From a virus (lineage: Duplodnaviria > Heunggongvirae > Uroviricota > Caudoviricetes), in the IMG/VR virus record IMGVR_UViG_2671180430_000004: 7,337 nucleotides of DNA; one strand, written 5' to 3'. The notes beneath the pieces were generated by a model. That model was not told where the DNA came from. It was given only the letters and a program-made list of their open reading frames with translations, and did no database searches. The translations under genes were made by a program, and so were the position numbers. Of this stretch, positions 1 to 7,337 are shown one piece after another. The number at the start of each line of letters is the position of its first letter. Positions within the stretch are counted from its first letter, which is position 1.

Positions 1-25
1 GGGAAAAATATCATCAGATGGCTGC

Positions 26-379
26 TTAAAAAAAGAACAAATGGTAGTGTCCGCTATTGCCAGTACACCTCAATTGCTCTGCGGCTTCGCTCAGAGCTGG
101 CGTATGTTCCCGGCCTACTGATTCACACAGGTAATCAACGAAACCGGACACCAGTTTTCGTTCGCGAGGCGTGATCGCCCCACCGACCGGAGTCCAGTAA
201 TCGAAACCCAGTTGCAGGAGTTTGAAAAAACGCTTGTGGAATGCGTAGTTACACACACGCTTAAAGTCTGCGTGTATCCACTCACCTATTTTGATTTGAT
301 GCAGAAAATCGCAACTCTCCGGCGTCGCCGGGAGAAGTAATCCGGAAGAGGTTTGTTTGACCAGTTGTATATGTGCCAT
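26..379 (-). CDS. hypothetical protein, 117 aa, second gene of a two-gene operon
   Basis: Track ORF 26..421 starts at a TTG (421-419). An in-frame ATG at 379-377 is preceded by GGAG with a 7-nt spacer, giving MAHIQLVKQ... Stop TAA at 28-26. No family recognised. Confidence 0.55.
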   Translation of the reverse strand: MAHIQLVKQTSSGLLLPATPESCDFLHQIKIGEWIHADFKRVCNYAFHKRFFKLLQLGFDYWTPVGGAITPRERKLVSGFVDYLCESVGREHTPALSEAAEQLRCTGNSGHYHLFFF

Positions 380-417
380 CGGCTTTCTCCGGTGGCACGG
401 TGTTACACAGCAGGAGT

Positions 418-705
418 TCAATCCTGCTCAAGATTGTAGATGAGTTTATTCTTCAGCAAAAGCAGAAAACCAGCCTTAAAACCAATCTCTTTCAAAACCC
501 GTAATGATGTGACAAATTCGTCCTCACGCAAAATAAAACCGTCCGTCAGAAGTCCATTACAAAAATAAAATAACACAGCACCGCTCTTCCTTTGTTGAGA
601 TTGCAAACATCTAATGCGGCAATGGCTGACAATCGCTCCATTCTCAACGCGCACAGCATAGAGGCCATTTTCACTAAAAATTTCACGCAATTCTTCGATT
701 TTCAT
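418..705 (-). CDS. hypothetical protein, 95 aa, AT-rich coding sequence; sits where rem lies after hokD in the K-12 Qin prophage (synteny only)
   Basis: ATG at 705-703 preceded by GGAAGGA with an 8-nt spacer. Stop TGA at 420-418. First gene after the hok terminator. Product identity not established. Confidence 0.55.
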   Translation of the reverse strand: MKIEELREIFSENGLYAVRVENGAIVSHCRIRCLQSQQRKSGAVLFYFCNGLLTDGFILREDEFVTSLRVLKEIGFKAGFLLLLKNKLIYNLEQD

Positions 706-786
706 CTTCAGAATCCTTCCAGATAAATAGCTCTCCCCTGTTCGGGGTCCATCCCTCTTCTCCCTGCGCGCTACTTAAGTGAGTCG

Positions 787-814
787 ATTCTATCTGCGAA
801 GGTGCGCGAATCAA
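787..814 (-). promoter_or_regulatory. candidate sigma70 promoter for the 95-aa/117-aa operon
   Basis: Minus strand TTGATT (814-809), 16-nt spacer, TAGAAT (792-787), about 80 nt upstream of the ATG at 705 and just downstream of the hok terminator. Confidence 0.3.
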
Positions 815-830
815 ATTCACCGGAAATAAA

Positions 831-877
831 CAACAAAAAACCCGCCGAAACGCTGAGAGATCACAGCGATGGGCGGG
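831..877 (-). terminator. rho-independent terminator downstream of hok
   Basis: CCCGCC (841-846) pairs with GGCGGG (872-877), with an inner CGCTG/CAGCG stem (851-855 / 864-868). On the minus-strand transcript the hairpin is followed by UUUUUUGUUGUUUAUUU (plus 840-824). Confidence 0.5.
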
Positions 878-954
878 TTAAGTGCGGGTGCGTTGAGGAT
901 GCCTGACACATCAGAGGTGGGCGGGGATGGGATCAGCTCCCCGCCCGGTCACTC

Positions 955-1110
955 TTACTTCCTGGATTCGTAGTCTACGAAGACAGCGACCTCCGTCTGG
1001 CCGGTTCGGATTCGTACCTCACAGAGGTCTTTCCTCGTTACCAGTGCCGTCACTATGACGGTTAAACAGATGACGATCAGGGCGATTAACATCGCCTTTT
1101 GCTGCTTCAT
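955..1110 (-). CDS. hokD: Hok/Gef family type I toxin, 51 aa, closest in my memory to HokD/RelF
   Basis: From the ATG at 1110-1108 the product is MKQQKAMLIALIVICLTVIVTALVTRKDLCEVRIRTGQTEVAVFVDYESRK, matching recalled HokD/RelF except for the last residues. AAGGAG lies 9 nt upstream. Stop TAA at 957-955. The track ORF 955..1167 is an in-frame TTG extension into the leader. Confidence 0.85.
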   Translation of the reverse strand: MKQQKAMLIALIVICLTVIVTALVTRKDLCEVRIRTGQTEVAVFVDYESRK

Positions 1111-1286
1111 AGCCTGCTTCTCCTTGCCTTTCGGCATGTAAGAGGCTAACCTACATGTGCAAAGCATGAAATTGGCCTCAGATTAATGTTAAGCGTCTTG
1201 CCGGACGCGTAATGTTAACTGGGGCTTTTCTCTATCTGCCTTTTGGTGTTCATGCCTGAAGCAGATAGCCTCAAGCACCCGCAGTC

Positions 1287-1316
1287 ATTCTACTTACCTC
1301 GCCAATATGAAATCAA
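1287..1316 (-). promoter_or_regulatory. candidate hok mRNA promoter
   Basis: Minus strand TTGATT (1316-1311), 18-nt spacer, TAGAAT (1292-1287). Predicts a leader of about 170 nt before the hok ATG, as is typical of hok mRNAs. Confidence 0.3.
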
Positions 1317-1337
1317 TCAGAAAGGTGCCCCATAAAA

Positions 1338-2024
1338 TCACTCCTTCTCTTCTTTACCGTAGTGGAGTTGACCAATTTTGATAAGAGGGCGTCCCTGAGA
1401 TTTGCGGTGTAGATTGGTATCGCGCAGAGAATACACACAGCCACAATATTCCTGCTGATAGAATTTTTCGCGCTTGCTGATTTCAATCATACGGGACGAG
1501 CCGCCCTGCTTGCGCCAGTTATAATCCCAGTACACCATGCCCGGATAATGCGCGACGGCTCGCCGCCCACAGTCGTTAACCTGCTGCATATTTTTCCAGC
1601 GTGAAATGCCCAGTGAACTGCTGATCACACTGAAACCATTTTCAGCGGCGTACAGCGCTGTCCGCTCAAAACGCATGTCAAAACACATGGTGCAACGGAT
1701 CCCTCGTTCGGGCTCCCATTCCATTCCTTTGGCTCGTTCAAACCAGTTGTCTGTGTCGTAATCAGCATCAATAAACGGCACGCCGTGTTGTTCAGCAAAG
1801 CGAATATTCTCATCCTTACGAATTAAATACTCTTTCTGAGGATGAATGTTCGGGTTGTAGAAAAAGATGGTGTAGTCGATTCCCGAGGCCTGAAGCGCCT
1901 CCATCACCTCACCGGAACATGGAGCACAGCAAGAGTGCAGTAGTAGTTTGTTTGCCCCGTTTGGGAGCTCCAATTTGGGCCGTTTGAAATCAGCAACTGT
2001 CATAAATATGTTTATTGGGGTCAT
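1338..2024 (-). CDS. queH: QueH-like protein (DUF208, epoxyqueuosine reductase family)
   Basis: 228-aa ORF with N-terminal [19 protein letters not shown], a central CTMC and a C-terminal YCGC, which I recall as the conserved cysteine pattern of QueH/DUF208. ATG at 2024 (alternative ATG at 2003); neither has a clear Shine-Dalgarno. Stop TGA at 1340-1338. Confidence 0.6.
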
Positions 2025-2171
2025 AAAAATATCAAAGAGTGTAGCATTAGAACGGGGCTATCGGAAACAGATGTGTGACTGCTCCCCGCCCTTTCGGGTG
2101 GTCTCCTGATGATTTGAGGGTGCAGAAATCCCTCCGGTTAAGGATTAAATTTTTAACAGTGCTAAATTTAA

Positions 2172-2510
2172 TTATTCAGTTCTGGATTTTGTCGCCCTGC
2201 GTATCCGCGCTTTCGCGTTACGCTCAATCTGTATCAGCTTTTCTATATTTCTCCGCCTTTCCTGTTCCTCCTGGCGCAATAGCCTTACATCATCTGCCAG
2301 TCTGGTTTCTCTTTTTGCCACAGAGAGCATCCAGTCAAACGGCTCCACAACCGCACCGCAGATTTTACAGCGGACCTGACGCTCTTTTTCGTCAACCCGG
2401 ACAGAGGCGTGATGGCAATATGGTCTTTCCGATGGTTCATAAAGAAAATTAACCTGATTACGAGGGTCATCCTCTTTTACCGGAAATAAAACGATATTGC
2501 TTAACTCATC
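2172..2510 (-). pseudogene. 5'-truncated paralogous copy of the zinc-ribbon gene at 3097..3453
   Basis: Ungapped alignment to 3097..3437 at an offset of 925 bp. The frame is open for 112 codons (DELSNIVLFPVKEDDPRNQ...RRATKSRTE, stop TAA 2174-2172) but has no start. The codon homologous to Glu6 of the intact copy is TAA (2513-2511), which is also the stop of the upstream 123-aa ORF. Confidence 0.55.
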
Positions 2511-2512
2511 TT
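2172..2512. repeat. direct repeat copy A, about 341 bp
   Basis: About 94-95% identical by eye to 3097..3437 with no indels, roughly 18 substitutions and a 9-bp divergent patch near the 3' end. Confidence 0.85.
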
Positions 2513-2882
2513 AAATTGACCCAATCAGATATCCAGCGTCCTCCGCCGGAAATTGAGCAATAAGCTCACCTGTTCGTTCAGCGAGCTCGCGTGCATCACA
2601 TGGAATGTCTTCTATGTAAACAGTGTGCGGTACTGCCCTCATTTTAATGCTGCTTTTTTGCTTTTTTGCAAGGGTATCCCAATATGCAGCTACGATGCTG
2701 AAGCAGTATGAGCGGGCATGCATCAACCTTGACTGCCCGGTTTTGTAATTGCCCGCATAACCTTTGGCCATGGCTTTACAAGTTTGATATCTTTCCAGAT
2801 TAGAAAACTCATTATCTGTAAAAAAATCAAAATGTTGCACATTCATAATGTAAAATCCTAATGTATCAAACATGCGGGCCAT
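2511..2882 (-). CDS. hypothetical protein, 123 aa, cargo ORF between the repeat copies
   Basis: ATG at 2882-2880 giving MARMFDTLGFYIMNVQHF... Stop TAA at 2513-2511. No obvious Shine-Dalgarno at the first ATG; an alternative ATG (MNVQ, about 2846) has AGGA upstream. The N-terminal third is encoded by markedly AT-rich DNA. No family recognised. Confidence 0.5.
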   Translation of the reverse strand: MARMFDTLGFYIMNVQHFDFFTDNEFSNLERYQTCKAMAKGYAGNYKTGQSRLMHARSYCFSIVAAYWDTLAKKQKSSIKMRAVPHTVYIEDIPCDARELAERTGELIAQFPAEDAGYLIGSI

Positions 2883-3096
2883 AACATCTCATGGTGGCGC
2901 ATAGCAAACTGGCCCGAAGAATATCACGCACCAAGTCGATCTCATAACCCGTTATGACAATAAATCTTTGTAGCTGAACTCACTTGGTGATTTGTCAATC
3001 ATTCCTGGCCTCCAGTTCGTCCTGAATCTCTTTATCGAGTTCACCGTATTTGTTAGTCCTCATCACTCACGACTTGACTTCCAGAAATAACCTTGA

Positions 3097-3437
3097 TTAT
3101 TCGGGGCTATATTTTGTCACCCTGCGTATCCGCGCTTTCGCATTACGCTCAATCTGGATTAGCTTTTCTATATTTTTTCGCCTTTCCCGCTCCTCCTGGC
3201 GCAAGAGCCTTACATCATCTGCCAGTCTGGTTTCTCTTTTCGCCACAGAGAGCATCCAGTCAAATGGCTCCACAACTGCACCGCAAATTTTACAGCGGAC
3301 CTGACGCTCTTTTTCGTCAACCCGGACAGAAGCGTGATGGCAATATGGTCTTTCCGATGGCTCATAAAGAAAATTAACCTGATTACGAGGGTTATCCTCT
3401 TTTACCGGAAATAAAACAATATTGCTTAACTCATCTT
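3097..3437. repeat. direct repeat copy B, about 341 bp
   Basis: Homologous to 2172..2512; this copy carries the intact gene. Confidence 0.85.
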
Positions 3438-3453
3438 CTGGTTTTATTTCCAT
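3097..3453 (-). CDS. small Cys/His zinc-ribbon-like protein, 118 aa
   Basis: ATG at 3453-3451 preceded by AAGGAGAGGAG; the track start is an upstream GTG at 3510. Stop TAA at 3099-3097. Motif C-H-H...C-K-I-C-G. Differences from the paralogous copy are about 13 synonymous to 4 nonsynonymous in this frame, supporting minus-strand coding. Confidence 0.7.
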   Translation of the reverse strand: MEIKPEDELSNIVLFPVKEDNPRNQVNFLYEPSERPYCHHASVRVDEKERQVRCKICGAVVEPFDWMLSVAKRETRLADDVRLLRQEERERRKNIEKLIQIERNAKARIRRVTKYSPE

Positions 3454-3510
3454 GCTCCTCTCCTTTGATGCGAATGCCAGCGGTAATTGAAGCCTGATAG
3501 CTAATTTCAC

Positions 3511-3933
3511 TCACAGTACCGCCTCCTGAAAATCACCCTGATAGAAAGCCGGTACACGCTGCATAACTTCACTCTTCCGGCACTCGCGACAGATTATGTT
3601 CTGATGTCTGTCGTAGCGGCGTATTTCTCCGTCCGGTAATGACCAGATAAGGTCCGGATCAACCACAGATGGTTTCTTCAGCTTTGCCCTCGAGAGTTTT
3701 TTGCGGGCGTTTTGCCAGTCCTTACGAGCCTGTTCAGACGGGAATAACCCGTAGCCAGAGTTGTATACATCCCCACTGGCAACCAGCTCTCTGGCGAGAA
3801 CGCTTATTAAATATCTTGTCGCCCCGGTTTTAGCTTCCAGTTGTCGTAACGTCTCGCGCCCACTCTGGCGTACGAGTTCAACAACCTGCCCCTTAATTTT
3901 TTCCCGCTCTTCCTGTGTAAATACTTTTGCCAT
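3511..3933 (-). CDS. Ren-like protein (tentative), 140 aa
   Basis: ATG at 3933-3931 (MAKVFTQ...); the track start is a TTG at 3948. Stop TGA at 3513-3511. The C-terminal ICRECRKSEVMQRV resembles the C-terminus of lambda Ren as I recall it (FKECRQSAAMKRV), and the gene sits after the P-analog as ren does after P. Identity is tentative. Confidence 0.55.
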   Translation of the reverse strand: MAKVFTQEEREKIKGQVVELVRQSGRETLRQLEAKTGATRYLISVLARELVASGDVYNSGYGLFPSEQARKDWQNARKKLSRAKLKKPSVVDPDLIWSLPDGEIRRYDRHQNIICRECRKSEVMQRVPAFYQGDFQEAVL

Positions 3934-3948
3934 AAGCGCCCCCGGCAA

Positions 3949-4674
3949 TCACTTTTCCGACACAATACGACCGGAGGAATCGACAATCTGTCGAACAATA
4001 TCCCGGTGCTTGTTCAGCTCCCGCAACGCGGCGCAGACACGCTCCCACTTCTGGACATGACTTTTCGCCCGACGCAGTTCGCGGTTTGCCATATGCAGCG
4101 ATGGTAAAACCAGGTCATCCGCTTGCGTTTCGGTGAACGATGGCAACGACTGCACAATGTCCGCCACAGTTTCTGTTTTAATTTCTTCCTGTGTTGCAGC
4201 TTCCTGTACCGGTAACGCAACACCTGCTGGCTGAGGAAAGACTTTACCATCCGTTTCCGCTATGGATGCGGCTTTCGGCTCTGCCGGTAAATCAGCGCCC
4301 GGTATGCAGTACCGAAATTTACCGCCCTGATTCACGCGAATCAGACGCCCTTTGCTGATTGCCATGGCCAGCGATGAATTCGCCCGGCGGGAGGTAATCC
4401 CGAACATCAGTGCCAGCTCATCCGCCGTTTGTGGGCCATGTTGTTCAATCGCCTCAGTCAGCATTTGCGCTGTCACTTTCGGTACCGGTGACACTGGTTC
4501 ACTTTCACCAGCCTGAATCAGCCACCACATCGAACCCTTGTTATCCGCTTCACCACGGCGCTTCAGTTTCCACAGTTCGTTGACCGCATCTTCACGGCTG
4601 ATTCCAAGGCGGGACGCCACCACATGTGAAGAGGCTCTTTTCAGTGCTTTCAGTGCGTCAAATACAGTTTCCAT
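3949..4674 (-). CDS. hypothetical protein with two tandem winged-helix-like domains, 241 aa
   Basis: ATG at 4674-4672 preceded by GGAGG with a 7-nt spacer; the track start is a TTG at 4692. Stop TGA at 3951-3949. Two HTH-like segments ([19 protein letters not shown] and [24 protein letters not shown]) separated from a basic C-terminal region. Confidence 0.7.
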
Positions 4675-4695
4675 TAAAACATCCTCCAACAAAAA

Positions 4696-5442
4696 TTACT
4701 TCACAACTCCCGGAAAGCTGACATTTGAACGCCAGCTATCCCAGTTAAACGTCACCCACCGACAACCGTTCATGGTCATGCGGTCCATAATCCTCTCACC
4801 AAGAAGCGTGCTCATTGCGGCATGATTCAGGTTTGTTAACATCCCGACACTGCACAGTGATGCTGTCCGGCGATCAATTATCTGGTGCAATACCACCTGC
4901 TCGTTTTTCGTCTCCCGCTGAATGCCTATTTCATCCAGGACCAGCAAATCAACCCCGCAAAGCTCCTGTAAAAATTTTTCACCGGATTTGCCGTTGTCGT
5001 AGCTGTCATGCAACACGCTCATGACATCAGACTCGGTGACGATAATCACGCTGCGCCCCTTCGCCATCAGCCGGTTACCCATCGCCGCTGCAAGGTGATT
5101 TTTCCCGGTGCCGGTTTTACCGCTGAACACAAAATTCGTGCACCCGGTCATCAGTTCGTCAGCTATGGATTTGGCCTGGCTCAGCGCGTATTTTTGCCCG
5201 TCGTTCTGCACCTGATAATTCGCAAACGAGCATTTGCTGTGCAGAGGCTGGATGCCCGAACGATTCAGGATTTTTTCCACCCGCAACTGGCGATTCTGGC
5301 GGTTAATCTCCTCGCTGCGTTTTCGTCCTTCAGCAAGTTGCCATTCCCGCCACTCCTCCACCGTCCGGTACGGTGGAACCGCCCCCTGTGGTGCAAGTCT
5401 GTGAATACGTTCAAGAACCCCGGCTGCCGCAATGTTTTTCAT
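4696..5442 (-). CDS. DnaC-like AAA+ helicase loader (phage P analog, Rac YdaV-like)
   Basis: 248 aa. Walker A FSGKTGTGKNHLAAA with the DnaC-type GKN, Walker B LLVLDEIG. ATG at 5442-5440 lies 6 nt after the stop of the upstream initiator gene. Stop TAA at 4698-4696. Confidence 0.85.
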   Translation of the reverse strand: MKNIAAAGVLERIHRLAPQGAVPPYRTVEEWREWQLAEGRKRSEEINRQNRQLRVEKILNRSGIQPLHSKCSFANYQVQNDGQKYALSQAKSIADELMTGCTNFVFSGKTGTGKNHLAAAMGNRLMAKGRSVIIVTESDVMSVLHDSYDNGKSGEKFLQELCGVDLLVLDEIGIQRETKNEQVVLHQIIDRRTASLCSVGMLTNLNHAAMSTLLGERIMDRMTMNGCRWVTFNWDSWRSNVSFPGVVK

Positions 5443-5448
5443 GCCACA

Positions 5449-6513
5449 TCACCCCCTGAATCCCGGCGGAATTTCGGTATCCGGTTCAGAAATATGATTC
5501 ACACAACGCTGGTTGTTCGTGCCGCTTACCGGGAGCAACCAGGGGTTTTCAAAATTCCGGTCCGGCCCAAAAAACGTCGTCGCTCGCTGAACAAATTCCG
5601 TTCCCGCTTTCCCGGTCGCCGCCAGGTATCTCGCGTAACGCCTCACACCATCCAGCATGGTCTCTGGTGGCACCCCCTCGCGCAATCTGGCCTTCCAGGC
5701 ACTGAATGCGGATTTCTTCGGGTTTGCCCCGGCACGCAACGGGTATTCCCGCCAGACCTGTTCGAACACATCCGGATAATCCACTCGTCCCACAGGCTGC
5801 CCGGTGTTTTCCGGGGCTACCCGATCGGCTTCCCGCTGAATGGCGGAATCGGCTTCAGGCTGCTGCAGTTGGAGTGATTGCTCCGGCCTTGCGGTCATCA
5901 CCTGCTGCACAGCGCCCGAATCGGCTTTCAGCGCATACGCTGAATCGGCTTCCGGTGTCGAGCCTGCTGGCTGACCAGGATTGACGGTCTGAACATCCCC
6001 TGCCTGGTTCGTGGCGTTTTTTACGCCATGGACCATAGTGTTTTGATCTTCTTTATCTGTATCTTTATCTGTATCTGTCGTGACTCGTCGTGACATGTGC
6101 GTGACATTTCGTGACGCGCCGTGACAATCGCCATTTTGTTCCCGCTTTCTTTCCCTCTCTCGCTGCGCCCTCTTGCGCTCTGCAGGAGATTTTGCGGTTT
6201 GCGAAATATTGCCGTTGTCCTCTTTAAGCACCTGGCGTTTTTCCCATCCAGTGATTAAATCACCATCAAGTACCCGCCCCTGCATCGTCTGCAAAATTGA
6301 ATCAATTACCTCTTCTGTCACGTCGAGCGCACTTGCCAAATCTTCTGTCGTGACATCAATGTGACCTCGCGTGACATTTCGTGACGCGCTCACCAGGAGG
6401 TGGATATACACTGCCATCACTGTTGCAATTGGCTGCCCTGACACCCTGGCAATTGTTCGCCACTTAGGGTCATTTGGCATGTCATGCCATAATCTGAGCC
6501 AGGCGTTAGCCAT
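5449..6513 (-). CDS. phage replication initiation protein (O-like replisome organiser)
   Basis: ATG at 6513-6511; the track start is a GTG at 6519. The N-terminal domain (WLRLWHDMPNDPKWRTIARVSGQ...) resembles phage replisome-organiser/DnaD-like N-domains, followed by a charged low-complexity linker and a conserved C-terminal domain. It lies directly upstream of the DnaC-like gene and contains iteron arrays. Confidence 0.8.
   Translation of the reverse strand: MANAWLRLWHDMPNDPKWRTIARVSGQPIATVMAVYIHLLVSASRNVTRGHIDVTTEDLASALDVTEEVIDSILQTMQGRVLDGDLITGWEKRQVLKEDNGNISQTAKSPAERKRAQRERERKREQNGDCHGASRNVTHMSRRVTTDTDKDTDKEDQNTMVHGVKNATNQAGDVQTVNPGQPAGSTPEADSAYALKADSGAVQQVMTARPEQSLQLQQPEADSAIQREADRVAPENTGQPVGRVDYPDVFEQVWREYPLRAGANPKKSAFSAWKARLREGVPPETMLDGVRRYARYLAATGKAGTEFVQRATTFFGPDRNFENPWLLPVSGTNNQRCVNHISEPDTEIPPGFRG
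6035..6125. repeat. putative origin core: AT-rich tract plus five phased CGTGAC iterons
   Basis: GTGAC at 6080, 6090, 6101, 6111 and 6121 (spacing 10, 11, 10, 10 bp), immediately 3' of the AT-rich tract ATCTTCTTTATCTGTATCTTTATCTGTATCTGT (about 6046-6078). Lies in the linker-coding part of the initiator gene. Confidence 0.55.
6317..6389. repeat. second iteron array: four phased GTGAC plus one inverted copy
   Basis: GTGAC at 6350, 6361, 6371 and 6381 (spacing 11, 10, 10 bp) and GTCACG at 6317-6322. The 21-bp block GCGTGACATTTCGTGACGCGC at 6369-6389 is identical to 6099-6119. Confidence 0.55.
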
Positions 6514-6584
6514 ACTCACCTCTTCTGATACCGAATCTTTTTACTCACGAGTTGCCGGGAGCGATTCGATATGGCTATTGTCAG

Positions 6585-7010
6585 TCAATGTACTGCCACA
6601 GCATTTCCTGCCGGGCCACCACGGTTCATCTGATTGAAACCGGCGATTGCCACTGCGACAAAATCATCAGCGTCTCTCACCAGTCGTTCATGCGTCTCCA
6701 CCAGTTCCCGAAAATAAGCTGAACTGTGGCTGCGCATTCGAGCCACCAGCGGAGGTGGCATTGCCCTTTCGATCGCAGGTAACAACGCCTGAATTTTTTC
6801 AACAGCGTCAGGGGTGTCTTTATCCAGCCAACGGAAAATCTTTTGGGTGTTGAGATAAAGCGTGTTGTGCTTGCTGTCGTTATGCAGAACCGGAAACGTC
6901 ATTCCCAGTTCGAAATAAACCCTGGTTATTTCAGCTGCCGGAACTTTTTCACCGTCCGGATGCGCCCAGGCTTTCATCGCCATGCGGATGTGTTCATGCT
7001 TGATTTTCAT
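6585..7010 (-). CDS. YdaT-family protein (CII-like regulator)
   Basis: 141 aa starting MKIKHEHI and ending AVH, matching my recollection of Rac YdaT in length and termini. The ATG overlaps the stop of the upstream gene as ATGA (7010-7007). Confidence 0.65.
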   Translation of the reverse strand: MKIKHEHIRMAMKAWAHPDGEKVPAAEITRVYFELGMTFPVLHNDSKHNTLYLNTQKIFRWLDKDTPDAVEKIQALLPAIERAMPPPLVARMRSHSSAYFRELVETHERLVRDADDFVAVAIAGFNQMNRGGPAGNAVAVH

Positions 7011-7270
7011 GAATCAACCCCCGCCGATGGTTGTGTGTTAGCCTGAAACTCAGCAGGCAAGCCGTCAGTTGGGTTGGGGTAGGTTTTACTGTCAATCTCA
7101 TGTGGGGTCACCACCCATCCCGTTGCTTCACACCAACGTAATATTTTTTCTCCTGTAAGTTTTGCACGCCCCGTTATAACGTGGCTGACCATCCCTTGGG
7201 ATGCGCCAACAATCTCAGCAAATGAACTCTGGGTTATATGAAAATGATGCAAATATTCTCCAAGATTCAT
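7007..7270 (-). CDS. Cro-like HTH regulator (YdaS family)
   Basis: ATG at 7270-7268 preceded by AGGG; the track start is a TTG at 7297. HTH segment QSSFAEIVGASQGMVSHVITGRAKLTGEKILRW. First gene after an AT-rich promoter region at the window edge. Confidence 0.65.
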   Translation of the reverse strand: MNLGEYLHHFHITQSSFAEIVGASQGMVSHVITGRAKLTGEKILRWCEATGWVVTPHEIDSKTYPNPTDGLPAEFQANTQPSAGVDS

Positions 7271-7304
7271 AATCCGCCCTATGTGATGTGTTACCAATGC
7301 ATAA

Positions 7305-7333
7305 TTAATAGCACTGTTATTTTTAAAAGTAAA
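7305..7333 (-). promoter_or_regulatory. candidate PR-like early-right promoter and operator region
   Basis: Minus strand TTTACT (7333-7328), 17-nt spacer, TATTAA (7310-7305), in AT-rich sequence with short palindromes (ATTAAT, TTTAAA). A divergent repressor gene would lie beyond the window edge. Confidence 0.3.
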
Positions 7334-7337
7334 TAGT

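What the first reader, a model, noticed from the sequence alone, without database searches (positions are those of the whole stretch)
878..1337. Stand-alone hok-like locus with its own promoter, long leader, 3' stem-loops and terminator; antisense Sok predicted
In K-12 Qin, hokD is the third gene of relBEF. Here the hok homologue follows the QueH-like gene with an apparent own promoter and leader, a 9-bp GC stem-loop just after the stop (919-946) and an intrinsic terminator, which is the layout of an autonomous hok/sok module. A Sok-like antisense RNA would be expected on the plus strand; a candidate promoter is TTGCCT (1124-1129), 17-nt spacer, TAACCT (1147-1152).
Basis: partly seen in the sequence, partly recalled or inferred. 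Interest (0 to 1): 0.45.

Follow-up and report, generated by a model that had tools for sequence, protein, structure and literature searches.

The report
Complete prophage hok/sok toxin-antitoxin module

Summary
The minus strand of window ~1316-835 carries a complete hok/mok/sok type I toxin-antitoxin module.

- **Parts present:** own promoter, 170-nt leader, in-frame mok (70 codons), hok (51 aa), a 9-bp GC hairpin after the stop, an fbi element pairing with the 5' tac element, and a terminator.
- **Family match:** Rfam RF01794 scores 117 bits (cut-off 59) and Pfam HOK_GEF gives 9.8e-23.
- **RNA structure:** the full-length mRNA folds with 5'-3' closure (z = -9.4), and this pairing covaries across 28 relatives.
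- **Sok:** Mutating that -10 region in Sp5 abolished antitoxin activity (Takada 2021). Sok maps to 1159-1229 (+), 71 nt.
- **How common:** the locus is 91% identical to hokW/mokW/sokW, annotated in 1999. At least 80% of it is found in 3807 of 5426 complete E. coli genomes.
- **K-12 contrast:**

Verdict: interpretation supported, already known, low interest. The one mildly interesting point is that variation among alleles peaks in the Sok 5'-tail target.

The parts
1311..1316 (-). hok promoter -35 (TTGATT)
   Evidence: Consensus scan, 18-nt spacer, 9 of 12 matches. The window has a 10-nt deletion relative to the O18 type, which uses TTGGCG at a 17-nt spacer.
1287..1292 (-). hok promoter -10 (TAGAAT)
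   Evidence: A -10-like box ends 6 nt before the GGG (+1) in about 70 related loci with unrelated upstream sequence. Homology with 933W begins here.
835..1280 (-). Full-length hok mRNA (about 446 nt; 5' end inferred from Rfam model position 1, 3' end from the terminator)
   Evidence: The Rfam hit starts at 1280. MFE -191.5 kcal/mol against -139.4 +/- 5.5 for shuffles, z -9.4. The consensus structure is 97.8% paired across 28 relatives, with 16 covarying pairs against 8.3 +/- 1.6 in shuffles.
1269..1280 (-). tac element (GGGUGCUUGAGG) at the mRNA 5' end
   Evidence: Pairs with fbi in the MFE fold. Duplex energy -21.5 kcal/mol.
1252..1278 (-). 5' hairpin of the nascent transcript (candidate metastable structure sequestering tac)
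   Evidence: -16.9 kcal/mol, z -3.6. The role is inferred from the R1 model described in PMC9841398.
1221..1228 (-). ucb-like box (AAAGCCCC), which pairs with tac in the Rfam consensus structure
   Evidence: Structure line of the RF01794 alignment. Nearly invariant among relatives.
1142..1179 (-). Sok-target hairpin carrying the mok Shine-Dalgarno (GAGG 1179-1176) and the mok AUG
   Evidence: Rfam structure. The most variable stretch of the leader among 44 distinct alleles.
955..1167 (-). mok reading frame (70 codons, in frame with hok, same stop)
   Evidence: ORF list. The geometry is the same as annotated K-12 mokC/hokC and 933W mokW/hokW.
955..1110 (-). hok toxin gene (51 aa, MKQQKAML...YESRK)
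   Evidence: Pfam HOK_GEF E 9.8e-23. 50 of 51 residues identical to HokW and 46 of 51 to K-12 HokD. RefSeq names identical copies HokD.
1124..1129 (+). sok promoter -35 (TTGCCT), overlapping the hok Shine-Dalgarno region
   Evidence: Sequence. The complementary CCGAAAGGCAAGGAG block is almost invariant in 28 relatives.
1147..1152 (+). sok promoter -10 (TAACCT)
   Evidence: Identical box in 933W/Sp5. Primers YO-421/422 replace the sequence containing this box in the promoter-less construct that loses antitoxin activity.
1159..1229 (+). Sok antisense RNA (71 nt): 15-nt single-stranded 5' tail, long hairpin, UUUU end
   Evidence: Mapped from the 933W sokW annotation. Same +49 offset from the hok ATG as K-12 sokC. 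Fold -28.6 kcal/mol, z -4.7.
919..946 (-). 9-bp GC hairpin after the hok stop codon
   Evidence: Folds. Compensatory variants among alleles (helices 13 and 14).
886..898 (-). fbi element (CCUCAACGCACCC)
   Evidence: Pairs with tac. Covariation at alignment columns 4/408: UA 15, CG 9, UG 3.
835..879 (-). Intrinsic terminator: two-tier hairpin 879-839 plus U-run
   Evidence: Fold. Alignment with the canonical terminator of the O18 and K-12 copies shows a 23-nt loop insertion here.

Best explanation
This is an intact, self-contained hok/mok/sok type I toxin-antitoxin cassette of the HokD/HokW subgroup. It sits in the early-right (nin) region of a lambdoid prophage, between a QueH-like gene and a 95-aa ORF.

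**Shown from sequence and comparison**
- A conserved promoter sits at a fixed distance from a conserved 5' end.
- The mRNA has 5' tac and 3' fbi elements that pair and covary.
- mok overlaps hok in frame.
- A 71-nt antisense RNA gene has its promoter inside the mok/hok start region.

**Inferred from the R1 and Sp5 systems**
1. The hok promoter makes a stable, closed, untranslatable full-length mRNA.
2. Slow 3' trimming removes fbi, the 5' end refolds onto ucb, and the mok ribosome-binding site and the Sok target hairpin are exposed.
3. Abundant but short-lived Sok pairs through its 5' tail with that hairpin, blocks mok (and so the coupled hok) translation, and triggers RNase III cleavage.
4. 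When Sok synthesis stops, through loss or induction of the prophage, the mRNA reservoir is translated and Hok inserts into the inner membrane and depolarises the cell.
For: - **Family matches:** Rfam RF01794 at 117 bits over the whole model and Pfam HOK_GEF.
- **Folding:** the MFE of the full-length mRNA includes the tac/fbi closure, z -9.4.
- **tac/fbi covariation:** GGGUGC/GCACCC changes to GGGCGC/GCGCCC, GAGG/CCUC to GAGA/UCUC, and GAAG/CUUC also occurs.
- **Whole structure:** 97.8% of cells paired, 16 pairs with compensatory changes against 8.3 +/- 1.6 in shuffles (0 of 500 reach it) and 1-6 in slid controls.
- **Sok:** the fold shows a free 5' tail plus a terminator-like hairpin.
- **Orthologue:** 91% identity to the annotated hokW/mokW/sokW of 933W. 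The Sok offset equals that of K-12 sokC.
- **Experiments on the orthologue (PMC8621323):** HokW is toxic, a sokW promoter mutant loses protection, Northern blots detect both RNAs, and RNase III and Hfq are involved.
- **Promoter:** the -10 box is conserved across contexts.
- **R1 mechanism** as summarised in PMC9841398.
Against: - There is no expression or toxicity data for this copy.
- The sok promoter is weak by consensus (7 of 12) and the scan did not flag it.
- The -35 of the hok promoter is shifted by a 10-nt deletion relative to the commoner O18 type.
- The MFE of a 3'-truncated mRNA gave the 5' local hairpin rather than the tac/ucb stem.
- Chromosomal hokA/B/C loci were reported unable to mediate post-segregational killing (bioRxiv 10.1101/2025.08.07.668861).
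- The host prophage looks degraded, with an IS600 end at 1-72.
Confidence: 0.9

Rival explanations
1. The cassette is structurally intact but functionally silent: a chromosomal or prophage relic that no longer kills, like the K-12 chromosomal hok loci. It would persist by hitch-hiking with the prophage.
For: [quoted passage not shown]
- The prophage here carries an IS600 insertion.
- The hok -35 is altered by a 10-nt deletion.
Against: - Every regulatory element and both ORFs are intact.
- The hok coding sequence is nearly invariant at the nucleotide level across 44 alleles.
- Structure-preserving covariation implies ongoing selection.
- The 98%-identical HokW is toxic and is regulated by SokW.
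Confidence: 0.2
2. hok has no promoter of its own here. It is transcribed only by read-through from QueH and the early-right operon, so it behaves as a phage early gene rather than an autonomous module.
For: - QueH stops at 1338, only 22 nt before the -35.
- No terminator-like site was found between them.
- hok lies on the same strand as the replication genes.
Against: - A -10-like box sits at a fixed 6-nt distance from the conserved GGG in about 70 loci with unrelated upstream DNA.
- Homology with 933W begins at that box.
- hokW mRNA is present in uninduced Sp5 lysogens.
- The tac element must be at or near the 5' end to work as in R1.
Confidence: 0.07
3. The cassette works as a normal hok/sok module, but its main biological role is not prophage maintenance. 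It either helps lysis and phage release on induction, as proposed for hokW-sokW, or aborts infection by other phages, as reported for R1 hok/sok against T4.
For: - Deleting hokW-sokW halved Sp5 release and delayed growth arrest, and sokW disappears on induction.
- R1 hok/sok reduces T4 plating (cited).
Against: - This copy lies in a different prophage region from hokW (nin region versus the far right end).
- It lies in an IS-disrupted prophage.
- Nothing in the sequence discriminates between the roles.
Confidence: 0.4

Closest known systems
hokW / mokW / sokW of Stx2 phage 933W and Sakai prophage Sp5 (AF125520; Takada et al. 2021, PMC8621323)
   Same: - 91% nucleotide identity from the -10 box to just past fbi.
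- Hok is 50 of 51 residues identical.
- mok is in frame.
- The sok -35 and -10 hexamers are identical, and the 16-nt extension of the Sok hairpin is the same.
   Different: - Both flanks differ: hokW lies near the right prophage end next to a YgiW-like gene and lacks this terminator.
- The -35 of the hok promoter differs.
- 7 of the first 20 Sok nucleotides differ.
- The post-stop hairpin differs, with a compensated stem and a longer loop.
hokD (relF) of the relBEF operon, K-12 Qin prophage
   Same: The hok coding sequence, post-stop hairpin, fbi and terminator stem are homologous (90% over 252 nt). Hok is 46 of 51 residues identical.
   Different: In K-12, homology starts only at the hok Shine-Dalgarno. 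relE replaces the promoter, tac, ucb, mok start, Sok target and sok gene. The window has all of these.
hokC (gef) / mokC / sokC of E. coli K-12
   Same: - Same architecture and the same +49 offset of Sok from the hok ATG.
- In-frame mok.
- tac GGGUGCUUGAGG is identical.
- About 75% nucleotide identity.
   Different: - hokC lacks the 16-18-nt extension of the Sok hairpin.
- It has a different Sok tail.
- It is a chromosomal, non-prophage site, disrupted by IS186 in K-12.
hok/sok (parB) of plasmid R1
   Same: The mechanistic model applies: tac/fbi closure, ucb/dcb switching, mok-coupled translation, Sok antisense and RNase III. It falls in the same Pfam and Rfam families.
   Different: R1 Hok shares only 44% identity with HokW. 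It is carried on a plasmid.

Membership tests
hok/sok (Hok/Gef) type I toxin-antitoxin family | About 50-aa hydrophobic Hok/Gef peptide | tested here: met
   Pfam PF01848 at 79.9 bits (cut-off 22), covering the whole profile. The NCBIfam Hok-family subfamily model scored 55 bits, below its 73-bit cut-off.
hok/sok (Hok/Gef) type I toxin-antitoxin family | Long structured leader homologous to the family's RNA model | tested here: met
   RF01794 at 117 bits against a gathering score of 59, model positions 1-157 of 157, minus strand 1280-1105.
hok/sok (Hok/Gef) type I toxin-antitoxin family | Overlapping mok frame starting upstream of hok, with its own Shine-Dalgarno | tested here: met
   ATG at 1167, GAGG 8 nt upstream, 70 codons, sharing the stop with hok. 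Same layout as mokC and mokW.
hok/sok (Hok/Gef) type I toxin-antitoxin family | 5' tac - 3' fbi long-range pairing closing the full-length mRNA | tested here: met
   Present in the MFE fold. Duplex -21.5 kcal/mol, with covariation at three positions across genera.
hok/sok (Hok/Gef) type I toxin-antitoxin family | cis-encoded antisense Sok gene with its promoter in the mok/hok start region, covering the mok translation start | tested here: met
   The promoter hexamers are identical to those of sokW. The mapped RNA 1159-1229 covers the mok Shine-Dalgarno and AUG, and the fold has a free 5' tail plus hairpin. This is a sequence-level test only.
hok/sok (Hok/Gef) type I toxin-antitoxin family | Sok actually transcribed and unstable; hok mRNA stable and 3'-processed; RNase III cleavage of the duplex | not testable with these tools
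   Shown only for the orthologue in Sp5 (Northern blots, rnc and hfq mutants) and for R1.
hok/sok (Hok/Gef) type I toxin-antitoxin family | Hok kills or arrests the cell when Sok is absent | not testable with these tools
   HokW, which differs by one residue, is toxic when induced.
relBEF-type hokD (K-12 Qin) | hok directly downstream of relE, with no leader, mok or sok | tested here: not met
   The window has the full leader, and no RelE is encoded next to it.

The most novel reading that the evidence does not exclude
The Sok 5' tail and its target hairpin form a hypervariable specificity cassette. Among HokD/W-type prophage copies, divergence is 35-40% across the first 20 Sok nucleotides, against under 3% in the hok coding sequence. 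There are at least three major alleles, and the window carries the third. This would create orthogonal recognition groups, letting several prophage hok/sok copies coexist in one genome without cross-silencing, or letting one prophage neutralise another's addiction module. A further possibility applies to this nin-region placement: antiterminated early-right transcription runs head-on into the sok promoter, which could be how induction shuts off Sok.
Probability: 0.3. Interest if true: 0.35.

Novelty: already known. Interest (0 to 1): 0.1.

Why it matters
It matters little as a discovery. The cassette was annotated in phage 933W in 1999, shown to work in 2021, and is present in about 70% of complete E. 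coli genomes.

The practical value is for annotation:
- RefSeq names only the Hok CDS ('HokD') at identical copies and omits mok and Sok.
- The Rfam 'sok' model hits the hok-sense strand, so automatic pipelines can place the antitoxin on the wrong strand or miss it.

The allele survey points to a testable question: whether Sok-tail diversity sets up incompatibility or specificity groups among co-resident prophages.

Tried and rejected
- **Terminator scan:** found no terminator in 700-2200. The terminator is real but has an enlarged loop, so folding and alignment were used instead.
- **Promoter scan:** did not flag the sok promoter. Chance statistics cannot support it, so the case rests on homology and the published mutant.
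- **Folding a 3'-truncated mRNA (903-1280) and the leader alone:** both gave the local 5' hairpin, not the tac/ucb stem of the Rfam consensus. MFE prediction therefore does not by itself reproduce the 'open' form, and I did not claim it.
- **NCBIfam:** only sub-threshold Hok-family and HokA hits, and no named HokD model. The 95-aa neighbour ORF has no Pfam or NCBIfam family.
- **Whole-window search:** no complete E. coli genome covers at least 80% of the window. The prophage is a mosaic. The cassette itself is 100% identical in two FDAARGOS strains and 99.6% identical in E. coli ECMA0423 and Shigella flexneri SFBU1023.
- **QueH-hok as a fixed pair:** rejected. QueH is upstream in only 3 of 80 viral-contig relatives, although it is common among the best E. 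coli hits.
- **Other Rfam hits (mir-331, hairpin ribozyme):** far below their gathering scores, so treated as chance.

Full report
**What is in the sequence**

The minus strand between about 1316 and 835 holds a 51-codon ORF (1110->955, MKQQKAMLIALIVICLTVIVTALVTRKDLCEVRIRTGQTEVAVFVDYESRK). A longer in-frame ORF starts at ATG 1167 and runs 70 codons. The peptide matches Pfam HOK_GEF over the whole profile, at 79.9 bits and E 9.8e-23.

A search of the whole window against Rfam gave one significant hit. RF01794 ('sok antitoxin') matches minus strand 1280->1105 at 117 bits against a gathering score of 59, E 6e-27, covering model positions 1-157. The model starts at GGGUGCUUGA and ends at the hok AUG. 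It therefore describes the hok-mRNA leader on the sense strand, not the antisense RNA. That fixes the mRNA 5' end at about 1280.

**Promoter and 3' end**

The consensus scan finds TTGATT (1316-1311), an 18-nt spacer and TAGAAT (1292-1287) on the minus strand. The -10 box ends 6 nt before the GGG at 1280. I collected about 70 related loci from genomes and viral contigs. In all of them a -10-like hexamer (TAGAAT, TATAAT, TACAAT, TAAGAT, TATATT and others) ends exactly 6 nt before the conserved GGG, although the sequence further upstream is unrelated. This is the main argument for an autonomous promoter.

Downstream of the stop codon (957-955) lie three elements:
- A 13-nt fbi element, CCUCAACGCACCC (898->886).
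- A two-tier hairpin (879->839) ending in a U-run.

The simple terminator scan missed the last one. Alignment shows why: the O18 and K-12 copies have the canonical CCCGC-TTCG-GCGGG-Tn terminator, and the window carries a 23-nt insertion in its loop.

**RNA structure**

The 449-nt stretch 1280->832 folds to -191.5 kcal/mol, against -139.4 +/- 5.5 for dinucleotide shuffles (z -9.4). The MFE structure pairs the first 12 nt (tac) with fbi. For each related locus I computed the best duplex between the 5' end and the 3' UTR. It always falls 41-55 nt after the stop, and it covaries:
- GGGUGC/GCACCC in Escherichia becomes GGGCGC/GCGCCC in Photorhabdus, Pantoea and Erwinia.
- GAGG/CCUC becomes GAGA/UCUC in Photorhabdus.
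- GAAG/CUUC occurs in Citrobacter youngae.
- G-U intermediates are present.

On a 28-sequence alignment, RNAalifold recovers three things:
- The tac/fbi helix.
- A helix pairing CCUCUUAC in the leader with GUAAGAG at the hok stop.
- A helix sequestering the hok start.

Counting that structure gives 97.8% of cells paired and 16 pairs with compensatory changes. Shuffles give 8.3 +/- 1.6 (0 of 500 reach the observed value) and slid controls give 1-6. One caveat applies: the structure was derived from the same alignment.

The first 36 nt also form a local hairpin (-16.9 kcal/mol), a candidate for the metastable structure of nascent hok transcripts. Folding a 3'-truncated RNA gave this hairpin rather than the tac/ucb stem. 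The 'open' conformation is therefore supported only by the Rfam consensus structure, not by my MFE runs.

**The antisense RNA**

They match the sigma-70 consensus at only 7 of 12 positions, and the scan did not flag them. Their support comes from comparison.

- Phage 933W (AF125520) annotates mokW, hokW and 'SokW antisense RNA', 71 nt.
- The window is 91% identical to that locus from the -10 box to just past fbi.
- The sokW coordinates map to window 1159-1229.
- Both sok hexamers are identical, and the spacer differs by one base.
- K-12 sokC starts 49 nt upstream of the hokC ATG. Here, 1159 - 1110 = 49.

The 71-nt RNA folds into a 15-nt free 5' tail, a long hairpin and a UUUU end (-28.6 kcal/mol, z -4.7). 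It covers the mok Shine-Dalgarno (GAGG 1179-1176) and the mok AUG.

Experimental evidence exists for the orthologue (Takada et al. 2021, PMC8621323):
- HokW is toxic.
- A construct whose sokW -10 region is replaced loses protection. Primers YO-421/422 change ...GGC-TAACCTA-CATG... to ...GGC-GAGCCGG-CATG....
- sokW supplied in trans partly restores growth.
- Northern blots detect both RNAs in uninduced lysogens.
- sokW disappears on mitomycin induction, and HokW then appears in the inner membrane.

**Comparison with K-12 hokD**

Aligned with MG1655, homology begins only at AAGGAGAAGCAGGCUAUG, the hok Shine-Dalgarno. Everything upstream is relE. K-12 does keep the post-stop hairpin, fbi and terminator stem.

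**How common it is**

At least 80% of the 521-nt query is found in 3807 of 5426 complete E. coli genomes, with a median of 2 places per genome that has any match and up to 9. RefSeq names the CDS 'type I toxin-antitoxin system toxin HokD', often next to 'epoxyqueuosine reductase QueH'. It annotates neither mok nor Sok there.

Exact copies occur in two FDAARGOS strains. Copies 99.6% identical occur in E. coli ECMA0423 and Shigella flexneri SFBU1023. Hok genes are known to be enriched in prophages (bioRxiv 10.1101/2025.08.07.668861).

The upstream neighbour varies. QueH is upstream in 3 of 80 viral-contig relatives, RelE in the K-12 type, and other genes elsewhere. This fits a mobile, self-contained cassette.

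**Mechanism**

The R1 model is summarised in PMC9841398. It comprises:
- a closed full-length mRNA;
- 3' trimming;
- a tac/ucb refold;
- mok-coupled hok translation;
- Sok binding and RNase III cleavage.

All the sequence elements this model needs are present here, and I take it as the most likely mechanism. The presence of the elements is shown; the dynamics are inferred. The biological role cannot be decided from sequence. It could be prophage maintenance, help with lysis on induction as in Sp5, or exclusion of other phages.

**A feature of modest interest**

Among 44 distinct HokD/W-type alleles, the hok coding sequence is almost invariant (minor-allele fraction 0.03 or less per 10-nt bin). 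Variation peaks at mRNA +105 to +128, the target of the Sok 5' tail and the mok start, where it reaches 0.28. It also rises in the loop of the 5' hairpin, the Hok C-terminus and the post-stop hairpin.

The tail target has sixteen variants with three major ones. The window's is the third most common (10 of 67 loci). It differs from the 933W allele at 7 of the first 20 Sok nucleotides and from the other major allele at 8 of 20. Because the tail makes the first contact with the target in R1, this may define specificity groups. That is inference and was not tested.

**Verdict**

The system is already known, so interest is low.

Noticed in passing
window 1105-1280 (minus strand): Rfam RF01794, named 'sok antitoxin', matches the hok-sense strand from the mRNA 5' end to the hok AUG. 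It models the hok leader, not the 71-nt antisense RNA. Taken at face value, the hit would annotate a 176-nt 'antitoxin' on the wrong strand.
   Followed up: yes
window 1142-1179; related loci L005-L131: Among 44 distinct HokD/W-type alleles, variation peaks in the target of the Sok 5' tail (16 variants, three major), while the hok coding sequence is nearly invariant. This may define Sok specificity groups among co-resident prophages.
   Followed up: partly
window 1-72: The left end of the window is the terminal part of an IS3-family IS600-like element. It cuts the DUF1367 gene, whose ORF at 26-421 matches only profile positions 1-102 of 198. The prophage is therefore IS-disrupted.
   Followed up: partly
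window 2163-2462 and 3088-3387: A 300-nt direct repeat, 92% identical. The 58-aa ORF at 2172-2348 duplicates the C-terminal part of the 137-aa zinc-ribbon ORF at 3097-3510.
   Followed up: no
window 967-972 (minus strand, Tyr47-Glu48 codons UACGAA): UACGAA is invariant in all 28 aligned family members, including the silent third codon position. UACG resembles, from my own knowledge, the TadA target motif. A-to-I editing (Tyr to Cys) is reported for hokB, with something similar in hokC, hokD and hokE (bioRxiv 10.1101/2025.08.07.668861).
   Followed up: no
window 1293-1300 and 847-871: Two small indels are specific to this allele group. A 10-nt deletion between the usual -35 (TTGGCG) and the -10 of the hok promoter brings TTGATT into register. 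A 23-nt self-pairing insertion sits in the terminator loop.
   Followed up: partly
L002 7136-7291 (RefSeq NZ_CP065615) and L003: RefSeq (PGAP) annotates only the 51-aa HokD CDS at identical or near-identical copies. Neither mok nor an ncRNA for Sok is annotated, although K-12 and 933W records carry them.
   Followed up: yes
L017, L022, L032; H32: Near-identical E. coli-type hok sequences appear on tiny contigs assigned to Acinetobacter idrijaensis (275 nt) and Xanthomonas pisi (431 nt), and in an 'Actinobacillus phage' record. These are probably contamination or mislabelled records. Separately, Photorhabdus temperata locus L032 carries tandem hok copies.
   Followed up: no
window 6087-6125 and 6347-6385: Clusters of GTGAC-containing repeats (families D2 and D3) lie inside the replisome-organizer (O-like) gene. 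They may be origin iterons.
   Followed up: no

Follow-up and report, generated by a model that had tools for sequence, protein, structure and literature searches.

A QueH-family gene carried as mobile cargo by lambdoid prophages and plasmids in bacteria that own queG

Introduction

Why should bacteria that own queG carry queH, a second gene for the same reaction, on their phages and plasmids? The question, apparently unasked, is raised by one reading frame in the prophage DNA considered here, a stretch of 7,337 nucleotides (henceforth the window). A first-pass annotation of the window read this frame as an unexpected QueH homologue lying next to a hok toxin gene.

E. coli does not synthesize cobalamin de novo and must scavenge the vitamin. 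QueG depends on cobalamin, and the last step in the synthesis of queuosine (Q) has been shown to need it (PMC4646009). The E. coli host makes the substrate of that step, oQ-tRNA, by way of tgt and queA (PMC5372724). Queuosine affects both the accuracy and the speed of decoding, and biofilm formation and virulence have been connected with it (PMC10570037).

Viruses have been surveyed for genes of the queuosine pathway: the survey, published in 2019, encountered no QueA, QueG or QueH (PMC6884629). A search of the literature on prophage or phage QueH turned up no relevant paper.

Results

The prophage and its gene order

The list of open reading frames and profile searches identify the window as belonging to a lambdoid prophage, of which it represents the early-right region. 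All genes lie on the minus strand and are listed here in the order in which they are transcribed:

7007-7297, minus strand: Cro-like HTH protein
6585-7010, minus strand: YdaT-family protein
5449-6519, minus strand: replisome organizer
4696-5442, minus strand: DnaC-like loader
3949-4692, minus strand: DUF1627 gene
3511-3948, minus strand: DUF977/Ren-like protein
3097-3510, minus strand: phrog_1621 protein
2511-2882, minus strand: 123-aa ORF
1338-2024, minus strand: queH ORF
955-1167, minus strand: mok/hok
418-705, minus strand: phrog_340 ORF
26-421, minus strand: NinB

That the queH ORF lies in a prophage, as had been proposed, is borne out by the genes that share its strand: those for the Cro-like HTH and YdaT proteins, the replisome organizer, the DnaC-like loader, DUF1627, the DUF977/Ren-like protein and NinB. 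The prophage is a mosaic. In complete E. coli genomes, coverage of the window does not exceed 68%, and the best match to an IMG/VR contig accounts for 6,361 of its 7,337 bases.

Membership in the QueH family

The ORF (1338..2024, minus strand) begins with ATG and encodes 228 amino acids, according to the ORF list. All four motifs on which its attribution to QueH was founded are present: HSCCAPC at residues 30-36, FYNPNIHP at 55-62, CTMC at 111-114 and YCGC at 193-196 of the 228. The pattern is far beyond chance. A check against the DUF208 family likewise upholds the attribution, as the protein matches Pfam PF02677 (QueH) with an E-value of 1.9e-65 and 220.6 bits, where the cut-off is 23.5 bits, over model positions 1-174 of 175. 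Within the PDB, its sequence matches QueH of T. maritima (7lc5, E 5.3e-22).

The loss of cysteine ligands, which had been named as a way for the attribution to fail, has not occurred. In an alignment of this protein with 21 homologues (29-86% identity), all seven family-invariant cysteines are retained (C25, C26, C29, C104, C107, C187 and C189, in the numbering of a 221-aa product), as are H23, R103 and Y186. The cysteines provide the arrangement CCxPC ... CxxC ... CxC, the metal-binding set of the QueH family. C29 lies at the position of T. maritima Asp13. Since every other aligned sequence has cysteine there, T. maritima is the exception, and this protein represents the family norm. The structure of the T. 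maritima D13N mutant is available as 9dco.

An AlphaFold2 model of the product has a mean pLDDT of 73.3, moderate because the input alignment was shallow (78-86% identity), and a pTM of 0.74. The top five Foldseek matches to this model (7lc7, 7lc5, 9dco, 9d86 and 9deu) are all T. maritima QueH, with target TM-scores of 0.78-0.80 and E-values of about 1e-8 to 1e-9. Next come adenine-nucleotide alpha-hydrolase-like enzymes (TtuA, LarE), at 1e-5 or worse. The protein thus resembles T. maritima QueH (7lc5, 7lc7, 9deu) in its full-length domain, its invariant cysteines, its predicted fold (at a sequence identity of 30%) and its length class (about 180-220 aa). It has besides a C-terminal extension of about 20-25 residues past the Pfam domain, common to its close gammaproteobacterial homologues, and it differs from known QueH (PF02677, COG1636; T. 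maritima) in being encoded by a prophage rather than a chromosome. QueH of Acinetobacter has reportedly been validated by experiment.

Judged by its sequence, the protein is a bona fide member of the QueH family, and its identity as the QueH enzyme is very probable. This much had already been recognized elsewhere: in RefSeq/PGAP the identical protein bears the name 'epoxyqueuosine reductase QueH'. The gene is present in 995 of 5,426 complete E. coli genomes (18%), and its novelty is lower than the first-pass annotation implied. No NCBIfam model matches the product, hence the PGAP name must stem from another rule. The PHROGs family to which it belongs, phrog_3217, is listed as 'unknown function'.

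The start of the gene

There are two in-frame ATGs at the 5' end of queH, at 2024 and 2003. In strain A10, an in-frame stop codon immediately precedes the second; chromosomal QueH homologues (214-222 aa), when aligned, begin at the second; and the second is where PGAP starts the identical gene. On these grounds the conserved start is the ATG at 2003, the likely product has 221 amino acids, and the 228-aa frame from the first ATG is to be corrected. The 5' end may then be described as follows:

1338..2003, minus strand: queH coding sequence from the conserved start, 221 aa plus stop codon (from Pfam, the PGAP start, the A10 stop, the invariant cysteines, dN/dS and the fold)
2004..2024, minus strand: seven additional in-frame codons, reaching to the first ATG (from the ORF list; not conserved as coding in A10)
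2004..2074, minus strand: upstream leader that moves with queH (from the blastn boundaries of the cassette and an alignment of 14 distinct upstream variants)
2038..2046, minus strand: TGCTACACT, an extended -10-like element and putative native promoter, 43 nt 5' of the ATG

The seven extra codons are missing from the chromosomal homologues and are probably leader rather than coding sequence.

No Shine-Dalgarno sequence precedes either candidate ATG, in agreement with the first-pass annotation, and expression of queH may be low for this reason. Such a sequence is absent as well from the chromosomal copy of Providencia and from an Acinetobacter-like record. Its absence is therefore a trait of this queH lineage and no mark of decay.

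An internal methionine, residue 41 in the 228-aa frame, has GGTGAGGTG in front of it. This is probably the reason that both PHROG 3217 and an older annotation (189 aa, 'putative prophage protein') start there. Gene models with that start lose three invariant cysteines, and the mistake probably helped hide queH from earlier surveys.

Occurrence in E. coli and chromosomal relatives

Almost all of the matches to queH in complete E. coli genomes (985 of 995) span at least 80% of the gene. Since queG is found in every one of the 5,426 genomes, each queH-positive strain has both enzymes. Wherever the context of an E. coli copy was inspected, it lay among lambdoid prophage genes. In IMG/VR, 199 viral contigs encode a relative, and an isolated phage, HannyBb, carries the gene. 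Some other records labeled as phage were set aside. One, 'Acinetobacter phage MD-2021a' (78% identity), is a 328-kb record with T6SS, soxR and metabolic genes that looks like a bacterial chromosome. Others ('Bacteriophage sp.' and Staphylococcus and Listeria 'phage' matches) are flagged UNVERIFIED or UNVERIFIED_ORG, are unannotated and do not constitute evidence of phage carriage.

Close relatives are to be found in bacterial chromosomes. Of 8,000 homologues that were scored, the best 120 share 75-90% identity with this QueH, and the genera named among those 120 include Erwinia, Gibbsiella, Photorhabdus, Providencia, Proteus, Ewingella, Pantoea, Dickeya, Serratia and Sodalis, with others. In Providencia the gene sits beside tmcA/purC/bamC/dapA, and in Erwinia it is flanked by purL and glrK, in both cases on the chromosome and without phage genes; copies 85% and 90% identical also have no phage genes nearby. 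Compared with chromosomal QueH of Providencia, Photorhabdus and Erwinia, the protein is 80-86% identical over its whole length. The surroundings differ: those of the copies inspected in Providencia, Photorhabdus and Erwinia are free of phage genes, and in Providencia and Erwinia they are clearly core, whereas the copy in the window lies in the cargo slot of a phage whose host species has QueG. It had been supposed that enterobacteria normally use QueG and that QueH among them is unexpected. This is not so for Enterobacterales at large, several genera of which have chromosomal QueH, but it stands in the narrower case of E. coli.

The mobile cassette

The unit that moves is small, about 0.74 kb, consisting of one gene and a leader of about 50-70 nt. 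By blastn, homology between otherwise unrelated prophages starts at about 2074 (at 2051 in strain A10, which has the most divergent allele) and can stop at about 1332, 6 nt past the queH stop codon. In Rac/Qin-type lambdoid prophages, the slot is bounded by the DUF977/Ren-like gene on one side and by the nin/Q region on the other. Its position is constant: queH comes right after the DUF977/Ren-like gene or is separated from it by one or two small cargo genes. The next gene downstream of queH differs: strain 042, an ST131 isolate and FDAARGOS_944 have hokD there, O157:H7 (Z1768) has genes for a cytosine methyltransferase and an NgoMIV-family endonuclease, and strain A10 has a DUF1971 gene.

Like a moron, queH occupies a fixed slot, flanked by conserved phage modules, in some prophages and not in others. 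Other marks of a moron, a terminator of its own and a base composition unlike that of the phage, are lacking: a scan for promoters and terminators found no terminator-like site between the queH stop codon and hok, and the GC fraction of queH (0.49) equals that of the whole window.

The gene is not confined to prophages. It was found on 20 plasmids (16 from Klebsiella, 2 from E. coli and 1 each from Salmonella and Enterobacter), 15 of them typed as conjugative. The two plasmids that were inspected are both IncF and have queH within an IS-flanked accessory region, with no phage genes near.

Within the leader, ATGCTACAC is unchanged in all 14 distinct upstream variants. Its counterpart, TGCTACAC, stands at like spacing (40-43 nt) before the copies on Klebsiella and Salmonella IncF plasmids and before the chromosomal copy of Erwinia. 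The pattern TGnTAnAnT resembles an extended -10 element. In a simple consensus scan, the strand of queH showed no sigma-70 site 5' of the gene, TGCTACACT was not called either, and conservation is the one ground for regarding the element as a candidate promoter. The conservation suggests that queH brought its native promoter along, which would allow it to be expressed in a lysogen. Alternatively, the gene may be silent in the lysogen and be transcribed by read-through from the early-right operon.

The neighboring hok gene

That hok, a type I toxin gene, adjoins queH in the window, as had been noted, is confirmed by a match of ORF 955..1167 to Pfam HOK_GEF (PF01848) with an E-value of 9.8e-23 and by a match to the NCBIfam Hok family. 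The annotated prophage that carries an identical queH has hokD, a gene of 156 nt, 3' of it. The features of the region are:

955-1110, minus strand: Hok proper, 51 aa (our own count)
1105..1280, minus strand: match to the model of the sok antitoxin, over a span that takes in the leader and regulatory region of hok (Rfam RF01794, 117 bits against a gathering score of 59, E 6.3e-27)
1316-1287, minus strand: promoter-like site near hok (from the promoter scan)

A hok/sok locus lies no more than 700 nt downstream of queH in 64 of 78 viral loci. It is absent beside queH in O157:H7 (Z1768), in strain A10 and in the plasmid copies. Hence queH often has hok beside it but can do without, and the pairing probably comes from the use of one cargo slot by both and not from a function in common.

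Selection on queH

Pairwise dN/dS among E. coli alleles of queH is 0.02-0.05, at dS values up to 0.45, and all 87 copies examined are intact, with 7 protein variants in all. The gene is under very strong purifying selection. These values, taken with a GC fraction that matches the prophage, indicate that queH is not a decaying passenger, and the low dN/dS and the intactness rule out that it is a pseudogene.

Discussion

What purpose could QueH serve in a cell that has QueG? The account that we favor, and consider rather probable, is that a housekeeping queH has been captured and acts as cargo of benefit to the host, permitting the synthesis of Q without cobalamin. According to this model, the ORF would encode a functional QueH, a cobalamin-independent, iron-sulfur epoxyqueuosine reductase. 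The enzyme would convert oQ to Q at position 34 of tRNA-Asp, tRNA-Asn, tRNA-His and tRNA-Tyr, an activity presumed here from its family. The gene would have been taken from the chromosome of another member of Enterobacterales, and the cassette would travel with its short leader and probably its own promoter, so that expression in the lysogen could proceed from the conserved upstream element. A host so equipped could finish the synthesis of Q with or without corrinoids, and queH would be a host-benefit moron, a function in lysogenic conversion.

The two enzymes evidently offer the same reaction in the same cells (as in all queH-positive E. coli genomes considered here), yet they are non-orthologous and of different fold, the cofactor of QueG being cobalamin (PMC4646009) and that of QueH, described as iron-dependent, being iron (PMC13443448). 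There is a precedent for their coexistence. S. aureus has both QueG and QueH, expressed differently, and this has been read as a response to the availability of cofactors (PMC13443448). It too has two redundant enzymes for the final step in one organism, with differing cofactors. In E. coli, however, the second enzyme is accessory, found in 18% of genomes, and borne by mobile elements. A benefit under B12 limitation would follow from the properties of the two enzymes. That the benefit extends to fitness is conjectural, as no documented difference in fitness between oQ-tRNA and Q-tRNA was found in the literature.

Perhaps, instead, QueH serves the phage. Delayed-early read-through from pR would bring about a rapid shift of the host's tRNA pool from oQ to Q during lytic growth and tune the decoding of NAU and NAC codons in late genes. 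The gene is well placed for this, on the same strand as the replication genes and directly 3' of them, with no predicted terminator or strong promoter between. The carriage of queH by the isolated phage HannyBb fits as well, and several queH prophages carry tRNA genes further downstream, as if the adjustment of translation were a theme of the region. The tRNAs listed for these prophages, however, are for Ile, Arg, Thr and Gly, none of them a substrate for Q modification. Moreover, the same cassette occurs on IncF plasmids without phage genes nearby, and the upstream element that it shares with a chromosomal copy points to autonomous expression. Finally, queH is intact in the Rac-type prophage of strain 042. 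The Rac-type prophage is defective in K-12. We consider a lytic role unlikely: carriage by plasmids as well as prophages, together with retention in a Rac-type element, favors a benefit to the host.

The first-pass annotation had allowed that the enzyme might act on a different 7-deazaguanine. In place of oQ-tRNA, such a substrate could for instance be a modified base of phage DNA, or else a free base or nucleoside on a salvage route. Phages do place 7-deazaguanines in their own DNA (PMC6884629), and a crystal of QueH with free queuosine (9deu) indicates that the nucleoside alone can bind. Phage DNA modification of the Dpd type resembles the present case in that queuosine-pathway genes are carried by phages. 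But Dpd-type sets modify DNA by means of the DpdA transglycosylase together with genes for preQ0 synthesis, and this QueH stands alone: neither the window nor the annotated 40-kb prophage with an identical gene contains DpdA or another TGT-like protein, FolE, QueC, QueD or QueE. A role in DNA modification was rejected for want of these partners. Identity of 80-90% to chromosomal QueH, with the invariant residues kept, leaves little room for a change of substrate, and the suggestion seems to us very improbable.

It is just as hard to credit that QueH takes part in conflict, whether because the oQ/Q status of tRNA raises or lowers sensitivity to anticodon nucleases that cleave Q-family tRNAs, such as colicin E5, or because the enzyme functions jointly with hok. 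The company that queH keeps might suggest as much, since the cargo slot also houses a toxin-antitoxin locus or a restriction-modification system and hok/sok is so often downstream. Hok, however, is a membrane toxin, and we know of no link between it and tRNA. The copies of queH that do without hok, on plasmids and in O157:H7 and A10, weigh against a joint function, chromosomal orthologues lie outside defense contexts, and none of the PADLOC defense models matches QueH at E <= 0.01.

Least probable of all is that queH has no function in E. coli, being either in decay or a neutral hitch-hiker; it does lack a Shine-Dalgarno sequence and a strong consensus promoter, is redundant with a universal queG and belongs to a PHROGs family of unknown function, but purifying selection on intact copies, independent acquisition by prophages and plasmids of several genera, and the equal lack of a Shine-Dalgarno sequence in the chromosomal Providencia and Acinetobacter-like copies all speak against it.

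Returning to queH as captured cargo of benefit to the host, one may separate what is known from what is new. The family, the RefSeq name and the close chromosomal relatives are known; the setting in prophages and plasmids and the question it raises are mildly new. The occurrence of queH on phages qualifies the published statement that viruses have no QueA, QueG or QueH (PMC6884629). About one in five complete E. coli genomes would, to judge from the sequences, have a second, cobalamin-independent enzyme on a prophage, and mobile queH represents unexplored variation within the accessory genome in the capacity to modify tRNA.

A stronger claim can be made, one that we regard as quite doubtful: that mobile QueH is a fitness factor, conferred by lysogenic conversion or by plasmids, that uncouples the maturation of Q-tRNA from corrinoids in gut Enterobacteriaceae that otherwise have QueG alone. 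If so, no phage-borne enzyme devoted to the tRNA branch of the queuosine pathway would have been described before it. Mobile QueH could also alter susceptibility to toxins that act on the Q family of tRNAs, and, with B12 in short supply, the decoding of Asp, Asn, His and Tyr codons in a host would be altered by its phages and plasmids.

Start codon of queH and the records that carry it

The identity of QueH, the cobalamin-independent epoxyqueuosine reductase, is hidden by a systematic start-codon error, shared by a protein family profile and an older annotation. The profile PHROG 3217 begins at residue 41 of the queH product (numbered from the 228-aa ORF), and the older annotation, at 9109-9678 of record L003 (CAKLQH020000001.1), describes a 189-aa "putative prophage protein". 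Both start at an internal methionine and so leave out the CCAPC motif.

The same record, named "Acinetobacter phage MD-2021a", is 328 kb in length and has aboard a type VI secretion system (T6SS), soxR, and metabolic genes. Other QueH-containing records, attributed to Staphylococcus, Listeria, and "Bacteriophage sp.", are unannotated and flagged UNVERIFIED or UNVERIFIED_ORG. Several of the QueH-containing "phage" records, then, look like bacterial DNA.

The gene is also found on two IncF conjugative plasmids, p90CM2-172k of K. pneumoniae and pCFSAN024441_02 of Salmonella, at about 85-92% nucleotide identity. Its neighbors there are IS elements, TonB fragments, and fec iron-uptake genes. Upstream of queH, both plasmids also carry the TGCTACAC element, the extended -10-like sequence (43 nt before the ATG in the window) that is the putative native promoter.

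A mosaic prophage

The prophage of the window is a mosaic. In no complete E. coli genome is more than 68% of the window covered in one place, although strain FDAARGOS_944 matches the queH segment at 100% identity. Farther from queH, repeats that contain GTGAC (CGTGACATTTCGTGAC and variants of it) are clustered at 6087-6125 and 6347-6385, within the replisome-organizer gene. They resemble the iterons of the lambda origin, which are embedded in the O gene.

Upstream of the queH cassette, the following features were found:

2079-2096, minus strand: GC-rich hairpin (CCACCC-GAAA-GGGCGG; loop, GAAA), just upstream of the cassette boundary
2172-2348: phrog_1621 gene, truncated copy (58 aa)
2511-2882, minus strand: 123-aa ORF matching PADLOC PDLC03338
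3097-3510: phrog_1621 gene, full copy

In a sister variant, the first arm of the hairpin reads CCGCCC, giving a perfect stem. No T-run follows the hairpin.

The cargo slot

The two copies of phrog_1621 reflect a 300-nt direct repeat (2163-2462 and 3088-3387, 92% identity), which is a duplication of the 3' part of the gene. Since the repeat copies flank the 123-aa ORF, the arrangement, present in one of the 80 IMG/VR loci tabulated, suggests an event in the cargo slot, either insertion or recombination. The ORF has no match in Pfam, NCBIfam, or PHROG; it matches positions 2-116 of the 604-residue PADLOC model for a type II DNA methyltransferase (E = 5.8e-36), and judging from this similarity, it appears to be what is left of the N-terminal part of a phage methyltransferase. 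In the isolated phage HannyBb, the corresponding position holds a small ORF annotated "DNA methyltransferase".

Downstream of queH in the window lies hok/mok. Rfam places its sok match (1105-1280) on the hok/mok strand, although Sok is an antisense RNA of the hok leader. Perhaps the Rfam model was built on the sense strand, or perhaps it spans the whole regulatory region. In the prophage of E. coli O157:H7 Z1768 (record L010, 7872-9882), hok is replaced, 3' of queH, by genes encoding a DNA cytosine methyltransferase and a restriction endonuclease of the NgoMIV family. The slot downstream of queH is therefore one in which toxin-antitoxin and restriction-modification cargo are swapped.

Follow-up and report, generated by a model that had tools for sequence, protein, structure and literature searches.

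The mosaic joints of lambdoid phages have two accepted sources, illegitimate and homeologous recombination (PMC2327257, PMC3945230), and in Shigella, where IS activity and rearrangement rates are high, IS-driven rearrangement and pseudogenisation are the rule (PMC7373316, PMC8072062). The locus described here shares features with both. As in Hendrix-type lambdoid mosaics, parentage switches sharply, within one nucleotide, between two early/nin-region modules; the partners have a flanking gene in common (Zn-ribbon, DUF977) that is about 93% identical; and an R-M moron lies at the module boundary, directly after a stop codon. Unlike most fixed mosaic joints, which fall at gene borders, this one interrupts two coding sequences; what remains is two apparently dead fragments and a partial gene duplication. 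Unlike a phage-by-phage exchange, it involves partners that are both IS-riddled defective remnants, so that the event, if real, would be a chromosomal rearrangement. The signs of Shigella IS decay are also present, in that IS600 cuts the DUF1367 gene, IS1 ends one of the remnants, and IS elements occupy several sites of the Zn-ribbon gene in other strains; the joint itself, however, is without IS sequence. Compared with type II R-M systems of the BsuBI/PstI family, the locus retains a fragment from such a methyltransferase, but only residues 1-123, with neither the catalytic domain nor the endonuclease gene.

The window, by which we mean the whole stretch of 7,337 nucleotides that was analysed, consists of two blocks, here called X and Y after the prophage remnants from which they derive, that meet at a blunt joint at 2512/2513. 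The identity of every part, of both parental blocks and of the joint, as read from alignments with related loci, is almost certain. The features are as follows.

1-2512, minus strand: Block X, distal part of prophage remnant X, with Zn-ribbon copy A (codons 6-118), QueH, hok/sok, Rem, a truncated DUF1367 gene and the end of IS600.
2172-2512, minus strand: Zn-ribbon copy A, truncated, codons 6/7-118 plus stop, with no start codon and no RBS.
2511-2513, minus strand: TAA stop codon made by the junction, from a three-way alignment of the window with both parental types.
2513-2882, minus strand: methyltransferase 5' fragment, codons 1-123 of 610 (the "cargo ORF" of the earlier note), from the match to WP_000113425.1 and PADLOC.
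2883-3096, no strand: native intergenic region of 214 bp between Zn-ribbon copy B and the methyltransferase gene (the "spacer").
3097-3453, minus strand: Zn-ribbon copy B, intact, 118 aa, PHROG 1621, an uncharacterised prophage protein.
2513-7337, minus strand: Block Y, proximal part of prophage remnant Y, with cro, YdaT, an O-like organiser, a DnaC-like protein, DUF1627, DUF977, Zn-ribbon copy B and the methyltransferase 5' end.

Each block is found, nearly or fully identical, in its own set of genomes. Positions 1-2512 match three loci (L022, L024 and L025) at 2510/2512 positions (99.92%), the IS600 end at 1-72 included; positions 73-2286 are 100% identical to S. sonnei locus L031, and E. 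coli FDAARGOS_944 (L003) matches 73-2512 at 99.8% identity. IS600 cuts the DUF1367 gene at 72/73, and the full remnant X reads DUF977, Zn-ribbon, QueH, hok, Rem, DUF1367' and IS600. The earlier note had proposed a search for the empty site in related prophages, and it is there: a single Zn-ribbon gene lies between QueH and DUF977 in L003, L017 and L022-L025. Block X also carries a type I toxin-antitoxin pair, which is a neighbour and lies outside the joint finding: the Hok peptide in the window matches Pfam HOK_GEF (E = 9.8e-23), and sok RNA (Rfam RF01794) is found at 1105-1280 on the minus strand with 117 bits against a gathering score of 59.

On the other side, positions 2512-7337 are identical to L007 and L010 at 4826/4826 positions (100.000%), and Block Y is 99.98% identical to L006, L009, L011 and L014; among the carriers of remnant Y is at least one record of Shigella sonnei. 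Block Y is a lambdoid early/replication region, as its colinear cro-like, YdaT, replisome organiser, DnaC-like loader, DUF1627 and DUF977 genes show on the basis of Pfam and PHROG matches and the RefSeq annotation of near-identical loci. Beyond Zn-ribbon copy B, all six of these loci continue into a full methyltransferase gene, an endonuclease gene, IS1 and a host gene of the mannitol-dehydrogenase family. Intact loci have a single Zn-ribbon gene followed by a 610-aa methyltransferase and a 360-aa BsuBI/PstI endonuclease, and no repeat. About two dozen Shigella-type genomes, as well as E. coli FDAARGOS_943 and VL7S7, have an intact module 3' of one Zn-ribbon gene, and what comes next is ParE/ParD and DUF968 in E. 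coli but IS1 and a host gene in the Shigella type; a comparison of the methyltransferase-endonuclease module with the phage collection gave no match. The partner endonuclease matches Pfam BsuBI_PstI_RE_N and BsuBI_PstI_RE and PADLOC REase_II, and the window has nothing that aligns to it. The R-M system here is dead.

The open reading frame between the Zn-ribbon copies is the 5' 20% of an HsdM-family/type II methyltransferase gene of a BsuBI/PstI-family R-M module. With its stop codon it spans 2511-2882 on the minus strand; its product is residues 1-123 of WP_000113425.1 (610 aa) at 100% protein identity, and matches PADLOC MTase_II PDLC03338 over profile positions 2-116 of 604 (E = 5.8e-36). 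This identity was revealed only through PADLOC and comparison with related loci, since the 123-aa product alone gives no match to Pfam, PHROG or NCBIfam. In the full methyltransferase the catalytic domains, N6_Mtase (residues 120-310) and Eco57I (249-337), begin at about residue 120, and the open reading frame of the window ends at residue 123, short of an N6-adenine/AdoMet domain. Its stop codon is a hybrid, with the T from methyltransferase codon 124 (TAT), a middle A common to both parents and the last A from Zn-ribbon codon 6 (GAA); the one base shared at the joint is T2512 on the plus strand, a 1-nt microhomology. The earlier note had located the end of homology correctly, at this stop codon, where GAA (Glu6) reads TAA in copy A, and had given the 214-bp spacer and the 123-aa frame between the repeats their right extents. 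Its claim that the repeats bracket a cargo gene falls: the frame is a methyltransferase stub closed by the joint, and the spacer, which lies inside the 4826-nt identical stretch, is also found in E. coli FDAARGOS_943 and VL7S7. A scan of 2883-3096 for a consensus sigma-70 promoter found none on the gene strand. No functional gene has been inserted in the "cargo" region, which is a rearrangement scar of an ordinary kind or else an assembly chimera.

The two Zn-ribbon copies differ in what they can encode. Copy B has a C-x-H...C-x2-C metal site and a conserved C-terminal helix; it matches phrog_1621 over residues 1-115 (E = 1.1e-54) and falls under the cutoff of Pfam Zn_Ribbon_TF (21.6 vs 29 bits). 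In 10 homologues, with identities as low as 44%, the four residues C38, H40, C54 and C57 never vary. Copy A keeps all four ligands but has no start from which to translate them; its first in-frame start, a GTG, would give only a 58-aa C-terminal piece. Neither this start-less gene nor the methyltransferase stub is expected to function. Copy B matches the single-copy gene that adjoins the R-M module in L007 and L010 at 100% identity, and copy A is at least 99.4% identical to the single-copy genes adjoining QueH in L018 and L022-L025. G2400 and T2436 were considered as private changes near the joint and rejected: this allele, which differs from the commonest X allele, is also carried by L018 (99.4% identical to copy A), L028 (99.7%) and the X copy of L034, which is identical to copy A.

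The repeat itself, 2172-2512 against 3097-3437, is 341 bp long at an offset of 925 without indels, as had been claimed, with 319/341 positions identical (93.5%); it is far beyond chance. Its longest identical runs are 44, 35 and 31 bp. Homology stops at 2512/2513 on one side, and on the other a weak similarity continues for ~9 bp beyond the stop codons, up to 2163/3088. The earlier note counted about 18 differences, some 13 synonymous and 4 nonsynonymous; the total is in fact 22, the 13 and 4 hold for codons 7-114 in the minus frame, and three further nonsynonymous codons in the C-terminal tail (115-117) had been missed. By the Nei-Gojobori method dS is 0.24 and dN 0.027, for a dN/dS of 0.11, or 0.076 without the tail, and the synonymous excess in the minus frame is significant by a binomial test (p = 4e-6). 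The bias is absent from four of the other five frames and partial in one, on the plus strand (11 synonymous vs 8 nonsynonymous codons). These values, and the match of each copy to single-copy genes elsewhere, bear out the proposal that both copies evolved as functional, diverged alleles before being juxtaposed, and that this is no recent duplication. Copies A and B are alleles that diverged under purifying selection in different prophages.

Our preferred reading, to which we assign a probability of roughly 55%, is that the joint between two Shigella/E. coli lambdoid prophage remnants arose in vivo by illegitimate recombination. Remnants X and Y would have co-occurred in an IS-rich Shigella-type chromosome, and IS600 would have cut the DUF1367 gene of X before the joint formed. 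A non-homologous join with 1 nt shared would then have connected codon 123/124 of the Y methyltransferase gene to codon 6 of the X Zn-ribbon gene, by deletion, inversion or transfer. Lost relative to Y are methyltransferase codons 124-610 and the endonuclease gene, and lost relative to X are Zn-ribbon codons 1-5 and everything upstream. The outcome would be a methyltransferase stub closed by a hybrid TAA, a start-less Zn-ribbon piece and an accidental 341-bp diverged direct repeat, between the copies of which later RecA- or Red-type recombination could delete 925 bp to leave one intact hybrid Zn-ribbon gene. Such repeat-mediated loss of the methyltransferase fragment is plausible. X and Y pieces do occur together in one S. 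sonnei isolate assembly (L030). Counted against an in vivo origin is that a plain deletion between separate X and Y loci might remove a large, possibly essential stretch. The joint has also not been found elsewhere: its 35-mer, TTGCTTAACTCATCTTAAATTGACCCAATCAGATA, has no match in GTDB species representatives, IMG/VR or JGI metagenomes, and a megablast of the 151-bp joint against 5,426 complete E. coli genomes gave none. A search for the reciprocal joint (..AAAACCAG-A-TACGGTAATG..) likewise gave no match, and no tandem precursor (Zn-ribbon B, methyltransferase, endonuclease, ..., Zn-ribbon A, QueH) was found among intact modules.

The absence of the joint from all of these collections would also be expected of an artefact, and the best-placed alternative, which we consider a real if doubtful possibility, is an assembly or scaffolding chimera. 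Here the isolate would hold ordinary X and Y remnants, and scaffolding or gap closing would have abutted two contigs, so that the tandem, or at least an IS1-free joint, is absent from the cell; in one variant, IS1 may lie at a methyltransferase deletion end and at codon 6 of a Zn-ribbon copy. The window does resemble a whole short-read contig, with one end 72 nt into IS600, while scaffold L030 starts 5 nt beyond the other, right end. L030 and L034, both draft scaffolds of S. sonnei, show tandem Zn-ribbon copies across single-N joins, and L030 has the block order of the window (Zn-ribbon B and methyltransferase 1-70, a single N, then Zn-ribbon A 43-118 and QueH) with different breakpoints. One such join produced an annotated fusion protein, P0069, which was considered as an independent natural methyltransferase::Zn-ribbon fusion and rejected because it spans the single N. 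Furthermore, the Zn-side breakpoint coincides with an IS1 boundary in L028, L033 and L034, which points to a branch point in the assembly graph or a missing IS1. Several features of the joint argue the other way. First, it contains no N and only 1 nt is shared, whereas graph assemblers need k-1 bases of overlap; a de Bruijn mis-join is further disfavoured because it would probably give a hybrid Zn-ribbon gene and not a duplication with a stub. SSPACE and GapFiller at default settings generally merge contigs only at overlaps of at least 10-15 nt. Second, no IS1 bases are present at the joint, though a contig that ends in a repeat usually includes k-1 bases of it, as happens with IS600 here. Third, the methyltransferase gene is unique sequence, and a contig break at codon 123 therefore needs a real lesion there. 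Finally, the allele of copy A differs from the commonest X allele yet matches a natural one.

The same IS1 coincidence can be read as the mark of the element itself. In one such account, IS1 ends made both breakpoints in vivo, by an adjacent deletion from the IS1 3' of the endonuclease gene into the methyltransferase gene and by an insertion at codon 6 of the Zn-ribbon gene; the flanks were then brought together by IS1-IS1 recombination, and the element was later excised exactly, or is still present in the cell but missing from the contig. IS1 routinely causes adjacent deletions and IS-IS inversions; its terminus abuts the identical Zn-ribbon nucleotide in all three of the loci named above, and in Shigella-type genomes Y ends in IS1 directly after the endonuclease gene. 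However, the window contains no IS1 bases (IS1 ends read GGTGATGCTGCC... or GGTAATGACTCC...), a search for a methyltransferase::IS1 junction or allele at codon 123 found none, and an IS that lacks flanking target duplications is rarely lost exactly. The coincidence could also arise by chance in roughly 3-5% of cases, given at least three IS boundaries (w2285, w2397 and w2512) in a 357-nt Zn-ribbon gene, to which further IS-truncated copies probably add more. We consider this account unlikely. A related suggestion, which builds on the exact coincidence of the Zn-side breakpoint with the IS1 terminus and to which we give a similarly low probability, is that the joint marks a break made by transposase at an IS1 end, from which resection would have removed IS1, the endonuclease gene and most of the methyltransferase gene before 1-nt microhomology end joining closed the gap. 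If true, the window would be a natural record of an IS1 excision-linked deletion that inactivated an R-M system in Shigella.

Capture of an intact cargo gene, or moron, between the Zn-ribbon copies, by target-duplicating insertion or by recombination, was the model of the earlier note. An open frame of 123 codons with its own upstream intergenic region and direct repeats on either side does invite it. It is nevertheless very improbable: the enclosed frame is one fifth of a 610-codon gene, has no catalytic domain and owes its stop codon to the joint; where the module is complete, the genome has one Zn-ribbon gene and no repeat; among 5.8 billion clustered proteins there is no stand-alone one of this form, and exact look-ups of 123-, 120- and 111-aa products found none on record. 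Nor are the repeats near-identical copies of one target, as 22 of 341 positions differ and two prophage lineages are represented. A recent tandem duplication of the Zn-ribbon gene with divergence in place would account for two copies in direct orientation 925 bp apart, and can be dismissed given their dS, their 99.4-100% identity to single-copy genes elsewhere and flanks from two different prophage lineages.

Whether made in the cell or in the assembly, the joint carries two warnings. A clean open reading frame between repeats with a convincing dN/dS can be a gene stub whose stop codon was made by a junction, and paralogous prophage remnants can give rise to scaffolding joins that enter protein databases as "fusion proteins", P0069 among them. 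The joining of prophage remnants end to end is an ordinary type of event, and an in vivo illegitimate joint would have little biological weight, as one more case of prophage remnant reshuffling and R-M module decay in IS-rich Shigella/E. coli. If the joint is real, the isolate would be without this R-M system at this locus, and its diverged repeat could collapse to a single hybrid Zn-ribbon gene.

The two gap-free 341-bp direct repeats described in the earlier note (2172–2512 and 3097–3437, offset 925) are identical at 319 of 341 positions in the window, the longest identical runs being 44, 35 and 31 bp; the 22 differing bases replace the roughly 18 counted there. The spacer and ORF placed between the repeats are also found.

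3097–3453, minus strand: copy B, the intact Zn-ribbon gene, 118 codons
2883–3096: 214-bp stretch between the copies
2511–2882, minus strand: ORF of 123 codons between copies A and B

Copy A, the truncated gene, is in register with codons 6–118 on the minus strand and lacks codons 1–5; codon 6 is GAA in copy B and TAA in copy A. It has no start codon, and its earliest in-frame start gives a 58-aa tail only. The proposed count of 13 synonymous to 4 nonsynonymous codons holds within codons 7–114, with three more nonsynonymous codons at 115–117. Divergence is synonymous-biased as claimed (dS 0.24, dN 0.027, dN/dS 0.11, Nei-Gojobori), with a synonymous excess in the minus-strand gene frame (binomial p = 4e-6) that is absent in four of the five other frames and partial in one plus-strand frame (11 to 8). 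Each copy is 99.4–100% identical to single-copy genes of other genomes, which upholds the proposal that they evolved separately as alleles under selection and were juxtaposed later.

The view that the copies bracket a cargo gene fails, as the ORF is a stub. Alone, it has no match in Pfam, PHROG or NCBIfam; comparison of its sequence with related loci settles its identity as the 5’ fragment of a methyltransferase gene. E. coli FDAARGOS_943 and VL7S7 have this DNA at the start of a gene of 1833 bp whose 610-aa product is annotated “HsdM family class I SAM-dependent methyltransferase”; a BsuBI/PstI-family endonuclease gene comes next. The window ORF is exactly residues 1–123 of this methyltransferase and falls on positions 2–116 of the 604 in a type II MTase profile (PADLOC, E = 5.8e-36). 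In the full protein, the catalytic domains (N6_Mtase, Eco57I) start at about residue 120, and therefore the stub is without the catalytic part. The 214-bp “spacer” is the native intergenic region from the Zn-ribbon gene to the methyltransferase gene. The intact restriction-modification (R-M) module, a typical moron when complete, always lies downstream of a single Zn-ribbon gene, starting ~9 bp past the stop codon, and its GC content (0.43–0.44) is lower than that of the window (0.49). In the empty-site comparison, loci ordered QueH, Zn-ribbon, DUF977 were common. The stub is incomplete, a stand-alone 123-aa form is absent from the protein collection, and copy A lacks a start; both are therefore best interpreted as pseudogene fragments, and the R-M system at this site is dead. 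The window fails as a functional type II R-M system, having neither catalytic domain nor endonuclease, and as a cargo insertion with target duplication, the repeats being diverged alleles and the enclosed gene incomplete. Overall, the earlier observation is confirmed and its interpretation partly supported. The stub and the Zn-ribbon fragment (2511–2513 with 2172–2510) share one frame with only TAA between them (...GYLIGSI*DELSNIV...), and read-through of this stop codon would give a stub::Zn-ribbon fusion; with odds of 1 in 3, the shared frame is probably coincidental.

Judged by its matches to other loci, the window is a two-block chimera of prophage remnants X and Y. The left block (1–2512) is identical at 2510/2512 positions to three compared loci (L022, L024, L025), and 73–2286 is 100% identical to S. 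sonnei locus L031; the differences from L022, G2400 and T2436, are a natural allele also present in L018, L028 and L034. The right block (2512–7337) is identical at 4826/4826 positions to L007 and L010; for L006, L009, L011 and L014 the identity is 99.98%. Source genomes of remnant Y are 4.5–5.0 Mb, some of them complete, and have IS elements at these loci; a Shigella sonnei record carries a near-identical copy.

Remnant X: DnaC-like, DUF977, Zn-ribbon, QueH, hok, Rem, truncated DUF1367, IS600, integrase remnant, modCBA
Remnant Y: cro, YdaT, O-like organiser, DnaC-like, DUF1627, DUF977, Zn-ribbon, then methyltransferase (610 aa), endonuclease (360 aa), IS1, mannitol-dehydrogenase-family host gene
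1–72: IS600 terminus, with 100% identity to annotated copies of this element

The IS600 end cuts the DUF1367/NinB-like gene (73–421) after ~102 codons, at the same insertion site in L022, L024 and L025. In some complete genomes with remnant Y (L008, L009, L012; about 5572–7404) 1-nt indels interrupt the methyltransferase gene and the endonuclease gene is open, and in L011 (about 8080–8335) the endonuclease region is rearranged; the R-M module has either truly decayed at these loci or been altered by indel errors of long-read sequencing.

Parentage switches between X and Y at one nucleotide, at 2512/2513. Along the gene strand, the window has ...GGGTCAATTT-A-AGATGAGTTAAGC..., remnant Y ...TCAATTT-A-TACGGTAATG... 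and remnant X ...AAAACCAG-A-AGATGAG..., the single base common to both parents being a 1 nt microhomology at an otherwise non-homologous joint. In the TAA closing the ORF, methyltransferase codon TAT(124) and Zn-ribbon codon GAA(6) are fused into one hybrid codon, which is why the similarity of the copies stops precisely there, as had been noticed. That the joint lies inside two genes is mildly unusual. A third Zn-ribbon copy borders an IS1 terminus at exactly the nucleotide where copy A begins (AAGATGAG...; L028:722–812, L033:5847–5937, L034:5649–5739), and further IS boundaries fall in this gene at window positions 2285 (L031–L036) and 2397 (L026, L027); in Shigella, IS elements have targeted the Zn-ribbon gene repeatedly. 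The coincidence of the Zn-side breakpoint with an IS1 boundary is the only other mildly unusual point.

We put the probability that the joint formed in vivo at about 0.55. It would then be an illegitimate recombination event inside a Shigella-type chromosome, resulting in deletion, inversion or copy transfer and not in free-phage exchange. DUF1367 in X is already cut by IS600, a lineage-specific feature, and Y is the remnant that ends in IS1 immediately after the endonuclease gene, so a biological event would have involved two defective prophages. X and Y pieces occur together in one S. sonnei isolate assembly. An assembly product, including a real M(1–123), IS1, Zn(6–118) arrangement (methyltransferase stub, IS1, copy A) with IS1 dropped from the contig, is a serious possibility of lesser weight. 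In its favor, the joint was seen only in the window, none being found among 5,426 complete E. coli genomes, GTDB representatives, IMG/VR, JGI metagenomes and an exact-product index. The window also resembles a complete short-read contig, with one end 72 nt inside IS600 and the other 5 nt away from where S. sonnei scaffold L030 begins, and tandem Zn-ribbon arrangements occur across single Ns in L030 and L034. The order in L030, [ZnB, M(1–70)] N [ZnA(43–118), QueH], with ZnA and ZnB denoting copies A and B, matches the block order of the window, but the breakpoints differ. The match of the Zn-side breakpoint to the IS1 terminus (L028, L033, L034) is as expected for a branch point of the assembly graph, or for an IS1 that is, or formerly was, located at the joint. 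However, Ns, shared k-mers and IS1 bases are all absent from the joint; a break at codon 123 requires a real lesion, since the sequence of the methyltransferase gene is unique; and a graph mis-join via the Zn-ribbon repeat would create a hybrid gene, not a duplication. An improbable third route, in which IS1 ends made both breakpoints in vivo, overlaps both of these readings and takes no separate share of the total.

Single-N scaffold joins mix X and Y pieces in L030 (S. sonnei CXEN01000180.1; 3650, 6951, 7995) and L034 (FUDA01000173.1; 4045, 5275). Two products were rejected as artefacts of such joins: the database protein P0069 from L030, a 145-aa M(1–70)::Zn(43–118) “putative bacteriophage protein” in nr whose ORF spans a single N, and a 123-aa Zn::DUF977-tail ORF.

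By profile match, copy B is assigned to an uncharacterised prophage family (PHROG 1621, E = 1.1e-54); its score against Pfam Zn_Ribbon_TF is below cutoff. Homologues occur in prophages of Escherichia, Salmonella, Klebsiella, Serratia, Yersinia and Erwinia, across which C38, H40, C54, C57 and the C-terminal helix (LIQIERNAKARIR) are invariant. The window also carries the following features.

955–1280, minus strand: complete hok/sok type I toxin-antitoxin locus
955–1167, minus strand: Hok peptide (Pfam HOK_GEF, E = 1e-22)
1105–1280, minus strand: sok RNA (RF01794, 117 bits)
1338–2003, minus strand: QueH, prophage-borne epoxyqueuosine reductase (Pfam E = 1.9e-65)

The exact QueH protein is found in >5,000 blocks of the assembly collection. 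CGTGAC-rich direct repeats (6087–6125, 6347–6385) lie within the O-like replisome-organiser gene and may be origin iterons, as in lambda O.

If the joint formed in vivo, a later crossover between the 341-bp repeats could yield an intact hybrid Zn-ribbon gene; homeologous recombination at such divergence has been documented for lambda Red and, with lower efficiency, for RecABCD (PMC2327257). Nothing in the feature is outside known kinds: it is either a junction scar of an ordinary type or a chimera produced by assembly. It exemplifies the formation of lambdoid mosaic joints (PMC2327257, PMC3945230) and of the IS-era decay of Shigella prophages and defence genes (PMC7373316, PMC8072062).

Follow-up and report, generated by a model that had tools for sequence, protein, structure and literature searches.

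A 123-codon reading frame at a mosaic prophage joint is very probably a truncated relic of a Type II restriction–modification methyltransferase gene

A 123-codon open reading frame (ORF) in a Caudoviricetes sequence from IMG/VR (IMGVR_UViG_2671180430_000004; positions 2511..2882, minus strand, ATG start to TAA stop, of the 7,337-nt stretch analysed here, hereafter the window) is, judged by sequence identity, the first fifth (5′ 20%) of a known prophage restriction–modification (R-M) methyltransferase gene. We consider it very probable that the ORF is a 3′-truncated pseudogene, the dead relic of this Type II R-M gene at a mosaic prophage joint. Its product is 100% identical to residues 1-123 of WP_000113425.1 (610 aa; HsdM-family Type II DNA methyltransferase), and because its codons are the same as the first 123 of the annotated 610-aa gene, we regard it as a real coding sequence rather than a chance ORF. 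The initial annotation had put it forward as a candidate defence, anti-defence or toxin moron; the DNA indeed derives from a Type II R-M cassette, a defence moron, but it is the 5′ 20% of a methyltransferase gene and not an independent gene of unknown function. A stand-alone role of any of these kinds found no support, with the catalytic motifs and the partner endonuclease missing and the stop codon made by the joint itself.

The gene set of the window, on the minus strand, has an arrangement typical for a Rac-like lambdoid prophage and comprises the following features:

Gene order, minus strand, first part: Cro-like, YdaT, replisome organiser, DnaC-like ATPase, DUF1627, DUF977/Ren-like, zinc-ribbon (PHROG 1621)
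Gene order, minus strand, continued: 123-aa ORF, partial second zinc-ribbon copy, QueH, hok/sok, 95-aa gene (Rem-like), truncated DUF1367/NinB
2512..7337: prophage A segment, with Cro, YdaT, replisome organiser, DnaC-like, DUF1627, DUF977, zinc-ribbon gene and the start of the R-M cassette (BLAST)
73..2512: prophage B segment, with zinc-ribbon remnant, QueH, hok/sok, Rem-like 95-aa gene and truncated DUF1367/NinB (BLAST)
3097..3453, minus strand: repeat copy 1, an intact 118-aa zinc-ribbon phrog_1621 gene, prophage-A allele (PHROG 1621, E 1.8e-54)
2883..3096, minus strand: native 5′ non-coding region of the R-M cassette, from the zinc-ribbon gene to the methyltransferase start (0/214 nt differ)
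2514..2882, minus strand: methyltransferase codons 1-123, gamma-class, Eco57I/N6_Mtase-type, N-terminal helical domain only (identity, PADLOC, AlphaFold2)
2511..2513, minus strand: joint-made TAA stop, with the breakpoint at base 2512 (three-way alignment)
2172..2510, minus strand: repeat copy 2, a 5′-truncated zinc-ribbon remnant with codons 7-118 and stop, prophage-B allele (PHROG 1621, E 1.4e-24)

The ORF lies between two direct-repeat copies (2168-2512 and 3093-3437) in an accessory region, as first described and as confirmed by direct-repeat search and BLAST. Its N-terminal third, which had been singled out as AT-rich, has 32.3% GC (2759-2882) against 49.4% for the window, with 46.8% and 47.6% in its remaining two thirds, 48.6% in QueH and 51.1% in DUF977. 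The initial annotation had recognised no motif in the product and had asked for profile searches; the 123-aa product had zero matches in Pfam (neither N6_Mtase nor Eco57I), PHROGs and NCBIfam, but PADLOC identified a known family, MTase_II (PDLC03338), with fragment residues 7-123 matching profile positions 2-116 of 604 (E 5.8e-36). By this homology, over 2-116 of 604 positions only, the ORF falls in the gamma-class N6-adenine DNA methyltransferase family, and the intact 610-aa protein matches the same profile from end to end (E 6.7e-300).

The closest known entity is the intact R-M cassette of S. sonnei and E. coli prophages (WP_000113425.1, 610 aa, with WP_001053102.1, 360 aa). With it the window shares residues 1-123, the 214-nt upstream region and the upstream neighbours (zinc-ribbon phrog_1621, DUF977, DUF1627, DnaC-like and replisome organiser), as well as 4826 of 4826 nt of positions 2512-7337 in two chromosomes (L009 and L012) that carry the 610-aa methyltransferase and the 360-aa endonuclease intact, followed by IS1. 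Compared with a further intact locus (L001), none of 369 coding and none of 214 upstream nucleotides differ (0/583 together), and the 214 upstream nucleotides are also without difference from L002. Loci with the intact methyltransferase were reached through the neighbouring 118-aa zinc-ribbon protein, and the source names of the methyltransferase cluster are mostly Shigella sonnei. Megablast of positions 2400-3100 against 5,426 complete E. coli genomes recovered the ORF DNA in only two, in both cases at the 5′ end of a gene annotated as "HsdM family class I SAM-dependent methyltransferase", with a "BsuBI/PstI family type II restriction endonuclease" gene next. The BsuBI_PstI_RE gene likewise adjoins the methyltransferase in L001, L002 and L008-L017, whereas in the window the cognate endonuclease gene is absent beside the ORF, where the zinc-ribbon remnant and then QueH stand.

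Neither the N6_Mtase and Eco57I domains of the intact protein nor its alignments to M.TaqI and Type I HsdM structures start before about residue 111-130, with GAYYTPPP at 136-143, DPACGGG at 167-173, NPPY at 260-263 and the Eco57I domain at 249-337. The ORF stops at residue 123 and lacks AdoMet-binding motifs X and I (GAYYTPPP and DPACGGG), and the window as a whole lacks residues 124-610, with catalytic motif IV (NPPY) and the C-terminal target-recognition region; the nin region of another prophage stands there instead. Going by these motifs, the 123-aa product cannot bind AdoMet or methylate DNA, and it is most likely without function.

Homology to the methyltransferase ends at base 2512, and the BLAST alignments of prophage A type and prophage B type both end there. 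A three-way alignment revealed that the crossover shares a single base (1-nt microhomology) and joins codon 123/124 of the methyltransferase to codon 6/7 of the zinc-ribbon gene, so that the stop codon takes TA from Tyr124 (TAT) of the former and A from Glu6 (GAA) of the latter. The intact protein reads ...GYLIGSI-YTVMLPSAYRSELGAYYTPPPLV... and the window reads ...GYLIGSI-stop-DELSNIVLFPV..., in which DELSN... is the zinc-ribbon protein from residue 7 onward. Translation of 2172-2882 places repeat copy 2 in frame with the methyltransferase fragment, with the TAA dividing them. On the far side of the joint, positions 73-2512 are 99.7-99.8% identical across 2440 nt to two other loci (L005 and L006), with the match stopping exactly at 2512; the order in these loci is a complete zinc-ribbon gene, QueH, hokD, the 95-aa gene and DUF1367. 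Both parental arrangements are present in a single genome, E. coli FDAARGOS_943.

The repeat itself spans 345 bp at 93.3% identity by BLAST (the direct-repeat search alone gave 2163-2462 and 3088-3387 at 92%). Copy 1 is the usual upstream neighbour of the R-M cassette; it is annotated as a 118-aa hypothetical protein in L001, and the exact protein adjoins the intact 610-aa methyltransferase in many genomes. Copy 2 is 99.7% identical to L005 and L006, where the complete gene directly precedes QueH, and a 58-aa call on this remnant was found elsewhere only in unrelated IS-truncated contexts. Because the copies are only 93% identical, we read them as two alleles and rejected a recent tandem duplication, each copy matching a different prophage.

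We propose that the starting system was a prophage-borne 610-aa HsdM-family N6-adenine methyltransferase with its 360-aa BsuBI/PstI-family endonuclease. Illegitimate recombination through 1-nt microhomology, between an S. sonnei-type cryptic prophage and a second, co-resident lambdoid prophage, would have removed methyltransferase residues 124-610 together with the endonuclease gene, and the QueH–hok/sok–NinB region of the other prophage would have taken the place of the lost part; the same crossover would have left the 345-bp direct repeat and made the TAA stop. Illegitimate recombination between co-resident prophages is typical of IS-rich Shigella genomes. Like other lambdoid mosaic joints, this one passes sharply from one phage lineage to another through 1-nt microhomology, with genes truncated on either side and the end of an IS600 2.4 kb away, and its sole particular is that it is in frame and makes its own stop codon. 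In FDAARGOS_943 (NZ_CP065615.1), the parental prophages lie at 1591817 and 2086863, about 495 kb apart and in the same orientation, and projected onto this genome the window joint (a prophage-B coordinate, then a lower prophage-A one) would correspond to a duplication-type or circle-type junction rather than a simple deletion. This layout makes it probable that the prophages were arranged differently at the event, or that the exchange was inter-molecular (phage × prophage).

The 30-nt sequence across the joint (GATTGGGTCAATTTAAGATGAGTTAAGCAA) had no other exact occurrence in species-representative genomes, JGI metagenomes or IMG/VR contigs, and none among 5,426 complete E. coli genomes. This singularity and the repeat-rich surroundings would suit an assembly artefact, a chimera of two repeat-sharing prophages whose real genome carries an intact methyltransferase gene. 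Assembly chimeras, however, arise within shared repeats and yield one hybrid copy, whereas here the methyltransferase sequence at the break is unique, the homology amounts to 1 nt, and each repeat copy retains its allele-specific differences. An independent S. sonnei draft contig (L007; GCA_001258415.1, CXEN01000180.1) bears on the question from both sides. It runs from the zinc-ribbon gene through the intergenic region and the methyltransferase 5′ end to the 3′ part of copy 2 and QueH, with flanks 99.95-100% identical to the window, and window positions 2400-2673 are missing from it. Here too the methyltransferase 5′ end leads into the copy-2/QueH segment instead of the remainder of the gene, which supports the remnant reading. 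On the other side, a single N stands exactly at the contig's own joint. Overall, we hold an assembly artefact in the window to be highly improbable.

As far as its sequence goes, the joint in the draft contig may itself reflect a true in-frame deletion of 273 bp or else a scaffold gap that collapsed. It is annotated with a 145-aa "putative bacteriophage protein" (CSS52041.1, P0003; position 6210) that combines methyltransferase residues 1-70 with the zinc-ribbon C-terminus, and this fusion gene, which spans the N, may be a scaffold-gap artefact. We had considered the fusion as proof of further decay, a use weakened by the N exactly at the contig joint. Further partial duplicates of the DUF977 and zinc-ribbon genes, and an inserted IS600, also lie on this contig.

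The exact 123-, 120- and 111-aa products were absent from about 15 billion proteins, and recurrence as an ORF of 123-aa length, the mark of a stand-alone moron, was not found in other genomes. A word-index homology search returned five short proteins, all of them pieces of the same methyltransferase or a fusion, and an exhaustive phmmer search of 1.84 billion representatives returned 11 short matches with no stand-alone family; the short relatives that we inspected were frameshifted or partial pieces of the long methyltransferase. With tblastn, 50,697 phage records held no match to the 123-aa N-terminal domain, and plasmids held only distant full-length methylases. PADLOC matched MTase_II only, with no other defence, anti-restriction or toxin family found there or in Pfam, PHROGs or NCBIfam.

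We also weighed the reverse order of events, in which the 123-aa ORF would be an ancestral stand-alone gene later fused to a catalytic module to give the 610-aa methyltransferase. The domain is modular to the extent that the Stx2a-phage enzyme and M.TaqI lack it, but distant relatives on Burkholderia and Pseudomonas plasmids already have it fused to a methylase. Moreover, the fragment and its upstream region match the long gene at every nucleotide, codon 6 of the neighbour contributes to the stop and a 5′-truncated copy of another gene lies downstream, which together set the direction as long gene to fragment. The anatomy of the joint thus effectively refutes an ancestral stand-alone gene, to which we assign next to no chance.

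A different question is whether the truncated product still acts. Distant relatives retain the N-terminal domain at 27-49% identity, among them full-length "Eco57I methylase domain" proteins on the Burkholderia and Pseudomonas plasmids, and for that reason we regard it as a genuine domain of a methyltransferase subfamily. AlphaFold2, run with a 12-sequence alignment, modelled the fragment with a mean pLDDT of 81.5 and a pTM of 0.74, with residues 1-15 disordered and helices at 28-43, 49-74, 95-108 and 113-122; structural comparison of this model gave nothing above generic helical matches. A consensus sigma-70 promoter scan of 2000-3700 gave 0 sites, a relaxed scan a single weak 8/12 match at 2945-2918, and a terminator scan no minus-strand terminator after the ORF; transcription by read-through from the early-right operon is possible. 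Because the fragment keeps the upstream region of the intact gene unchanged, it may, on sequence grounds, still be transcribed and translated into the 123-aa helical N-terminal domain. Expression of a stable small protein is conceivable, with the upstream region and start codon intact and a confidently predicted fold (pLDDT 81.5).

The 214-nt upstream region contains a small minus-strand ORF within 2952-3044, 100% conserved with the intact loci, of 30 aa from a GTG or alternatively 16 aa (MIDKSPSEFSYKDLLS) if translation begins at an ATG with GGAGG ahead of it. It may encode a leader or regulatory peptide of the R-M operon or have arisen by chance. A controller protein or leader gene upstream was rejected, the region offering just this 16/30-aa ORF without supporting evidence.

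Expression of the 123-aa fragment would leave room for a truncated domain with a kept or gained function, binding the methyltransferase or endonuclease of an intact copy in a dominant-negative or regulatory manner, or acting on incoming phage. The fully conserved native 5′ region, the confident helical bundle modelled over residues 28-122, the existence of the domain in distant family members and the intact copies of the same system held by related genomes all speak for it. Yet no collection holds a stand-alone homologue, the stop codon is an accident of the joint and zero nucleotide divergence from the intact gene leaves no time for adaptation; the structural matches are no better than generic, and no toxin, anti-restriction or defence profile apart from PDLC03338 was matched. 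We therefore judge a functional stump very unlikely, and we give a little less credence again to its specific form, in which the orphaned domain would be expressed from the intact R-M upstream region and would modulate restriction or methylation in trans, on an intact copy in the cell or on an incoming element. If true, a trans-acting stump would mark a route from defence-gene remnants to regulators or anti-restriction factors.

The preferred reading, a dead 5′ relic, places the ORF among known R-M systems. EcoGIII, the BsuBI/PstI R-M system of Stx2a prophages, methylates CTGCAG (PMC3893438). Like EcoGIII (PMC3893438), the intact cassette is a Type II R-M moron of an E. coli/Shigella lambdoid prophage with a BsuBI/PstI-family endonuclease and a gamma-class N6-adenine methyltransferase, but identity to the Stx2a-phage methyltransferase is only about 26% and confined to residues 248-584. 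A further candidate for comparison is the helical domain at the N terminus of Type I HsdM (Pfam PF12161) and Type IIG methyltransferases (for example, PDB 2okc, 3ufb and 3s1s).

Some relatives of the cassette show other changes. In L010 and L011, single bases lost from a C7 tract (nt 414-421, coding YYTPPP of motif X) and an A7 tract (about 545-551) shift the reading frame of the methyltransferase; a frameshifted methyltransferase also occurs in proteins P0001 and P0005, and the endonuclease gene is intact in such cassettes. The frameshifts may stem from homopolymer errors in long reads, or the methyltransferase may be switched on and off by strand slippage.

The slot that the cassette occupied, downstream of the DUF977 and zinc-ribbon genes, is a hotspot for defence and accessory genes, and the suggestion of such a hotspot in the initial annotation was upheld by the varied cargo at the equivalent slot in other genomes. 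In Rac-like prophages, this slot carries BsuBI/PstI-type R-M, NgoMIV-type R-M, HNH/DUF4014 or ead/Ea22 genes. At the place equivalent to about 2100-3100 of the window, the cargo is BsuBI/PstI-type R-M plus ParDE in L001 and L002, QueH and then a Dcm-type methyltransferase with an NgoMIV-family endonuclease in L003, and an HNH endonuclease plus DUF4014 in L004. Just upstream of the slot, L002 also has ead/Ea22 and DUF4406 genes between its DUF977 and zinc-ribbon genes.

Elsewhere in the window, positions 1-72 are the end of an IS600 element (IS3 family) that truncates the DUF1367/NinB-like gene (26-421), which is left with profile positions 1-102 of 198; IS600 cuts this prophage short in the same way in the 4.8-Mb Shigella-type genomes L024 and L026. 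A complete hok/sok type I toxin–antitoxin locus lies on the minus strand at 955-1280, with a HokD-like Hok/Gef ORF at 955..1167 (Pfam HOK_GEF, E 9.8e-23) and a full-length Rfam match to the sok antitoxin RNA at 1105-1280 (117 bits). It is neighboured by the gene for epoxyqueuosine reductase QueH (1338-2024, minus strand; Pfam QueH, E 1.9e-65), a tRNA-modification enzyme carried as phage cargo, and the same 221-aa protein, without any change, has entries in 5,483 blocks of a public collection. Inside the replisome-organiser (O-like) gene at 5449..6519, clusters of short GTGAC-containing direct repeats (6087-6125 and 6347-6385; for example, GTCGTGACATGTGCGTGACATTTCGTGACGCGCCGTGAC) look like origin iterons.

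Taken as a gene, the feature is an already-known one in truncated form, and ordinary. In annotation, the label of pseudogene or remnant is the right one for the ORF, which should not be carried forward as a candidate for a defence gene. Its joint is a base-pair record of how a prophage R-M system is lost, with one crossover taking the methyltransferase catalytic core and the endonuclease together, a joint loss that leaves no endonuclease gene without its methyltransferase. It also confirms that, in Rac-like prophages, the position following the DUF977 and zinc-ribbon genes is a hotspot for R-M cargo.

Follow-up and report, generated by a model that had tools for sequence, protein, structure and literature searches.

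The two genes lying directly downstream of the DnaC-like helicase loader gene in the window (the whole stretch of viral DNA that was analysed, 7,337 nucleotides) belong to two separate families. Judged from sequence comparison, the 140-aa protein is a genuine member of the Ren family, and the 241-aa protein, being assigned to the separate family DUF1627/phrog_630, is hence most likely no paralog of Ren. Across related loci the DUF1627 gene tracks the helicase loader gene of either family, DnaC-like or lambda-P-like, which cannot be said of the Ren homolog. The two are distinct accessory genes within the replication operon of a lambdoid prophage that is Rac-like and apparently of Shigella sonnei origin. 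The identity of the two genes is held with high confidence and the mode of action of their products is put forward tentatively; identity and action taken together form the best explanation, which is considered reasonably probable.

The gene pair is ordinary, had been catalogued before and turns up frequently in prophages of E. coli and Shigella; the window brings no new kind of element. The gain lies in telling the true Ren homolog apart from its neighbour and in showing that this neighbour tracks the loader gene across two loader families. DUF977, to which the Ren homolog belongs, and DUF1627 are both domains of unknown function found in a substantial fraction of the genomes of E. coli and Shigella, and lambda ren has been a phenotype without a mechanism since 1980.

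The gene pair in the replication operon

The coordinates of the pair and of the gene preceding it are as follows.

4696..5442, minus strand: DnaC-like helicase loader gene, 248 aa (IstB_IS21, phrog_50), context, precedes the pair
3949..4674, minus strand: 241-aa gene, DUF1627/YdaW family (phrog_630), ATG start at 4674, stop codon included
3511..3933, minus strand: 140-aa gene, long-form Ren homolog (DUF977, phrog_142), ATG start, stop codon included

The earlier note had described two consecutive genes right after a DnaC-like gene, both occupying the position just downstream of the analog of lambda P, and the open reading frames bear this out. The loader gene was recognised by Pfam IstB_IS21 (E 3.1e-19) and by phrog_50 'DnaC-like helicase loader' (E 2.4e-79). 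Its stop is separated by 21 nt from the ATG of the 241-aa gene, which has GGAGGA 7 nt on its 5' side, and 15 nt separate the stop of the 241-aa gene from the start of the 140-aa gene. The genes of the operon follow one another as cro-like, ydaT/cII-like, O-like initiator, DnaC-like loader, 241-aa gene and 140-aa gene; neither a promoter-like site nor a minus-strand terminator-like site was found within positions 2900-5500. Clusters of CGTGAC repeats lie within the initiator gene at 6079-6125 and 6349-6385. The exact sequences of both proteins are on record as Shigella proteins, each on at least 1000 contigs. The median dN/dS among relatives was 0.31 for the 241-aa gene and 0.13 for the 140-aa gene, and purifying selection acts on the families of both. 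A chance origin of the two open reading frames was ruled out by the family matches together with dN/dS.

Family assignment and domain architecture

The 140-aa protein and lambda Ren (96 aa, encoded by the gene after P) share PHROG 142, 'Ren-like exclusion protein', with full-length matches for both. The 140-aa protein reached E 2e-46 with residues 1-139 spanning positions 1-115 of the 116-position profile, and lambda Ren reached E 1.6e-41 with residues 1-95 on positions 11-110. The label 'exclusion protein' is loose, since lambda Ren guards against exclusion and does not cause it. Pfam DUF977 was reached by the 140-aa protein (E 2.2e-30, 105.9 bits, cut-off 22.1; residues 1-136 spanning all 134 model positions) but not by lambda Ren. 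The features of the 140-aa protein are listed below.

3742..3915, minus strand: winged-helix domain, residues 7-64 (AlphaFold2, Foldseek)
3664..3735, minus strand: basic helix …ARKDWQNARKKLSRAKLKK…, residues 67-90 (AlphaFold2 helix 67-83)
3535..3606, minus strand: Ren C-terminal motif, residues 110-133 (BLASTP, hhalign)
3550..3552, minus strand: Pro128 codon CCG in the Ren motif (Leu in relatives)

A C-terminal motif resembling that of lambda Ren had been pointed out in the earlier note, and the comparison of NIICRECRKSEVMQRVPAFY in the 140-aa protein with NLVFKECRQSAAMKRVLAVY in lambda Ren confirmed it with 10 of 20 positions identical (BLASTP E 1e-5). The shared motif reads N-x-[IV]-x-[KR]-E-C-R-x-S-x-x-M-x-R-[VI]-L-A-x-Y, and the ending …MKRVLAFYRGNFQ is common to DUF977 proteins and some lambda-type Ren proteins. 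The hhalign comparison of the 140-aa family with Ren aligned the motif at 95.6% probability (E 1.2e-8); between these shallow alignments the C-terminal motif alone was recovered and the winged helix was not. The winged helix of the 140-aa protein was predicted by AlphaFold2 with pLDDT above 90 (helices 7-24, 29-36 and 40-53, strands 57-59 and 62-64). Foldseek paired it with the DNA-binding domain of AraR (TM 0.65, rmsd 2.5 A, 64 columns), with weaker matches to GntR, MarR and CadC.

The 140-aa protein and lambda Ren are alike in their N-terminal winged helix and C-terminal motif, and both genes belong to the rightward early operon, where they lie just downstream of those for replication. The 140-aa protein is 44 residues longer, with an N-terminal extension of about 10 residues and an inserted stretch of about 35, and the identity in aligned columns is only about 30%. 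The basic helix (residues 67-90, pI 11.2) lies within this insertion and corresponds to a gap in all the lambda-type Ren sequences of the alignment. While lambda ren adjoins P directly, here a DUF1627 gene is interposed after the loader. Phage records contain proteins under the name LygF or 'Ren-like exclusion protein' that are 89-95% identical to the 140-aa protein, and no substantial difference was seen from LygF/DUF977 of lambdoid phages and of the Sdf region of Salmonella Enteritidis. 'LygF' is a name only.

The 241-aa protein matched Pfam DUF1627 with E 5.9e-93 (309.2 bits, cut-off 28.1) and phrog_630 with E 1.7e-121 over residues 1-237. Alignment of 34 diverse members, down to 19% identity, revealed a family architecture of two winged helices, a variable linker, an (I/L)PxF(T) motif and a basic C-terminal helix, located in this protein as follows.

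4519..4674, minus strand: first winged-helix domain, residues 1-52 (AlphaFold2)
4300..4479, minus strand: second winged-helix domain, residues 66-125 (AlphaFold2, profile matches)
4102..4299, minus strand: acidic, proline-rich, variable linker, residues 126-191 (predicted disordered)
3952..4101, minus strand: basic C-terminal helix, residues 192-241 (AlphaFold2 helix 193-240)

The two winged-helix segments that the earlier note had read in this protein were reproduced by the AlphaFold2 model. The first consists of helices 4-11, 16-23 and 27-40 (pLDDT about 74-83) and begins with METVxDALKA, the most conserved part of the family in the DUF1627 alignment; it gave weak matches to phrog_633 and phrog_1687, both of which are also matched by lambda Ren. 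The second consists of helices 69-79, 84-91 and 95-107 with a hairpin at 112-123 (strands 112-116 and 119-123; pLDDT 84-89) and gave profile matches to AspA, MarR, ArsR and Z-alpha at E 0.003-0.02. The linker showed pLDDT below 50 over residues 130-191 and a pI of 4.05 over residues 126-185; its length and sequence differ across the family, and the conserved (I/L)PxF(T) motif stands at its end. In the C-terminal helix R201 is invariant and the pattern E(I/L)RRxK…L…LR…L.KH is conserved across the 34 members; this region is also found as the separate PHROGs 29124 and 1888.

The nearest described relatives of the 241-aa protein are the YdaW proteins. With YdaW from phage Rac of strain 442/2 it shares 80% identity, and Rac ydaW occupies the same position after the DnaC-like ydaV; in the Rac phage record ydaV is followed by ydaW (DUF1627) and then by lygF, an order that matches the window. 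The truncated YdaW of K-12 (b1361) is 57% identical over residues 1-139, which include both winged helices, but is without the linker end and the C-terminal helix. When overexpressed, this truncated protein was among the prophage-gene blockers of the retron-Sen2 toxin RcaT, and to our knowledge this screen result is the only experiment on either family.

The structure searches gave matches at the level of the fold. Sequence searches of the PDB with both proteins returned nothing meaningful, and a profile of diverse DUF1627 members reached generic winged helices alone (E 0.003 or worse). Foldseek against PDB and BFVD likewise returned only generic winged-helix folds, with best E 8.8e-4 for the 241-aa model and 0.036 or worse for the 140-aa model. 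Among the best matches of the 241-aa model were ScpB, ESCRT-II EAP30, AlkZ/YcaQ and DIP2311, which have two consecutive winged helices as this protein does. The likeness stays at the fold level (E 1e-3 to 2e-2, TM 0.2-0.3 over the whole model), and these proteins have no sequence kinship to the 241-aa protein and are without its acidic linker and C-terminal helix. Foldseek did not pick out lambda Ren, so that likeness to Ren is beyond what the fold search can discriminate. The homolog searches yielded near-identical sequences alone among the best 120 listed, and hence the AlphaFold2 alignments were shallow and the models moderate (pLDDT 63.5 and 77).

Linkage with the helicase loader and proposed role

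The gene neighbourhoods were compared in synteny samples made up mostly of closely related E. coli prophages, so that the following counts are not independent events. The next gene downstream of the DnaC-like gene was DUF1627 in 71 of 73 related IMG/VR loci, at 62-100% identity to the 241-aa protein. The gene upstream of DUF1627 was DnaC-like in 39 loci, of the lambda-P family in 29 and other in 1. When the loci were anchored on DUF977, loader and DUF1627 occurred together in 35 and both were absent in 30; DUF1627 occurred alone in 2 and the loader alone in none. DUF1627 was also downstream of the loader in all the loci of E. ruysiae, E. albertii, Salmonella and a soil MAG; the species-dereplicated genome scan comprised 5 loci in all.

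The Ren homolog behaved differently. It was found directly after the initiator, in loader-less modules, in 32 of 75 related loci, which argues that it is independent of the phage loader. In none of the 75 loci did the DUF977 gene follow the loader directly, being preceded by DUF1627 or by the initiator, whereas lambda-type ren stood directly after P in 76 of 76 loci. The 241-aa and 140-aa families were adjacent in 12 of 24 phage records, and for each of them roughly half of the phage records carrying it lacked the other. Adjacency may last through simple linkage. The linkage of DUF1627 with the loader is regarded as a modest lead.

As reported through 10.1101/2021.04.19.439022, lambda without ren grows poorly on Rex+ lysogens (Toothman & Herskowitz 1980), suppressors of the loss of ren map in O and P, and RexB interacts with Ren in the yeast two-hybrid assay. 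That paper itself (Thomason et al., 10.1101/2021.04.19.439022) describes interaction of both RexA and RexB with Ren by BACTH. Both winged-helix proteins of the pair are basic, and both may be pictured as small binding proteins that associate with the machinery initiating phage replication. If lambda Ren is taken as the model, the Ren homolog would probably contact the initiator complex and/or Rex-type exclusion proteins, and these contacts may keep phage replication from triggering abortive infection. For either gene an anti-exclusion role would follow from lambda genetics alone.

The DUF1627 protein probably acts together with the helicase loader encoded by the phage, since a locus has its gene exactly when it has a loader gene, whichever the loader family. 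In a more far-reaching and somewhat unlikely form of this proposal, DUF1627 would be an unrecognised obligate partner of loaders from two unrelated families, DnaC-like AAA+ and lambda-P-like. As a third component of the initiator-loader module it might then tame the toxicity of the loader, deliver DnaB to the origin, or shield the loader-DnaB complex from the sensors of abortive infection. It would also be the functional stand-in for Ren in Rac-like phages, with DUF977, the sequence homolog of Ren, being loader-independent. If DUF1627 does bind the loader or DnaB, the textbook replication module would gain a new component, and such binding could explain why the suppressors of ren loss are located in O and P.

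Other explanations of the gene pair

An unlikely alternative is that both proteins are ordinary winged-helix transcription factors acting on phage or host promoters, apart from replication or exclusion. Their nearest folds are the DNA-binding domains of MarR, GntR, ArsR and AraR, the winged-helix domains of both are basic (pI 9.2-10), and K-12 YdaW is listed as a predicted E. coli transcription factor of unknown function (PMC9308461). However, the transcription-factor families of Pfam gave sub-threshold matches alone, TrmB, HTH_Crp_2 and AbiEi_4 scoring 14-16 bits against cut-offs of 25-27, and NCBIfam and PADLOC gave no family for either protein. An effector-binding or canonical dimerisation domain is absent from both. 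The fixed place of the genes in the replication module, the co-variation of DUF1627 with the loader, and the phenotype and suppressors of lambda Ren, which indicate replication and Rex and not transcription (10.1101/2021.04.19.439022), all argue against this alternative.

It is quite improbable that the genes are relics in a decaying prophage, with the Ren homolog functionally impaired. In its favour, Pro128 lies in the predicted helix of the signature motif where lambda Ren and 115 of 120 DUF977 cluster representatives have Leu; among the Ren-type sequences whose motif could be located, 57 have L and 1 has P at the equivalent position. Pro at this conserved Leu could impair the 140-aa copy; the Pro128 variant is the form on record for Shigella. 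The neighbourhood is damaged as well. It contains 123 aa matching the N-terminal part of a type II methyltransferase model with about 600 positions, and this fragment is flanked by a direct repeat of 300 nt in which the 3' end of the zinc-ribbon gene is duplicated. Against this, both open reading frames are intact and full length, the upstream replication genes are intact, and purifying selection is seen across the two families. A single change that has become fixed in a clonal pathogen is also poor evidence about function.

The earlier note had taken the two genes as paralogous Ren-like genes that could form an expanded anti-exclusion module. The alignments to Ren and to DUF families that it suggested upheld kinship to Ren for the 140-aa protein (phrog_142, DUF977) and gave a weak one-domain likeness for the 241-aa protein (DUF1627). 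BLASTP gave no alignment of the 241-aa protein with lambda Ren or with the 140-aa protein, and its C-terminal region, an unrelated helix, was unaligned to Ren/DUF977 in both BLASTP and hhalign, the Ren C-terminal motif being absent. Residues 71-120 matched phrog_142 at E 1.9e-4 with no stretch passing by itself, and hhalign of the 241-aa family gave E 0.0018 (probability 15%) against the Ren alignment and E 9.3e-5 (59%) against the Ren and DUF977 alignment. The resemblance is weak, confined to the second winged helix and at winged-helix level. The two genes are most likely not Ren paralogs, since the 241-aa protein has a separate family, no Ren motif and this weak one-domain resemblance to Ren.

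A joint anti-Rex or anti-abortive-infection module of Ren paralogs is decidedly improbable: the winged helices common to both proteins, the weak likeness of the second winged helix to that of the Ren family, the adjacency of the genes in half of the phage records and the RcaT result speak for it, but the Pfam and PHROG families are separate, winged-helix likeness is unspecific and common to MarR, ArsR and GntR proteins, DUF1627 presence follows the loader and not the Ren homolog, half of the records with either gene lack its partner, and annotations of the same arrangement exist in complete E. coli genomes, so that the pair is no special expansion. The two families were also found as neighbours, in reverse order, in a divergent soil-MAG locus, where a 109-aa Ren-like gene (phrog_142 E 3.4e-11) lies beside DUF1627, an arrangement that favours the paralog module.

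Layout of the window and the gene pair

The ORFs of the window were analysed and all the substantial ones were found on the minus strand, where they make up the early-right region of a lambdoid prophage. The features are as follows:

7297-7007, minus strand: Cro-like HTH gene
7010-6585, minus strand: YdaT/cII-position gene
6519-5449, minus strand: O-like replication initiator (phrog_3729, E 3e-250)
5442-4696, minus strand: DnaC-like helicase loader (IstB_IS21, E 3e-19; phrog_50, E 2e-79)
4674-3949, minus strand: 241-aa ORF (DUF1627, phrog_630)
3933-3511, minus strand: 140-aa ORF (DUF977, phrog_142)
3510-3097, minus strand: zinc-ribbon gene (two CxxC pairs; phrog_1621, E 1.8e-54; weak TFIIB zinc-ribbon match)
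Beyond the zinc-ribbon gene, minus strand: methyltransferase fragment, QueH, hok/sok, DUF1367

An earlier note had placed two consecutive winged-helix/Ren-like genes at 3511-4674 after the DnaC-like gene and proposed a paralogous anti-exclusion module; these coordinates were exact for the 241-aa and 140-aa ORFs (the pair). The ATG of the 241-aa ORF at 4674 lies 21 nt past the loader stop codon with GGAGGA 7 nt ahead of it, the gap from its stop to the 140-aa start is 15 nt, and the 140-aa stop codon abuts the next ORF. Scanning of 2900-5500 revealed neither a sigma-70-like promoter nor a minus-strand hairpin resembling a terminator, so the pair and the replication genes are read as one transcription unit. 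Chance ORFs were excluded for both genes, as the median dN/dS among related loci (0.31 for the 241-aa and 0.13 for the 140-aa family) indicated expressed, constrained genes. The pair is ordinary and already catalogued: both proteins are in Pfam and PHROGs, and the exact sequences are annotated, with Shigella records, mostly of S. sonnei, on 1000 or more contigs for each protein. Among complete E. coli genomes, the best match is 92.5% identical across the pair and carries the annotations "DUF1627 domain-containing protein" and "DUF977 family protein". Almost nothing was found in the literature on DUF977 and DUF1627.

Relation of the two proteins to lambda Ren

The lambda ren reference was taken from J02459. 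BLASTP aligned residues 112-131 of the 140-aa protein (NIICRECRKSEVMQRVPAFY) with Ren residues 73-92 (NLVFKECRQSAAMKRVLAVY) at 10/20 identical positions (E 1e-5), and profile-profile comparison of the DUF977 and Ren alignments over the C-terminal segment gave 95.6% probability (E 1.2e-8), bearing out the Ren-like C-terminal motif noticed earlier. The C-terminal end …MKRVLAFYRGNFQ is shared exactly by some lambda-type Ren proteins and DUF977 proteins. Full-length matches to PHROG 142 ("Ren-like exclusion protein") were obtained for both the 140-aa protein (E 2e-46) and lambda Ren (E 1.6e-41). The 140-aa protein scored 106 bits against Pfam DUF977 (cut-off 22.1), and lambda Ren reached no Pfam family. 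In the joint alignment the 140-aa protein differs from lambda Ren as a long form: its N-terminus is longer by about 10 residues, and about 35 more are inserted between winged helix and motif. In its AlphaFold2 model (mean pLDDT 77), residues 7-64 form a confidently predicted winged helix and residues 67-83 a basic helix; after a disordered stretch come two short helices bearing the Ren motif. Foldseek returned only generic winged-helix DNA-binding domains for this model, and the BFVD fold search did not single out Ren. The 140-aa protein is thus a Ren homolog, named LygF or "Ren-like exclusion protein" in phage records; the Ren-like label for DUF977/LygF proteins pre-exists in PHROGs and RefSeq phage records.

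Residue 128 of this protein is Pro (CCG, 3552-3550, minus strand), a single CTG-to-CCG change inside the predicted helix (AlphaFold2) of the signature Ren C-terminal motif. Leu occupies the position in 115 of 120 family representatives, in lambda Ren and in the other Ren-type sequences found with the motif; the Pro128 variant is the standard allele in the Shigella records.

The 241-aa protein belongs to a distinct family, that of Rac YdaW (Pfam DUF1627, 309 bits; phrog_630, E 1.7e-121). K-12 YdaW is a truncated copy spanning both winged helices at 57% identity. The AlphaFold2 model (mean pLDDT 63.5, domains confident) agreed with the earlier note on two winged-helix segments: a first three-helix domain at residues 4-40 and a complete second one at 69-123 (pLDDT 84-89), followed by disorder at 130-191 and a long helix at 193-240. 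The tandem winged-helix proteins DIP2311, ScpB, ESCRT-II and AlkZ/YcaQ were among its best fold matches. A whole-library HMMER search gave only 159 cluster representatives at E <= 0.001. Alignment of 34 full-length members revealed a constant architecture down to 19% identity and a conserved C-terminal helix, E(I/L)RRxK…LR…L.KH.

BLASTP found no match between the 241-aa protein and Ren, and the Ren motif is absent from it. The phrog_142 hit was weak (E 1.9e-4, residues 71-120), and hhalign with the diverse DUF1627 alignment gave weak signals, in the winged helix only, against Ren plus DUF977 (E 9.3e-5, probability 59%) and Ren alone (E 0.0018, probability 15%). The same domain is about equally weakly like AspA, MarR, ArsR and Z-alpha. 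The likeness to Ren appears to be no more than a shared, very widespread fold, and for these reasons "Ren-like" is justified for the 140-aa protein only. The observation of the earlier note is therefore confirmed, while its interpretation is partly supported and half right.

Linkage of DUF1627 with the helicase loader

Among GenBank phage records, 24 carry a DUF1627 protein and 24 a Ren homolog. The two genes are adjacent in 12 records, which favours the proposed joint module, but 12 have DUF1627 without the Ren homolog (11 PPompW records and one Actinobacillus phage record) and 12 the reverse; in vB_EcoS-813R8, lacking loader and DUF1627, the initiator is followed directly by lygF. The two are often neighbours, yet separable.

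IMG/VR loci were anchored on each gene and neighbours were classified by BLASTP. Upstream of DUF1627 the gene was DnaC-like in 39 loci, lambda-P-family in 29 (26 of them initially scored "other" and later identified as PF06992) and other in 1; the Ren homolog was downstream in only 25/77. Upstream of the Ren homolog stood DUF1627 (43), the initiator (32) and never a loader. Where at least 3 kb upstream was available, 35 of these loci had loader and DUF1627, 30 neither, 2 DUF1627 alone and none the loader alone (nominal Fisher p 5e-17, not a true probability since the loci are related). With the DnaC-like gene as anchor (96-100% identity), DUF1627 came next in 71/73 loci at 62 to 100% identity to the window protein, which indicates that adjacency outlasted allele exchange. 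Lambda-type ren directly followed P in 76/76 loci, all nearly identical to lambda.

The species-dereplicated genome set gave only five matching loci. The gene order was DnaC-like, DUF1627 in E. ruysiae; P-like, DUF1627, DUF977, QueH, hok in E. albertii; and P-like, DUF1627 in Salmonella. Soil MAG JAGTSE010000010.1 carries, after a DnaC-like gene, a short 109-aa Ren-like gene (3663-3992 of the locus; phrog_142, E 3.4e-11) and then DUF1627, an order opposite to that of the window. The fifth matched only the C-terminal helix, in unrelated context. DUF1627 thus appears to track a loader of either family, unlike the Ren homolog; given the narrow phylogenetic sampling, this co-occurrence counts as a lead, short of a result. 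It is the only element that was not found stated elsewhere.

About 250 nt past DUF1627 in the E. ruysiae locus, a 689-aa protein (5004-7073 of the locus) with a P-loop NTPase-like N-terminus stands in the Ren homolog's place; this slot may here hold a moron of the defence type.

Proposed roles and other features of the window

Neither this analysis nor the accessible literature gives a biochemical activity for either protein. For lambda Ren, Thomason et al (bioRxiv 10.1101/2021.04.19.439022) describe terminal overlaps and co-translation of lambda O, P and ren, and bacterial two-hybrid binding of RexA and RexB to O and Ren but not P; they suspect a replication role. They also summarise a yeast two-hybrid RexB-Ren interaction and earlier genetics (Toothman and Herskowitz 1980), in which ren- heteroimmune phage grew poorly on Rex+ lysogens and suppressors lay in O and P. 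By homology, the 140-aa protein most likely has the same role as lambda Ren: a small winged-helix adaptor, it would act at the replication-initiation complex and prevent replication of the phage from setting off Rex-type abortive infection.

The linkage pattern suggests that the 241-aa protein has a function tied to the loader that the phage encodes. Its charge distribution, with winged helices that are basic (pI about 10), an acidic linker and a C-terminal helix that is again basic, would fit a DNA- or protein-binding adaptor. The sole experimental hint comes from overexpression of prophage genes, where K-12 ydaW was one of those that blocked RcaT, the toxin of retron-Sen2 (Bobonis et al, bioRxiv 10.1101/2020.06.22.160242); this is compatible with an anti-defence effect and could be indirect.

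The window contains 9 copies of CGTGAC where 2.9 are expected, a count that no shuffle out of 200 attained. Eight of them lie on one strand in two clusters (6079-6125 and 6349-6385, spacing about 10-11 nt) within the O-like initiator gene (5449-6519), with an "SRNVT" protein repeat at both; they look like candidate origin iterons placed inside the coding sequence of the initiator, an arrangement shared with lambda. The zinc-ribbon gene (3097-3510), which other genomes start at an internal ATG giving a 118-aa protein, comes next after the Ren homolog in 20/77 related loci. A 300-nt direct repeat (2163-2462 and 3088-3387, 92% identical, 925 nt apart) is a second copy of its 3' end and the sequence beyond, leaving a 58-aa partial copy at 2348-2172, and looks like a recombination scar. 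It brackets the 123-aa ORF at 2511-2882 (minus strand), which had no Pfam or PHROG match and matches only the first 116 of 604 positions of a type II DNA methyltransferase model (PADLOC MTase_II, E 5.8e-36), and is probably what remains of a phage methyltransferase after truncation. At 1338-2024 (minus strand), the prophage early region includes a full-length homolog of QueH, an epoxyqueuosine reductase (Pfam E 1.9e-65), which appears to be a tRNA-modification moron, as QueH also follows the Ren homolog in the E. albertii prophage. The hok/sok type I toxin-antitoxin locus occupies 955-1280 (minus strand), where sok RNA (1105-1280; Rfam 117 bits, gathering score 59) overlaps the start of the Hok-like 70-aa ORF (955-1167).

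Follow-up and report, generated by a model that had tools for sequence, protein, structure and literature searches.

Second iteron arrays of the incC and incA type are a feature of P1/F-type replicons (RepA, RepE, TrfA), and SaPI origins carry two sets of short (6–8-bp) iterons, each island having its own initiator for them, so that specificity switches from one island to the next. In iteron plasmids, winged-helix initiators bind direct repeats beside a DNA unwinding element (DUE), and a second cluster near rep can titrate or handcuff (PMC5397158); the DUE, when single-stranded, is likewise bound by Rep proteins at repeated motifs (PMC4081077, PMC10602881). Phage origins may lie within a replication gene itself. 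The λ origin, ori-λ, is located in the middle of gene O and consists of iterons and an AT-rich tract (PMC7466680), and SPP1 oriL lies within gene 38, where AB boxes are placed beside a DUE; oriR, at a distance, is another region to which G38P binds (PMC5737612).

Here, we analyze a 7,337-nucleotide stretch of viral DNA (IMG/VR record IMGVR_UViG_2671180430_000004; referred to as ‘the window’) in which two arrays of short repeats lie inside a replication initiator gene. On the basis of sequence comparison, we put the probability at roughly three in four that a lambdoid-type prophage starts its replication here, at an origin that lies within its own initiator gene and is provided with a second cluster of sites. 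Because the DNA itself is conserved in distant relatives, it is very probably the replication origin of the phage, and we did not find its two-cluster plan described in the literature searched. That literature – covering oriJ/Rac, ydaU/ydaV, organizer iterons, the GTCAC iteron, and non-lambdoid Stx replication regions – does not describe this origin, and the Eru1-3 replication modules of Stx phages are different genes.

The initiator gene is encoded on the minus strand at 5449–6513, as an open reading frame of 354 aa read from an ATG at 6513 and preceded by an in-frame GTG at 6519; its RefSeq homologues begin at MANAW, and many are named ‘phage replisome organizer’. The protein matches PHROG 3729 (‘replication initiation protein’) with an E value of 3e-250 and PHROG replisome-organizer families at E 2e-5 to 4e-4. 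No Pfam family matches the full protein at E ≤ 0.01. The PF09681 profile (‘N-terminal phage replisome organiser’) gives a sub-threshold alignment (15.7 bits, cutoff 23.3; E 0.015) of residues 5–123 with positions 1–119 of 121, and sub-threshold matches of this kind occur in only two of 42 family members; Phage_rep_O (PF04492) is absent from the weak Pfam matches of the 42. Directly downstream (4696–5442, minus strand) is a DnaC-like helicase loader gene (NCBIfam PRK12377, E 2e-150; DnaC equivalog, E 2e-88; Pfam IstB_IS21), and the local gene order is cro-like, ydaT-cII-like, initiator, and loader. In relatives, the helicase-side partner gene is DnaB, λ-P-like or DnaC-like. An earlier reading of the window, made from the sequence only, had called the gene a replication initiator; the PHROG 3729 match, the downstream loader, the gene order and the sub-threshold PF09681 alignment all support a gene of the replication-initiator or replisome-organizer type.

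The coding region at 6139–6513 (minus strand, approximately residues 1–125) is predicted to specify an N-terminal winged-helix domain, the presumed iteron-binding domain. Its AF2 model has helices at residues 3–14, 16–25, 29–45, 56–63 and 67–77 and a beta hairpin at 78–89, with core pLDDT values of 87–94, and the predicted ‘recognition’ helix is acidic, not basic. Foldseek comparison of this N-domain with the PDB returned nothing below E 0.35, the weak matches all being generic winged-helix regulators, and a PDB sequence search with it gave only a chance-level match to ribosomal eS25 (E 0.17). The initiator has no Pfam, NCBIfam or PDB match to the plasmid Rep families (RepA/RepE/TrfA). The C-terminal domain (approximately residues 200–354; 5449–5916, minus strand) corresponds to PHROG 18526 and PHROG 1701, and has a DnaD-like/DnaT-like tail (IPPGFRG) and a weak match to the DnaT C-terminus; it is presumably a module for loader and helicase recruitment.

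The sequence-only reading had reported two GTGAC iteron arrays inside this gene, and a recount of positions gives five and four units at 10–11-bp spacing. The linker array (6079–6125) has GTGAC on the plus strand starting at 6080, 6090, 6101, 6111 and 6121, that is, at intervals of 10, 11, 10 and 10 bp; all five units read CGTGAC and the array lies, as had been noted, beside an AT-rich tract. The N-domain array (6349–6385) has four (C/T)GTGAC units, with GTGAC starting at 6350, 6361, 6371 and 6381 (intervals of 11, 10 and 10 bp) and CGTGAC in three of the four. The inverted copy previously remarked on is also present, as a single core (GTCAC on the plus strand, 6317–6321) located 33 bp gene-downstream of the N-domain array. 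A 21-bp block said to be common to both arrays, GCGTGACATTTCGTGACGCGC, is indeed identical at 6099–6119 and 6369–6389 and comprises two iteron units and a spacer, and TCTGTCGTGAC is likewise common to 6074–6084 and 6344–6354. The peptide ASRNVT is encoded twice, as claimed, at residues 43–48 and 133–138; the N-domain array encodes residues 43–55 (ASRNVTRGHIDVT), which in the AF2 model form the end of helix 29–45 and the loop before the HTH.

These arrays are not expected by chance. The window contains 20 copies of GTGAC compared with 11.45 ± 3.04 expected, and at least 20 were seen in none of 200 shuffles. The initiator gene has pentamer chains at 10–11-bp spacing of lengths five and four, whereas when the gene was shuffled with its dinucleotides preserved, the longest such chain, whatever the pentamer, was mostly two, was three in 14 of 2000 shuffles, and never exceeded three. 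Neither the rest of the window nor the flanks of related loci contain a further GTGAC cluster, and the window contains no DnaA boxes. The mRNA-sense strand of 6035–6389 folds no better than shuffles (z −0.69), and the array region has no Rfam match. An internal promoter or terminator was considered and rejected, there being one promoter-like site (6101–6128) relative to 1.5 expected, with no enrichment. In the window as a whole, sok at 1105–1280 is the only Rfam match.

The iteron units occupy all three reading frames of the gene (GCG-TCA-CGA, GTC-ACG and GGT-CAC), and their codons are unusually constrained. Among 20 homologues with approximately 45–70% identity, from loci of 34–69% GC, iteron codons use a single top codon in 223 of 234 cases (95%), compared with 490 of 958 (51%) for other conserved residues (Fisher p = 1.6e-42, inflated because the homologues are not independent samples). 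Synonymous sites are frozen in iteron codons only: V47 is GTC and G50 is GGT in 20 of 20 homologues, S44 is TCA in 19 of 20, and S134 is TCA in 19 of 19, with the rare choices TCA and GGT kept in iterons even in GC-rich hosts. The Val codon of the inverted unit is GTG in all 17 homologues that have Val there. Between lineages the peptide changes together with the motif, and it is therefore the DNA word that is kept and not the peptide. Because the units lie in three frames, their synonymous sites are frozen, the motif covaries between lineages, and the repeats segregate with the N-domain (see below), we conclude from these comparisons that they are selected and conserved as DNA, not just as protein, across dozens of distant relatives.

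Adjoining the linker array is the AT-rich tract, at 6035–6078, which is the presumed DUE and includes the least stable 40-mer of the gene (6035–6074; dG −43.2, relative to a gene mean of −57.7, sd 3.8). In the gene sense it contains (GATAMA)x4 at 6052–6075 – GATACA, GATAAA, GATACA and GATAAA, also a 12-bp tandem repeat – for which single-strand binding of the Rep type is a possible role. Family-wide, the AT content of the tract is 0.68 compared with 0.44 for the remainder of the gene, and the GAT:GAC ratio is 113:5 compared with 400:439 elsewhere (p = 3e-27, similarly inflated by the non-independence of homologues). The tract persists in GC-rich hosts (60–69% GC), with GAT and AAA used against the host bias, and the linker array, present in nearly all family members, always adjoins it. 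Nucleotide-level selection on a tract that is invariably fused to the linker array is what an unwinding element, and not an operator, would show. The lambda-like layout envisaged by the sequence-only reading, with iterons followed by an AT tract at the boundary of the initiator domains, is supported, and it is conserved throughout the family.

The repeats keep their position, orientation and core in Gamma-, Beta- and Alphaproteobacteria, in Acidobacteria and in a Gemmataceae MAG. The core takes one of four forms by lineage (GTCACG, GTAACG, CGAACG or GTGACG), and where it differs, both arrays have always changed with each other. In an unbiased search, an identical pentamer chain was the top match in both arrays of most genes, and a rough NJ tree requires about 11 changes of motif state, with losses counted. 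Iteron number, whose comparison across homologous prophages had been suggested as a check, varies between four and six array units. All five linker-array cores are intact in each of 57 distinct E. coli alleles; (GATAMA)n varies from 3 to 11 copies among E. coli alleles, and the junction at which C-domains are exchanged adjoins this hexamer tract. An IMG/VR scan, from which 80 loci were kept and used for polymorphism, yielded no new iteron classes among these loci, all of them close E. coli relatives. Of 57 loci, about 40 have the N-domain array at the same place in the gene; the array is absent from several family members, and the inverted unit is at gene nt 193/181 in most GTCAC-class loci.

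Mosaic relatives show that the N-domain and the arrays are swapped as one piece, and that the C-domain is exchanged independently. One mosaic (L004) has the same N-domain, a different C-domain and a λ-P-like partner, and keeps both arrays. Another (L005) has the same C-domain and an unrelated N-domain; it lacks GTGAC, and carries its own two arrays of GAAGGGGCTTC, an 11-bp repeat, at the equivalent places. This initiator allele or its close relatives are present in approximately 1650 of 5426 complete E. coli genomes, and further family members occur in phages and prophages of Pseudomonas, Aeromonas, Ralstonia, Bordetella, Acidobacteria and others. The gene is mostly annotated as ‘hypothetical protein’. 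Most copies are in integrated prophages, and one homologue is on a record of 237 kb that carries a plasmid annotation.

Several other explanations of the arrays can be weighed against these data. If the repeats were a by-product of protein constraint, arising from the duplicated ASRNVT and a low-complexity linker with no function in the DNA, then the conservation of SRNVT and CHxxSRNVT in the protein alignment and the in-frame position of the 21-bp block would be accounted for. However, units in three reading frames at 10–11-bp spacing, synonymous positions frozen only in iteron codons (including TCA and GGT in GC-rich hosts), GAT/AAA usage in the AT tract that opposes host bias, and a peptide that alters whenever the lineage motif alters make this explanation scarcely credible; the frame and codon analyses contradict repeats explained solely by peptide coding, the outcome that the sequence-only reading had named as telling against itself. 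Neutral slippage, or recombination hot spots marking module junctions, would fit the 3–11 hexamer-tract copies among E. coli alleles, the four to six array units, and the C-domain junction beside the tract, but this explanation is very improbable given that position, orientation and core are conserved from Gammaproteobacteria to Acidobacteria and the Gemmataceae MAG, and that linker-array polymorphisms in 58 E. coli alleles sit in spacers and not in cores. The arrays could also be bound by a protein other than the initiator, for instance a host factor or a protein of centromere, packaging or partition type. ParR on R1 parC has two clusters of five 11-bp repeats, and the two clusters of short 10–11-bp direct repeats here resemble parC-type centromeres; the homologue on the plasmid-annotated record points the same way. 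We consider this quite unlikely, as the motif co-segregates with the N-domain through swaps and changes with the N-domain family, the neighbouring regulators and helicase/loader partners vary freely meanwhile, four cores within related hosts cannot be explained by a host factor, and the majority of copies are integrated prophages.

A further alternative is that the arrays are initiator or regulator sites serving regulation only, through an autorepression roadblock or titration, and that the true origin is elsewhere in the prophage, of which the window shows just 7.3 kb. The N-domain array lies some 130 nt inside the gene, a place at which a protein on the DNA could stop transcription from proceeding through the initiator-loader operon, and second iteron clusters in the P1 and F plasmids are control elements. 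Set against this are the invariable fusion of the linker array to an AT tract that is itself nucleotide-selected even at 60–69% GC, the lack of another GTGAC cluster in the window or the flanks of related loci, and a position at the initiator domain boundary that matches ori-λ (PMC7466680) and SPP1 oriL (PMC5737612). We regard a purely regulatory role as unlikely.

The repeats are real, selected at the nucleotide level, and linked to the N-domain as a co-evolving pair, with the linker array coupled to a selected AT tract. For the origin reading, the core is best placed at the linker array (6079–6125) together with the adjoining AT tract (6035–6078), which we propose as its probable extent. The 10–11-bp repeat puts all iteron copies on one side of the helix. 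We infer that the N-terminal winged-helix domain would recognise the gene-sense GTCACG iteron, that an initiator oligomer on the linker array would distort the DNA such that the AT tract opens, and that the C-terminal domain would bring in the neighbouring DnaC-like loader along with the host helicase.

The four-unit N-domain array, 270 bp from the core array, would be a second cluster of sites for the initiator protein, most likely cooperating with the core by looping or wrapping, or tuning initiation or expression. It is best interpreted as a conserved but dispensable binding cluster, and it appears not to be strictly required because some lineages are without it. The suggestion of an auxiliary or autoregulatory second array is compatible with its distribution: conservation is wide, but some lineages that retain the linker array have this one missing or displaced. 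Distances between the last units of the two arrays are 249, 258, 267, 270 and 339 bp in relatives, with steps dictated by codons; conservation of helical phase is not supported over this range (249–339 bp), and a rigid looped geometry is therefore not favoured. Because the second array lies in the coding sequence of a loop on the surface of the N-domain, a change of iteron word automatically alters the loop, and the loop residue is H51 with GTCAC, N with GTAAC (locus L038), and R or T with CGAACG. In the alignment, most differences between iteron classes fall in this loop and in a basic segment that follows the wing, a pattern too confounded by phylogeny for specificity-determining residues outside the iteron-encoded segments to be read from it. 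It is unlikely, on our assessment, that the origin is truly bipartite, with this loop-encoding array as its second part and with the loop aiding recognition.

The proposed origin resembles SaPI origins in having two sets of short iterons and initiator-specific switching, but SaPI sets flank the AT-rich region downstream of rep, whereas the present arrays are both coding and have the AT tract to one side of them. Plasmid iterons are 17–22 bp and outside rep; here they are 10–11 bp and coding. The organization is shared with ori-λ: the origin, here a proposed one, lies in the middle of the initiator gene at the boundary between a DNA-binding N-domain and a partner-recruiting C-domain, the iteron array precedes the AT-rich tract in the direction of transcription, origin specificity goes with the N-terminal half in mosaic phages, and iteron number is variable, with extra units lengthening the protein and Stx-phage variants having six iterons (PMC7466680). 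However, no sequence relationship to λ O was detected and there is no Pfam Phage_rep_O match, the asymmetric GTCACG core (5–6 bp) in 10–11-bp direct repeats differs from the ~19-bp inverted-repeat iterons of λ, a second array lies within the N-domain coding region, the AT tract is (GATAMA)n, and the partner is DnaC-like and not P. As in SPP1, the proposed origin is in the organizer's own gene, with repeats beside a DUE and an organizer that has no AAA+ domain (PMC5737612), and organizer-type matches are seen here through sub-threshold PF09681 and the replisome-organizer PHROGs. Homology to the SPP1 organizer is at best remote (15.7 bits relative to a cutoff of 23.3), the hosts here are Proteobacteria with other helicase-loading partners, and the second SPP1 site is described as lying far off, outside gene 38, with a proposed function in fork stalling, whereas the second cluster here is 270 bp away in the same gene.

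The conservation of the second array and its recurrence with an unrelated N-domain suggest a general two-cluster design, unlike the λ and SPP1 cases. The origin reading explains both the frozen synonymous sites and the frequent in-frame length polymorphism in these genes, and the comparative data provide origin prediction at base-pair resolution together with natural specificity variants. With four iteron cores and their matched N-domains available, the recognition rules of a non-AAA+ initiator are directly testable, and the arrays offer markers for typing the replication modules of prophages, pathogenic E. coli and Shigella being among the hosts concerned. If the loop or other iteron-encoded residues do aid recognition, a switch of binding site would bring a switch of reader with it; new origin specificities and replication-incompatibility types could then arise by a built-in path, and this would also explain why the two-array plan recurs in the unrelated N-domain family of L005.

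Two arrays of GTGAC iterons lie within the minus-strand replication initiator gene (ORF 5449-6519), the start of which is placed by RefSeq homologues at an ATG at 6513, giving a 354-residue protein. The linker array (6079-6125) has plus-strand units starting at 6080, 6090, 6101, 6111 and 6121, and the N-domain array (6349-6385) has units at 6350, 6361, 6371 and 6381, with an inverted copy (the reverse complement of GTGAC) at 6317-6321; an extra 5′ C (CGTGAC) is present in 5/5 linker units and 3/4 N-domain units. A 21-bp block, GCGTGACATTTCGTGACGCGC, is found unchanged at both 6099-6119 and 6369-6389, and an 11-bp block, TCTGTCGTGAC, is likewise common to both arrays. GTGAC occurs 20 times in the window versus 11.45 +/- 3.04 expected, a count reached by no shuffle, and among 2000 dinucleotide-preserving shuffles of the initiator gene pentamer chains at 10-11-bp spacing never exceeded three copies – attained in only 14 – versus five and four in the gene itself. 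Motif search and shuffles thus bear out every detail of the two spaced arrays described in the sequence-only reading, as well as its shared 21-bp block and a peptide, ASRNVT, encoded twice in the initiator. The AT-rich tract that it placed beside the linker array is indeed, of all 40-mers in the gene, the least stable (6035-6074, dG -43.2; mean -57.7, sd 3.8), and contains a 12-bp tandem repeat reading GATACA GATAAA GATACA GATAAA in the gene sense, the (GATAMA)n tract. In that sense, where GTGAC reads GTCAC(G), the N-domain array is followed by the linker array and then by the AT tract.

The initiator matches PHROG 3729 'replication initiation protein' over its full length (E 3e-250), and its N-terminal 160 and C-terminal 157 residues match separate PHROGs. 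Pfam gave no match above threshold, PF09681 ('N-terminal phage replisome organiser') aligning full-length with the N-terminal part at a sub-threshold 15.7 bits (cutoff 23.3), and a PDB sequence search gave no meaningful match. In an AlphaFold model covering residues 1-155 (mean pLDDT 72; 87-94 in the core), helices span 3-14, 16-25, 29-45, 56-63 and 67-77 and a beta hairpin spans 78-89; the predicted helix 3 is acidic. Foldseek returned weak matches only (E > 0.3), every one a winged-helix regulator. The N-domain is predicted to adopt a winged-helix-like fold, with a disordered basic linker behind it. Residues 43-55, encoded by the N-domain array, form the end of helix 29-45 and the loop preceding the helix-turn-helix, and the linker array lies in the inter-domain linker. 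The C-terminal tail IPPGFRG (5449-5480, ...PDTEIPPGFRG) is common to Rac YdaU and several distant homologues differing in their N-terminal or middle parts; it weakly matches the C-terminus of primosomal protein DnaT (E 0.0016) and may serve to dock the DnaC-like loader. The word GAATCGGCTT occurs three times (5846-5855, 5918-5927 and 5942-5951; 0.54 expected, three copies attained in 4/200 shuffles) where the gene encodes an EADS/KADS-rich segment ahead of the C-domain, and four times in the mosaic prophage locus L005.

The initiator is preceded by a YdaT/CII-like and a Cro-like HTH gene and followed by a DnaC-like loader (NCBIfam PRK12377, E 2e-150); the order Cro-like, YdaT/CII-like, initiator, loader is that of the early-right operon in lambdoid and Rac-type prophages. 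The DUF977 and DUF1627 genes downstream of the loader (3511-4692, minus; Pfam) are the usual cargo of this prophage replication region. Elsewhere in the window, also on the minus strand, are a hok/sok-type toxin-antitoxin module (955-1280) with sok at 1105-1280 (Rfam RF01794, 117 bits) and a Hok-like 70-aa ORF at 955-1167, and a 228-aa ORF (1338-2024) that may be QueH/DUF208-like. A 300-bp direct repeat of 92% identity (2163-2462 and 3088-3387) appears to be a partial duplication of a 137-aa ORF (3097-3510, minus).

The sequence-only reading had allowed that the repeats might be explained solely by repeated peptide coding, and this is excluded by frozen synonymous codons, the use of three reading frames and the switching of core words among relatives. 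Because spacing is 10-11 bp, the units are read in each of the three frames (GCG-TCA-CGA, GTC-ACG, GGT-CAC). When the codons of 20 diverse GTCAC-class genes are aligned, residues outside the arrays that are at least 90% conserved draw on three to six codons, the commonest of which accounts for 28-60% at fourfold and sixfold sites. Within the N-domain array, A43 is GCG in 18/20, S44 TCA in 19/20, N46 AAT in 17/18, V47 GTC in 20/20, T48 ACG in 20/20, G50 GGT in 20/20, H51 CAC in 19/19, V54 GTC in 20/20 and T55 ACG in 19/20; in the linker array S134 is TCA and V137 is GTC, each in 19/19, and the Val codon of the inverted unit is GTG in 17/17. Pooled top-codon use is 223/234 in iterons versus 490/958 elsewhere (p 1.6e-42, inflated by relatedness, since related sequences are counted as independent); the real argument is the internal control, namely saturated synonymous sites elsewhere in the same genes.

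Base and codon composition point to selection of the AT tract as DNA in the same way as the iterons. Mean AT content is 0.68 in the tract versus 0.44 in the remaining gene (0.62 versus 0.40 in loci of at least 57% GC), Asp codons GAT:GAC are 113:5 versus 400:439 outside (p 3e-27, relatedness ignored), and AAA is preferred for Lys (92:26 versus 373:317). Directly after the last linker unit, nearly every family member has (C/T)AGATAAAGATA.... In a set of 58 distinct E. coli IMG/VR alleles, none of the five linker cores is altered in the readable sequences (57/57 intact), polymorphisms falling in the spacers. Two alleles have a substitution in a core of the N-domain array and one has a substitution in the inverted unit; hexamer copy number in the AT tract is 3 to 11, giving an in-frame (TDKD)n protein length polymorphism.

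The initiator gene, whole or for the most part, is present in 1647/5426 complete E. coli genomes and in seven deposited E. coli phages, and its two halves recombine independently. In one mosaic prophage locus, L004, the window N-domain is joined to a DnaT-like C-domain, and a lambda-P-like gene comes next. L004 retains both arrays, one of five units and one of six, two additional units adding seven loop residues (TCHGVSL); a six-unit N-domain array with a loop seven residues longer is seen in both L004 and L007. Conversely, L005 (1999-3108) has the window C-domain behind an unrelated YdaU/DUF1376-like N-domain and contains no GTGAC, so the iterons travel with the N-domain. It has its own 11-bp repeat, GAAGGGGCTTC, with three copies in the N-domain coding region (gene nt 183-216) and three in the linker (gene nt 438-473), then (GAACAG)n instead of (GATAMA)n; the two-cluster plan recurs with a different N-domain and a different word.

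The N-domain family has 677 matches in the protein collection, and scanning one genome per species gave 57 loci of 33 to 69% GC from Gamma-, Beta- and Alphaproteobacteria, Acidobacteria and a Gemmataceae MAG. GTCAC occupies window-equivalent positions in 24 of these: four units lie at about nt 129-160, three to five at about nt 380-430, and the inverted unit between them at nt 193. Other loci have another core in both arrays: GTAACG in L025, L028, L034, L038, L045 and L046, CGAACG(C) in fifteen, and GTGACG in L058. When the best pentamer chain at 9-12-bp spacing was sought without bias, in nt 90-270 and in nt 300-600 separately, most genes gave an identical or overlapping word for both arrays, and all classes share xxNACGC, a 10-bp period and one variable 'specificity' base. 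A rough NJ tree built without the array columns (78 columns used, only indicative) shows the classes interspersed, and parsimony needs about eleven state changes, losses included; L030 (GTCAC) differs in both arrays from its close relatives L025 and L028 (GTAAC). This Enterobacterales sub-clade (L030:2501-3490; L025, L028) also has units at 5-bp spacing, GTCACGTCACGTCACG, and an additional unit in the helix-3 coding region, where the residue is His in L030 (GTCAC, ERHV) and Asn in L025 (GTAAC, ERNV).

The linker array and AT tract are nearly universal in the family. The N-domain array is missing from L040, L032, L035, L048, L049 and L059, and shifted by about 60 nt in L056. Iteron number across homologues, a comparison proposed in the sequence-only reading, is three to five linker units in GTCAC loci and seven in L040, which has these instead of an N-domain array. 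The inter-array distance is 249-339 bp, with no conserved helical phase among relatives, and the genes 3′ of the initiator vary by lineage (DnaC/IstB-like, lambda-P-like, DnaB helicase, DUF6475 or unknown). Many homologues (L012, L015, L019, L021 and others) have paired C5-C7 tracts right after (GATAMA)n, for example ACCCCCCTAACCCCCCGC, encoding PPLxPP; Rac ydaU is alike, and the window gene lacks them. In Rac ydaU of E. coli K-12 (L063:1620-2477), TGTTCAA/TGTTGAA-type linker repeats (about nt 355-470) are followed by AATAAAGATACAGATAAAGAT and two C7 tracts, and the N-domain region has two more copies, GCTGATGTT(C/G)AA; this may be the historically mapped Rac origin oriJ, for which the literature searched gave no sequence-level description. 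In several records of Pseudomonas phages 5399, phita81A, 5371 and Marin (matches H37-H42) the homologous region is annotated as two hypothetical proteins, which suggests that gene callers split the ORF around the repeat/linker region.

RNA structure in the region is not supported by a fold z of -0.69 or by Rfam, which has no match there; promoter-like sites show no enrichment and DnaA boxes are absent. Co-segregation with the N-domain and the four different cores argue against binding of the arrays by a host factor or by some other phage protein. That the arrays serve regulation alone is the less likely reading, and leaves the selected AT tract fused to the linker array unaccounted for. The best-supported model is a replication origin of the lambda or SPP1 kind.

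In lambda, iterons and an AT tract lie mid-gene in O and the O-some assembles on the iterons (PMC7466680); in SPP1, oriL lies inside gene 38 with AB boxes beside the DUE and suffices for G38P-dependent theta replication, and G38P, which lacks an AAA+ domain, binds a second region as well (PMC5737612). The window region is probably the functional counterpart of ori-lambda or oriL. However, the initiator has no Phage_rep_O match, placing it outside the lambda O family, and the iterons, unlike those of lambda, are short, direct and asymmetric; membership of a G38P-type organizer family is weakly indicated. The window family differs from described origins in its very short unit (10-11 bp), a conserved second array in the DNA-binding-domain coding region, the (GATAMA)n tract, and an iteron word that switches family-wide in both arrays together. 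No description of this origin was found in the literature searched, most subscription journals being outside the search.

By analogy with these two phages, the N-domain would form an oligomer over the five in-phase units (6079-6125), the neighbouring (GATAMA)n tract would open, and the C-domain would recruit the DnaC-like loader and, with it, the host's DnaB. The hexamer repeat may matter for more than its AT-richness, given that repeated motifs in single-stranded DUE DNA are bound by plasmid Rep proteins (PMC4081077, PMC10602881). The N-domain array is not indispensable, because some lineages have lost it, nor is it decorative, because its synonymous sites are frozen and the two-array plan recurs in L005. 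It is about equally likely to assemble cooperatively with the core array, through looping or wrapping, or to exert negative control, in which it would act as a roadblock to transcription of the initiator-loader operon or through titration or handcuffing.
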